A stretch of 64,000 nt of DNA from the human T2T-CHM13v2.0 reference genome, Homo sapiens. Shown here piece after piece: positions 1 through 64,000 of this stretch. How positions within the stretch are numbered: position 1 is the stretch's first letter; each line of letters begins with the position of its first letter. The translations under genes and the position numbers were made by a program. The stretch is from assembly GCF_009914755.1 (NCBI RefSeq), contig NC_060925.1; one strand, 5' to 3'. The notes under the pieces are model-generated. The model had not been told where the DNA came from and made no database searches. It was given only the letters and a program-made list of their open reading frames with translations.

Positions 1-529
1 CCTGCCATTTAGCCTGGCCACTGGTAGATTTGTGACTCACTTTTTTACCAGAGCTGGAGTCTTGACTTTGTCTCTCTGACTGATCAAAGCTGAAATCCTT
101 GTCTTGTCTCTCAGACTGATTGTGGTGAGAATCTCTGTCTTGTCTCTCAGGCTGACTGTGGTGGGAATCTCTGTCTTGTTTCTCAGACTGACCATGGTGG
201 GAATCTCTGTCTTGTCTCTCAGGCTGACCATGGTGGGAATCTCCGTCTTGTCTCTCAGGCTGACTGTGGTGGGAGTTCTGCCTTTCTTCCTCGTGCCTCT
301 GTCTGTGTTGTCTGCCTGTGTTTCCTGGGAACTTACAGTCTTGTGCTCCTTCCTGCCCCCTTTCTTGCTGTGAGGTCCTGCCTCCATGTGACTTATTGTC
401 TAGCTTATGATAGCAGGCTTGGACCAACTGGAACACCAACAAGAGGTACTCATGAAAATCAATATGTCCATCTCGGTCTTGATCTAAGAGGTTCAAGATG
501 GTTTCCACAGTCTCTGGGTCATTTGGTCT
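1..529 (-). CDS. RPTN: Repetin exon 3, 5' part (second EF-hand and start of Q/H/S-rich repeats); continues beyond the window start
   Basis: Acceptor AG at 531-530, then RPNDPETVETILNLLDQDRDGHIDFHEYLLLVFQLVQACYHK (canonical EF-hand DQDRDGHIDFHE), followed by SHHxQxERQDRD 12-aa repeats. Phase 0 join to exon 2. Confidence 0.96.
100..282 (-). repeat. RPTN: 36-bp (12-aa) coding tandem repeat of repetin, ~5 copies
   Basis: Recurring tctctgtcttgtctctcaggctgactgtggtgggaa with a 36-nt period. Confidence 0.9.
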
Positions 530-859
530 CTGTTAGGAGATAAAACAAAGAGCAAAATCAGATGCTGTCTTGTGCATACTAAGATGTGTATCAGTGTTCA
601 TGCCCCAATCCATTCGGTGCTGCACGGACCTTCCTAGGTTGAAAAACCATTAATCTGAAGTGGTGTGGACTTGGCGCTAGTCTTTGATCAGCTGGTTCTC
701 AGAACCTTGCTGGATCAATGGGAGCATGACCATAGGGAGTAGATACATTTATTTAAAATCATCTCCATTAGTAATTAATTTGATTCATTTCAAAGTTATC
801 CCATTCCATCACAGGCTATATCCTAGTTGTTTAGCCCCTTTTGTTTTTCACTGCACTGT

Positions 860-965
860 GAGATCCTAGAGGGAGGGGGAGCTGATTTTATTCATGTTTG
901 TATCCCTTGTGCCTAGGGGCATAGAGCAGGTGCTCAGTGACTCTTTATTGGTTGAATGAATGAAT
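860..965 (+). mobile_element. L2 3' end fragment
   Basis: gtgcctag...gcatagagcaggtgctcag...gttgaatgaatgaat, a typical L2 terminus. Confidence 0.6.
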
Positions 966-1125
966 ACATGAAAAGATGTGTGGATAGCACTAAATGAATA
1001 CATTAAAAGATGTGTGGATAGCACTAAATATAGAAATCAAAGTATGAATCTTAGGTTTTCTTCTGAGAAATTATTCCCTGTTACCTTGAAGTTATACTCT
1101 CTCCTGTTCAAATTCAGATACAAGG

Positions 1126-1127
<2 letters not shown>

Positions 1128-1169
<42 letters not shown>
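1128..1169. repeat. (GT)21 microsatellite in RPTN intron 2
   Basis: Direct read of the GT run. Confidence 0.97.
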
Positions 1170-1172
<3 letters not shown>

Positions 1173-1318
1173 CTGGGAGAGAACTACTAAGGAGCTGCCT
1201 GAAATTCCTTTTCTTACAGGGCAGAGCAAGCCCAAATAAAACAAAGCATCCAACCCTGGTGCAGGTGTCAGAGTCATTCACACTTGATCTCATGGGGCTG
1301 TGTGTCTGTGTATCTTAC

Positions 1319-1456
1319 CTGGAGGATGTCTCCAAACTCAGCCAAGAGCAGTTGTTTCAACTCTTCCTTGCATAGTAAGGCACAGTCCCCATTCCCTTTG
1401 GCATATTTGTGGAATACGTCAATCACACTGAGTATGCTATTCAGGAGTTGAGCCAT
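1319..1456 (-). CDS. RPTN: Repetin exon 2 coding part (S100 N-terminal EF-hand, 46 codons)
   Basis: ATG at 1456-1454; MAQLLNSILSVIDVFHKYAKGNGDCALLCKEELKQLLLAEFGDILQ; donor GTAAG from 1318; acceptor TTTTAG ends at 1477, so the exon is 1319-1476 with 20 nt of UTR. The 138-nt coding exon 2 is typical of SFTP genes. Confidence 0.97.
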
Positions 1457-2750
1457 TTTGACAAGTACGGGTGAACCTAAAAGAAGAAACAAGATTTCTC
1501 CTGCCGTTAGGATAATGACCACGAGACAGCATTTCCAGAGGGAAAGTGACCCCTCTGGATCTGGGAGAAAGTTTAAGAAGTGAGAGAGCCCCTTCTTAGC
1601 TGTACCCCTTCCTTGCCCTGACTCACAGTCGGGGACCAAATCTCATTGCTATAGTGGGAGATGGTGCAAACTTGGTTCCCTTGCTATAAAAAGAGACAAT
1701 TTCTTAAAAAACAAAAAATGCATTGCAGGTGTTTTACATATCCCATCCTCTACTCCAGACAGGATTCACCTGATTGAAAATCTCATATTAGAACAAAAGG
1801 AGGGGAGGCCAGGAAGCCCAATAGAGGCAGGAATAGAAGCCAGCATAGTAGGGCATAATTTTCGACTAACAACTAGCAAACTGGAGGGGGCACTAAATAG
1901 ATCCCACTGAACAGGTTTCAGTCTTGTAATGAGCCTTTCTTAAGCAAGGAAGAAGGCTGAAAGTCTCTCTTCACGGTCTAAGGAAGCTTTCTGGGAGGCT
2001 AAATTCCAGCAAATGCTTCTGGCCTGGATGGTTTTGGGACATGCTTATAAAATGAAATCAATGAATATAAAAGCTGTTACAGATAAAAATAGCAAGTGGG
2101 TACATAGCCAAATTAAGGGCACAGATTATAGGAGGTATATATAATCAGTTAGGTCCACATTGGCCATGCTGGGAGACTTGGGTCTTTTGGGATCTAAATC
2201 TCAATTACATTTTTTTTCTTGTGGAATGAAAATTCCAGTTAGTGGGTTTATAGGCCTCCAAACTGAAGCCCTATCTGCAGAGCATGTTGAATTGCCAAAA
2301 GCATACAAACAGTGATGTCTATAAGAAAATAAGTGACAAATAATGGATCACATGGGACAAGCTGAGTCCCTTGTTGTAATTCAATGCAATGAGACTTGAG
2401 CATTGCTGGGCCCATGGTCCAGAGCCTTGGCCCTAAACTATTCGGTCTTTCCTAACTTGCACAAAAAGTAAATGCTCCACTATGGGAGACTAAGCTATTC
2501 ATCAATTGTTCTAGCCCTCAGTTTTGGGATGCCTAGGACACATTGAAGTGAAGGCATTTGCATTTTACAGACACAGAAGTAGTCCACCCCAGCTATTGTC
2601 ATATTCTCAGATAGAGCCAGAAAAAGGAAGCAGAAGGTAACCAAAGCTGTTACCCACAGGAATTAAGTCTCAGACCTCCCCAGCCTGGTGCATTATAGGG
2701 CTCTTGAGAGCCTTGTAGATACTACCAATGCTCCCCTATGCATGTCTTAC

Positions 2751-2796
2751 CTGCTTGAGGAGGAAGGAGCAGAAGATTCAGGAGTCAGAGAGGATA
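2751..2796 (-). other. RPTN: RPTN non-coding exon 1 (TSS approximate)
   Basis: Donor CAG|GTAAG at 2751/2750; TATA box ~25-30 nt upstream; matches the 3-exon SFTP architecture. Confidence 0.8.
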
Positions 2797-2816
2797 CTGG
2801 GGACCTAAAAACTCAT

Positions 2817-2981
2817 CCTATTTATAGGGGTTTTAATTATCCTACCAGGCCATCCCAGGAGACACCCATTCTGTGGCAAAGCCTGAATCACTCTGGTCCC
2901 AGCCCAGCTCAGCCCAGCTTGACCTCTCCCTCTGCAAACTGTTTGGTTTATTTACTTCCCCCACTTGCTCATGAACCTGTT
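2817..2981 (-). promoter_or_regulatory. RPTN: RPTN proximal promoter: TATAAA (2826-2821), AP-1-like TGATTCA (2890-2884), GRHL-like AACCTGTT (2974-2981)
   Basis: Motifs read directly; TATA plus AP-1 is the usual arrangement in late epidermal genes. Confidence 0.75.
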
Positions 2982-4424
2982 TGTCACTACAGTAGGTGAC
3001 GCTGTTTAAGTCCCAGTCCCATTTAATTAAGAGAATGTGTGTGTATGTGTATGTATTTGTGCTGTGAGGGTCCCAAAAGACAGAGGTGTTGGCTGAGTTC
3101 ATCCTTAATATATGTCACTTGCCAATACTAATAGAGGGCAACAGTCAGCTCATACTGAAGAATGCTATCTATGTGGTCACTTACAAACATATGTCAAAGT
3201 TGGAACTAGAGATTCTATTTATTTGGCCAGAATATAGTTCCTGGAAGAGGTTTCTTTTAGACTAACCTTTTTCTTGTGCTGGTAGATATTTGGCTATTAA
3301 CCTATTAACTTATTTTGAATTACTATTATTTTTTCATTTAACAGCTCCACAGGCTAGTTGGGAGAAGTAGATACATGGTCAGTTTTGGGGATGAGGGGCT
3401 CCAATGGTGCAACTTCTACCACTTAAGCCTTCTAAGACTTACTACTAAAAAGTTTGAATTGAGGGACATCATGGAAGTTTATGATATCTGTGAGAGAGAA
3501 ATGCTGCTAGAGACCCCAGCTTCTGTTCACTTCCCATCTCCGTGCCCTTGGATGCCAGCACAGTGTCTTGAGCATGGGAAATTCTTAGTGAATATTTTTG
3601 GGGTAAAGGAATTATTGGATTATGGAAGCACTGAAGAATTGTATGTAAGGTGCAAAAAGCTGTAGACTCACCTGTATTTCTACGTTTGTCTCACATCTAG
3701 ATCCCTGTTTGGACTTTTTCCTATGTATCCATCAGCCAATCCATTATTATTAATAACACTAACTATTACTTACTATGTGTTCAGGATTCTACAAGGGAAT
3801 CACAACAGTGCAGAAAGATTTTAGTTTAGTTGGAATAAAGAAGCTTCACATAGAAAAATATTTTGAACTCCAGGGATAGGACATGCTAAGTGCTGAGTAT
3901 TAGAAACCTAGGCGCATGTGGAGTCCTCATGGCTGGGCCTGGACGTCCCTTAGGAGGTGAGCTTCATGTTGTTCCTGAAAGGATTCAGGTGGGCAGAGAA
4001 GAAAGCAAAGAACTTCTGAGTGGGGAGAAGGGAAGAATCAAAGGTACTAAGGTGAGAGTTTGGATTCGAGTGAGCTGGTAAGTCTGTGTTGAGCAGAGGG
4101 ATTTAAAAGAGCAGAGGGATTTAAAAGAGTAGACTTAGAAAATTTTGGAACTGAAAGGGAAATCTAGCCTCTTAATTTTACAGATGAGGAAACTGAGGTT
4201 CAGCTAGATTGACTGTATTTGCCAAGGGTTTCACGGGCTATGACTAAAGCCAGGCCTGGTTTACTTGTTTCCTCACTCCAGACCGATATGCTTTCTGAGA
4301 CATTCTCTGAGGCAGATTTGGGGCCTACTTTAGGGTTTATTTTAATGAGAAAGCAGAAGTAGGGTTTTGGCTAGGAAAAGTGACATAATCAAAGCATTAT
4401 TTAGAGGAAGAATCTAATGGCTCT

Positions 4425-4532
4425 GTTGTAGTTGGTCAGATGTCTCAGTTTGTCTGGCACTAAGGAGTTTCCCAGGACATGAGACTTTCAGTGGGATAAT
4501 TCTGGGCAATCTGGACCGAGTTGGTCACCCTA
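4425..4532. mobile_element. MER81-like hAT-Blackjack MITE
   Basis: Ends in gttggtcacccta (TAGGGTGACCA TIR) with an internal gactttcagtg. Confidence 0.55.
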
Positions 4533-5909
4533 AACTGTGGTGTACAAGATAAATTGGACAGAGGAGTACTGGGCAGTGAGACCAGTTAGGAGTCTATTAT
4601 ATGGCATGGGTGAGAAGTGACAAGGACTTCGACCTGGACGCAGTAGTTCAAAACTATAGGAAGGTAGATGGATAATAGCAGGGATAAAGGGATGAGGTCT
4701 GGGGACAGATTAGAAGAGGGGCAGGGAAAGTGGGAACATTAGGTGAGATTCCAAGTCTTTAAGTCTAGATAACTAGTAGAACTATGGTACACTGAAGAAA
4801 TGTAACTTCTGAAGGGGGACTGCTGGGTCTAAGATCTAGTGCTTCTATTGGCATTTCCCAGGGTCTCTGCCTTTTGTAGTCTTGTTATCATCCCTCCAGC
4901 TTGCATCCTTGGCTGTTTGGGGTCTCCCAGCACAAGTCAGGACTTTCTTAAGTCTATTCATAAATTCTGAGGGCTGGGTCACATTAAGGTTCTCCTTATA
5001 CTTTTGCATCTCTACTTAGTGCTCTTCAGTTATGTCTCTTCTCACCTGTTAGAATAAAAGACCTAGAGAAGATTTGGTTGTCCCCAGAGGCAAATAAGAG
5101 GAGTAGGGGTGGGATGGGCAGGGGTTGAAGACAATAGCCATCAGGAAACAGAACAACAATGCTGTGTCCCCTTTCTCTTGGCGTGTTCCATGGCTCTCTA
5201 GCAACTGTTTCTTTTGGTTAGACAGGCAGTTCTGTTTGTTTGATGTTGCAGTGAGAGAAAGATTATGTTCTTAAGAGTAGGATCCGCTATGTGTGCATTC
5301 ATTTAACACTTAATACACTCCGATAGAATAGGCAGAGAACTATGTTGATCAGCCAATCAGTTAATCAATTAGTATTTGTGACCATACAGAGGGCGCCCTT
5401 TTGTGGGCACTGAGATAAAATGTAGTCTTTGTCCTTAAAGAACTTTCAATGCCACTGGGATTGAAATAAAACACCTTTGAAGGAATCATGAAATGTGACC
5501 TTTGTTTCTTTATCTGTAAAAGGAGAGGGTTGGAGCTTTATTTTGGTGTTGGCATTCTGAGATTCTGTCATGCCAATCTTAAGGTTAACAGTGGCTTTAG
5601 AGGTAATATTTAAACATTGCTCTATTCAGATATTCGATAAAGGCCTCAGAATTTGTGCTTCTCAGTCTTTCTCTGTGGAAAATGGAGAAGTCAATTATGG
5701 GTATCCTGTTTCTTCATTAACATTTATAAATTTCATGAGGACCTACACTATTTTAAAAAATTATTTTTCAGTGTGTTTTGCAGCTTAAATGCAGTCATGT
5801 TGTAGTGTGACCTTTGGTCTCAAAGGCAAGATGTTTTTAAGCTACAATTTATTGAAATCTTATTGTGTGCTAGGCTCTGCATTAAGCATTTTATATATAT
5901 TATCTCCTT

Positions 5910-6257
5910 AAAAATAATTTCAATTTTTATTTCATATTCCATGGGTATATGTGAAGGTTTATTACATGGGTATACTGCTTGTCATTGAGCTTTGGGATAT
6001 GAATAATCCCATTGCCCAGATAGTGAGCATAGCACCCAATAGTTTTTCAATCGTTTCTCCCCTTCTTCCCCCTTCTAGTAGTCCCCAGTGTCTATTGTTG
6101 TCATCATTATGTTCCAGAGTACCCAATGTTTAGCTCCCACTTATATGTGAGAATATGTGGTATTTGGTTTTCTGCTCCTGTACTGATTTGCTAGGATAAT
6201 GGCCTCCAGCTGCATCTTATGCACCTGACAAAGGTCTAATATTCCAAATCTATAAAC
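5910..6257 (-). mobile_element. L1 (older L1PA/PB) 3' end with a short inverted 5' piece, inserted into a MIR (MIR ~5860-6450)
   Basis: L1 3'UTR antisense (gtttagctcccacttatatgtgagaatatg), then sense-oriented tgacaaaggtctaata; MIR sequence on both sides. Confidence 0.7.
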
Positions 6258-7759
6258 TTATTATCTTGTTTAATTCCCACAAAAACTCCATGAGGCAGAG
6301 AATATTGTCTTCATTTTTCAAACAAAGATACTGGGGCTCAGAAAAGGATAAATAACTTGCTCAAGGTCACACAACTTGCAACTGGCTGAGCTGAGGCTTG
6401 AACCCATGTCTTCCTGATTCCAAAGCCCTTGTTTGCAATCCCTATGTTATGTTGCCTCTTTTGGAACAGGACTGGTGATTACTCCCTCCCCAATGAGAGA
6501 AATAACTTTCCACATAGACTGAAGTGAGTAAGACCAGGGTAACTTCCTTATGACATACTGTGAAGGAATCTGACCTTGAAATGAGAATCTCCTGACCCTT
6601 AACCAGTCAAATATTTATTATTTTCTTATGCTTCTCCAGAACTTAGATGATTTCAACACTAAAGGACTTTGTAATCTATTTGGGGAGATAAGACAGATGC
6701 TTCTATTTACAGAAACAAAACCCACGGAGAAAAAAAATACCCTTCTCTCTTTACAATTGACAGCTCTGGGCACTGGTTTGACATGAGACTGAAGAAGTTC
6801 CACTTGTTGCACATTCCCTGCAGTTCTTGATCCTACTGTAAGCCTTTGCTGTCCATTTCTCTTAGGATGCAGATGTGCCTAGTGGGTGTGACAGGTACTG
6901 TTTTGAGCTAATAGAGTTTTCAGGGAGTCTCCTTGTCATATTTTGGCCAAATCATTAAGGATAATTATCATGAAACTCTCAGACTTCCTTTTTCCTTCTT
7001 TTGAGATGTTGGGTTTCTATTGAGATGAATCCTACAGGATCCAGAGGATGGCTATTTTATTATAAGGGAAGACCCCTGTGTAACGCTGGGGCAGGCACTT
7101 TTTTCTTGATTAGCCCTTTGGCATTAAGCAGGTGGATAAACTGCAGATGGGGCAAATGAACACCTTCCCCTGGAGAGGAGCACAACTAATTAATAGACAT
7201 AAAACTCTTTGAGATCTCTTGATATTGAAAGGTAATTTATTATCAACTGCACAAATAAGTTCCCATTTAAAAATCTTTTCTTGTAGGTGAATTACTGCCC
7301 TGTTAATTATAGGCCATTTCCCTTTTAATAACATCTGTGGGAGTCAGTGGTTTCTGAAGGTGACGCTGATATCAGCGATATTTTTACTCCGTCAGAAAAT
7401 GTGTTCTGAGCTGAAGGAAGGAAGCCTAGGTTTCCTGGGGATTGAGTGCACAGGTTTCAGCGTGGAGCTGTGCTCCCCCTCCCCAGCTTGCAGCCCAGCC
7501 TTTTCTTCTACTGTAGGCTTTTGTTTTTGGATACAAGAGCCAGCATTGCTCCTCTCCCCAACATCACAGGCCCTATCTTCCCCACGATAAAAGGAACTAG
7601 AAAATGTCAGAAATCACTGCTAACACAGCCCATGGAATTTTAGGTAATTCCTAGCACATGGTTAATAAGGCTACAGACCAAATCTGAGATCTTCAAAGTG
7701 GCTGACCATGGCAGAATTTGGATCATTCAGGTCAGGTTTCTGAGTTTCTTCTTTTACTT

Positions 7760-8350
7760 TTTGTTAAAGAGCTTTATTGAGATATAATTCACATACCATG
7801 CAATTCACCCATTTAAAGTGTACGATTCAATGTTATCTAGTATTGTTCAGCCATTGCCAAGATCCCCCTGTAAGAAATTCTGTCCCCATTAGCAGTAATC
7901 TGCCATTCTGCCCTCTTCCAGCCCCTGGCAGCCACTAATCTGTTTTCTGTCTCTATGGATTTACCTATTCTGGATATTTCATGCAAATGAAATCATATAA
8001 TATGTGGCCTTTTTTTGGACTAGCTTATTTCACATAACATAATATTTTTAAGGTTCATATATGTTGAAGCAGGTTTTAGCACTTCTTTTCCTTTAAGTCT
8101 GAATAATAGTCCATTATAAGAATAGACAATGTGTCACATTTTGCTTATCCATTCATCCATTGGTGGCCATTTGGGCTGTTTCCTCCTTTTGGCTATTTGA
8201 ATAATGCTGCTGTGAACATTCATGGACAACTTTTTGTGCGGATGTATGTTTTTAGTCCTCTGCAACTAGGCCATGCACCTAGGGGTGGAGTTGGGTCACA
8301 TGGTAACTCCGTGTTTAACTTTTTGAGGAACTGCCAAACTGTTTTGAGTT
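7760..8350 (-). mobile_element. L1M (L1MB/ME-type) 3' fragment
   Basis: ctttattgagatataattcacataccat...gtttaactttttgaggaactgccaaactgtttt. Confidence 0.8.
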
Positions 8351-9717
8351 TTTTTAAAAGAAATTTCTGGAGCAGGGTGGTTGGTTTAAAAGCCTTGACT
8401 TGAGGATACCAACAGGCTAAACCTGCCTGGCCAAGACACAGCTGGGCAGAGGCAAGGGCTGTGGAGTTGAACTGTGGCTCTGAATCTCCCAAAGGTCTTG
8501 CACAACCTTATGATCCAGCAGCTGCCAGAAAACCCACAGTAGTAGGCACCTGATAAAGGTTTGTTGACTAAAGGAATGCATATGTCTTGAGGTAAAGTGG
8601 GAGTGGAGGAAATGGGGTAGGGAAGATAGGTAAATAGCTTTGTAATCTGTGATGTTCCCATTGTATTTTAGGGATTCTTAGCAATTCCTTTGGGGTGCCA
8701 TCAGTGTTTTCAGTTCTCTCACTGCCACCCCTCCCCTGGTCAATTCCATCAGGAAGGGAAGAGGTGAATTTAGGGATGATGGTATGTGGAAGCCAATGTT
8801 CAGGCATTTGCCTGTTCCCCTTTCAAGAACAGTCAGGTCTCCTGCTGATTTTCTTTGTAGCCCTTCCTGGCCTTTCCTCACCCTGGTGCACCAGAGATCC
8901 CTTGAATTGAGACTTGGAAGCCCTGGCTTCTCTCCAGGGCCCTGAATTCACTTTCAAGTGAACTTGGGAAAGACACTTCCACATTGTGACTTTATTTCCC
9001 CCCTTATCTATAAAATGAGGAAGAGGTTTGAAGTCACAGCTGGATGAACTGGATGACTTCCGCCTCTGAAAGTCTTTGTCTCCAGAGGTCTCTCGTGCTC
9101 TGAGATTCTGTAAAAACTTGTTTCATTTCTCTCTCCCCTCGTCATCTTTATTCCTGCCATCTCTCAGGAGAGGTCCTGGTTACTATTTGCTTGGACTTTT
9201 GTGTAAGTATCAATAGATCTTCCTGCCTCTAATCTTCCTTTCTAATTTATTTTCCACACTATTCTCAGAGGAATTCTCTCTTCTCAAGAAGGGTTATCGT
9301 GTCCTTTAAGAATAAAGGGTTATAATTTTCCATAAGAATCAAGCCCCAAAACTTTAACATGCTATTCAAGGCCTTCCATGGCAAGCAGATTTTTTTCAGT
9401 GATGTATTCTTCTTTCCAACCACACTGGACTTCTTGATGTTCTCTAAGTCAACCCTCCACTTCCTGTTTCTGTTTTTATTCACTTGGCTTCTTCTTCCTG
9501 GATCCTACTCTCCCTATCTTCTATCTAAATTCTAGCCATGTAAACACATCTAAATACTTACCTTTTCTATGAAAACACTTCTGAGTCTTCCTAGTCAGAC
9601 TCTCCTCTTTCTTCCTGCATCCTCTGCAGTCATTTCATGGTGTTTATAATGCTCTATTTTGTATTCTTATAGATGGCTGGGTCTCTGCCTGTCCATCTCA
9701 CTGGACTTGAGCTCTAT

Positions 9718-10057
9718 TGTTAACAGTGGAGGGTGTCCAGGTTCTTGTCATCTTGAACAAAGAATTGGACAAAATGCACAAACAAAGCAAGGAAGGAACA
9801 AAGGGATTTATTGAAAATGAAAGAACACTCCATAGTGTGGAGCGGGCCTGAACATAGGGGCTCAAGGGCCCTGTTACAGATTTTTTGGGAGTTTAATAAC
9901 CTCTACTTGGGGTACACCCTATGTAAATGAAGAGGATGAAGTAAAGTTACAAAGTCATTTACTTGGTGTATGCACTATGGAGAGAATATTTCCTCTCATA
10001 GCTGAAGTGGGAATCGGCCTTATGTTCCCTGCCTCCAGACCACATTTTTCTTCCTCA
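9718..10057 (-). mobile_element. Solo ERV1 LTR (MER51/MER61-like)
   Basis: TG...CA termini; 4-bp TSD CTAT at 9714-9717 and 10058-10061; ggagggtgtccaggttcttg...gaacaaagaattggacaaaa; AATAAA on the minus strand. Confidence 0.8.
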
Positions 10058-13000
10058 CTATGAAGGAAAGATTTCTCCTCCTTTCTCTCTCTGTCTCCTA
10101 TAAGCTCTCTTTGTCGTCCTCAAGGTAGGTGTTCTTTAAATGTGAGACTGACTGGCTCTCTCTAGCTCCAATGCCTGTGGTAGACTGAGATTCTAAAACA
10201 TATAACTAGGCTTTTATTTCTTGTGGCTCTTTAGCACTCTCTGTTGTTGCCTATGTATAATTCTTGCCTCTGAATTAGATGACGAATTCTCTGAGGGAAG
10301 AGTCCTTGATTTCTCCTTCTGATTCTCCCATGAGCCCTGCCATAGTGCTGGGACCCCAGTAGGTGACTGAACTGGATGATGTTTCACCTCCACAAGTCCA
10401 TGCCCCCTGAGCAGTATTCTTTTGGGATTTAGAACTTATTTGCAACTTGTTGGCTCTTGGAAATAAAAAAGAATAATGTGTGAAAATTCTAGAGCCTTAC
10501 AGAGTATGGGGCAGGAAGATGGTGTTGGTAGATGAACCAGTGGTGGGCTGTGATAATTTCAGGAGGTTTGGGAGATGGCTGCTGGTATCTTGAAGAGTTT
10601 ACATGCAGAAATAACAGAGGAACTGCTTTAGTTTCTCCAGAAATATCTGGATGCTAAAGTTTCCAGGCCAAACTGAGAGGTGGGACTTGAGGCACAGCCC
10701 AAGAGCCCCAGCTGTCACCAGCAGGGAAGCTGAATGTGGTCATGTGTACCGGGAGCAGCAGGCAAGTTGAAAGCAGTGATTGGTCAGAAGCAGATTCATC
10801 AGGGCTTCTAAAGATCATCTTGCCCTGCTTCTGACCCAGGTAGGTCAGTGCCCAGTCCATTCTTTGTAGGTGTCAATTCAAAGACTCCCCAGAGGAGCAG
10901 ATGGCCCACTGTCCCCAAGAAGCTCATGCCTGTGTCTTATTCCCTTAGCTGTCAGGCATAGTAGGATGCCAGATCCAGGCATCTGGCAGGGATGAGAAAG
11001 CAGGCAGAGAGAGCAGGGAGAGAAAATCAGGTAATGCCAGGGAGCTTTCATGAGGGATTGAGTAAGGAAAGTAATCCTTCTGAGGTCTTTGCCAGTAAAG
11101 CACAGCAAGAGTAGTAGAGGCTACTAGGGGATGGTGTAAGGGCTTTGGTGGAGATTATCTGGGACTGGGGAGGGGTGCTGTCCCCAGTCCTCTGTGGTTT
11201 ATTGCCTGGTCCCATAAGTGGGGGCAGTTGATGCTTGCATAATACACCTACTTGTCATGTCCACCTAGCAAAATCTTGGTGTAGTCAAGAAACAAGAAGA
11301 TATGATCGAGGGGTTGGAAATCAAGTAAGAGTTTTCTCCACTGGTTGCCTAGTTCATTGATTCACTTATTCATTTATCTTCTTGACGAATGCTTAGTGAG
11401 GAAGATAGAACTGTTAACAGTCAAAAGGATTCTGGGAAGAGCTTATGGCAGAGCTGCAGCCACGTTGGAGTAAGAACAAAATTTCATCATCATCAATTCT
11501 TCTCACACAGTGGGACTAGCCCAGACAAGTGCTCTCTCTTCTGCTGCTCTTGCCCCTGATGCTTACACCACAGTGGCTTCACACCCTTCTGCATGCCTGA
11601 GCCATGACTTGGCTAAATTACCACACCACTTTGCCATGGGAATTCTGCCTAATCATCCTCCTTTAATCTTCAATCTCTTTATTGTGGTCACAAATGCTCC
11701 ACATGGCCCCAGTCACCCTGCAGAAAAGAAATCATCAGCTTTCTGCAGCATCAGACTTAGCAGCATCTTCCTGTCCCAAGAGAAGAGGGGATGGGAGGAT
11801 GGCATGGTTCAGGGCTTAGGGGAGGATAGGGGAGAAAAAGTGGAAGCAAAGGGAGAGGCCCAGGAAGGATTTTGTTGCGACATGTTACCTGGGCTGCACC
11901 TGCTGTATGCAAGAGAAGAGGCTGGGAGTCCCCTCTGCAGGGTGTTCATGCCCCATCTCTGTGCCACGAGGAGTTGGGCTGCTGAAGGTGAGTACAGGGA
12001 GGTTCCCTGTCATCTCAAACCTCTCAGGCTCCACAGTACTGTTTCAAGTATCCAGAGCTTTCCTGCCTTTGAAAAGCAAAAAGTTGTCTCAGGAGAGACA
12101 GTGTGATTTTTGCAAGGTCATGCAGGGTCACACAAGTTAATAGCAAAACTATAGTCAGAATTCAAACTTTCTAACACAAGCATATGACATGTATACTTGT
12201 CCCAGGACTCTATGTTCTATGTTTTCCTCTTGTCACATTTATGGATCCAGTCCAAGGCAGAGAGAACATGACTCTGAGGTCAGGCAGATCTGCATGGGAA
12301 TAGCAGTTCTTCTCAGGATTGTTGAAGAAATTAAATGAGCTCGAATATGTGAGTGCCTAGCCTAGTACCTGGCATGGGGGGTTATGCATTCAGTGTGTTG
12401 CTCTCCTTCCCTTCCAAGGTAGCCTGGCTGTTATCTCCTTTCTGGAAACTCATTGAGCATCAGAGATCTTGTCCTCCTTGGGCACACTCCTGAGTTTATT
12501 TAGGCCTACATTTATAGGATGTGTCAGGAGCTCAAGTACTTTATGAACAGAGATTAATTGCTCTTATGATTTAATGCATTGGCCACCCACACTGGTGAGA
12601 TGCTCCCTGAACTATGCTATTTGAGAAACAATGAAGGAACTTTGTGAGGCTAATAAGATTTGTGCTGTTAATTTAAGTCTTGAGGATGTGGACTACAGAG
12701 AGTATAACATTTTATAGAATTTGTTTAAAGCTACACTCTCATCTTTGCCATAACCTGGCCTTTCGTAATACATTCCCGTGGCCACCTAGCATCATGGGTA
12801 AGGCTCTCATCAAATGCTTCTTGGAGAGCAATGCATCTTGCAGAACAGGAGGTGGGAAATTTCCACAAGGGAATGACTATGAATGGGGTGGGAGAAAGAC
12901 AGGGAAGCAGGGGAAGATCATTTCCATTATTTGTTCAGTGGTGATTTTGGGTGAACATCTCTCTTTAGTCCAGAATGGGCAGGAAAATGATATGAATTGT

Positions 13001-16000
13001 AATTGTTGGCAAGTGCGAAATAATATATTTAGTGAGGAATGTAGTGTGAAGCACATGAAACTGCACTGTCAGGAAGAGAAGTTGAATCTGGGGTCAGAAG
13101 AACTGGTTTCCATTCCTGGTTCTGCAAACTGCCATCAAACTTGAAGGACTCATTCTGAGGCAGAGAATGAATAAATCATTACCTTTGTGAAGCATCAGAA
13201 TCAGCAGCACTTTCCTGTCCCAGGAGAAGAGGGAAGGGGAGGATGGCACGTTTCAGGGCTTAGGGGAGGATAGGGGAGAAAAAGTGAGAAGGGAGGCTGA
13301 CAGAAGTGTTGCAGACACTGCAACACTTGCATACTTAACACTGTATACTAAAGTAGATGTTAACCTGCGCTGCAATCTGTATATGCTGATTCAGCTGTAA
13401 TCCAGTCGCTCACTTGTTACACTCTTACATTTTCACCAGTAAGTAGTCCTTGTGCCTCCTTGTATGGGTGGCCCAGTCTCTGATACTAGATCAGCAGCTT
13501 CAGCTTCATGCAGAGTCCTTCCTTTGAAAAACCAGCTTTTGCTTGATTTTATTATAGGATCTTGGTCTCATGTTAGTGTCTCTCTACCTCAGTCTTCCCA
13601 GAATGTAGGAATTCTTGCCCATAATATTAGGCCAGTACTTTTGTTCTAGGCTTATCTCAACAGACCTGATATCCACCTTTTCTCTTCCTATTACTCAGTA
13701 AGCATCCATCTTTAGATTGTGAACATACAAGACGCTGGCCTTTATAGGGCCTCTTATCTCTGTCACAGCATGGAGTTTTCATGAAAACAAGGGGCTGAGA
13801 ACTCTGCTGGCACATAGTAGGCACTCAGGACAGGTTAGCTGCTTTCAATATTATTTTTCTGTTCGTAGATGTCTTAGCATGATTATTATTTTTACTGAAA
13901 CCCACCCAAATTATCCATATGGAACAGTGGGCTCTGACCCAGGAAAGGGGGGCCCAGGAATTACTGTACTGCCTGTTGAGCACGTGCCTTAGTGTGTCCA
14001 TCTGTCTGCTAACCTCTTGGCTGTGTCTACCGGCACTGTGTTGCCACCTCCTGTGCAGCACTCATCCTCTGTGCTGCTCTCCTGGCTTGCCTGTCCTCCA
14101 TGCAGAGCTGTGGCCTTCCTAAGGGCTCCATTGATGGTTTATTCATCTTTGTTTGCCCAGCTCACAGCTCAGCTCCTAACGTACAGCATGCTCTGGGAAA
14201 TGCCTTCGGGTGAATAACTTAAAAAGGAGAACCAAATGATGGATGCCACTGAACTGTGTACAGAAAATGAAACAGAAATACTCTTAGCTAACTTGGCTCT
14301 AGAGCCAGACTGCCTGGGTTTGAATGCTGGCTCTGGTGCTTATGAGCTGGATGAGCTTATACAGTGACTGGCACATAGTAAGCCCTCAATGAATGTAAAC
14401 TATGATTATTTTTTATCATCATCATTATAAAAAGTCTTTAGTGGACTGGCTTCTTAAATACTGAGTGCAGTTTTGGCCTCCAAAACCCATAAGTAAGAAG
14501 TAATTTTGAAATATTAGAAAAAGTTAACTAGAAGGTGATGACAAAGAATCTCCTACTTCAAGGCCTCTGTAGTTGCTGTTTCCACAGAAATACTGTTCCC
14601 TCAGTCACATGATTTAATTCCTCATTTAATTCAAGTATTTACTCAAGTGTCACCTTATCAGAAAAATTTCTGGCCATCCTGTAAATAGCAAACTTTTCCC
14701 ACTAATTCTCCATTCTACTACTCTGCTTTATTTTTCTTCTTGGCACTTATTACCGTCACTTGAATTAGTACATATTTGTTCATTTATTATCTCTCTCCCC
14801 CACTAGAAAGTAAGCACCTTGTAGCCTCAGTGCCTAGGACAGTGCCTGGCATGGTGGGTAAATGTTTGTTGATAGGATTGAGTGGTAAAAGCAAGTCTCT
14901 TCATTTAGAGAGGATGACAGCAGAGAAAAGGTTAAGTGGAAGACTATAAGATCAAGAAAGGCCTGTATTATATGAATATAGTTATAATCACAATTACCTA
15001 AAATACTAGAATAAGGAAGTCCCATCTTTTTAAGGCTTGAAAAAGGTAAGATTAAGACAAAGGGAAGGAAGTTTTATTTTACACAACAGGGCATAGTTTA
15101 GGGGAATTCCTCGATCCAAGAAGTGGTGCCTTGTGGAAAGTAAGAATCTGTTCATAGATTTCTGGAACATCTGGGTACCTTTCTAGCCATTTAGCCTTGG
15201 GGGTTTCGTTAGCTTTCTTGCATTCTGCTCCTGGGGCCTCAGTTAGAGGCAGGCTCTTGTCTGAAGACACATGGGGCTGGTGTCAAATTGGCCATTTTGG
15301 ATGTTTCTATGAACCAACATAATGAGAGAGAGAAGTGAGAGGGCAAAGAATAGAGGTTGTTAAGAGCAAAGAGGAGGGATGGAGGGTTGGAAAGAGACCG
15401 AGTGGAGAATAAGGGATTGGTATTTCCCCTGGGTCTTCACAAGTGGGAGACACAGGGAAGAAACCCTGGCAGAAGTGTTTACATTTGAAAAGTTTAGAGG
15501 ACTACCATAGACCTTGGGTTAGAAAGGTTCATGCATTCTATGGTTTCTTCATTTAACAAATGTTTATTGATAACCGACTATGTATCAGACACTCTTCTAG
15601 AGATGGAGTTTGCAGCAGTGAAATCCTGCCCTCATACAGCTTTTACATTCTAGGCTGGGGATACATACAATAAACAAAGAAGTAACGTGTGTATGTCAGT
15701 GCCAAGTGCTATGGTGAGAAAGATACAGGGAAGGGGACAGGAAGTGCTGGATGGTGGGTGGAATGGGGGGCAGGGACAGGTTGTGATTTGTAACTGGGCA
15801 GGTGACCAGCGAAGGCCCCTCTGAGAAGGTGACATTTGATAATGGCCTGAAGGAGGCGAAGTTTTCTCTCTGGCTTCAACCAGAGGCCTCCTTGGTCCTG
15901 GGCAGCTGGGTTATTTATGTTTAACTGTGTGCTCCTGAGTCTCATTTCCTTCCCTGGCCCAGGCTCTCTAGTTTCCTTTACCCAGTAAATATTAGGCGCT

Positions 16001-17942
16001 GGGGACACACCATGAACAAGACAGAGAGGCTCCATGACTCTGTGGACCTTTCAGTCCAAAAAAAGGAAATAGGTAAATGGTTATTACCCAACAGTGTGAG
16101 GGATGCTGCATTAGGACATTTCCAGCTCAGAGCAGGGCATTGTTCTTACTAGAGGGTGATTAGGAAAGGCTTCCCAGCTGAGATGGAATCTTCAGTTGGA
16201 GTTTGTCTTTTCTTCATTTCCAGTCCTTTGTCCTTGTCTTCTGTCCACTCCTTTCTTTGCTGAATATTTCCTCAGATTTCAAGTCCCATCTCACATTTCT
16301 TGTTGTGTTAGACATCATGACTGATTTTTCCTTGGCCTCTACTTCCCAGTTTAATGAAGATAATAGCTATTGCCACCCACATACTCATAAGAATGCAGAA
16401 GTGTTACAGGGGATTAATGGCATTTTAGGATTAAGGACATGATGGTAGTTTAAAAGCTTTTAGCGCCTCCTAAATTAGGAGATCTACCTGACATTGCTAA
16501 GCCTCTCAGATTTCGCTGTGGCAATAGTTCTGTTTCTCCTTAGGCTCACACTAGCTACTGTTTGGAAAATTTGGGCACAATTGTCTTGGGTGTTAAGTCC
16601 TTGTCCTTTGGACCCCACCTCTTTCCCTTATAGGACTTTGTGATAAGAGAGCTTAGTAATGTGGCACTTGATGAACTTACAAGGGATGTGACAGGTGTCA
16701 GGGAAGCTTGATGATTGTCAGCCACAGCCACAGTGGGAACTGATGCAGACTTCTCAGTAGTTCTCTTGTTCTTGTGTCACAGACCCCACTGATCTGGGTG
16801 GGGGGGGCACCAGAGGCCTTAGAAGCAGGACACCTTTCTCTATCTGGGTCTTCATAATCTGTCCTGTCTTCTATTTCTGACTCCATCTCCCCTTCAAAAC
16901 TCCCCTGCTCTACTTAAAATGATCTCTTTGCCTAGCCTTGGGTGCATTTCCACATCTCCAGTAAGGTGGTAAGTCCTCTGAAGTAGGTTTCATTCTCCCC
17001 TCAATCTCTTTAAATCTACCCATCCTTCAATGTCCACTCCCAACAAAACCACTCGAGTTCTTTAATCTCTCTCCAACCTGCACTTGGGGATCACATCTTA
17101 TCTTTCATAGAGCTTCTTTGGTTCAGATCAACATCTACCTCCATATAGAGTCGTCAAGCTGGAACAGACCAGCACTGCTTAGCTCTAATCCAGTATTTTT
17201 CAAACTGTGTTCCTTGGCACCTGTCAGGGGCTGAGCTGAGCAGACAGGATTCTGCTGTTTATCCCCATTCAACTCACTGCTTTTATCTTTAAAACATCTG
17301 AAGCTTTTCCCTGAGGAAAGGATTCTGCAGTCAAAGAGTTTGAAAACTATAATATCAAATTTGATTTGTTTGTAAAATGGAAATAGAGGCCCATGTACAC
17401 AATGGCACATCGCTAGGCAGTGCTGGAATCAGCACCCCAGGATCCCAAGACCTATGCTTCCTATTAACAGAAAGTATCAGTGGAGTTGTGATGTGCTCTG
17501 TTGTACTATCTAGAGTGAATTAGAATCTCTTTGAAATCATAAAATGTCTTATATATCCTCGTTCTTTGGCACAATGCCTTGCTCATAGACGCTTAACAAA
17601 TATCAGCTGCCACTGCTGATGGTGATGACAAGGGTGACACACATCTAGCAAGCCCCCTGAGAGTACCCTGGGTGGCTTTCTTGGCTTTGGCCCTTCCACT
17701 GATGTGCTTATGGCAGTGGCTGGGCCCTCAGTTCAGGCAACGCACCTCATGGGGATCCTAACTGTGCTTTTAGTTATCTGCAAGGTCAACAGGAACCAAC
17801 TCTGCCTTTATTCCTCATCCTTTCACCACTGGCCTTAAAGCTGCTTCACCAGGAAACTGGAATACTCCCTAACAAACAAAGTGTCCAAGCTTGTGTCTGG
17901 CTCCCTTGCCTGAACTCCTCTTTCTACTCTGTCTACACATGT

Positions 17943-18252
17943 TTTTAGTTTAGTTTAGTTTAGTTTTTTGAGACAGGGTTTGCTCTCTCCTCCAGGCTGG
18001 AGTGCAGTGGCGCCATCACGGCTCACTGAAGCCTCAACCTTCCAAGCTCAAGTGATCCTCCCACTTCAGCCTCCCATGAGTAGCTGGAACTACAGGCATG
18101 CTCCACCACACCCAATTAATTTTTGTATTTTTTGTAGACATGGGATTTTGCCATGTTGCTCAGGCTGATCTTGAACTCCTGGGCTCAGGTGACTCTCCCA
18201 CCTTGGCCTCCCAAAGTAGTGGGATTATAGGCATGTGCTACAATGCCTGGCC
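17943..18252 (-). mobile_element. AluJ-type SINE with (TTTAG)n tail
   Basis: Full dimeric Alu antisense; TSD-like tacacatgtt/tatacatgtt. Confidence 0.9.
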
Positions 18253-18349
18253 TATACATGTTCTTTTATGATCCACCTCCTTCATGAAGCTTTCTGTAAT
18301 TCCTCAGGCTCCTATTTATCTTCGTGTCTCTATTAATCACACTTTTACC

Positions 18350-18590
18350 AAATATTTATCGAGCTCTTTAAACTATGCTATGTACTTTACATCCATCATC
18401 TCATTTGATGCTTACAACAAGCTTATGAGATAGATAATATTATCACTCTCATTTTATACATGAGGAAATTAAGGCTAAAAGAGATTAAATTATTTGTCCA
18501 AGGTCATAGAGGTAGAAAATAGTAGTGGTGAGATTTATATCCAGGCAGTCAGATCCCAGAACTTATGGGCCTAACAGTTGCAACCATACA
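18350..18590 (-). mobile_element. MIR
   Basis: attttatacatgaggaaattaaggct...ccaaggtcatag MIR core. Confidence 0.75.
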
Positions 18591-20460
18591 GAGCTCCTAT
18601 TTGGTATGGAGACAGCCACACTTTGTATCATTTACCCACAGATTCCTTCACCCAATATTTCCTAGATACTGACTATATTCAAAAGACCTTAAACAGTTTT
18701 AAAAGTTTATGTTAAAATTGCCCCATCTTCCTAGTGTCCCTGTGTGGAAATCTAATCTTGTCAACTTGACTGCAAGCTCCTTGAGGGTAGCTTCTTTATT
18801 CCTATCTCTCTTTTACCCTCTGCCCTTTTATCCTGTCCCAGTATGCTGGATGTAGATGCTCACCCAACTGATGGTCTTGATTGGATTATAGCACCTATAG
18901 TCTGTGACATGTGCAACAGATTCTCAAATTGGGGGAGAAGTTAGAAGTCTTCTGGTGAACTTCCCTGATTCCAAGTAGCCCCAACTACAGCTACAACTAA
19001 ACCATTTAAGGCAACACAATAATTTAATTCAGGGGTTGGCAAATGATGGCCCATGGGACCAATCAAGCCTGCTGTTTTTGTAAGGCCCACGAGCTAAGAA
19101 TGGTTTCACATTTTTCACTGATTGAAAAAAATCAAAAGAAGAATACTACTTTGTGACACTAAAAATTATATGAAATTCAAATCTTAGTGTCTATAAATAA
19201 AGTTGTATTGAAACACAGCTTTGCTTATTCATTACATAATATTGTATATGGCTGCTTTCATGGGACAACACCTGCTCAATGTTTCTGGGTGGGCTGAAAA
19301 TTGCAGTACTGCTATTGTAATTTGACACCATTGGGAGTGCCACTTTATAGTTGTACCATAATGTTTTATTTTACTTTTTAATTACTAGTGCATGCCCATC
19401 ATGTCAAAACAAAAAAAGAAGACAGAAATGGACTTCAAATGTCACACTTTCAAGGCAGGATTCTTTTGTTTGTAATGAATTAGATGGCAAAGCATTATGT
19501 TTATCATGCAATGACACTATAGCTGTGTTAATAGACTATATGTTGAAATGATCAGACTAAGCACTAATCACAATATTTCCAACTCACAGGAAGCAACAGT
19601 TAGAAAAATTAGGAAATTTAAAATAAAATATGTCATCATAGCAGAATTTCTTTATTAAAAAAATGAAAATGAGACTGCAACTAAAGTAAGTTTCTGAGTG
19701 GCTCATTTGTTAGCCAAACAAGTTAATCAATGGTGCATTAATTAAATCACGTTCAATTGCAGCAGCTGAAGAAATGTGTCTAGAGAAAATAAACTTGCTT
19801 AAGACAACCAGCTTTTGGGTGAAGAGTGAGGGAGGACATTGGGCTCAACATCAATAGTCAATTAAAAAATAAGGCACATGATTTTGAGTGATTTTCCTTG
19901 GTTCCTGATGAATTTACAGGATGTTTTTGACACTGTTTAGTTGTTTTTTTTAGGAATTAATGCTGAGTTTGAGATGACTAAATAATTAGCTTCCATAAAA
20001 CGTTCATGTGGAACAATTATGTGCAGAGATGTTTTCAAAGTACAGAAAATACTAATTTCCTGAAGTGAAATCTAAGAAATGTTACAACTGATGCTAACAT
20101 ACATGTGGAGAAGAAAAAGGCTTTTGGAAAATGTTCAAAGCTTGTGAACATGCAGTGTTTAAAGCCTGTGATTGTTCATTGTACTATCCTTCAGCAGGTA
20201 CTTTGCAGAAAATAGTTGAATCTTTCATATGCATTGAACCAGTGGTGTCAATGGAGAACTTCATTCACTCTTGTGACTTAACTATGGCCAGTTTTGTGAT
20301 TTTGTTAATCAGATCTAGAAGCTGAATATCCTTACTTGTTGTACAGTGCAGCAGTTTCATAGCTTAGCAGTTGTAAAGTTTTACTGTGATGTTTTGAGCT
20401 CAAGGCTAAGATTGGATTTGTTTTTTGTTTTGAATGAGAAGAATCACCCTCATTCACTAT

Positions 20461-21257
20461 TTTTTTTTTTCTTAAACTTTCATTTTAAGTTCTGGGGTAC
20501 ATGTGTAGGATGTGCAGGTTTGTGACACAGGTAAACCTGTGCCATGGTGGTTTGCTGCACAGATCAACCCATCACCTAGGTATTAAGCCCAGCATCCATT
20601 AGCTATTCTTCTTTATGCTCTCCCTTCCCCCACCCACAAGGCGCCAGTGTGTGGTGCTCCCTGCCATGTGTCCATGTGTTCTCATTGTTCAGCTCCCACT
20701 TATAAGTGAGAACATGTGATGTTTGGTTTTCTGTTCCTGCATTAGTTTGCTAAGGATAACAGCTTCCAGCCCTATCTATGTCCCTGCAAAGGACATGATG
20801 TCATTCCTTTTTCTGGCTGCATAGTATTCCATGGTATATATGCACCACATTTTCTTTATCCAATCTATCATTGATGGGCATTTGGGTTGATTACATGTCT
20901 TTGCTATTGTGAATAGTGTCTGATGAACACATGTGTGCAAGTATCTTTATAATAGAATGATTATATTCCTTTGGGTATATACCTAATAATGAGATTGCTG
21001 AGTCAAATGGTATTCCTGCCTCTAGATCTTTGAGGAATTGCCACACTGTCTTCCACAATGCTTGAACTAATTTACACTTCCACCAACAGTGTAAAAGTGT
21101 TCCTTTTTTTCTGCAACCTCACCAGCATCTGTTGTTTCTGGACTTTTTAATAATCGCCATTCTGACTGGCATGAGATGGTATCTCATTGTGGTTCTGACT
21201 TACATTTCTCTAATGATAGTGATGTTGAGTTTTTTTTCATATGTTTCTTGGCTACAT
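20461..21257 (-). mobile_element. 5'-truncated L1PA (mid-age)
   Basis: Poly-T, L1 3'UTR and ORF2 end; TSD tcattcactatttt on both sides. Confidence 0.9.
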
Positions 21258-21448
21258 TCATTCACTATTTTTGCACACTAAATCGCTTTGGAAGTTAGCT
21301 TATGTGGCAGACTTAATAGTATTTCTTAATAAATTCAATCTAAAATTGCAAGGCAGAACAGTGCTTAAATGTGAAACTTATACAGTGGTAAAGTTATTTC
21401 AAAGACAACTAACATTGGTTGAGTAACAAGCAATGTTAGAGTGTTTTA

Positions 21449-21800
<352 letters not shown>

Positions 21801-21831
21801 AAAAATTAACAATAAAAAGTAGAATTTTTAA

Positions 21832-21973
21832 GGCTAGGCGTGGTGGCTCACACCTGTAATCCCAGCACTTTGGGAGGCCGAGGTGGGTGGATCACAAGGT
21901 CAGGAGATCGAGACCATCCTGGCTAACATGGTGAAACCCCGTCTCTACTAAAAAACAAAACAAAACAAAAAAA
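21832..21973 (+). mobile_element. Alu left monomer only (AluY/Sc-like diagnostics)
   Basis: gatcacaaggtcaggagatcgagaccatcctggctaaca, ending in an A-rich linker. Confidence 0.85.
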
Positions 21974-22368
21974 AGTGAAATTTTTATTCCACAGAAATTT
22001 TAGCTAATATATTTTTTGAGCTCAAATTATAGTTCCAGCAGTGTTTCTTGGACATCAATGCAAATGCAAAGCAAATTTCCATATTTCAAAATTCATTGCA
22101 TTGTAATTAAAGAGCTTTCCCCCAACCTTCAATTGGAAGTGATTTGTCTTTAGTGTAATGACATGTTGTAAGGCAAATATCAAGTGATGAATCTTGTAGA
22201 GTTCTAGAAAGACCTTCAAAGTGATAAATATGCTCAAGTAAAATCAAATGTTTGTGGATATCAGTATTTGGCAGTATCTATCTGTGTGAAAAGACATTTA
22301 AAAAAATGGACTATGCGTTACTTATCAACATTAGCAGATGAACATTTGCAATAGATTTTGATAATAGG

Positions 22369-22514
22369 AGTTTGAGACCAGCCTGGACAACGTGGTGAAA
22401 CCCTGTCTCTACTAAAAATACAAAAAATTAGGTTGCAGTGAGCTGAGATGGCGCCACTGCACTCCAGCCTGGGCAACAAGAGCAAATCTCTGTCTCAAAA
22501 AAAAAAAAAAAAAA
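22369..22514 (+). mobile_element. 5'-truncated, internally deleted Alu
   Basis: TSD gataatagg at 22360-22368 and 22515-22523; poly-A tail. Confidence 0.85.
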
Positions 22515-23313
22515 GATAATAGGGACAATGGCTTTGAACCCCAATTAGATGATATGTTACCCTCCCACCCCCCCAAAAACAGAATTCAATTTTTCTCATT
22601 GGTAGACCTGTATTACAAAAACATTGTATTCAATTATTATTATATTTTGGATTTTGCCAATAAAAATTGTGGAAATTTGTTTTCTCTCATCATATATAAG
22701 TACTTTTGTAATATCTTTGGTTCACAAATACTTAAAATCTTTACTATCTGGCTCTTTACAGAAAAAGTTTGCCTGCTCTGATTTATCAGAACAACAAACA
22801 AGCAGACAGACAATAACTCAAAGATTCCATTTTTTTATAGTTCACTTCTTGTCAGGAAATATATCCTTGAATCCCAGTTAAATCCTTAGTCTTGTGGTTT
22901 TAGTGATTTCTTTTTGTACTGCCATGCCATCCGTGAAAAGCAAGGTCATCACGCCATTGTGGAAATCAGTTTTAATTTGCTCTGAGTCAGTTCTATGTAA
23001 CATAATAATGAAATAATGAAACCCTTTATTTGCAATAAAGATTTAGTTTCCTGAATGGGTCAAGCTGGTTCTTGATTTATGGGAACCATCTCCTCTAAAG
23101 TAGGGATGGGAAGGGTGGAGGTTGAGGATATCCGTTGTGCTTGAAGTGGTTGTGGATGGTAGTGAGTTCAGAGTCCCTTGAGCTACTGGGAGCAATGGAG
23201 TGAAGAGAACAAGAGGGAAGCCTCCCAGTGCCAGGAAGGAAGACAGGGCTCTGTGCAGGGATCAGGCATGGCCAGGACTTGGCTCAGTCCTCTTCCTGGG
23301 CCAGAGCTGCCAG

Positions 23314-23314
<1 letters not shown>

Positions 23315-23340
<26 letters not shown>
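23315..23340. repeat. (TC)13 microsatellite
   Basis: Direct read. Confidence 0.93.
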
Positions 23341-23344
<4 letters not shown>

Positions 23345-26300
23345 TCCACTCCCTCCTCTTCCTATGTTCTTTTGCAAGTTTGTGTTCAGGAAGGGGAGAA
23401 TAAAGAAGAGTAGCTCAGTTTAGGCCTGCCATATGGTGTGACTAAATGGTGAGCTATCTGAAGACAGAGACTTGACCTTACATTGCTTTGCATTCCCACT
23501 TATGTCTAAAAATAATAATCACAATAATGCTACATCCATAGTACTTTACATTTTACAAAACACTCTCATATTTAGTATTTCATTTGACCCTGTGAGGTAC
23601 ATGTGAGTTTTATAGATGAAGTTCAGAGAAGCTAAGTAATTAATCAAGATCGCATAGTCAGTATAATGCAGAGCTAGGACTTGAATCCAAAACTTCTACC
23701 TCCCAATCTGGTGCCCATTCCCCCTGCCTAGCACTATGCTGGACATAGATAGCTTCTGAGCCCTTGTTGGTTGATTGATTGGAGGACATCTAAGACTTTA
23801 CTGCTCAAATGCTATTGTGCCAAAAGCCCTACCATTATATCTGCACATTGCTTTGTTGAGGCACCCTCTTTCAAAATATGGATTGACATATTAAGGCATT
23901 AACACTTTTAAAGTGAGTTCTTTTCTTTGCTTGCTTGCACCCAGAACAAGAATGTGAACTTTAGGAGTTTTGCTAGTAGAGAGAATAAGGCTTCTGAAAA
24001 GGTTAACAAGGTTGGCTGTCAGATTTTTCCTCTTTCACAGTTTTTCCTGGGGTCTTGCAAGACTTATATCACATGAAAACTTGTCCTTTTGTTCTCCTGG
24101 AGCATGGGAGAAACGAACTTGGAATCTTCCAGGTAATCTCAGTAACCGGTCTGCTGGCTGAACCTCTTGCAAGATGCAGGCCCACCTTGTCCTGCTCCTG
24201 CAGGGTGGCATCCGGCCTCTGCATGACCATTCAGTCTGATGGGAGACTGAATAAACTGTCCCACCCTGGGACAATTCTAGCCATGGGGTATATTCATCTG
24301 CTTGGAGCTACAATCTGCCTGGGACTTTTGCTTCTTGGTTCCCATTCTGCCTTCTAGAACAATGTAAATCAAGTCTCATGAATGCTTTCTCTGTGTGACA
24401 TCAGGAAACAATAGGCCAGTCTCTTTCTTACACATCCTCATCTCAGTCTCTATAGCCTCTGTCATTTCAATCCTTTCTCACATAAGATCTCAAGAACATT
24501 CCCAATCCTGGCTGCCATCTCTGTATATGCTATAGCTTCTCAAATCCTCTCATAAAACATGGTACTCAGAACTGACTGGTACTCATTTGTTCATATGTTC
24601 ATTTATTCAACATATATTTATGGAGCTTACTGCATCCCAAACCCTGGGCCAATTTCTATACAAGATCAGATTCAATTCCCGACTGTGGTGCTTAATTTAA
24701 GAATCAAATCATCACATGCAAAAATAATTACAAACTGTGATACATCCTGTGAAGAAGAAATGCAGCACATTTTTTTTGGGAGCTTCTTAACATTAGAAGT
24801 CAGCATTAAAGGAGAGCCTAGTGCTTCTGGCCTATGGAGACAGAACCCAGAGCTGCAGAAGCCCTAGAGGAGATTTAGGATGGCAAGTCCTGGGCTTTCA
24901 AGAGGGACCTAAGCACACTTTTTGACAACTCACTTCCAAAAAGTGAGGAGTTCCAGGTATTTTCAGATCTGGTGGATTATACCAGAGTCATTCTCTCACC
25001 TGTGGTCTCTCTGTCTCACCTCCTTTTCTTCTTATCTGTTGGGAAAGACACAGGGAGAGACAGGCCAAAGTTGCACAAGAAGTCTTGGGAAAGGTTTTGG
25101 AAGAGTTTTGAGCCATGGCTCCCTAGGTTCAGCCAGTTCTGGGGAATGCTATGTTTCGGAAAGCCTTTGTTTTTGTAGACATCAAGTGCTGATTCTCAGC
25201 AGAGGCAGGGCTACATCCCCTCTAATGTCTTTCCTTTGCCAGGATGGGCAAAGGCTGGCTCAGTCATCCCAGGCTGGCCTTCTGGCTATGCCTCCAAGCT
25301 CTGGATGTCCCCTCTGGCTGGGTGAATGGCAAAGGTCAGTGTGGCTCTTCCTGCTGGCCCTGGTGCAGCAACTGTCCTGGGTACAGGCTGGATGGCACAT
25401 GCCACAGTGAAGTGAGGCCCTGCTCTGTAGAAACCTAGCCTCCTTCCCTTGTCTCATAAGTGACAAGAGACCATTCAATAGCTGCTATTGTTGCTACTCT
25501 TGTTTCTCTATTAACATCATTGCTGTCATTACTGCACACTGACTATTCTAATCACTAATAAGAGGAGTTTTATTTTACCCAGAAGCCTGATAGCTTACCC
25601 AGGTCAGAAATAGTCAGAGGCATTATAAAAGGGCTTGTCCTGATTGCTCTGCCTGTGGAGTAGTCATCGTTTTATTCCTTTACTTTCCTAAAGAACTTGT
25701 GTTCACTTTAAAAAAACAAGAAACAAACAAGGGATTGTCCTGAAGACTAAGGACCCCTCGAGTGACACAGCCAGAGCCAGTGACAGGGTTCTGACCTTCT
25801 AGAAAACGAGGCACATTGGGATGATAAGGCTGAATGGTCTCCATCATAGACTTAAATGGAGTTTAATCCCCATCCATGTGGTGGACCAGGGAGGAAGGGG
25901 CCCACTCCCAATATTCTCTTTTGCTCTAGGCACTAAAGACCAGGATTTGGAGTGTGACCTCATTATTAAAAGGCAAGGAGTATATAAGGCCCAAAGAACT
26001 TGAGATCTGGGCCAACAAAAAAAGAGGCAAAAAGTCTGGAAGAGAACACAAGAATAGGAGTCCTCTTTGAGGCTAATCTGAAGTCACACATTATGAAGGT
26101 GACTTGTTTTCCCTGCTTGCTTTACCGAAAACCTTCCAAGAAGTAATTTCTCCAGCTATGCTTTGGGGACAGTTGAATGAGTCTATAGTGCCTCCTTGAG
26201 GAAGCACCTGGAAACAACCACCCTGAAATGAAATCAGTGTAGATTCATCTGTAGGCTTGGAAATTATAGTAAGTGATAAGCACTTGTTAACATGTTGTTG

Positions 26301-29300
26301 GGGGATGTTGGGGTAACAAGGACTAACAAAAAAGTCACCACGCTGTTTTTCAAAAAGGAGAGTGAAACATGTTTATTTCCCTTAGCAGTATTCAGGGAAA
26401 GGACATTCTGGTTCTTTAATTTAAAATATCTCTGAAAGTGAAAAATTCTCTGTCCTGACCCTCTGTTCCCCTGTAAACTTCTGATACATGGTGTAGACAT
26501 CTGCGTGATCTTGTGCATTATGACAGGCACATCACAGTGTCCCGGACGGATGATGAGGCCCAGTGTCTATTACATGTGAATATTGGTGTCTGGCTTGCCA
26601 GGGGATGCTGAGTGTGGCTAGTGTGAGTCAGCATCCTGGAGCCCTGAGTCCCCTGGGTGAACCCATGGGCTGGCTCCTCAGCAATCAGCTTACCAGTGGA
26701 ATAAACTCAGGTCAGATTATTCCACTGAAATGGCAGCTAGTTTGTATGCTAGCTTTGCAGCTTTCTGGGTGAACCAACTCTAGCTTCAAGTTGCTACAAG
26801 TTCACTGTTACATTTGGCATTGTGTTAAGGAATCAGGCACCACTGAGTACTTGTAAGAGGAATGTTGTAATAAGTGTCAGAAAAACTGGGCTCACATCCC
26901 AGTCCTTTCACTGATCAGCCATATATTGTTGGGCAGATCACTTTACCTCTATATTTTCTAGTTTTCTCAAATACACAACAGCTAGGGGTGGGAAGAAAAA
27001 AAGAGGACATCGTTCCCATTCAAGTCTAACAATCTTGGCACTAAGGTGCCTTGGGCATGGTCTTGGCAGTGCCTTGGGAGTCAAAGGAGATTACCCATTT
27101 CTCCATACTAATCACAGGCTCATGGAGTTGCTCTGGAATTTGGCATTTCCAGTGTGTTTTGCTCTAGGCCCTTCCCCTGTGGTCTTCATTTTATGCCAAG
27201 TTTCATCTCCTACCATTATGACCAAAAGTGTAAATAAAAACGTATAGTTGCTCACCAGTTCCTAAAGAGACCCCTTTGCAGAGGTGTCTGAGATTTTTAT
27301 TTCTCAGATCAGGGCCTAAGCTATGAAGGAAGTGAGTGGGAAGAGCCCCTATGTTAGAGACAAGGTGACAAAATAGCTGGCGAAGCTATTACCAGAGTAA
27401 TTGGACCCGCAGGCTGGGTAGATTTGTGTTTGGTTGCTTTTTAGTTGTGACCTGGCATAGAAGGCAGTTCAGCACCTTGCTCAGAGCTGATACTCAGTGA
27501 AGATGTGTTGAACTGAGACCAGGGCAGCAGAATTGGCAAGATCATGTGCTCCCAGGGCATAAACCTACTTCAGGGTTGTATGTTTGTGTCTCCCCCAATG
27601 GTGGTGAAGCTGCTGTACTGTCATTGAACTGTGTATGGAGTAGGCACTTAATGGCTTCTAAAGTGGGCCTGGGGCCTGATGGTGTTCTGACTGCCTTCTA
27701 TAGGAAGTGTAGGCTCCTAGGCTTTTTGACTGGACTGGCCTGAAAGTGGCAAGGTGGGAGGCAGGCTCCTATGGAACAAGATGGGACTGGTCCTGTCCTG
27801 GGAGGCTTGGTGCAAAGGACAATGGAAGCCAGCGTCTGGGAGGCCAGTGACTTATTGAATGATGTACACCAATAAGACCAGACAGAGGTACAGGAAGAAT
27901 CTTCTCCAAGAGTCCTCACTGGTGCAGAGTGCTTTAGCACAGATGACTCCAGATGCCATTGCCTTTGAGCTGTCCTTGAGCTCATCTCGGGAACTCCTTT
28001 AGGAGGACTCTGAGTCTTAGGTATGAAGCTCTGTTTTTGTTCATTCAATGCAGGGAGATGGAAAAAAAGAGGAAACATGGGAACGATGGAGATGGGAGGG
28101 AAAGGGGAAGTAAGAGGAGAGAGCAAAAGGGGCAAAGAGGGGAGCAGAGAGATGGGGAGAGAGAGAGAAAGGTGGAGGGAAAGCAAGGGGAAGAGAAGAG
28201 ATGAGAAGGGGATCTGATGACACCCTAGGGCAGCTATAGAGTCAGGGGAGGTCCAGGCTATGGAGGTTTCTGTACCCATGTCTCCCTTTGCTTTCTTAGT
28301 TTTGTTCAGCCTGAGCCTCATCCCAAGATCCAGGGTCCTGTGCCATGGATTATACCACCCATGTGTGTCTACACCCAGAGCCCGTATTGCCACTGAGGAG
28401 ACAGACATATGCCATTTTTCAAAGTAGGAGCTCCTTAGGGTAGGGGGCAATGATCTAACATGAACATAAAATCCCACATACAGAATCCACACAAGCCTCT
28501 CAAATTTGTCACCACTGGGGCAAATTCAACAAGCATTCACTGTGTAAGCTGCCATGTGTAGTGCTGGGAGGAAAGCCAGAGTTCCTCCCTCAAGGAACTT
28601 ATGATTTAGTGGTGGTGGGGTAGTGTGCCCTTGTGTAAGCAAGAGAAATACATAGGTGTAGTGCAAGTGTGAACATTCTTTGTGTCTAATGATGGACTCC
28701 ATGCTATAAGTACTCAGTGTTTACCAAGAAGAAAGATGCATATAGTTACCTCTAGGTTTGTTAACAGCTAGATCTAAGACAGGGAAGAGAGGATGTTTGC
28801 ATTTGGGATCCCTGCTCTGCACTGAATGCTGCCCAAACTACTTCTGTGCTCACCAGGAGAGGACCATTAAAGGCAAAGGGAAGAAATACATCTGGGCTTG
28901 CTGGTCTAAGCTGAGAATTTCAGGGCTGACATCTGAAGGCAGAGCCAAGAAAAACTTCTAAGCAGTGAAAAACGCCAGACCCTGGGCTTGAGCTTCAGGG
29001 AGACTGAGGGGCAATTTAAATCTCTTTTCTGGTGGAGTAGAGGATCCTTTTATGGTTGGGATGGCTCGTGTTATCCTTCAAGGAGGCAGAGGTATGATGG
29101 TATGTCAGGTTCCTCCTGGGCCTGATTCTTTCTTTGAAATTTGCTTCTTCTATCCCTGAGGCACTTTGGAGTTGAGACTGAATAATAACCAGCCACACAA
29201 ACCTGGGTTCTACCACAGAGTTCATCGTTAACAAACCGCGTGCCCTTGGGCTGGTAACTTCTTTCTCAGTTAAAGTACCCATCTGTTGACTTAGGAGCCA

Positions 29301-30927
29301 GAGGGTGTGTGAGTGTCTGTAGACACCTGGTGGCAGTTTGGAGGAATTACGTTCAGTATCATCAGGGAGCAAATCCCTGTGCATGCTGTTCAGGAGTGTC
29401 CCAAGTGCCCAAAAGAGCTTCCTGGGTTTGGAAGCTGAACTAGTCAATCTGATATCAGTTTGAGGAGCTCATCCTGGGAAAAGAGTCCTGTTTTTAAAGT
29501 CATGTTTGTCCAGAAATTCGTCCTTGTTACTGGCCCAAATGTTTACATTTGATTTAATTTTACCATTCCCACGGCCTCTGCAATCAATTTCCTTTCTTGG
29601 TTCTATAGATTTTATTCTAGAGGCAAAGTCCTGGGGGATTTAGGAGTAACACAGTGTCTTACACACAATAGAAGTTTTATGGTGCTTACCAAGTGTCTTT
29701 CAAGTTCTTACTATTATCCCCATCTTGTAGATGGAAAAATTAGGGCACAGAGAGGTTAAACAACCTACCCAAGGCCACACAGCTAGTCAGGGACATCAGC
29801 AGGATTTGCACCCAGACAATTTAACTCCATAATCTCTACTTTTAACTTTCTTAACAACTGTTGACGGATGAACAGACGGGTGTAATTTGAGAGGCCCTGA
29901 AAAAGGTCTTACTCCAAAATATACTTTCCACTGAGGTAGTATAGTTATATAATGTCTACCATAAAGCACTGCCCTTTTTCTGTTTCTTATAGTGCTTTTT
30001 AAAGTATAAATAGCCTATGAAGGGTTATATTAGCCCTTTAGTGTGAATTTATTCATTAGATGTTTTATATTGTCTTGTTTAATAAGTGCTAGAAAGGGCT
30101 AGAAGGAATTACTGTGTTCTGCAAAGGGATCTCAGTAAACGGAACTGTTTTATTTCTTTGCCCTTGTTCTGAACTGTACTGAAAAATAGAAAGAAAATGT
30201 GGTGCTCAAAATGTCATCTTTTTTATTGATAGTGATTAAGTAAGACATTAGTAGCGCTAGGTCTGCTAGCTGGGGCTTGCTCATACTAGAACTGAGAATT
30301 AGGCTAACTTACCCACCTAATCATGACAGGCCTGGGCATCCTTGCCTAAGAGTAAGTCCCTATTATGCCATAGGGATCTCTGCAGTTCCCAAGTAGAAGC
30401 AGAGTAGAGCTAAGCCAATTATTCTTACAAAATTTACCAACCAGTTAAGTCCTTCTACCATCTCAGGGGCAAGGAGAAGAAAGGAGTGAAAAGAGGCCAG
30501 GAGTGGGGAAAAGGCGCTCACCTCTAGTAGAGACCTTAGACATCACCTAATCAAGCCTTCTCATCATACAGATACAATGGAATTCCAGAGAAGGGAAGGG
30601 ACTTTGATAAACTAAGGTTGCGAGCTGTGAAGGGGTTGAGTCACGACACTGGATATGCTGATTTGGCTGCCAAGCTCCTTCAACATTCCACCACAATGCC
30701 CTTTTCCAGGAAGAGTGAGCAGTGGGAGTGCTTTAGAACCTGGCATCCAAGGGACCTGGTGGGAAGGGGGAGTGAAGAAGTAAAGCTACAGCAATATGCC
30801 CAGTGAATAGGTCCTAGGGTGAGCCCTCAGCACTTTGGATACTGGAGTCAAGCCCTCTTTCTTCTGCTGTCCTCCTTGAAGCTCCACTCAGTGTCAGAGA
30901 GGGAAGACTATTTAAGATCACCCACCA

Positions 30928-31695
30928 TATTAGTAGGATTTCTCAGAAACAGAACCAACAGCATGTGTATTTATAGAAAGAGATTTATTACAAGGAATTG
31001 GCTGATGTGAATATGGAAGCTGGAGAGTCTAAAATCTGCAGTGTAGGACAGCAGGCTAGAAACTTGGGAGAGCTGATTATACACAATCCTAAGGCAGTCT
31101 GCTGGAGAATTTTCTCTTGCTCAGGGATGCTAGTCTTTTTGTTCTATTCAGGCCTTGAACTGATTGGATGAGGCCCACCCCATTAGGGAGGGCAATCTGC
31201 TTTACCCAAAGTTTACTGATTTAAATGTTAATCCCATCTAAAAATATCCTCTGAAATGTGAAAGGGAAGTTCACTATGCCAAAAGAAAAAAATTAAGCAG
31301 AAGGTAAGTCATGCAAGCAACGGCCTTTCCTTTTGTTCCTAGGCCCATAGCTACTGATAAAAGATTAAATATCTCCACTCTATGTTCACCCTACCTTGTG
31401 TAAAGCACCGATTTACTGAGCATGAGACGGAAACATAATTGACTATTCCCTTACCTTCTTCTCCTTTTATCTTGCAATATGTGGATTTAGTAATGTGACC
31501 CTACCCTCCCTATTTCTTCTCCACCCTTCTTTCACCCTTTAAATATTGAAGTCCTAAAAAATTATCATTGGGGAAAGCACAGACCTGTTTCTGGAGTGGT
31601 CCTTAACCTTGGCAAAATAAACTTCTAAGTTGATTTGAGACCCGTCTCAGATAATTTTTGGTTTACAAAATTCACACATAAAATTAACTACCACA
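30928..31695 (-). mobile_element. MLT2 (ERVL) LTR split by a MER4 LTR
   Basis: agaaacagaaccaa...gagatttatt...gattggatgaggcccaccc; the terminal cacataaaattaactaccaca resumes after the insert. Confidence 0.75.
31257..31667 (+). mobile_element. MER4-family (ERV1) solo LTR
   Basis: TGTGAAAGG start, aataaacttct...tttttggtttaca end. Confidence 0.75.
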
Positions 31696-31802
31696 CCCGT
31701 TTTTTCCCTTGATTGACTCTGTGAGACTGAGTTTTCTCCTTTAGTCATCTGAGTACCACCTTCAAGATTTTTGCAATATCTGTGTATATATAATAATAAT
31801 AT

Positions 31803-32141
<339 letters not shown>

Positions 32142-32299
32142 TAGCCTTACACTAATATTTGAGATAACCGGTTTGTTGGGCTGGTTTTAGTATGTTCTAA
32201 CACAAATAAGAATAAATACTCAAACATTCTTAAAAAGTGCATGTAGCACTTAAGACTATCTTGGTACTCCATTTGGGAAACCATGTAGCCAAGGCTGTT

Positions 32300-33140
32300 G
32301 GGGCGAACCAAGGTGGTGGGAGTCCGACGGGCCAGCAGGGGGCGCACTTGCAGGTCACCTGAAGTCCTTATTTACGGGATAAGGTGGAGGCTGAGGAAAG
32401 TCTTTCAGAGGCCGGACGCTGGCACTGGACGGAGTAGGGAACCCCAGCCGTTATCCCACCAAAGGGTCCCAGCGCCTAGAGGGGCTGCGGAAAGCTCCTA
32501 CAATACGAGGAGCCCTTGGAGCCCAGAGCGGGATCCTGCGAGCCGAGGCCCCGTTCTCTGTTAGGATCACGGGGACTGCCCCAGGCAGCTGCTGGGCCCG
32601 GTCGCGGACCTCGGCCAGAACATCCTCCCAGAACACAGAGGAATCTGACATCAGTGGCCTCCCTTGGTAGAGGTGGGGAGCCGAGGGGCGGCAGTGTGGA
32701 AGGGCCATCGGCCTAGGTCTTTCGTATCCCCTCCGGCCGCTCGGGGCTGTGCGTTCGGAAACAGCGAAAGGAACGGCCTCAGGAGTCTGGCCTCAGCCGA
32801 AGCACTGGTGAACACAGGCTCCCGTTGCGCCAAGGGAAGTAGGAAAAGCTGCTTCCGGGCGGAGGGGCTGCACTTCCGGGGCCCGCGTCCCCCGGCGGCT
32901 TCGCCGAGAAGGGGCTTTGGGAGCTTAAGGGCGCCGGCACGCGTTCCCCTGGCGCAGAGCTCGCTAGCCGGGGCGCGGGCTGCCTCCTTGTTCTGGTGTG
33001 ATCCGAATGTAACGGAGCGGACTTTGGGATCCAGAACCCCGGACTGAGGTTGTGCTTGGCTTGAGGGGCGGGCTGGTAGGTCAGCCCCCTTGGGGCGTCG
33101 TTGGTCCTCTCCAGGCGTGTCACATTCTGCCCGCACATGG
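32300..33140 (+). promoter_or_regulatory. CpG island/TATA-less promoter, probably of the plus-strand lncRNA FLG-AS1/CCDST
   Basis: The only non-repeat CpG-dense segment in the window; two ETS/GABP CTTCCGG motifs around a GC box (32852-32879). The lncRNA identity is recalled from locus annotation, not derivable from sequence. Confidence 0.8.
32330..32348 (+). promoter_or_regulatory. CTCF motif
   Basis: CCAGCAGGGGGCGC at 32332-32345 is a perfect match to CCASYAGRKGGCRS. Confidence 0.8.
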
Positions 33141-33572
33141 TGCCTTGGTACTCCCCAAAAGTCATGCCTTGATTTTTCTTACTAATAATAGTTTACACTG
33201 TTTTACCGCTTCACTGCTTCACGTAAGTAAAGTAATTATTTCAAAAGGAAATGTTGGTCATTTATAAAATGGTGGTAAAGATGGTACAGCGGATTAATGT
33301 GAGGATTAAATGAGATGATACATGAAAGTGCTTAAAACAGTACAGGGTACTTACCGTTATTATTGTTAAGTAGAAAGTGAGTTCTGGGAAACAGTGGGTG
33401 TATGGTCCTTCACAGCAGGTTTTGGAAACGTCTGATTTCCAGCCTACCCTCCTTCCTCCTGTTGCCGTCTGTTGCCTGATTGTTCTCACTGGCTGAAAGG
33501 AGATAATCCCTGCCACTCCATTCATCACTGAAAATTCTTGTCAGTTTGGTTGCTTAGGTACCTACTAAGAGT

Positions 33573-33591
33573 TGCCAGCAGGTGGCCCCAG
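33573..33591 (+). promoter_or_regulatory. CTCF motif
   Basis: CCAGCAGGTGGCCC at 33575-33588, one mismatch to the core consensus. Confidence 0.65.
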
Positions 33592-33799
33592 AGCACGCGG
33601 TTATGTTTGTCTTTTTGGGTCCCATGTTTAATTAGTAATTTAGTAGGGACGTATTGAACACTTATTCCACACTATGGTACACTGTACCAGGGGATATAGG
33701 GATGCCTGAGGGTGTGGGAGGCCGACCCTGGTCTCAGGGAGAATATAAATGATTTATTATTCTGGTCTTTCACAAGATTTTGGCCTTTTTAAAGATCGA

Positions 33800-34150
33800 T
33801 TCATGTATTCATTCAACAAATATTTATTGGATGTTTACTCTGTTCCAGTTTCCACTCAGAGATGTGAAGTATATCAATGAATAGAATAGACAAAGATCTT
33901 TGCCTTCATAGAGATCACATTCTAGCACACAACAATAAAGATAATAAATTATGTAAAATGTTAGAAGTGTTATGAAAAAGAAAAAATGTAGACCAGTGTT
34001 TGTGTGTGTGGGTAGGGTTGGTGGGATGGGCAGGTTGCAGTATGAAATAGAGTGGTTAGTATTAAATAGGCTTCATTAGGAAGGCAAGATTGAGCAAAGA
34101 TTCAAAAGATGTGAGGAAATTAGTCAGATCTGGCGGGAAGTGTGTTCTAG
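33800..34150 (-). mobile_element. L2 fragment
   Basis: cattcattcaacaaatatttattg...tgccttcatagagatcacattctag. Confidence 0.65.
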
Positions 34151-36149
34151 ATATGAAAAAATTGGAGTTATTACATTTACTCCTTTAAAGATGAGGTAAT
34201 TGAGGTTCAGATAAGTAAAGTAACTTGTTTAGGGTCTCATAAGAGGTTTCTAACAAAACTGGTCTGGTTTCATGTCCTCATTTCCAGTCGTGTTCATTCA
34301 CCAGATCACATTACCACTTGGTGTTTTTAGGGTGATGGAGACTTCACAATACATAACTTGCTTAAATCATGACTAAGGTTATCTTGGCATACTTCCCATC
34401 ATTGGGTAATACCAAATTCTCTGTGATCTTTCTTTTTTTACATAATCAGTAAATATTTATTTTGCTAACTGGTGTGGAGGATAGAAATGAGGCATAAAGC
34501 CTGTCTCCTGCCCGTAAGGGACAAATAATCTATACATAACCATTTTGGCCTTCATCTCTTTTTCATCTACTTTCCCCATTTCCCCCAAGACAAGCCCACT
34601 GATAATCTGTACCTACAGCTTAGAATTAGGTCAGGTCCTCAAACTTGGTCACCCATTCTTGGTTTGTAGGTTCCAGAATTTCACTGGATTCCTTTTGCTG
34701 ACAGTTGTTGTGCCTCTGGTTATCCCCCAAGTCTCTACTCCCTTTATCCTGTGTTGAACTTGTCTATGAGACTGAGCTTATGCTATGCTTTTCACTCCTC
34801 AATTAGATATCCCATCTGGATCCTTAGTTCCCCTCTAGAACTGCCTCCTTGTCTCTTGTAGTCTCAGTTGTTGATCTTTCCACTTGAGTGGAGACTTTGC
34901 ATTGCTCCTATTTGGGAGTTGTGCCCCTTGTTCGCTGTGCTTGCTCCCCTTGAGCTGCCTCTCTGAGCCTGAGTCAGTTCTCTTCACCTCTGGCCCAGGG
35001 AACTCTGGACATGTGCCACACCCCTTTCCCTTCATGCCTACACTTGCTGGGAGGATATTGTGGTGCCTTGTGTTAAAAGTCCTGGGTTATGGCATATGTG
35101 AAACAGCCGCGAAGGACAGAAGACTATTTTTACGTAATTAATTGCCTGGGAACTAGTTGTTTAAAGGAGAAGGGTGTTCGGTAAGCCTGAGTGGGTAAGA
35201 ATGAGGAAGGTGGAACTTGAGCCTGGTCTTGAGGGATGGGTAGAATTAACAGGTGTAGGGGAGAGAACAGGGTTGGGGGTGAACTTGTTATGTTGTGAGC
35301 CAGTAAGGAGATTAGCCTAAGTGGAATGGAGAAGATGTGTTTGGGAGTGGTGGTGGGAAGAGGATAGATAGGCAGGGCTGGATTGGAGCAGAGCCTGGAG
35401 CATCAGCTTGAGAAGTTTGCATTACAACATCATAAATTATTTTTAAATATTTTATGGTTCTTGGGAAGCTGGCATGAAGGCACAATGACAATGTGTCATT
35501 AAGATCTGTATATCTACCTGCCTATCTTTGATCATCTCAAATTTGCTTTGTCCCTGAATGCCCCATATGAAAGAGGTTCCCTTGGTTATTTTTTCACAGC
35601 ATTGTGTTCCTTACTTATTTACTTTTTCAGTTTTTTCTAGTGTGCCCTAGAATGAATGTTGCCAGGAGGCAAGGACTTGTTCTGCCTCCTTGTTGAATGC
35701 CCAGAATGTACAACAGTTTCAGATACACATTCAATGCTTTAAAAATATTTGTTGAATGAATGAATGCCCTGAGCTAAGTTTATTTCTTTAAACCTGATCT
35801 ATTCTACCTTCTGAATTCTTGAATTCTGTTAGTGCTAACACCATCCATTTGGTCTGCTAAGTTGGATACTTGGAGTCAATTTTGATGAAGACATGAGTAC
35901 AGGTCTTGACCATTCTTAAACTTTACATGAGGATTGTATTCCCACTGAAGCCTTGTTTTTTACTCCATTATGCCAAGTTAACACAATGTAACGTGTTGCA
36001 TTTTCAATATGAAAACAGAAAACATCAAACATGAACAGTGAGGCTAAAGGAATGAGAAGTTATTGGGAGCCAGGGCCATGGGCAAATTGTAAACTGTGTG
36101 TATCTAAATGTAACCATCATATTATCTGTTCTGTCCTCTTCCAAGGGGA

Positions 36150-36400
36150 AGAATCATGTAATGGTTAAGAACATGGTCCCTGGAGTTAGGCTGCCTGGGC
36201 TCAAATTCTGGCTCAGCCACTTACTAGCAGTGTACCCTTGGGAAAGCTGCTTAACTTCTCTGTTTCTCAGTTTTCTCATCTATAATATATGGGTAAGAAT
36301 AATACTTACAGAGTTATTGTGAGGATTAATATGTGGGAAGTTCTTAGAGCAGTGCTAGCATATAGTAAATGCTCATCAAATGTTATTATTAGCTATATTA
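36150..36400 (+). mobile_element. MIR
   Basis: gcttaacttctctgtttctcagttttctcatctataa...gttattgtgaggatta. Confidence 0.75.
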
Positions 36401-38154
36401 GCTATTATTAGCTGTTAATATTTAGTGGGCCATTGAAACAACATAGGCTCTATTGCCATTTGGGCTGCTGATCTGAAACAGGTGGCCAGACTTCATTGAG
36501 GGATGACCTTTGCAAGGTGTGATTGAGGGTATGGGATTGAAGGAAATTTGGGATTTTTTGAGTGAGGACTGAGTTCCTGCAGGAGATATAGTCACCCCAA
36601 AGGGAGTTACCAGGTCCAGATGGAATTATTTCCAGTGGAATGTGCACACAAATTCTTTGACACAAGTAAGGAAGTATTACTACTTAGTTATCTATATGTG
36701 AATCTGCACAGAAAACTGAAAGAACTCTGTTGCTACCTTGCTTTTGCTTTTTTGAGGGAGAAGACAATCAAGTGTGAAGCCAGGCAAACCTTTGAACATT
36801 GTTATTAAGGCAGAAAAAGCCTTCTTCCTCTACTTTCCCATCCTCTCCTTCCTCACTGTCTGTTTCTCCCTCTCTGTAAACACAATGGGACATTTCATTT
36901 CAAGAGTGTGTCTTGTTGAGGTGGGGCAGAAGGGTTTGGTGGTTTTATCAGACTGTTTAACCATAAAATGTTTTTCATCCCTGTGTTCCTGTGCCCCACC
37001 ATTTCAGGCACTTGGTATTTTTACTGCCTCACCCCCATCAACAGAGAAAAGGTGGATTTGATGTCATTTATTATATACTTTAAAGTAATTTTATTTTGCT
37101 GAATTTGTAAATACATGCAAATGAAATATTTTAGAGCTACAAAAACAACCATGGCCAGATATGTATGAACGAGGTCTTTCCCAGTCCCCCTCTGGGTTTT
37201 GCACAGATTTATTCTGAGGGTCCCTTAGTCCAAACTGGGGGATCCGCAGACAAAGAGATCAATATTTTTCTCTTCTAAATTCAAAAGGCAAGGTGCAGGT
37301 ATGAGACATTAAATTTTGAAAGAAGACGCTACTGGGAACATTTTTTTCCTTCTACTCCACCCCTATCCAGAATAGAAAAAAGACCATCTAAACAAGAGTG
37401 GAGAGGAGTTTGGAGAAAAAGTAGAGTAGGTTGTAGTGTATGGGCTGGGCCTGTGCTCTTCCCTTGCCCCAGACTGAGTGTGAGGAGTGGTGAATAAGAA
37501 CACCACAAACCTGTCTGTACGTATGGGAATCCCAGAGCTGAGAGGACACGTGTCTCCTTTTCTTAGTGTCACCAAGATGACTGCAAACCCTGTAGAGAGG
37601 CCCTTCAGTGCTGTGGAGTGGAAAACTTGGTTTCACATGTTTGGCCTTGCTTGTTGGAGAAATTCAGACCCCTGAGTTTCTCTTAGCCCTAAAATGGCAT
37701 GAGAGGACATCTGAAATTATCAATTATTCTTGTTCCCTTCTTAGATTCTTGCTTGTCTTCCTTTTCATCATTCTGATCTATCTTTAAGAGAGGTCACTTT
37801 TCAAATTCTATCTTTAAGAGGTTTTAGGTCTCAATATATTGGGTTTTCCCTTCAATATGGGTCCATTTTGGACTCTAAACCTCAAGTTTCCTTTTATGTG
37901 GTTCCCTCTTTACATTTATTCCTTGATACTTTCCCAGACCTGTTTCCAGAACCAAAACCATCTCTTCATTTAAAATATTCTGAAATTTCTTTATCTACTC
38001 CCTTAAGTCATTTCACTCTTTCTGAGCCAATTTGATTTTCCAAGATTTTACTGATTGGCCCTTAGCTTTGTGATAATGTCCTTCAGCATTCCTTCCTCTT
38101 TGGTGCAGTTGGCAGTTTCATGTCCAATATATTAGGGCCCCAGTTATCACTGTC

Positions 38155-38316
38155 ATTCTTTTCTTTTCTCTTCTCTTCTCTTTTCCCTTTCTTTTCCTTT
38201 CCTTGCCCTGCCCTCCCCCATCCCCCCTCCTCACCCCTCCCCATCCCCCTCTCCCCTCCCCACCCCCCCTTTCTTCTTTTCTTTTCTTTTCTTTCTTTTT
38301 TTTTTTTCCTCTTTTG
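38155..38316. repeat. C/T-rich low-complexity tract
   Basis: Direct read; C-runs give G-runs on the minus strand. Confidence 0.85.
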
Positions 38317-38319
38317 AAT

Positions 38320-39038
38320 ATTTAATTTGGAATGAAATTGGCAATCATACAATATAACAATTGTATATGTTCAGGTTTAAAAGATAGAGTCAAACACTTT
38401 TCCAAATTGATGGTAACAGTTTATGTTCCCAAGAGCAGTGTATGAATGTTCCAGTTGATCTACATTCATGATGTTTGTCTTTTTTATTTTAGCCATTTCA
38501 ATGGATGTGTATTGGTATACTATCGTGGTGTTAATTTCCTGTTCTCAATTGACAAGTGAAATGGACCACATTTCACATGCTTCTTAGCCATTTGGATATC
38601 TTTTTTGTGAAGTGCCTGTTCAAGGTGTTTGCCCATTTTTCTTTTTTCTTTTTTTGGAAAGGAAAAAATAAATCTCTCTTTGCTAGAAGATTTATAATCA
38701 CCTATATACAAAATAAAAAAACTATTTAAAACGCTACTAGAAATAATAAGTGAGTTTAGGATAATTTGAGGATAGAAACTCAATATACCAAAATCAATTA
38801 TACTTCTACATACTAACAGTGAACAATCAGAAAGTTTAAAAGTTTAAATGCTATTTACAATAGCTTCCAAAATCATCAAATACATAGAAATAAATCTAAC
38901 TGAATCTGTGCAAGATTTGTATAATGAAAATTACAAAACCCTGAAGAGAGAAATTAAAGAATACTTAATAGAGAGATATACTATATTATTGGATTAATAT
39001 TGGGAAGATGTCAATTCTGCCCAAATTGATCTTTAGAT
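38320..39038. mobile_element. Two old L1M fragments in opposite orientation (minus ~38320-38645, plus ~38665-39038)
   Basis: tttttgtgaagtgcctgttcaag (antisense) and ctactagaaataataagtgagtttag...gtcaattctgcccaaattgat (sense ORF2). Confidence 0.7.
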
Positions 39039-39045
39039 TTCTTTC

Positions 39046-40839
39046 TTTTTTTTTTTTTTTATTGATCATTCTTGGGTGTTTCTCACAGAGGGGGATTTGG
39101 CAGGGTCATAGGACAATAGTGGAGGGAAGGAAGGTCAGCAGATAAACAAGTGAACAAAGGTCTCTGGTTTTCCTAGGCAGAGGACCCTGCGGCCTTCCGC
39201 AGTGTTTGTGTCCCTGGGTACTTGAGATTAGGGAGTGGTGATGACTCTTAACGAGCATGCTGCCTTCAAGCAGCTGTTTAACAAAGCACATCTTGCACCG
39301 CCCTTAATCCATTTAACCCTCAGTGGACACCGCACATGCCCCAGCAAGCACAGGGCTGGGGGCAAGGTCACAGATCAACAGCATCCCAAGGCAGAAGAAC
39401 CCCTCCCAGTACAGAACAAAATGAAGTCTCCCATGTCCATTTCTTTCTACACAGACACAGCAACAATCTGATCTCTCTATCTTTTCCCCACCTTTCCCAC
39501 TTTTCTATTCCACAAAACCGCCATCGTCATCATGGCCCATTCTCAATGAGCTGTTGGGTACACCTCCCAGACGGGGTGGTGGCCGGGCAGAGGGGCTCCT
39601 CACTTCCCAGAAGGGGCAGCTGGGCAGAGGTGCCCCCCACCTCCCTCTTGGATGGGGCGGCTGGTCGGGCGGGGGCTGAACCCCCACCTCCCTCCCGGAC
39701 GGGGTGGCTGGCCGGGCGGGGGCTGAACCCCCACCTCCCTCCCGGACGGGGCGGCTGGCGGGGCGGGGGCTGAACCCCCACCTCCCTCCCAGACGGAGTG
39801 GCTGCCAGGCGGAGACGCTCCTCACTTCCCAGATGGGGCGGCTGCCGGGCGGAGGGGCTCCTCACTTCTCAGACGGGGCGGCTGCCGGGTGGAGGGGCTC
39901 CTCACTTCTCAGACGGGGTGGCTGCCGGGCGGAGGGGCTCCTCACTTCTCAGACGGGGTGGCTGCCGGGCGGAGGGGCTCCTCACTTCTCAGACAGGGTG
40001 GCTGCTGGGCGGAGACGCTCCTCACTTCCCAGATGGGGTGGCTGCCGGGCGGAGGGGCTCCTCACTTCCCAGACGGGGTGGCTGCCGGGTGGAGGGGCTC
40101 CTCACTTCTCAGACGGTGCGGCTGCCGGTTGGAGGGGCTCCTCACTTCTCAGGTGGGGCAGCTGCCGGACGGAGGGTCTCCTCACTTCTCAGACGGGGTG
40201 GCCGGGCAGAGACGCTCCTCACCTCCCAGACGGGGTCGCGGCGGGGCAGAGGCGCTCCCCACATCTCAGACGATGGGCGGCCGGGCAGAGACGCTCCTCA
40301 CTTCCTAGACGGGATGGCGGCCGGGCAGAGGGGCTCCTCACATCCCAGACGATGGGCAGCCAGGCAGAGACGCTCACTTCCCAGACGGGGTGGTGGTCGG
40401 GCTGAGGCTACAGTCTTGGCACTTTGGGAGGCCAAGGCAGGCGGCTGGGAGGTGGAGGTTGTAGCTAGCCGAGATCACGCCACTGCACTCCAGCCTGGGC
40501 AACATTGAGCACTGAGTGAACGAGACTCTGTCTGCAATCCTGGCACCTCAGGAGGCTGAGGCTGCTGGATCACTCGCGGTTAGGAGCTGGAAACCAGCCC
40601 GGCCAGCACAGCGAAACCCCGTCTCCACCAAAAAAATATGAAAACCAGTCAGGCGTGGCGGCACGCGCCTGCAATCGCAGGCACTCGGCAGGCTGAGGCA
40701 GGAGAATCAGGCAGGGAGGTTGCAGTGAGCCGAGATGGCAGCAGTACAGTCCAGTTTCGGCTCGGCATCAGAGGGAGACCGTGGAAAGAGAGGGAGAGGG
40801 AGACCGTGGGGAGAGGGAGAGGGAGAGGGAGAGCGAGAG
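39046..40839 (-). mobile_element. Full-length SVA retrotransposon (SVA_C-like)
   Basis: Poly-T 39046-39060, SINE-R ~39061-39560, GC-rich VNTR ~39560-40400, Alu-like ~40400-40785, (AGAGGG)n hexamer to ~40839; TTTCTTTCTTT on both flanks as likely TSD. Confidence 0.95.
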
Positions 40840-41520
40840 CTTTTCTTTCTTTCTTTCTTTTTCTTTCCTTCCTCCCTTCTTTCTTTCCTTTTCTTTCCTT
40901 CCTCCCTTCTTTCTTTCCTTCCTTCTTTCTTTCCCCTCTCTCTTTCCTCTCTTTCTTCTTCTCCTCTTCCTCCTCCCCCTCCTCCTCCTTCCCCTTCTCC
41001 TCCTTCTCTTTTTTTCTTCTTTCTTTCCTCTTCTTCCTTCTTCTTTCTTCTTCTTTTTTCTCCCTTCCCCCTTCCTTTTTCCCCTTCCCCCTTCCTCCTT
41101 CCTTCTCTCTCCTTTCTCCCTCTTCTCTTCCTCCTTCCCCTCCTTTCTTCTCCCTTTCTTCTCTTCCTCCTCCTCCTCATCTTCTTCTCCGCCCCCCTCC
41201 TCCTTTCTTTCTTCTCCTTCTCCTCCTCCTCTTTTTCTTTTTCTTTCTTTCCTTTCTTTCCTTTATTTCTTCCTCCTCCTCCTTCTCCTCTTCCTTTCTC
41301 CTCTTTTTTTCTTTCTTTTTCTTTCTTCCATTTGTTCTTTCTTCCTCTCTGTCTCTCTTTCTTTCTTTTGTCTTTCATTCATTTGTTCTTTCTTTCTCTC
41401 TCTTTCTTTTTTCTCTCTCTTTTTTTTTCATTTGTTGTTTTCTTTCTCCCTTCCTTCCTTCCTCTTTTCTTTCTCCCTCCTCCTCTTCATGATCCTCCTT
41501 CTCCTTCTTGTTCTTTTGGC
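40840..41520. repeat. ~680-bp polypyrimidine/polypurine tract
   Basis: No purine on the + strand from 40840 to 41178; few thereafter. Confidence 0.95.
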
Positions 41521-44500
41521 TTATTGGTAAAATCTACTGCTCCTTTCTGATTGAACCCATAGCTTTGGGTCAATGAATTACAAAGTTAGAGTTTCAGTAG
41601 GATTTTTGAAGTAACTACCTCCTCACCTTAACCGAAACTAGACTTTTCCTGAATGATACTACTTTTCAGCAGTTCCAAGTACAGGTTACACATTCTCCCT
41701 CTGTTGTGTTGTGGCTAGAGGTGCGTTGAACATGATTTTGTTGCTCACCACTGTGGCTTCTTTCAATAAACACTCCTTCATTGATGCACATACATTCCAC
41801 CCTCTTTCCATCCTTACTTTTTCCTTGACTGATCTCCTTCCCCTATAACCACATAATCTTCAGTGAAGACTTTGGCAACTGTCTATTTCTTTCCACCCTA
41901 GCTATTATAATCATTCTGGAAAACTTCAACAGTCATGTTGGTGATGCATCTGGATCCATCATTTCTTACACTCTATTGATCTCTACCTCCACTCTACCTC
42001 AGCCAGCTATTCAAATGACCACCCCCTGGACCTTGTCATCAACCATAACTGCTCCACCTCTGAAGCTGTGAACCCTGAAATGTCACTCATTGATCACACA
42101 GAATGGCCTTTTAGCTCTCCTACTCTTAAGTTCCCACTAAGCCTGTTCTTAAAAAATAGTCTTTTTATTTTTATCTTGAGTAATTGCATGGCTACAATCT
42201 AGAGCTGACAGTAGTAAACTTTTTGTTGTATTTGCTTCAGGTCTTATTAAAATGAATAAAACATTGCAGGTAAATTTAAGTCTCCTGTGTTTCTCACCCC
42301 CAAGTTCTAATCTTTTTTTTTTCTTATCAGAAGTACCACCAAAATTAATTTGGTAAATATGTGTGATGTATGTGTATAAATATATGTGTATATATATGTA
42401 TAAAATATGTAACTACATTTTAAAATTTATGTAATGTAGTGTACATATTAATAGTTTGCAACTTGATTTTCACTCAAAGTTATTATGTTTTTAAAATCTA
42501 TGTGTATATATAATAGTTGTTTTCTTCTAGGTGCACTGTAGCTTTCCAATATAAGAATATAGTATACTTTATCCGTTTTCCAAATTCACTATTACAAACA
42601 ATGCTGTATTAAACACCCTTGTAAATGTCTTCCCAAACAAAATAGGTCAGTGTAGTGCCATGGCTAAGGTAGCACCACAGCTAGACTATATGGCACCTTT
42701 GTGTGAATAAGAAAGAGTTCCTCTTTTTATGGACCTAGTCCTCTGAGCTCACAGCTTGGCAAATAGAAAGTGCCTGGGGCAAAGATAAAAGTACTGAGAT
42801 GGATGTAGCTTTTAACTAGGTATGCATGGATTATTAACTGGGACATGGATTGGATTTCTGTGCCAACTTGCTTCCTCTTGGCACCACTGGGACAGTGAAT
42901 GAATTGCATAGCCACATGTGGTGCCCTGGGTTAAGAACAAAAACTTTAGAGTCTCATTGCTTGGTTTCAGTAGCAGCTATGTGACCATAGCAAATTACTT
43001 AACCTCTGTGCCTCATCAGTAAAATGGTGATCTGGAATGGTCTATCTCCTAGGGTAATTGAGAGAGTTATACATAGTAGTGCTTAGTGCATAGTATGTTT
43101 TATATAACTATTAGATATTATTATCACAAATATAGATAAACCTTGGAGATATTGCAGGTTCAGTTCCAGACTACTGCATTAGAGAGAATATTGCAATAAA
43201 GTGAGTTACATGAATTGTTTGGTTTCCCAGTGTGTATAAATGTGTGTTTACACTGTAGAGTAGTCTCTATTGAGTGTTCAATAGCATTATGTCTAAAAAA
43301 GTATACATTCCTTCATTGAAAATACTTCAATGCTAAAAAATGCTAATGAACCTTCAGCAAGTTGTAATCTTTTTGCTGGTGAAGGGTCTTGCCTTGATGT
43401 TGATGGCTGCTGGCTGATGAGGGTGGTGGTTGCTGAAGGTTAGGGTGGCTGTGGCAATTTCTTAAAGGAAGACAACAGTGAAGGTTCCTGTGTTGACTGA
43501 CTCTTCCTTTCACGAGAGATTTCTCTCTAACATGCAGTGCTGTTTGATACAGTTTTACCCACAGTATAATTTCTTTCAAAATTGGTCAATCCTCTCAAAC
43601 CCTGCCACTGCTTTATCAACTAAGTTTATGGAATATCATAACAGTGTTCATAGCATCTTCACCAGGTGTAGATTCCATCTCAAGAAATCACTTTCTTTGC
43701 TCATTCATAACCAACTTCTCATCTGTTTAAGTTTTATCATGAGATTGTAACAATTAAGTCTTTAGGCTCTACTTTTTAAAAAAAAATTTTTAATCAATTT
43801 GTTTTTATTGTTTTTTATTTGACTTTTAAGTTCTGGGGTATGTGTCCATGATGTGCAGTTTGTTACCTAGGTAAATATGTCAGGCTTTACTTCTAATTCT
43901 AGTTCTCTTGCTATTTCCACCACATCTGCAGTTACTTCTTCCACTGAAGTCTTGAATCTCTCAAAGTAATCTATTAGGGTTAGAATCAGCTTCTTTCAGA
44001 CCCCTGTTAATATTGATATTTTGACTTCTCTGTGAATCGTGGATGTTCTTAATGACTTCTAGAATGGATAATCCTTTCCAGAAGATTTTCAATTTTCCTT
44101 ACTCAGATCCATCAGAGGAATCACTATTTATGGCAGCTGTAATCTTCCAAAATGTATTTCTTAAATAAGAAGACTTGAAAATTGAAATCACTCCTTGATC
44201 CATGGGCTGCAGAATGGATGTTGTGTTAGCAGGCACAGGAAAAACATCGTTGTACATTTTTATCCGAGCTGTTGGATGACCAGGTGCATTGTCAATGAGC
44301 AGTAATATTTTGAAAGGAATCTCTTTTTTCTGAGTAGTAGGTCTCAACAGTGGGCTTAAATAGTTAGTAAACCATGCTGTAAACAGATGTGCCATCATCC
44401 AGGCTTTGCTGTTCCATTTATACAGCACAGAGTAGATTTAGCATGATTCTTAAGGGCCCTAGGATTTTCAGAATGGTAAATGAGCATCGGCTTCAACTTA

Positions 44501-45091
44501 AAGTCACCAACTGCATTAGTCCCTTACAAGAGAGTCAGCCTGTCCTTTGAAGCTTTGAAGCCAGAGAATTGACATCTCTGTAGCTATAAAAGTCTTAGGT
44601 GACATCTTCCTCTGATAGAATGCTGTGTTATCTACATTGAAAATCTGTTGTTTAGTGTAGCCACCTTCATCAATTATCTTAGCTAGATCTACTGGATAAC
44701 TTGCTGCAGCTTCTCCATCAGCATGTGCTGCTTCACCCTGCACTTTTATATTCTGGAGATGGCTTATTTCCTTAAACCTCATGAACCAACCTCCGCTAGC
44801 TTCAAACGTTTCTTCTGTAACTTCCTTACCTCTCTCAGCTTTCATAGAATTGAAGAGAGTTAGGGCCTTACTCTAGATTAGGCTTTGGTTTAAGATAATG
44901 GTGTGGCAGGTTTGATCTATCTAGATCACTAAAACTTTCTCCAAGTCAGTGGTAAAGCTGTTTTGCTTTCTTATCATTCATGTGTTCACAGGAGTAGCAC
45001 TTTTAATTTTCTTTAAGAATTTTTCATTTGCATTCACAAACTTGGCTAACTGGCACAAAAGGCCTAGCTTTTGGCCTCTCTCTGCTTTTGA

Positions 45092-45425
<334 letters not shown>

Positions 45426-45456
45426 TCTTATTTTTTATTTAAAGTGAGAGACATGT

Positions 45457-45946
<490 letters not shown>

Positions 45947-47344
45947 TTATCGATTAAACTCTCTGTTTCATATAGGAAAGGTTTGTGGTGCCCTCAACAA
46001 TTACAAGTGTAACAGCAAAGATCACTTATTACAGATCACCATAGCAGATATAATAATAGTGAAAAAGTTTGAAATATTGTGAGAATTACCACAATGTGAC
46101 ACAGAAACATGAAGGGAGCACATGCTGTTGGAAAAATGGTGCCGATGGACTTGCCAGACAGGGTTGCCTCAAACCTTCAATTTGTACAACACACAGTCTG
46201 TGAAGCACAATAAAGTGGAGCACAATAAAATGAAGTATGTCTGCATGCAAACTCCTCTGAGGTATACGAGTAGGAGTAGAACTGCTGGTAGACAGGGTAT
46301 GCACATTTCAAAGAAATCTGTTCCTTATCCTGTCTCTATTTTTTCAGTCTGCCAGTCCCCTTCCTGCCTTCTTTCATATCTATCTAGGATTCCATCATCA
46401 CACTTTTGAAATTGTGGGCCTCAATCATGTTATAATGCATTGTGATTGTTGTCAGCAATTGGTAAGCATCTCAAAAAAGAACAAACCAAGTCACCCAGAT
46501 CACTCCCCCAAAGTGGGCAGAAGAGAAAAGGATTGGGTTAAAGGTTGCAATAACAGTGACCCCCTCCTGCCAGGCATGATGAATCTTCCTATCTAGACAA
46601 ACTTGCTTTAATCTCCTTTTGTTTCCCACTCTACTTCCTTTGAAAGATGTCAGAGATAATGATGGTGAGTGGGCTAAATTCACTTTCTTCCTCTCACTTC
46701 CTTCTCCACTTGGCTCTTAGCTTCACCTCCACTACTCCCCATGCACACATGCCTTCAGATATAATATTTACAGCTACTTATTGCCTTTTATTTGCTGTGC
46801 TCTCACTGCTAATTATCCTACATTATGTTTCATTCTCTTTGGTTTTGTTGCCAAGAAATATCCCTATATCCTTACTCCCTGCCATCCCTTGCTCTTAGAA
46901 ATCTGGTTTTCCTTTAATGATGCTGTTTTCCTTTTTCTGTGAAGTGGAGCCTGGCTGTTCTGGTGAAGTCACTGTGGGCTAGTAGATTGAGAATGAGTTC
47001 ATAGTCACACTTGAGTTCAAATCTGAACTACATCATAGGTGAGCTGTGTGTCCTTGGATTTACAACCTCAATTTGCATACTGAGGAGAAGTTTAAGGATC
47101 TCTGCATCAAAGAGTTATTGTGAAGGTAAAAAAGGGGTAAGTAATGAGACATTGGTACATAGCTCCTAGTATATTCCATATTGTTAGTTTTATTTTACCT
47201 GAAAAGTTGCTACTGCTAACAAGGCCCATCTTTCCTACAATAATGGAGTCGAGAGTGTAAGGTCTTGCCTAGGGGAAATTTGGCTATAAAATTATCCGTC
47301 CCTTCACACACATATAGTTTGGGCCAAGGAGGGGGCCTGTAAGG

Positions 47345-47689
47345 GAGCAATTCCCAACCTTTTTGGCAGCAGGGACTGGTTTCATGGAAGTCAACTATTC
47401 CATGGATGGGAGAACAGTGGGGGTGGGATGGTTTAGGGATGAAACTGTTTCATCTTGGATTATCAGGCATTAGATTCTCATAAGGCACATGCAACCTAGA
47501 TCCCTCCTGGTGTAGTTCACAATAGGGTTCGTGTTCCTATGAGAATCTAATGCAGCTGCTGATCTGACAGGAGGCGAAGTTCAGGCAGTAATGCACGGTG
47601 GGCTGCCACTCACCTACTGCTGTGTGGCCTGGTTACTAACAGGCCACAGACTAGTACTAGTCTGTAGCCCAGGGGTTGGGGACCCCTGC
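47345..47689. mobile_element. MER1B (hAT-Charlie) MITE
   Basis: cccaacctttttggcagcagggactggtttcatggaag ... ggggttggggacccctg. Confidence 0.85.
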
Positions 47690-50600
47690 TGTAAGGGTTT
47701 CTGGTTTTTCCTCCCATACCTATAACCTTCTCTACAGACCATTATGTGTCCTTGGACCCTTCATTTTTCCTTGTACCTGCCCTGCCAGTCTCAAACCTGG
47801 GATTAACCTAATTCCATTTTTTTTTTTTTTGGCTTCTTCTGCCAGGCTGTTAAGATGGCAAATATCACATACATGGTGCCTTAGCTTATTTCTACACATT
47901 TATTATATTAACCTTGCCCACACTCTGAATATTGCCTGGCAGTCCCTTTCATCATACCTAGGCGGTTTCTTTTACCAGACCCCTCAGCTGGAATTTTCAG
48001 ACCTTTCCCTTTTCAGATCTTTCTAAGCCTCCTGCTTCACTCCCTCCCCATCTTCCTTTTAGTAGATCACTTTACTTCCTTCTTTGTTAAGATTGGGAAG
48101 TGATTCAAAAAGAATGAGGAGTCAGGCTACCAAGATTACAGTTAGTCTATTCATGTGGATGAAAAAATTTCCTCCATATCATTATCATACTTGTAGGTGT
48201 CAGTGTTGCAAAAGTCAGGGATGAAGTTGTTTACATTAGAGAGTTAGCAATTTATAGGAAAGGGCTCAAGGCTTCATTGATTTGGAAGACTAGGTAGAAT
48301 CTTCTTCCTCATTTTTAGCTTATCTCAGGGTTGTAAAGATTTTTGTTTTTCCTCTCCAATGGTGCGACTTTATATGCTTATTCATAATGGTGGTTGGGCA
48401 AGGAGTCAGTTTTGTTGTCTCCATAGGGGCCAACGGATGTGAATTCTCCTAACTTTGTTTCTAAAAGGAATCAACTAGGTCATGGACCACTAACATACAG
48501 ATTCCTGGGTCCCATCTACTAGAAATTTGGATTTAGTTGATCTGGGATAGAGGCCATCAGTTTGCTTTTTAAATAATTACCATAGGTGATTCTGATGCAG
48601 CTCATCCTAGGAACCTCTTTTAAAAACATGAAGGTAATTGTATTTTTGCTGAATTTTAATCTCCTTTTTGTTTCAAGAGTATATGAGGTATTCTTTTCCT
48701 TTCCAAGACTGATTTCTCTATGTGTATATTTGATTCCATTTCTGTCATTCCTTCTAGGTCCTTGATCCAACAACGATTCCTTTCTCTGTATCAACAGATT
48801 CTTACTTTCTATAAATCACCTTCCACTTGACTTAGAACTGTTATTCACATTCAGTAAATTTTTATTGCATGCTGCCTGTGTTTCCAGCATATATTTTAAT
48901 TTCTTCCTTTATAAAGGATTTTTCTTTCTTCCTTGCCTACTCTCTTATTTCCTCTTTACTACAAACTTTTTAAAGAATCTTTTCACACTGATATTTAATA
49001 AGAATTATAACAACAAGTAGTAATAAAGATAGCCACTAATATTTATTAGATGATTACTGTGGACCAGACACTTTTCTAAGTACACTATATATATTAACTA
49101 TGTAGCAGAGAGTTCACAAATTAATTAAAAATATATATATTAGGATCTGTTTCTGGGCTATTTATTGTTATATTGATCTGTATTATCTACTCTTCTGCCA
49201 ATATGCTATCTGGCAGAAGAGTATTTATAATAACTTTATAAAATGCATTTTATCTTCCATTACTTAGTGAAATTCCCTCTCTTTGGGTTCTAGAACACCA
49301 TTTTCTCTGCCTCTCCTCCAACTTTGATTCATCTTTATCAGTGTCCTTCACTGACCTTTCTTCTCCGCCTCCTTCATGTGATTCTATTTAAAGCCCTTTA
49401 CAGCCTGCCTCCAACTTGCTTTTCCAGCTGCAGTTCCTGATACTGGTTTTTCTACATGCTTCAGCCAAAGACATATACTCTTTGATCCCTGAGAACACTA
49501 TTTCCTCAGTGTCTTTGCACATGGAGTTCACTTCTCTGCTTGTGAAGTCTATGAATATTGCATGGCTGATTTGTCACAATTTTAAGTCTTCAACATCTGG
49601 AGTGTTCTGGCAAGAATTTGTAGGTAAGGACAAACCAAGGTGGGTGGTGATGCTAAGGAACCCTTTGTTTCTAGGGTAGAGCACACAGAGTCAGGGAGTC
49701 TGAGAGAACAGGAGGGGTAGAGGAAGAGGGCTGAGACAGGCTATTGAAGGAATTGGGTATCAGATACTTATCTTTCAAAAGATACCAGACTGTGTGTGAT
49801 TGTTTATTATTAGTCCCTGGTGACCTACAAAGTAAGGCATGCATTAAGGAGGTCAAGTCAGAAAATGCCACCCTCTGGAATTGAAACTAATGAGAACTGT
49901 TAAATGTGATGAAATAAATAAAATGTGAAGAGATGAGTTATCTGCAGCAGGAGTCCACCCTTGGAAATTAAGTGCTGCTAATGAGCAGGGTGTTCCTCAA
50001 GTCTCTCTCAAGACATTAAGTTTGGTTGCATTGAAGCAGGAAAGGGGGAGTCTGAGGATGAGTACTAGTTGGTGTGTCTCCAGCAGTGTCCAGAAGAGTG
50101 GATTGCACCAGTCCTAGTTGTTTGACTGTAGTTGTTTAGAGAAAAATATTACTGAAGCACAAGACAGTGTTATGTTAGCAAACACATATGTTTTGGAGTT
50201 AGACAGATTTAGGTATAAAACCTGACTTTACTAATATAATATACTTGACCTTTTAAAGTCTCAGTTTGCTCTTCAGTAAAATAACATTTATAACCACAGG
50301 GTTGCTATGAGAATGAAATTAAACAATAAATAAATATATGTCAAGTATATAGCACATAATGTAATGTTCCCAGTTCATAAGATGTTCAATAACAATGCTG
50401 CTTTTGTATTTTTCTATCCCTTTTAGGAAAAATTTTTGAATCATCAGATTACCATAGCACAACCTTGGAGAATAAAACTCTTTTGCTCTGAAGCTCATCT
50501 AATAACCTGATATCTCTCAAATGAATCTATCCAATGACAGGGAATACCCCATGTTAAACAGCTGATTCTTGTTCTGAATACGTTTATTATCTTGTAGTTA

Positions 50601-51214
50601 GTAAATAAATCAATTGGACCCTTAAGACTTTGCTTAGAGTGAATCTGTCTCCCAGAGCTTGATCACATTTGAATGTACAGACAAAAACTAACAAAAGTGA
50701 GATCCATCTGGGGATGAGGTATTGGGATTCTGTAAGATCCTGCCTGAAACAGCCCACCTCTTTCTCTTTTCTTATTTTAGCTGTAACATTATGGTTCTTA
50801 AGTTTCTAGAGTCATAACAAGGAAAAGAGAAACATTGTGAAAAACTTGGCTTAACTATATAACTAAGCATTTATTGGGAATTTCTTTGCTTTCTCTTATT
50901 AGAAAAATTTTCTTGCCCCTTACCCCTTGGAAGGCAAAGAATAAGGTTGGGGTGTTGCCCAGAAAAAGGGTCAGGGTTTGGTTCTCATTCTTATATACCC
51001 AGAAATGCACTCATATCAGTGCCCCAGAGTTGATCAGACTCAGGAAAACTGTTTCATTGTAACTGAACTCATCAGGGACTGAAGTATAAAAACCAGAGTG
51101 CCATTTTATTAATTTACAGTCAGAAATGCATTATCAGAAACACTGGGTATTTATATTAATCTTGCTGATGAATGCTTTCTCCTTTTGGGAAAATTATGGA
51201 AAGCCAAATTTTCT

Positions 51215-52335
<1,121 letters not shown>

Positions 52336-52479
52336 TCATTAGGCACTCATGTGGTGAGACATTTATTTAAAAGACTAGGACATGCTGGACCAGATACACC
52401 AGTGGACTAGCTTGTCAGAACACTCTCCCTTGAGCAGTCCTTGATGGGCATTCTAACATTGTTCTTTGTGTTCTCCTTT

Positions 52480-54640
52480 TTCTTACAAAATAATTTAAGA
52501 TTTACAAGTAAGTGTAGATTTACAAGTCAGTGAATGATATAATGAATACCATCTTCTTAAGAAAACTTTTGGTATTGTTTACTCGATCTCAGTTCCATTT
52601 TCTTCCATCCTTCCAGAGGTACACACTGTTTTGAATTTGCTGTTTATCATTCCCATAAAGATTTTTACATTTACCAAATATGTATTAACCACAAACAATA
52701 TATGGTATTGTTATGTATATTGTAAACCTATATAAATGGTATCACACCATGTATACTTGTTTTACAACCTTTTCACTTGGCATTACACTTTTGGAATTTG
52801 TCCATGTTGATATATACGTACCTGTAGCTCATGAATTTTAACTGCTATATAGCATTTTAGTGTGTGGGTATATTACAATTTATCCATTCTTCTATTGAAC
52901 TTTTAGGTTGTTTGTAACATTTTGCTGTTACAGACTTGTCTGTGGTTGCCAGATTTCCTCTTAATTAGGTATCAGTTCAGACTCCTGCTGCTCAGTATCC
53001 TCCCGACACTGGATATTGCCAGACTTTAGTTTTTTTCTGATCCGATGGGTATGAAATGAATTTCATTGTGTTTTAATTATCTATTTCCCTGAGCATTGTT
53101 TTAAAAATGTCACTTTGCCATTCAGATTACCTTTGGTGAATTTTCTTTTTATAAGTTTTGCTGTTTCTTTTTAATTTTTAATTTTTATAAATTTTGGTGA
53201 ATTTTCTAAGTTTTGCTGTTTTTTAAATTTTTAATTTTTATAAGTTATTTACATAATCCGGCTATTGATCATCTGTTGTTTATAGGCATTTCAAAAATGT
53301 TCTTGGACTCTGTGGTTTGTCCTTTTTACTTTTTGAGATTGTCTTTGGATTTACAGACATTTGTAATTTAATTATAGTAAAAGTCATGAGTCTTTCCTTG
53401 GTGGTTTGTATATTTCTTGTTTAAAGAATCTGCACTTATTTCAAAGTCATAAAGATATTCTCCTATATTTTCTTTAAAAATTTTTAAAAGTTTGGCTTAT
53501 CACAGTTAGGTTTTTATTTACTTGGAAGTGATTTTTGTAAATGGTGTGAAATAGAGATAATTTTTTTCCTATGGAAAATTTATTACCTTGGCACCATTTA
53601 TTGAAAGAGTTGCCTCTCTCCACTGATAAGCAAAACCACTGCTCTTGTATATCAAGTATGCATGGATCTGTTTCTGGAGTCACATTGCTCTGTATATCTG
53701 TTCCTACAACAATACTGCACTGTTTTAAATCATATAACTTTGTAATATATTTTGATATCTGATGAGATGAAACTCCTCCCCTTCTGTATCTTGGTGGCTC
53801 ACATAATGCCAGCACTTTGGGAGGCCGAGGCGGGCAGATCACCTGAGGTCAGGAGTTCGAGACCAGCCTGGCCAACATGGTGAAACCCTGCCTACTAAAA
53901 ATACAAACATTAGCTGGATGTGGTGCTGCCTGCCTGTAATCCCAGGAGACTGAGGCAGGGGAATCACTTGCACCCACGAGATGGAGGTTGCAGTGAGCCG
54001 ATATTGTGCCACTGTACTCCAGCCTGGGCAACAGAGTGAGACTGTCTCAAAACAAAAAACAAAAAACAAAAAACAAAAAAAATTCGTGTGTCAAGTTGCA
54101 CAGAAAGCCTTTAAACAATCAACTTTATTGAGATATAATTTCCACATAATATGTACGATTATGTAAGTTTTGACAAAAGTATATATATATGTAACTACCA
54201 TTATAATCTACATATAGATTTATTCCATCACCCTAGAGTGTTCCTTTGTGACTCTTCCAGACAGTTCACAAGTTCTACTCCCAGCCCTAGTCAACCACTG
54301 ATCTACTTTCTATTTTTATAGATTAGGTTTGTTTTAGTAAGTTTCATATAGATGGAATCATAAATATGTACTCTTTTGTGGATGGCTTCTTTTGATCAAC
54401 ATGTTTTTGAGATTCATCTGTGTTACATGTATCAGTAGTTTATTCTTTTTTTCCTTGCTAAATAGAATTCCATTGTATAGCCATACCACAATTTGTTTAT
54501 CCAGTCATCTGTTCGTGGACATTTGGATTGTTTCAAGTTTGGGGCTATTATTAAAGCTGCTATAGACATTCATGTAAAAATCTTCAATGTAGACATACGT
54601 TGTCATTTCGCTTGGGAGTGGAATTGCTAGGCCCTATAGT
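52480..54640 (-). mobile_element. Old L1M fragments
   Basis: gcaccatttattgaaaag, ctttattgagatataatt and gatggaatcataaatatgtactctttt L1M motifs. Confidence 0.7.
53792..54082 (+). mobile_element. AluS-type SINE
   Basis: gcactttgggaggccgaggcgggcagatcacctgaggtcagg...A-rich tail. Confidence 0.9.
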
Positions 54641-54646
54641 AAAGTA

Positions 54647-55410
54647 CACAATCGTGTTGCTTAACAATGGGGGATATGTTGTGAAAAATGCACCCTTAGG
54701 CAAACATCAGAGAGTGTACTTACACAAATATAGATGGTATAGCCAATAAACAACTAGGCTATATGGTATAGATTATTGCTCCTAGGCTACAAACCTATAC
54801 AGCATGTTACTGTACTGAGTACTGTAGGCAACTAACACAATGGTAAGTGTGCATCTAAATGTATCTAAACATAAAGAAGGTACAGTAAAAATATGGCATA
54901 AAAGATAAAAAAGGTACACTTGTATAGGGCACTTACCATGAATAGAGCATGTAGGACTAGAAGTTGCTGTAGGTGTCAGTCAGTGAGTGGTGAGTGAATG
55001 GGAAGGCCTAGGACATTACTGTATACTACTGTAGAGTGTATAAACACTATACACTTGAATTACACTAAATTTATAAAAGAATTTCTTCCTCCAGTAAAAA
55101 TTAACTTTAGCTTACTGTAAATTTTTAGGTTTATAGACTTTTACATTTTTAAACTTTTTGACTCTCTTAATTAACACCTAGCTTAAAGCACGAACACATT
55201 GTATAGCTGAACACAAATATTTTTTTCTTTACATCATTACTCTGTAGGCTTTTTTCTGTTTTAAATTTTTTTAAAAAACTTTTTTTGTTAAAAATTAAAA
55301 CTAACACTAAAAAGTTTTTGTTAAACCAAGACAAATATCGCCTTCTACCTCCATATGTTGTCTCCCTCTAAGGGCTTCAGGGACAATAAAATGTATGGAG
55401 CTGACAGCTC
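54647..55410 (+). mobile_element. Tigger3 (Golem) fragment
   Basis: gagtgtacttacacaaa...gatggtatagcc...ctaggctacaaacct...gtgagtggtgagtgaatg. Confidence 0.8.
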
Positions 55411-55656
55411 CACATTATTGTGTGTGATTTTGGTGTCATATCAAAAAAATCATTGCCAATACCAGTGTGATGGAATTTTGATCATTTTAAAATGAAGTAG
55501 TTTGTCTTATTGAGTTTTAAGAATGCTTTATCTATTCTTCATTGTGAAAAATAGAATATTGGGAAATCGCTGTTTGGGTTGGTTTCTAGGATGACCATCT
55601 GTATGTAAGAAGTGAAATGAAGCAGAGATGAGAAAAGTCTTAGTATTTAATCAACA

Positions 55657-55666
55657 TTTATTTATT
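55657..55666 (-). terminator. HRNR: HRNR distal polyadenylation signal (overlapping AATAAATAAA)
   Basis: tttatttatt at 55657-55666, ~1 kb downstream of the stop, with T-rich sequence further downstream on the minus strand. Confidence 0.75.
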
Positions 55667-56642
55667 GTCAATTTTAATACAATCCGGTTGTTTGAATCCA
55701 AAGACTTGAAACAAATGTGTTACAGTCAAATTAAGGAACTATGTAGCAGTGACAGATACTCTTCCTTTTCATCTGGGCATGGATGATATTTTTTTAGGTG
55801 GAAACGTTATTGAACTACAGTAGTAGGTGGAAAGCATTGTATTTCCATGGAATAACTCCTCAATATATTTCCCAATATTGAGCAGCCTCTTAGAAATAGG
55901 GAGCAAGATCTTTCTGCTGAAAACAAGCTAAAGCCCACATTTGAATGTTTTTTTTTTTCCTGAAATGATAAATCCCTATTCTTTATGAAATAATGCTCTT
56001 GCTCACTGGCTTGGGAAAAGACCCTGATGCTACTTTTTTAGGCCACTAATTAACTTACTGATTAAATATATACCCAAGAAAAAGGACTTGATGGTTTTGA
56101 TAAGTAAAGACACTACCGCTGCTGCATCTTTGCTTTAAGAGCCTTCACCTTCTGCCACAATACCAAAAATTGGGACACACCAAACATGGGGCACACTAAA
56201 AATTAGGGTACACTAATTGCTGTAAAACAAAGCTTTGTATCTAGGACTGGTAATGCATTTGTAATATTTTGCTTTTAAGAAATGTAAGGTTAGCTTTGGC
56301 ACCATCTATAAATGAATGATGAGCTCTCAAAAAGACAACTCCAACTAAACCCAAAGCTCTTTAAAAGCTTTTCATTATTCCTCAAAGTTTAACCCTCATT
56401 CTAACAAGTTATTCCACTCAGTATTTTCTAACAAAGTAGCACAAATGCCTAACAGTCTTTGGAAGGAACCCCATAACAAGATATATGCTACAGTTTTAGG
56501 CTCTAAAGAAAGAGACAGAAATGCATTGATTCACTTTTAGAACGAATTTCATGATGGATTGCTTGTCTTTCATGATGAATTCATAGATGACTTTCCTATT
56601 TCTTAAATTGCTACTTGAGTAAATTGCATTTATGTTTATTAT

Positions 56643-59600
56643 TCACTGATAAAAGTAGCACCTCTGCTCTTGGACATATTCATAGGGTGAAGTGCTACTA
56701 GGAAAACTGAGAAAATATGAGCCAGAACTTCCCCCATCATGGTTACTTCCTCCTTTGCAATAAGAATACCCATCTTGCCCTGAGCCACTTCCATGCTGAC
56801 TATAACCAGAGGACTGTCCTGAGCCAGACCCATGTTGGCCGTAGCTGGAAGAGTGCCCGGAACCGGACCCATGTCGGCCGCGACTAGGAGACTGGCCAGA
56901 TCCAGAGCCCTGTTGGCCATAGCTAGAAGACTGACTTGAGCCAGAGCCATGCTGACCGTGGCTGGAAGACTGACCTGTGCTAGATCCCTCCTGGTCAAAG
57001 GTTGATGACTGTCCTGATGTAGAACCATGCTGTCCTTGGCTACAGAAGTGCCCTGAGCCACTACCATGCTGACTGTAAGCAGAGGAATGTCCTGAGCCAG
57101 ACTCATGTTGACCAAAGACAGAAGAGTGACCCAAGCGAGACTCATATGGGCCACGGCTGGAAGAACGACCTGAGCCAGACCCATGTTGGCCGTGGCTGGA
57201 GGAGTGCCCCAAACCGGACCCATGTCGGCCGTGGCTAGGGGACTGGCCAGATCCAGACCCTTGTCGGCTGTGGCCCGAAGACTGACGGGAGCCAGACCCA
57301 TGCTGACCATAGCGGGAAGACGAACCTGAGCTAGATCCGTGTCGTTCACCCCTAGATGACTGTCCTGATCTAGAGCCGTGTTGTCCGTAGCCAGAGGAGT
57401 GACCTGAGCCAGACCCATGCTGACTGTAACTAGAGGACTGCCCTGAGCTAGACTCGTGGTGACCAAAGCCAGAAGACTCGCCTAAGCCAGACCCATGTTG
57501 GCCACTGCTGGAAGACCGACCGGAGCCAGACCCATGTCGGCCATAGCTGGGAGACTGCCTTGACCCAGACCCACGCTGGCCGTGGCCTGGAGACTGGCCA
57601 GATCCAGAGCCCTGTCGGCCATAGCCAGAAGACTGACTTGAGCCAGAGCCATGCTGACCGTGGCTGGAAGACTGACCTGAGCTAGCTCCATGTTGGCCAC
57701 AGCTCGATGACTGTCCTGATGCAGAACCATGTTGCCCATGGGTAGAGGAATGACCTGAGCTAGATCCATGTTGACCGTAGCCAGAGGACTGTCCTGAGCG
57801 AGACTCTCGGTGACCTAAGCCAGAAGAGTGACCGGAGCCAGACTCATATGGGCCACGGCTGGAAGACCACCCTGAGCCAGACCCATATGGGCCGTAGCTG
57901 GAAGACTGCCCAGAACCAGACCCATGTCGGCCACGGCTAGGGCTAGGAGACTGGCCAGATCCAGACCCATGTTGGCCGTGGCCCAAAGACTGACGGGAGC
58001 CAGACCCATGCTGACCATAGCTGGAAGATGAACCTGAGCTAGATCCGTGTTGTTCACCCCTAGATGACTGTCCTGACCTAGAGCCGTGTTGTTCGTAGCT
58101 GGAGGAGTGACCTGAGCCAGATCCATGCTGAGTGTAACCAGAGGACTGCCATGAGCTAGACTCATGGTGACCAAATCCAGAAGACTGACCTGAGCCAGAC
58201 CCATGTCGGCCACTGCTGGAAGACCAACCGGAGCCAGACCCATGTTGGCCGTAGCTGGAAGAGTGCCCGGAACCGGACCCATGTCGGCCGCGACTAGGAG
58301 ACTGGCCAGATCCAGAGCCCTGTTGGCCATAGCTAGAAGACTGACTTGAGCCAGAGCCATGCTGACCGTGGCTGGAAGACTGACCTGTGCTAGATCCCTC
58401 CTGGTCAAAGGTTGATGACTGTCCTGATGTAGAACCATGCTGTCCTTGGCTACAGAAGTGCCCTGAGCCACTACCATGCTGACTGTAAGCAGAGGAATGT
58501 CCTGAGCCAGACTCATGTTGACCAAAGACAGAAGAGTGACCCGAGCGAGACTCATATGGGCCACGGCTGGAAGAACGACCTGAGCCAGACCCATGTTGGC
58601 TGTGGCTGGAGGAGTGCCCCAAACCGGACCCATGTCGGCCGCGGCTAGGGGACTGGCCAGATCCAGACCCTTGTCGGCCGTGGCCCGAAGACTGACGGGA
58701 GCCAGACCCATGCTGACCATAGCGGGAAGACGAACCTGAGCTAGATCCGTGTCGTTCACCCCTAGATGACTGTCCTGATCTAGAGCCGTGTTGTCCGTAG
58801 CCAGAGGAGTGACCTGAGCCAGACCCATGCTGACTGTAACTAGAGGACTGCCCTGAGCTAGACTCGTGGTGACCAAAGCCAGAAGACTCGCCTAAGCCAG
58901 ACCCATGTTGGCCACTGCTGGAAGACCGACCGGAGCCAGACCCATGTCGGCCGTAGCTGGGAGACTGCCTTGACCCAGACCCACGCTGGCCGTGGCCTGG
59001 AGACTGGCCAGATCCAGAGCCCTGTCGGCCATAGCCAGAAGACTGACTTGAGCCAGAGCCATGCTGACCGTGGCTGGAAGACTGACCTGAGCTAGCTCCA
59101 TGTTGGCCACAGCTCGATGACTGTCCTGATGTAGAACCATGTTGCCCATGGGTAGAGGAATGACCTGAGCTAGATCCATGTTGACCGTAGCCAGAGGACT
59201 GTCCTGAGCGAGACTCTCGGTGACCTAAGCCAGAAGAGTGACCGGAGCCAGACTCATATGGGCCACGGCTGGAAGACCACCCTGAGCCAGACCCATATGG
59301 GCCGTAGCTGGAAGACTGCCCAGAACCAGACCCATGTCGGCCACGGCTAGGGCTAGGAGACTGGCCAGATCCAGACCCATGTTGGCCGTGGCCCAAAGAC
59401 TGACGGGAGCCAGACCCATGCTGACCATAGCTGGAAGATGAACCTGAGCTAGATCCGTGTTGTTCACCCCTAGATGACTGTCCTGACCTAGAGCCGTGTT
59501 GTTCGTAGCTGGAGGAGTGACCTGAGCCAGATCCATGCTGAGTGTAACCAGAGAACTGCCATGAGCTAGACTCATGGTGACCAAATCCAGAAGACTGACC

Positions 59601-62600
59601 TGAGCCAGACCCATGTCGGCCACTGCTGGAAGACCAACCGGAGCCAGACCCATGTTGGCCGTAGCTGGAAGAGTGCCCGGAACCGGACCCATGTCGGCCG
59701 CGACTAGGAGACTGGCCAGATCCAGAGCCCTGTTGGCCATAGCTAGAAGACTGACTTGAGCCAGAGCCATGCTGACCGTGGCTGGAAGACTGACCTGTGC
59801 TAGATCCCTCCTGGTCAAAGGTTGATGACTGTCCTGATGTAGAACCATGCTGTCCTTGGCTACAGAAGTGCCCTGAGCCACTACCATGCTGACTGTAAGC
59901 AGAGGAATGTCCTGAGCCAGACTCATGTTGACCAAAGACAGAAGAGTGACCCGAGCGAGACTCATATGGGCCACGGCTGGAAGAACGACCTGAGCCAGAC
60001 CCATGTTGGCCGTGGCTGGAGGAGTGCCCCAAACCGGACCCATGTCGGCCGCGGCTAGGGGACTGGCCAGATCCAGACCCTTGTCGGCTGTGGCCCGAAG
60101 ACTGACGGGAGCCAGACCCATGCTGACCATAGCGGGAAGACGAACCTGAGCTAGATCCGTGTCGTTCACCCCTAGATGACTGTCCTGATCTAGAGCCGTG
60201 TTGTCCGTAGCCAGAGGAGTGACCTGAGCCAGACCCATGCTGACTGTAACTAGAGGACTGCCCTGAGCTAGACTCGTGGTGACCAAAGCCAGAAGACTCG
60301 CCTAAGCCAGACCCATGTTGGCCACTGGTGGAAGACCGACCGGAGCCAGACCCATGTCGGCCGTAGCTGGGAGACTGCCTTGACCCAGACCCACGCTGGC
60401 CGTGGCCTGGAGACTGGCCAGATCCAGAGCCCTGTCGGCCATAGCCAGAAGACTGACTTGAGCCAGAGCCATGCTGACCGTGGCTGGAAGACTGACCTGA
60501 GCTAGCTCCATGTTGGCCACAGCTCGATGACTGTCCTGATGTAGAACCATGTTGCCCATGGGTAGAGGAATGACCTGAGCTAGATCCATGTTGACCGTAG
60601 CCAGAGGACTGTCCTGAGCGAGACTCTCGGTGACCTAAGCCAGAAGAGTGACCGGAGCCAGACTCATATGGGCCACGGCTGGAAGACCACCCTGAGCCAG
60701 ACCCATATGGGCCGTAGCTGGAAGACTGCCCAGAACCAGACCCATGTCGGCCACGGCTAGGGCTAGGAGACTGGCCAGATCCAGACCCATGTTGGCCGTG
60801 GCCCAAAGACTGACGGGAGCCAGACCCATGCTGACCATAGCTGGAAGATGAACCTGAGCTAGATCCGTGTCGTTCACCCCTAGATGACTGTCCTGACCTA
60901 GAGCCGTGTTGTTCGTAGCTGGAGGAGTGACCTGAGCCAGATCCATGCTGAGTGTAACCAGAGGACTGCCATGAGCTAGACTCGTGGTGACCAAATCCAG
61001 AAGACTGACCTGAGCCAGACCCATGTCGGCCACTGCTGGAAGACCAACCGGAGCCAGACCCATGTTGGCCGTAGCTGGAAGAGTGCCCGGAACCGGACCC
61101 ATGTCGGCCGCGACTAGGAGACTGGCCAGATCCAGAGCCCTGTTGGCCATAGCTAGAAGACTGACTTGAGCCAGAGCCATGCTGACCGTGGCTGGAAGAC
61201 TGACCTGTGCTAGATCCCTCCTGGTCAAAGGTTGATGACTGTCCTGATGTAGAACCATGCTGTCCTTGGCTACAGAAGTGCCCTGAGCCACTACCATGCT
61301 GACTGTAAGCAGAGGAATGTCCTGAGCCAGACTCATGTTGACCAAAGACAGAAGAGTGACCCGAGCGAGACTCATATGGGCCACGGCTGGAAGAACGACC
61401 TGAGCCAGACCCATGTTGGCCGTGGCTGGAGGAGTGCCCCGAACCGGACCCATGTCGGCCGCGGTTAGGGGACTGGCCAGATCCAGACCCTTGTCGGCCG
61501 TGGCCCGAAGACTGACGGGAGCCAGACCCATGCTGACCATAGCGGGAAGACGAACCTGAGCTAGATCCGTGTCGTTCACCCCTAGATGACTGTCCTGATC
61601 TAGAGCCGTGTTGTCCGTAGCCAGAGGAGTGACCTGAGCCAGACCCATGCTGACTGTAACTAGAGGACTGCCCTGAGCTAGACTCGTGGTGACCAAAGCC
61701 AGAAGACTCGCCTAAGCCAGACCCATGTTGGCCACTGCTGGAAGACCGACCGGAGCCAGACCCATGTCGGCCGTAGCTGGGAGACTGCCTTGACCCAGAC
61801 CCACGCTGGCCGTGGCCTGGAGACTGGCCAGATCCAGAGCCCTGTCGGCCATAGCCAGAAGACTGACTTGAGCCAGAGCCATGCTGACCGTGGCTGGAAG
61901 ACTGACCTGAGCTAGCTCCATGTTGGCCACAGCTCGATGACTGTCCTGATGTAGAACCATGTTGCCCATGGGTAGAGGAATGACCTGAGCTAGATCCATG
62001 TTGACCGTAGCCAGAGGACTGTCCTGAGCGAGACTCTCGGTGACCTAAGCCAGAAGAGTGACCGGAGCCAGACTCATATGGGCCACGGCTGGAAGACCAC
62101 CCTGAGCCAGACCCATATGGGCCGTAGCTGGAAGACTGCCCAGAACCAGACCCATGTCGGCCACGGCTAGGGCTAGGAGACTGGCCAGATCCAGACCCAT
62201 GTTGGCCGTGGCCCAAAGACTGACGGGAGCCAGACCCATGCTGACCATAGCTGGAAGATGAACCTGAGCTAGATCCGTGTTGTTCACCCCTAGATGACTG
62301 TCCTGACCTAGAGCCGTGTTGTTCGTAGCTGGAGGAGTGACCTGAGCCAGATCCATGCTGAGTGTAACCAGAGAACTGCCATGAGCTAGACTCATGGTGA
62401 CCAAATCCAGAAGACTGACCTGAGCCAGACCCATGTCGGCCACTGCTGGAAGACCAACCGGAGCCAGACCCATGTTGGCCGTAGCTGGAAGAGTGCCCGG
62501 AACCGGACCCATGTCGGCCGCGACTAGGAGACTGGCCAGATCCAGAGCCCTGTTGGCCATAGCTAGAAGACTGACTTGAGCCAGAGCCATGCTGACCGTG

Positions 62601-64000
62601 GCTGGAAGACTGACCTGTGCTAGATCCCTCCTGGTCAAAGGTTGATGACTGTCCTGATGTAGAACCATGCTGTCCTTGGCTACAGAAGTGCCCTGAGCCA
62701 CTACCATGCTGACTGTAAGCAGAGGAATGTCCTGAGCCAGACTCATGTTGACCAAAGACAGAAGAGTGACCCGAGCGAGACTCATATGGGCCACGGCTGG
62801 AAGAACGACCTGAGCCAGACCCATGTTGGCCGTGGCTGGAGGAGTGCCCCAAACCGGACCCATGTCGGCCGCGGCTAGGGGACTGGCCAGATCCAGACCC
62901 TTGTCGGCTGTGGCCCGAAGACTGACGGGAGCCAGACCCATGCTGACCATAGCGGGAAGACGAACCTGAGCTAGATCCGTGTCGTTCACCCCTAGATGAC
63001 TGTCCTGATCTAGAGCCGTGTTGTCCGTAGCCAGAGGAGTGACCTGAGCCAGACCCATGCTGACTGTAACTAGAGGACTGCCCTGAGCTAGACTCGTGGT
63101 GACCAAAGCCAGAAGACTCGCCTAAGCCAGACCCATGTTGGCCACTGGTGGAAGACCGACCGGAGCCAGACCCATGTCGGCCGTAGCTGGGAGACTGCCT
63201 TGACCCAGACCCACGCTGGCCGTGGCCTGGAGACTGGCCAGATCCAGAGCCCTGTCGGCCATAGCCAGAAGACTGACTTGAGCCAGAGCCATGCTGACCG
63301 TGGCTGGAAGACTGACCTGAGCTAGCTCCATGTTGGCCACAGCTCGATGACTGTCCTGATGTAGAACCATGTTGCCCATGGGTAGAGGAATGACCTGAGC
63401 TAGATCCATGTTGACCGTAGCCAGAGGACTGTCCTGAGTGAGACTCTCGGTGACCTAAGCCAGAAGAGTGACCGGAGCCAGACTCATATGGGCCACGGCT
63501 GGAAGACCACCCTGAGCCAGACCCATATGGGCCGTAGCTGGAAGACTGCCCAGAACCAGACCCATGTCGGCCACGGCTAGGGCTAGGAGACTGGCCAGAT
63601 CCAGACCCATGTTGGCCGTGGCCCAAAGACTGACGGGAGCCAGACCCATGCTGACCATAGCTGGAAGATGAACCTGAGCTAGATCCGTGTCGTTCACCCC
63701 TAGATGACTGTCCTGACCTAGAGCCGTGTTGTTCGTAGCTGGAGGAGTGACCTGAGCCAGATCCATGCTGAGTGTAACCAGAGGACTGCCATGAGCTAGA
63801 CTCGTGGTGACCAAATCCAGAAGACTGACCTGAGCCAGACCCATGTCGGCCACTGCTGGAAGACCAACCGGAGCCAGACCCATGTTGGCCGTAGCTGGAA
63901 GAGTGCCCGGAACCGGACCCATGTCGGCCGCGACTAGGAGACTGGCCAGATCCAGAGCCCTGTTGGCCATAGCTAGAAGACTGACTTGAGCCAGAGCCAT
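56643..64000 (-). CDS. HRNR: Hornerin exon 3, 3' portion (~2450 codons visible; 5' end outside the window)
   Basis: G/S/Q/H-rich repeats (GQHGSGSGQSSSY); C-terminus SPYEYVQEQRCYFYQ* with TGA at 56645-56643. The ORF-track start at 63626 is an internal TTG; the frame stays open to the window edge. Confidence 0.98.
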   Translation of the reverse strand, partial: GSGSSQSSSYGQQGSGSGQSPSRGRHGSGSGHSSSYGQHGSGSGWSSSSGRHGSGSGQSSGFGHHESSSWQSSGYTQHGSGSGHSSSYEQHGSRSGQSSRGERHGSSSGSSSSYGQHGSGSRQSLGHGQHGSGSGQSPSPSRGRHGSGSGQSSSYGPYGSGSGWSSSRGPYESGSGHSSGLGHRESHSGQSSGYGQHGSSSGHSSTHGQHGSTSGQSSSCGQHGASSGQSSSHGQHGSGSSQSSGYGRQGSGSGQSPGHGQRGSGSRQSPSYGRHGSGSGRSSTSGQHGSGLGESSGFGHHESSSGQSSSYSQHGSGSGHSSGYGQHGSRSGQSSRGERHGSSSGSSSRYGQHGSGSRQSSGHSRQGSGSGQSPSRGRHGSGLGHSSSHGQHGSGSGRSSSRGPYESRSGHSSVFGQHESGSGHSSAYSQHGSGSGHFCSQGQHGSTSGQSSTFDQEGSSTGQSSSHGQHGSGSSQSSSYGQQGSGSGQSPSRGRHGSGSGHSSSYGQHGSGSGWSSSSGRHGSGSGQSSGFGHHESSSWQFSGYTQHGSGSGHSSSYEQHGSRSGQSSRGEQHGSSSGSSSSYGQHGSGSRQSLGHGQHGSGSGQSPSPSRGRHGSGSGQSSSYGPYGSGSGWSSSRGPYESGSGHSSGLGHRESRSGQSSGYGQHGSSSGHSSTHGQHGSTSGQSSSCGQHGASSGQSSSHGQHGSGSSQSSGYGRQGSGSGQSPGHGQRGSGSRQSPSYGRHGSGSGRSSSSGQHGSGLGESSGFGHHESSSGQSSSYSQHGSGSGHSSGYGQHGSRSGQSSRGERHGSSSGSSSRYGQHGSGSRQSSGHGRQGSGSGQSPNRGRHGSGSGHSSSHGQHGSGSGRSSSRGPYESRSGHSSVFGQHESGSGHSSAYSQHGSGSGHFCSQGQHGSTSGQSSTFDQEGSSTGQSSSHGQHGSGSSQSSSYGQQGSGSGQSPSRGRHGSGSGHSSSYGQHGSGSGWSSSSGRHGSGSGQSSGFGHHESSSWQSSGYTQHGSGSGHSSSYEQHGSRSGQSSRGERHGSSSGSSSSYGQHGSGSRQSLGHGQHGSGSGQSPSPSRGRHGSGSGQSSSYGPYGSGSGWSSSRGPYESGSGHSSGLGHRESRSGQSSGYGQHGSSSGHSSTHGQHGSTSGQSSSCGQHGASSGQSSSHGQHGSGSSQSSGYGRQGSGSGQSPGHGQRGSGSRQSPSYGRHGSGSGRSSTSGQHGSGLGESSGFGHHESSSGQSSSYSQHGSGSGHSSGYGQHGSRSGQSSRGERHGSSSGSSSRYGQHGSGSRQSSGHSRQGSGSGQSPSRGRHGSGLGHSSSHGQHGSGSGRSSSRGPYESRSGHSSVFGQHESGSGHSSAYSQHGSGSGHFCSQGQHGSTSGQSSTFDQEGSSTGQSSSHGQHGSGSSQSSSYGQQGSGSGQSPSRGRHGSGSGHSSSYGQHGSGSGWSSSSGRHGSGSGQSSGFGHHESSSWQFSGYTQHGSGSGHSSSYEQHGSRSGQSSRGEQHGSSSGSSSSYGQHGSGSRQSLGHGQHGSGSGQSPSPSRGRHGSGSGQSSSYGPYGSGSGWSSSRGPYESGSGHSSGLGHRESRSGQSSGYGQHGSSSGHSSTHGQHGSTSGQSSSCGQHGASSGQSSSHGQHGSGSSQSSGYGRQGSGSGQSPGHGQRGSGSRQSPSYGRHGSGSGRSSSSGQHGSGLGESSGFGHHESSSGQSSSYSQHGSGSGHSSGYGQHGSRSGQSSRGERHGSSSGSSSRYGQHGSGSRQSSGHGRQGSGSGQSPSRGRHGSGLGHSSSHSQHGSGSGRSSSRGPYESRSGHSSVFGQHESGSGHSSAYSQHGSGSGHFCSQGQHGSTSGQSSTFDQEGSSTGQSSSHGQHGSGSSQSSSYGQQGSGSGQSPSRGRHGSGSGHSSSYGQHGSGSGWSSSSGRHGSGSGQSSGFGHHESSSWQSSGYTQHGSGSGHSSSYEQHGSRSGQSSRGEQHGSSSGSSSSYGQHGSGSRQSLGHGQHGSGSGQSPSPSRGRHGSGSGQSSSYGPYGSGSGWSSSRGPYESGSGHSSGLGHRESRSGQSSGYGQHGSSSGHSSTHGQHGSASGQSSSCGQHGASSGQSSSHGQHGSGSSQSSGYGRQGSGSGQSPGHGQRGSGSRQSPSYGRHGSGSGRSSSSGQHGSGLGESSGFGHHESSSGQSSSYSQHGSGSGHSSGYGQHGSRSGQSSRGERHGSSSGSSSRYGQHGSGSRQSSGHSRQGSGSGQSPSHGRHGSGLGHSSSHGQHGSGSGRSSSRGPYESRLGHSSVFGQHESGSGHSSAYSQHGSGSGHFCSQGQHGSTSGQSSTFDQEGSSTGQSSSHGQHGSGSSQSSSYGQQGSGSGQSPSRGRHGSGSGHSSSYGQHGSGSGQSSGYSQHGSGSGQDGYSYCKGGSNHDGGSSGSYFLSFPSSTSPYEYVQEQRCYFYQ
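56821..64000 (-). repeat. HRNR: 1410-bp (470-aa) coding macro-repeat, 5.1 copies visible, built from ~39-aa/13-aa sub-repeats
   Basis: The same anchor gagccagacccatgttggccgtagctggaagagtgcccgg at 56821, 58231, 59641, 61051, 62461 and 63871. Confidence 0.98.

What the first reader, a model, noticed from the sequence alone, without database searches (positions are those of the whole stretch)
39335..39475. SVA SINE-R carries a dense sense-strand A>G cluster: possible genomic fossil of an ADAR hyper-edited RNA
Seen: the + strand reads atgCCCcag (39339-41), gggCtggggg (39356), ggCaagg (39363), gaaCCCCtcCCag (39400-03, 39406-07) and atgtcCa (39438). The SVA/HERV-K LTR5 consensus as I recall it has atgTTTcag, gggTtggggg, ggTaagg, gaaTTTTtcTTag and atgtcTa. 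That is ~12 T>C in 100 bp (possibly also 39371 and 39473, where subfamilies differ), while the flanking SINE-R is near consensus. On the SVA sense strand these are A>G. Known: ADAR prefers 5' U/A neighbours and disfavours 5' G; APOBEC3 editing and CpG decay give G>A/C>T instead. The contexts fit ADAR: CTAAGAAAAATTC became CTGGGAGGGGTTC, sparing only the A after G; UAG>UGG; UAC>UGC. One site after G is changed. Inference: the source RNA was A-to-I hyper-edited and L1 reverse transcriptase fixed the inosines as G, so RNA editing was written into germline DNA.
Basis: partly seen in the sequence, partly recalled or inferred. Interest (0 to 1): 0.85.

Follow-up and report, generated by a model that had tools for sequence, protein, structure and literature searches.

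The report
Inherited A-to-G cluster in an SVA
The dense A-to-G cluster in this SVA retrotransposon is real and looks like RNA editing written into DNA, but this copy inherited it from an older source element that also seeded at least eight other insertion sites in the genome.

Summary
The minus-strand SVA at 39046-40840 carries C at 39339-41, 39356, 39363, 39371, 39400-03 and 39406-07. Most SVAs and 15 HERV-K LTR5 copies carry T there, so the changes are derived A>G on the SVA sense strand. Site 39371 is ambiguous.

The cluster is not private to this insertion. The full haplotype sits in 10 copies at 9 independent loci. Partial versions occur on unrelated SVA backgrounds. The event therefore predates this copy.

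Against their nearest all-T relatives, these copies differ by only 12 consistent substitutions in 639 aligned positions, all sense A>G within 69 bp.

The cluster is an extreme case of a wider footprint. In the SINE-R 5' half (39314-39548), A>G variants occur at 27 of 67 A sites against 4 of 62 T sites in an unbiased sample. The 5' neighbours follow U>A>C>G, with 3' G enriched. The asymmetry is absent from the SINE-R 3' half and from LTR5 copies.

Best reading (about 0.55): ADAR-type editing of SVA source RNAs, fixed by L1 reverse transcription and then propagated. No double-stranded partner was found. A polymerase-eta-like DNA mechanism is not excluded.

The parts
39046..40840 (-). Full-length SVA retrotransposon (hexamer, Alu-like, VNTR, SINE-R, poly-A), inserted in a TC-rich low-complexity stretch. 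A possible short target-site duplication (TTTCTTTC-like) is ambiguous.
   Evidence: 2515 candidate matches in the same genome, of which the 40 scored were 93-100% identical
39046..39061 (-). Poly-A tail, read as a T-run on the + strand.
39062..39560 (-). SINE-R module, derived from the HERV-K env 3' end and LTR5. It aligns to 10 HERV-K proviral 3' ends at 84-89% over 39164-39548.
39561..40407 (-). VNTR, with 40-bp and 47-bp units.
40408..40770 (-). Alu-like region. Boundaries are read from the sequence and are approximate.
40771..40840 (-). 5' (CCCTCT)n hexamer region, read as GAGAGG on the + strand.
39339..39407 (-). The lineage-defining cluster: 12 sense-strand A>G changes (39339, 39340, 39341, 39356, 39363, 39371, 39400-39403, 39406, 39407). 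The polarity of 39371 is ambiguous. Ten copies at 9 independent loci share it.
39314..39548 (-). SINE-R 5' half. Across the SVA family this segment shows a strand-specific A>G excess with ADAR-like neighbour preferences. The asymmetry fades below about 39314.
39438..39438 (-). Sense A>G outside the cluster, shared with 2 of the 29 nearest copies. It is a recurrently hit site (8 of 45 in the enriched sample, 3 of 16 in the unbiased one).
39129..39132 (-). A 4-bp insertion private to this copy, in a GGAA-type short repeat.

Best explanation
The window holds an old member (roughly 10-15 Myr by private divergence) of a small SVA sub-lineage. A source element of that lineage acquired 11-12 sense-strand A>G changes within 69 nt of the SINE-R.

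The most likely mechanism is A-to-I deamination of SVA source RNA by an ADAR enzyme over a double-stranded stretch. L1 reverse transcriptase would read inosine as G, and the edited copy would insert in the germline. That copy then acted as a source for at least 9 insertions, this one included.

The event may have taken one burst or a few rounds. It is an extreme instance of a family-wide process acting on the SINE-R 5' half (39314-39548), where the same adenosines have been converted repeatedly in unrelated SVA lineages.

Shown here: the derived state, strand specificity, clustering, sharing among loci, region limits and neighbour preferences. Inferred: the enzyme, the RNA stage and the double-stranded partner.
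For: 1. Polarity. T on the + strand (sense A) is the state in 15 HERV-K LTR5 copies and in 16 of 16 unbiased SVA copies.

2. Burst-like change. The full-C group differs from its nearest all-T relatives by 12 consistent substitutions in 639 aligned positions. All are sense A>G and lie in 39339-39407. With the 12 sites masked, the two groups intermingle in a tree. Of 19 polarisable sense A positions in 39335-39410, 11 are cluster sites and two more are already G in nearly all SVAs. The window keeps only six of the 19.

3. Inheritance. Ten copies share the haplotype and nine have unrelated flanks.

4. ADAR-like context. In 39314-39548, pooled over 61 copies, A sites with A>G in at least 2 copies have 5' neighbours U 9, A 20, C 2, G 5 (one unscored). 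Unchanged A sites have U 0, A 6, C 7, G 17. A 3' G follows 13 of 37 changed sites against 4 of 30 unchanged. Depletion of G upstream and enrichment downstream is the published ADAR and hyper-editing motif (passages read in PMC4365171, and PMC2873906). Site 39404, an A after G in the middle of the tract, is unchanged in 0 of 45 copies.

5. Strand and region specificity. In the unbiased sample, minority derived alleles number A>G 31, T>C 7 (binomial p 4.6e-4), G>A 13 and C>T 15. In the 5' half, A>G occurs at 27 of 67 A sites against T>C at 4 of 62 T sites (p 7e-6). In the 3' half it is 10 of 63 against 4 of 55.

6. Controls. The same segment in 15 LTR5 copies is symmetric, A>G 12 and T>C 11. The Alu-like region of the same SVA copies shows only a weak excess, 21 of 50 against 22 of 88. 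These argue against a DNA-context hotspot, an alignment artefact, or an element-wide reverse-transcriptase or transcription bias.

7. Recurrence. Multi-site C haplotypes of the tract 39400-39407 occur on early, middle and young SVA backgrounds.
Against: No double-stranded partner was found. The unedited SINE-R RNA folds no better than shuffles (z = +0.62). The minimum-energy fold of a whole SVA RNA gives only 6-8 bp helices in this segment. The window holds no inverted SINE-R or LTR5 copy, although that would matter only at the unknown source locus.

Graded intermediates show that not all 12 changes need have arisen together. Four-gamete conflicts with background markers (39424, 39432, 39492) require either recurrent hits or recombination.

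The preference for A after U or A is also the polymerase-eta hotspot (WA); this point is recalled, not tested. One cluster site, 39341, follows a G.

The samples are small: 45 copies chosen for similarity or for C states, plus 16 unbiased copies, all from the first 113 Mb of chromosome 1. Pattern-search counts are lower bounds, and one control search was visibly incomplete. In cell culture ADAR1 restricted L1 without editing L1 RNA (PMC5224506, passages), so editing of retrotransposition templates is not a given.
Confidence: 0.55

Rival explanations
1. Error-prone DNA synthesis. A polymerase-eta-like enzyme, recruited to copy the G-rich VNTR template, carries on into the adjacent SINE-R 5' half while making the sense strand. 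It leaves WA>WG errors in source elements and perhaps in resident copies.
For: The changed sites are WA sites: 29 of the 35 WA sites in 39314-39548 are hit. The footprint is specific to SVA, which has a VNTR, and absent from LTR5, which has none. It lies on the VNTR-proximal side of the SINE-R. Private changes within the full-C group still lean to A>G in the 5' half, 6 against 1 T>C. The polymerase-eta WA preference and its role at structured DNA are recalled, not tested.
Against: The lineage cluster lies 150-220 nt from the VNTR, with no lineage change in the 140 nt between them. A patch starting at the VNTR should be densest next to it. Twelve errors in 69 nt is far above what one such patch should give (recalled error rates). 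The 3' G enrichment fits ADAR. The bin profile shows a plateau and then a drop rather than decay with distance.
Confidence: 0.15
2. Reverse-transcription errors. L1 ORF2p misincorporates dC opposite rA, for example under a biased dNTP pool, during one or several retrotransposition cycles.
For: This would also give sense-strand A>G that is inherited only through retrotransposition. Biased-pool hypermutation of retroviruses is recalled from the literature.
Against: The effect should span the whole template, but the SINE-R 3' half is symmetric and the Alu-like region shows only a weak excess. It does not predict the avoidance of 5' G and 5' C or the 3' G enrichment. Twelve hits in 69 nt is far above the L1 reverse-transcriptase error rates I recall.
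Confidence: 0.08
3. Ordinary lineage divergence. The C states accumulated one by one by neutral mutation in successive source elements, or were spread by gene conversion, template switching or selection for G-rich motifs, with no special mutational mechanism.
For: Nested haplotype classes exist, with lower-bound counts: TCTTTT 33, CCTTTT 4, CCTTCC 4, CCTCCC 4, CCCCCC 8. Conflicts with background markers suggest some recombination.
Against: Twelve of 12 consistent differences are one strand-specific class in 69 bp, with no CpG or other change alongside (probabilities). Partial haplotypes are not contiguous tracts (for example L070 and L021). LTR5 copies with the same sequence show no asymmetry. 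Selection does not explain why 37 of 67 A sites but only about 3 of 62 T sites vary.
Confidence: 0.1
4. The RNA that produced this very insertion was hyper-edited, so the cluster is unique to this locus.
For: Only two sense A>G changes are special to this copy. 39438 is shared with 2 of the 29 nearest copies. 39473 is private among SVAs but equals the HERV-K state.
Against: Nine other copies at eight other independent loci carry the same 12 states. The window's 11 private substitutions are of mixed type: A>C, C>G, T>G twice, C>T three times, G>A, G>T and A>G twice.
Confidence: 0.03

Closest known systems
APOBEC3 G>A 'DNA editing' fossils in endogenous retroviruses and retrotransposons (Carmi et al. 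2011, recalled; Knisbacher and Levanon, Mol Biol Evol 2016, PMC4866542, methods passage read; Zaranek et al. 2010, PMC2873906, passages read)
   Same: Clusters of one strand-specific transition type, made by a deaminase during the copying cycle, frozen in the germline and sometimes propagated.
   Different: The direction and chemistry are opposite. Here the change is A>G on the sense strand, not G>A, and the context is U/A upstream rather than GG or GA. G>A and C>T show no excess.
ADAR hyper-editing of long double-stranded RNA, as mapped in RNA-seq (Porath et al. 2014, PMC4365171, passages read)
   Same: Dense A>G clusters, G depleted upstream and enriched downstream, and a large share of adenosines hit within a bounded stretch.
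   Different: Those are RNA-level events, mostly in inverted Alu pairs with an identifiable antisense partner. Here the changes are in genomic DNA, in the SINE-R of SVA, are inherited by several loci, and have no partner identified.
The proposal that RNA editing of retrotransposons can be written back into mammalian genomes (Knisbacher and Levanon 2015, Ann N Y Acad Sci 1341:115). The paper is not held; I saw only its citation in other papers' reference lists, and its content is recalled.
   Same: The same concept: ADAR-edited retroelement RNA, reverse transcribed and integrated.
   Different: I could not check whether SVA, this segment or this lineage is described there. My ten literature searches found no paper describing an A>G footprint in the SVA SINE-R.
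A>G hypermutation of retroviral and RNA-virus genomes attributed to ADAR. The idea was raised for an endogenous mouse mammary tumour virus in PMC12548423, but those authors found the ADAR context missing (passage read).
   Same: An A>G excess in a retroelement copy, read as ADAR action.
   Different: In that case the sequence context did not fit ADAR. Here it does.

Membership tests
SVA retrotransposon | Composite order of hexamer repeats, antisense Alu-like region, VNTR, SINE-R and poly-A tail | tested here: met
   Searches show all five modules in order on the minus strand. The SINE-R matches other genomic copies at 93-96%, and the Alu-like part matches 33 other loci.
SVA retrotransposon | Target-site duplication from L1-mediated insertion | tested here: inconclusive
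   Both flanks are TC-rich low-complexity DNA. A TTTCTTTC-like repeat is present on both sides but is not diagnostic.
Canonical SVA subfamily consensus (SVA_A to SVA_F) | The C states are those of a named subfamily consensus | not testable with these tools
   No Dfam or Repbase consensus is available. Indirectly, 16 of 16 unbiased SVA copies lack the haplotype, and only 8 of 2044 pattern matches carry the exact 21-mer. It is therefore not the consensus of any large subfamily.
Genomic fossil of ADAR A-to-I editing | Derived changes are A>G on the transcribed-sense strand only | tested here: met
   for the cluster; for the family-wide excess (31 against 7; 27 of 67 against 4 of 62).
Genomic fossil of ADAR A-to-I editing | Clustering beyond chance within a bounded stretch | tested here: met
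   Twelve sites in 69 bp of 499 (about 4e-9). The footprint has a boundary near 39314.
Genomic fossil of ADAR A-to-I editing | Neighbour preference: 5' U or A favoured, 5' G disfavoured, 3' G favoured | tested here: met
   5' neighbours of changed sites are U 9, A 20, C 2, G 5; of unchanged sites U 0, A 6, C 7, G 17 (5' G p 2e-4). 3' G is 13 of 37 against 4 of 30 (p 0.05).
Genomic fossil of ADAR A-to-I editing | A double-stranded RNA partner for the edited stretch | tested here: not met
   No stable intrinsic structure (z = +0.62). Only 6-8 bp helices in the whole-SVA fold. No inverted copy in the window. The source locus and any antisense transcription could not be examined.
Genomic fossil of ADAR A-to-I editing | Changes arise at the RNA stage, so that an offspring differs from its source at birth | not testable with these tools
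   This needs source-offspring pairs, ape orthologues or retrotransposition assays. The sharing among 9 loci shows only that the changes passed through retrotransposition.
APOBEC3 DNA-editing fossil | Sense-strand G>A clusters in GG or GA context | tested here: not met
   With the HERV-K outgroup the changes are A>G, not G>A. G>A and C>T are balanced and not in excess.

The most novel reading that the evidence does not exclude
ADAR editing of a defined segment of about 235 nt of SVA RNA (the env-tail and 5' U3 part of the SINE-R, next to the VNTR) has repeatedly been copied back into the germline by L1. If so, much of the sequence diversity that separates SVA lineages in this segment is fossil RNA editing, including recurrent multi-site hits at the same adenosine tract. 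The window's 12-site cluster would be the most heavily edited lineage that went on to propagate. The sharp boundary near 39314 would mark the end of a double-stranded region, for example the start of an antisense transcript from the LTR-derived promoter.
Probability: 0.4. Interest if true: 0.8.

Novelty: new member of a known kind. Interest (0 to 1): 0.62.

Why it matters
Deaminase footprints in retroelements are well documented for APOBEC3 (G>A). Germline fixation of ADAR editing has been proposed, but few concrete, propagated examples are known to me.

This case offers three things: a lineage of 9 loci carrying a 12-site edited haplotype, a bounded hot segment, and internal controls (the SINE-R 3' half, the Alu-like region and LTR5 copies). 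Together they make the question directly testable with ape T2T genomes, polymorphic SVA insertions and ADAR1-knockout retrotransposition assays.

If confirmed, RNA editing would be a real source of heritable sequence change and of subfamily diversification in the youngest active human retrotransposon family. The hot segment would also mark a recurrent double-stranded RNA structure of SVA transcripts, which bears on innate immune sensing.

For the locus itself the consequence is modest. This is an old, fixed-looking intergenic or intronic SVA between RPTN and hornerin.

Tried and rejected
- Rfam scan of 38500-41500: no match.

- Alu-like region as a source of extra lineage markers: too CpG-rich and noisy to separate the full-C group.

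- Mirror-image control by genome pattern search, counting A>G in the neighbouring + strand A-run: abandoned. The search returned 799 matches and omitted copies that I know match, such as L087. I drew no counts from it.

The unbiased sample stayed at 20 loci, of which 16 are SVA and 4 are LTR5-like.

- Intrinsic double-stranded RNA: a SINE-R fold, a whole-SVA fold and an inverted-repeat search gave no long helix. The one curiosity is that the derived G-run (39394-39406) is 85% complementary to a motif in seven VNTR units. At 13 nt it is too short to count as an ADAR substrate.

- Gene conversion from the VNTR as the source of the G-run: rejected. The similarity is reverse-complementary, not direct.

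- APOBEC editing and CpG decay: rejected on polarity and context.

- Assembly error: unlikely, because the same haplotype is assembled at 9 other places. No reads or other assemblies could be checked.

- Literature: ten searches and passages from nine papers gave nothing on an A>G footprint in the SVA SINE-R. Knisbacher and Levanon 2015 is not held. Wang et al. 2005 on SVA subfamilies was not looked up and is recalled only. No supplementary files were opened.
Full report
WHAT IS THERE

Window 39046-40840 is a full-length SVA on the minus strand. Its parts are a T-run (the poly-A tail) at 39046-39061, the SINE-R at 39062-39560, a VNTR of 40- and 47-bp units to about 40407, an Alu-like part to about 40770, and hexamer repeats to 40840. 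It sits in TC-rich low-complexity DNA, and any target-site duplication is ambiguous. Rfam finds nothing there.

IS THE CLUSTER UNUSUAL, AND WHICH STATE IS DERIVED?

A DNA search of the window's own genome with the SINE-R gave 2515 candidates. The 40 best were scored, and 29 non-self loci were fetched. A per-site tally against those 29 shows the following.
- The window's C at 39339-41, 39356, 39371, 39400, 39402-03 and 39406-07 is shared by 9-13 of them. The rest have T.
- C at 39363 and 39401 is shared by 18 of 29.

For polarity I located HERV-K (HML-2) proviruses with the env Pfam model and fetched 16 env-end and 3' LTR stretches. I aligned 15 of them to the window. They carry T at essentially all cluster sites. 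The exception is 39371, which is polymorphic in both HERV-K and SVA.

An unbiased sample took every fifth of the first 100 genome matches to a degenerate 21-mer, starting from the second. That gave 20 loci, of which 16 are SVA and 4 are LTR5-like. All 16 SVA copies have T at these sites, apart from single hits in two copies.

The C states are therefore derived, and they are A>G on the SVA sense strand.

THE CLUSTER IS NOT PRIVATE TO THIS COPY

The exact window 21-mer across 39397-39417 occurs 8 times in the genome, against 2044 matches to the T/C-degenerate pattern and 1860 to the all-T version. These counts are lower bounds.

Ten copies carry 11-12 of the 12 C states: the window, L002-L008, L010 and L011. 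L003 on contig C17 and L004 on C8 share 96.9% identical flanks over 996 bp, so they are one insertion later duplicated. The others share only Alu-type flank matches. That leaves 9 independent loci.

Private divergence of these copies from their group majority is 4-14 substitutions per 499 bp. At the usual neutral rates this suggests an age of roughly 10-15 Myr, which is an inference.

The window's own private changes are 11 substitutions of mixed type plus a 4-bp insertion. Only two are sense A>G, at 39438 and 39473, and 39473 equals the HERV-K state. The copy inherited the cluster.

BURST OR STEPS?

Between the full-C group (9 copies, with the duplicate twin dropped) and the 10 all-T copies that intermingle with it in a tree built with the 12 sites masked, there are 12 consistent substitutions in 639 aligned positions. 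All are sense A>G and all lie in 39339-39407. No CpG transition or other change accompanies them, which speaks for one or a few rapid events.

Pattern searches nevertheless reveal graded haplotypes of the tract 39400-39407. Lower-bound counts are TCTTTT 33, CCTTTT 4, CCCTTT 1, CCTTCC 4, CCTCCC 4, CCTCTC 1, CCCTCC 1, CCCCCC 8, TTTTCC 5 and TTTCCC 1. Over the whole cluster there are copies with 2, 4, 5, 7 and 10 of the 12 C states.

These partial haplotypes sit on early (HERV-K-like), middle and young SVA backgrounds. Either the same adenosines were hit repeatedly or lineages recombined. The partial patterns are not contiguous tracts, which argues against simple gene conversion.

A FAMILY-WIDE FOOTPRINT

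I classified non-CpG variants against the HERV-K state, requiring 10 close copies with at least 8 agreeing.

- Enriched sample. This was 45 copies. I dropped four loci that duplicated others and one segmental-duplication twin. Variants shared by at least two copies are sense A>G at 38 sites, against T>C 5, G>A 6 and C>T 6. Private variants are balanced, at 26, 18, 25 and 23.
- Unbiased sample. Among 16 SVA copies, minority derived alleles are A>G 31, T>C 7, G>A 13 and C>T 15. The binomial p for A>G against T>C is 4.6e-4.

The asymmetry is confined to the SINE-R 5' half.

| Segment | Sample | Sense A>G | Sense T>C | p |
|---|---|---|---|---|
| 39314-39548 | enriched, shared variants | 35 of 67 A sites | 3 of 62 T sites | 1e-9 |
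| 39314-39548 | unbiased | 27 of 67 | 4 of 62 | 7e-6 |
| 39062-39313 | enriched, shared variants | 4 of 63 | 3 of 55 | 1.0 |

In 50-bp bins, the share of U/A-preceded adenosines that vary is 1/6, 1/6 and 3/8 below 39314, then 5/6, 8/9, 7/7, 8/12 and 1/1 above it.

Two internal controls argue against artefact and against element-wide causes.
- The same segment in 15 LTR5 copies is symmetric, with A>G 12 and T>C 11.
- The Alu-like region of the same SVA copies shows only a weak excess, 21 of 50 A sites against 22 of 88 T sites.

CONTEXT

I pooled 61 copies and looked only inside 39314-39548.

| | 5' U | 5' A | 5' C | 5' G | 3' G |
|---|---|---|---|---|---|
| 37 adenosines with A>G in at least two copies (one 5' neighbour unscored) | 9 | 20 | 2 | 5 | 13 of 37 |
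| 30 other adenosines | 0 | 6 | 7 | 17 | 4 of 30 |

Depletion of G upstream and enrichment downstream is the ADAR and hyper-editing motif reported by Porath et al. 2014 (passages) and Zaranek et al. 2010 (passages).

Inside the window's cluster, the A after G at 39404 is untouched in all 45 copies, while its neighbours on both sides are converted.

MECHANISM

The best-supported account is A-to-I editing of SVA source RNA over a bounded double-stranded stretch. L1 reverse transcriptase would read inosine as G. The edited copy would insert in the germline and then act as a source.
- Shown here: polarity, strand specificity, clustering, inheritance, region limits and context.
- Inferred: the enzyme and the RNA stage.

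The weakest point is the missing partner strand. The unedited SINE-R RNA is no more structured than shuffles (z = +0.62). A whole-SVA fold gives only 6-8 bp helices there. The window has no inverted copy. An antisense transcript starting near the boundary, or an inverted SVA or LTR5 at the unknown source locus, would be needed. Neither could be tested.

In cell culture ADAR1 bound the L1 ribonucleoprotein but did not edit L1 RNA (Orecchini et al., passages). Editing of retrotransposition templates cannot be assumed.

RIVALS

- Polymerase-eta-like synthesis. Error-prone synthesis of the sense strand just downstream of the G-rich VNTR would also give SVA-specific, strand-specific, VNTR-proximal WA>WG changes. 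Against it, the lineage cluster lies 150-220 nt from the VNTR with nothing in between. The bin profile is a plateau with a drop rather than a decay. The 3' G enrichment fits ADAR.
- Reverse-transcriptase misincorporation. This should not be region-limited.
- Neutral stepwise divergence, gene conversion or selection. None explains 12 of 12 changes being one strand-specific class, or 37 of 67 A sites varying against about 3 of 62 T sites, while LTR5 copies with the same sequence are symmetric.
- APOBEC editing and CpG decay. Both are excluded by polarity.

KNOWN OR NEW?

APOBEC G>A fossils in retroelements are established (PMC4866542, PMC2873906). The idea that ADAR-edited retroelement RNA can re-enter the genome is in print (Knisbacher and Levanon 2015), but that paper is not held here, and I recall only its title and gist.

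Ten full-text searches found nothing on an A>G footprint in the SVA SINE-R. I therefore file this as a new member of a known kind.

The caveats are the small samples, the lower-bound pattern counts, one failed control search, and no access to Dfam consensus sequences, ape genomes or sequencing reads.

VERDICT

The signature is ADAR-like, but it is a propagated lineage haplotype, and it is an extreme case of a broader SVA footprint. My confidence in the ADAR mechanism is about 0.55.

Noticed in passing
window 39394-39406 versus seven VNTR units (for example 39851-39863, 39891-39903): After the A>G changes, the tract reads GAAGAACCCCTCC on the + strand. This is 85% complementary to a motif repeated in seven VNTR units, so the edits raise the complementarity between SINE-R and VNTR. 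At 13 nt it is too short to be an obvious ADAR substrate.
   Followed up: partly
window 40842-41480 and 38149-38329: Long TC-rich low-complexity arrays flank the SVA. The one at 40842-41480 abuts the hexamer end, which makes the target-site duplication unreadable.
   Followed up: no
window 39879-40379: The RefSeq 'enhancer' feature in the hub's table lies entirely inside the SVA VNTR.
   Followed up: no
L003 (G000:C17:36.14 Mb) and L004 (G000:C8:8.41 Mb); L075 and L076 (G000:C15:18.1 and 19.4 Mb): Two pairs of SVA copies share flanks (96.9% over 996 bp, and 99.7% over 999 bp). They are segmental duplicates, not separate insertions. The eight SINE-R differences within the first pair are of mixed type.
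   Followed up: partly
genome-wide matches of GAAYYYYTCYYAGTACAGAAC: Four of 20 systematically sampled matches are LTR5-like elements rather than SVAs, so about a fifth of the 2044 matches are probably LTR5. A single-C variant (C at the position of 39403) is in 5 of the first 100 matches and in one LTR5-like copy. It may mark a subfamily rather than editing.
   Followed up: partly
The genome search pattern AGTACAGRRCRRRRTGRAGTCTCCYATG: The search returned 799 matches but missed copies that match exactly, such as L087. Pattern counts for very common repeat words are incomplete and should not be used as censuses.
   Followed up: yes
window 39314-39548, private changes of the full-C copies: Seven sense T>G changes are private to single full-C copies in the 5' half, including the window's own 39331 and 39345. 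That is an unexpectedly common transversion class in so small a set.
   Followed up: no
window 39345-39346: A private dinucleotide change in this copy (CA where 28 of 29 copies have AG) sits in the middle of the A>G cluster but is not of A>G type.
   Followed up: no

What the first reader, a model, noticed from the sequence alone, without database searches (positions are those of the whole stretch)
58231..64000. HRNR array has a 2820-bp dimeric higher-order repeat
Seen, labelling units A-E from 56821 at 1410-bp steps: five diagnostic sites alternate. 57269/58679/60089/61499/62909 = T,C,T,C,T (HSRQ/HGRQ). 57508/58918/60328/61738/63148 = C,C,G,C,G (SSSS/SSTS). 58051/59461/60871/62281/63691 = T,T,C,T,C (EQH/ERH). 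58144/59554/60964/62374/63784 = G,A,G,A,G (QSS/QFS). 58164/59574/60984/62394/63804 = A,A,G,A,G (silent). So B resembles D and C resembles E; I found only one C/E difference (63439). Inference: the latest expansion duplicated a two-unit (940-aa) block by unequal crossover, like satellite HORs but inside a coding exon.
Basis: seen in the sequence. Interest (0 to 1): 0.7.

Follow-up and report, generated by a model that had tools for sequence, protein, structure and literature searches.

The report
Two-unit duplication in giant hornerin allele
The skin gene hornerin here has two adjacent 2,820-base blocks that differ at one base, likely left by one recent unequal crossover; this is one of several block duplications in a 6,848-codon allele of a repeat already known to vary between people, not a many-copy satellite-style unit.

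Summary
The five sites are as reported, and lag 2820 beats lag 1410: 1 difference in 2820 bp against 14. The pattern fails on both sides (A vs C 7 differences, D vs F 5).

Beyond the window, the near-identical array runs to about 74,250 and is organised differently. Three extra 708-bp half-units share one junction and give 2118- and 3528-bp blocks; the 3528-bp pair is almost as young (2 of 3356). The CDS is one open 20,547-nt frame (6848 aa, against 2850 aa for the reference protein), which the RefSeq model appears to cut with false introns.

Best reading: one recent in-register unequal crossover, offset by two units, in a known polymorphic coding VNTR. In toy simulations the signal never arose with monomer-only turnover (0 of 3570 arrays). 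It arose in 11-16% of arrays when multi-unit events were allowed.

Nested higher-order repeats in HRNR (39 bp x9x2x2) and its length polymorphism are published. This allele's block map was not found in nine searches. Real, with modest novelty.

The parts
58646..61465 (-). Copy 1 of the 2820-bp (940-codon) block. Its left edge can lie anywhere in 58646-59303.
   Evidence: lag-2820 mismatches stop at 58645 and resume at 62123, with one at 60619
61466..64000 (-). Copy 2 of the 2820-bp block, cut here at the window edge; it runs on to window place 64285.
63439..63439 (-). The only difference between the copies: a CpG transition, Arg to His, found in 1 of 13 copies of this position.
56821..64000 (-). 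In-register 1410-bp units A-E and the start of F, cut at the window edge. Beyond the window (window places): units run in register to about 65410; half-unit junctions lie in a 53-bp exact match at 65385-65437, 67503-67555 and 71031-71083; a 2118-bp block spans 65411-67528 and a 3528-bp block 67529-71056; the near-identical array ends near 74252.
56643..64000 (-). Coding part of HRNR exon 3, cut at the window edge. It starts at window place 77051 (20,409 nt, no internal stop); with exon 2 (78677-78814) it gives 20,547 nt, or 6848 aa. The RefSeq exon boundary at 65434 lies inside the first junction.
60020..60051 (+). One of 7 exact copies of the 32-mer fine-mapped as an FLG-AS1 eQTL motif by Lu et al. 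2023. It carries the unit-position-391 A allele; there is one copy per 2820-bp block.
62840..62871 (+). The same 32-mer in copy 2 of the block.

Best explanation
Two adjacent 2820-bp blocks in HRNR exon 3 differ at one base and likely come from a single recent unequal crossover between repeats misaligned by two 1410-bp units, which added 940 codons in frame. Shown: the two copies, the breakpoint interval (copy 1 starts at 58646-59303), the open frame, and the rest of the array's 2118- and 3528-bp blocks. Inferred: the array holds two older unit classes. A derived class 'alpha' carries three linked CpG transitions; class 'beta' keeps the ancestral bases. The crossover copied a neighbouring alpha-beta pair, which is why the sites alternate. 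It is one step in an inferred history: one out-of-register crossover in a 53-bp match between the two halves made a 3528-bp module, that module was multiplied to three junctions, one copy lost a unit (2118 bp), and then came the 2820-bp gain. The likely effect is dosage (more Gly/Ser-rich repeats), not a new function.
For: 1 of 2820 differences at lag 2820 against 14 of 2820 at lag 1410. Phased units 2 and 4 are identical and 3 and 5 group at 97/92 support; the two units within the block differ at 7 sites, and all 7 recur. No junction sequence or indel lies in 56821-65410. In simulations the signal arose in 0 of 3570 kept arrays with monomer-only events, and in 311 of 2916 and 329 of 2097 when 2- and 3-unit events were allowed. 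The three extra halves share private 970A and 1037A, and the halves before them share 44A and 1073T, so the junction arose once. The length sum fits: 6848 - 2850 aa = 3998 aa = 11,994 bp = 3x3528 - 1410 + 2820; the gene span of about 24,108 bp against 12,112 bp in GRCh38 agrees. NAHR among repeats is the reported source of FLG exon-3 alleles (PMC13720807).
Against: Only one haplotype was examined and no reads were seen. The order of events comes from 23 variable sites, 14 of them CpG transitions that can recur; 14 of 45 informative site pairs fail the four-gamete test, so the history is mosaic and not unique. The length sum assumes GRCh38 differs only by whole or half units. Romero's table gives GRCh38 units at most 96.81% alike against 99.15-99.93% here, so GRCh38 is probably not the direct ancestor. 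The simulation is a toy model with my own parameters. The unit-order permutation alone is weak (P 0.04-0.13).
Confidence: 0.8

Rival explanations
1. The alpha-beta dimer is a true higher-order unit that is amplified repeatedly in the population; CHM13 happens to carry two copies.
For: 5 of 6 alpha halves are followed by a beta half across the array. The next X half carries 391A after 6 of 6 alpha halves and 391G after 4 of 4 beta halves that have one.
Against: Only two 2820-bp copies exist. The other alpha-beta neighbours sit in 2118- and 3528-bp blocks, so shared descent from one module explains the adjacency. No mechanism is evident that would favour a two-unit offset when units differ by about 0.4%.
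Confidence: 0.1
2. The second copy is a false duplication in the assembly.
For: The copies are 99.96% alike, and the inferred VNTR length here (about 19.8 kb) is well above the 13.5-kb mean of assemblies (PMC10234305).
Against: The one difference is a CpG transition, the commonest class among this array's variants (14 of 23), not an indel. The longest perfect repeat in the array is 1973 bp, far below HiFi read length (recalled). The frame stays open for 20.5 kb.
Confidence: 0.05
3. No gain in length occurred: a long gene-conversion tract, or several short ones, overwrote two units with the two next to them.
For: The array is a mosaic: 60090-61464 is identical to 68556-69930 at lag 8466, and four-gamete failures are common.
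Against: It needs one tract of 2.8 kb or more, or seven markers converted in step; conversion tracts in humans are mostly much shorter (recalled). The length sum is met with a +2820 step.
Confidence: 0.05

Closest known systems
Nested higher-order repeat of HRNR, 39 bp x9 x2 x2 = about 1.4 kb (Paar et al. 2011, as described in Romero et al. 2018, PMC6280949)
   Same: Same gene and exon. The 39-, 351-, 702/708- and 1410-bp tiers are seen here.
   Different: Built on a six-unit reference sequence with units at most 96.81% alike. It has no tier above 1.4 kb, no extra half-units, and no 2820-, 2118- or 3528-bp blocks.
HRNR exon-3 VNTR and eQTL (Lu et al. 2023, PMC10234305)
   Same: Same locus: 7.8 kb in GRCh38, mean 13.5 kb in assemblies. 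Length and motifs are associated with HRNR, FLG and FLG-AS1 expression.
   Different: In the text read it treats length and k-mer counts, not unit order. Its figures could not be seen.
FLG exon-3 repeat alleles made by NAHR (PMC13720807; PMC5174745)
   Same: Neighbouring S100 fused-type gene with in-frame gain and loss of repeats by intragenic recombination.
   Different: The passages read describe mostly single-repeat steps; here the steps are 1.5, 2 and 2.5 units.
Satellite and NBPF (Olduvai triplet) higher-order repeats
   Same: A multi-monomer block whose copies are more alike than its monomers.
   Different: Those are many-copy arrays of clearly diverged monomers (alpha satellite recalled; NBPF seen only in search listings). 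Here there are two copies, and the monomers differ by 0.5%.

Membership tests
Higher-order repeat (satellite sense; definition recalled) | Made of two or more distinguishable monomers | tested here: met
   7 of 1410 differences between the two units of the block; only 0.5%
Higher-order repeat (satellite sense; definition recalled) | Copies of the block are more alike than neighbouring monomers | tested here: met
   1 of 2820 against 14 of 2820
Higher-order repeat (satellite sense; definition recalled) | The block is repeated many times in tandem and is the array's period | tested here: not met
   Two copies; the match ends at 58645 and 62123; the rest of the array follows lags 2118, 3528 and 5646
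Higher-order repeat (satellite sense; definition recalled) | Allele lengths in the population step by the block | not testable with these tools
   No other human haplotype was available; the protein search returned no hornerin
Coding VNTR allele made by unequal crossover (FLG type) | In-frame gain with the reading frame intact | tested here: met
   20,547-nt CDS with one terminal stop
Coding VNTR allele made by unequal crossover (FLG type) | Breakpoints inside homologous sequence, with no foreign junction bases | tested here: met
   In-register 2820-bp block; half-unit junctions inside a 53-bp exact match
Coding VNTR allele made by unequal crossover (FLG type) | Locus is length-polymorphic among people | not testable with these tools
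   Reported in PMC10234305 and PMC12855859; not tested on sequence here
Assembly false duplication | Copies identical, or differing only by error-type changes | tested here: not met
   One CpG transition
Assembly false duplication | Halved read depth and no spanning reads | not testable with these tools
   No reads available

The most novel reading that the evidence does not exclude
Long human HRNR alleles have grown a fifth tier above the published 1.4-kb unit. Two unit classes (alpha, beta) are amplified together as modules of 2820 and 3528 bp, so allele lengths step by modules, not monomers. The 32-mer that fine-maps FLG-AS1 expression marks one half-unit per module, so the eQTL would be counting modules. 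Many people would then make hornerin chains of up to about 6850 residues that the annotation hides.
Probability: 0.25. Interest if true: 0.55.

Novelty: new member of a known kind. Interest (0 to 1): 0.3.

Why it matters
The dimer itself is an ordinary event in a known coding VNTR. The block map matters more. It shows this long HRNR allele grew by multi-unit and half-unit-shifted duplications, and it gives diagnostic sites for typing haplotypes. It ties one such site to a published fine-mapped eQTL motif for FLG-AS1, next to the main atopic-dermatitis gene. It also indicates that the CHM13 gene model (LOC124905679) understates a protein 2.4 times the length of the reference, which affects variant calling and proteomics.

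Tried and rejected
(1) Protein homologue search with the N-terminal 3333 aa of exon 3: 3 hits among 7965 scored candidates (macaque filaggrin-2, rat Flg2, a kangaroo-rat protein) and no hornerin. No other allele or primate could be compared.
(2) DNA search of the genome with one unit: only a 69% match about 150 kb away, likely FLG2 by position (not checked). No second near-identical locus appeared, but the search gives lower bounds.
(3) Supplements: PMC12855859, 0 of 5 files mention HRNR. PMC10234305 showed eQTL tables but no allele lengths in the rows seen, and file 1 was not searched. PMC6280949's unit alignment gave no text, and 1 of 3 parts was read. Allele-length data may lie in figures or files not seen.
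(4) Romero's clustering of GRCh38 units 3 and 5 was considered as support for a dimer and rejected: their table shows 52 differences for 3/5 against 39 for 4/5.
(5) PRDM9-type 13-mer (recalled): 0 matches on either strand of the 17,432-bp array.
(6) A tree of ten units phased at position 131 was mostly unresolved, with 1 of 7 inner branches well supported.
(7) Dating with recalled mutation rates gave about 290 kyr, 95% range 7-1635 kyr. This is too wide to use, and the one difference could predate a crossover between two alleles.

Full report
Observation. All 25 bases at the five sites match the sequence, and the stated amino-acid changes are right. The array does not end at the window edge, so I fetched the next 18 kb; places above 64000 below are window places beyond the edge. 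With it, mismatches at lag 2820 stop at 58645 and resume at 62123, with a single one between, at 60619/63439. That is 1 of 2820 over 58646-61465, against 14 of 2820 at lag 1410. D and F share two markers that B lacks (unit positions 391 and 415), so the block starts after 58645. F departs from D at unit position 1073, so it starts no later than 59303. Phased there, units 2 and 4 are identical and units 3 and 5 differ at one base. That base is a CpG transition, Arg to His. Against the reading: a permutation of unit order gives only P = 0.04-0.13, because there are few units.

It is two copies, not a period. After 65410 the array leaves the 1410 register three times, each time by 708 bp. Each unit has a 702-bp half X and a 708-bp half Y, with 619 of 702 aligned bases identical. 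On the + strand the order is six XY units, then Y'XY (2118 bp, 65411-67528), Y'XYXY (3528 bp, 67529-71056) and Y'XYX, then divergent sequence from about 74,250. All three junctions lie in the same 53-bp stretch, the longest exact match between the halves. The three Y' halves share two private variants and the three halves before them share two more, so the junction arose once and was copied. Other young matches are lag 3528 over 66874-70229 (2 of 3356) and lag 2118 over 64979-66675 (1 of 1697). The 3528 bp at 61883-65410 differ from 67529-71056 at 10 sites. Ten full XY units differ by 1-12 bases over 45 pairs, 99.15-99.93% identity.

Why the sites alternate. Of 13 near-identical Y halves, 6 carry 1231T and 1344A (class alpha) and 7 carry 1231C and 1344G (class beta). 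The next X half has 391A after 6 of 6 alpha halves and 391G after 4 of 4 beta halves that have one. The paralogous half shows the beta bases at all three sites, so alpha is derived, by three CpG transitions. The order is alpha, alpha, beta, alpha, beta, beta | alpha, beta | alpha, beta, beta | alpha, beta. The 2820-bp event copied one alpha-beta pair. The history is mosaic: 14 of 45 informative site pairs fail the four-gamete test, and 14 of 23 variable sites are CpG transitions that can recur.

Mechanism. Inferred: misalignment by two units and one crossover. In a toy model of arrays turning over by duplication and deletion, I kept arrays with 4-10 differences per unit at lag 1. The signal (a 2820-bp window with at most 1 difference at lag 2 and at least 10 at lag 1) appeared in 0 of 3570 kept arrays (12,000 simulated) with monomer events only. 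It appeared in 311 of 2916 and 329 of 2097 kept arrays (12,000 simulated each) when two- and three-unit events were allowed. So a two-unit event is needed, and it is unremarkable once offsets vary. The age is poorly bounded (about 290 kyr, 7-1635 kyr, recalled rates). An assembly artefact is unlikely but not excluded: the longest perfect repeat is 1973 bp and the difference is of the commonest mutation class, but no reads were seen.

The gene. Exon 2 (138 nt) plus exon 3 from 77051 to 56643 gives 20,547 nt with one stop, or 6848 aa. The reference protein has 2850 residues (PMC7461550, passages). The difference, 3998 aa or 11,994 bp, equals seven units plus three 708-bp halves, and also 3x3528 - 1410 + 2820. 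A TATA box at 79780 gives a gene span near 24,108 bp against 12,112 bp in GRCh38. The RefSeq CHM13 model has four exons, starts at the ATG and ends an exon at 65434. That boundary is a CAG/GT inside the first junction, with 9 of 20 pyrimidines upstream against 16 of 20 at the real acceptor. Same-context donor sites recur upstream at 5 of 6 offsets tested. HRNR is described as three exons with no intron in the repeat (PMC6280949). I infer false introns; the model's other boundaries were not visible to me.

Link to published eQTL work. Lu et al. 2023 (PMC10234305; passages, section 6 part 1, and supplement rows read) report this VNTR at 7.8 kb in GRCh38 and 13.5 kb on average in assemblies, with expansion tied to lower FLG and FLG-AS1 expression. 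Their 32-mer, with PIP 0.9999 for FLG-AS1 in tibial nerve, carries 391A and has 7 exact copies here, exactly the X halves with 391A. Each 2820-bp block adds one copy. Against over-reading: total length has the lower P value in that row (6.5e-80 against 4.6e-76), and other tissues fine-map other motifs or length itself.

What is known. Romero et al. 2018 (PMC6280949; parts 1-4 of 5 read, covering the main text, plus supplement part 1 of 3) confirm the 39 bp x9 x2 x2 hierarchy of Paar et al. 2011 in HRNR. Paar 2011 and Takaishi 2005 were seen only as cited there. A higher-order repeat within this exon is therefore in print. [quoted passage not shown] FLG alleles arise by NAHR (PMC13720807, passages). 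A sweep at HRNR has been proposed (PMC5174745, passages), and hornerin repeat fragments are antimicrobial (PMC6399351 and PMC6212518, passages). Passages of PMC12776774, PMC12903361, PMC10594789 and bioRxiv 10.64898/2026.08.11.744322 added nothing on unit order. Nine searches found no description of the 2820-, 2118- or 3528-bp blocks or of a 6848-aa allele. The library lacks most subscription papers, and figures were not visible.

Verdict. The duplication is real and correctly spotted. 'Dimeric higher-order repeat' fails the many-copy test. It works like the first step of one and is best filed as a multi-unit duplication in a known coding VNTR. Interest 0.3; most of the value lies in the full block map, the long open frame and the link to the eQTL motif.

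Noticed in passing
window places 65434 and 56643-77051 (beyond the window; L005-L007): The RefSeq CHM13 model LOC124905679 ends an exon at a CAG/GT inside a repeat junction, yet the frame is open through all 20.4 kb. These are likely false introns hiding a 6848-aa protein; a real in-frame exitron is not excluded.
   Followed up: partly
window places 57200, 58610, 60020, 62840, 66368, 68486, 72014: The 32-mer fine-mapped for FLG-AS1 expression by Lu et al. 2023 matches exactly the seven half-units that carry the derived 391A (Ser to Leu) allele.
   Followed up: partly
window places 56821-73876: 19 of 23 variable sites among the near-identical copies change an amino acid and none makes a stop or frameshift, which suggests little constraint on residues but an intact frame.
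   Followed up: no
window places 56821-74252: Units here are 99.15-99.93% alike, while Romero's supplement gives at most 96.81% for GRCh38 (their main text says 98.3%, a figure their table assigns to orangutan). This allele may be far more homogenised than the reference, though the unit definitions differ.
   Followed up: partly
window 60090-61464 vs window places 68556-69930 (L005): A 1375-bp perfect match at lag 8466: unit C and the start of D are identical to a copy 8.5 kb away, one base closer than to their own duplicate in E-F.
   Followed up: partly
L001-L004, G000:C1:151490730-151493219: A 69% match to the HRNR unit over about 1.4 kb, about 150 kb away; by position likely the FLG2 repeat region (not checked).
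   Followed up: no
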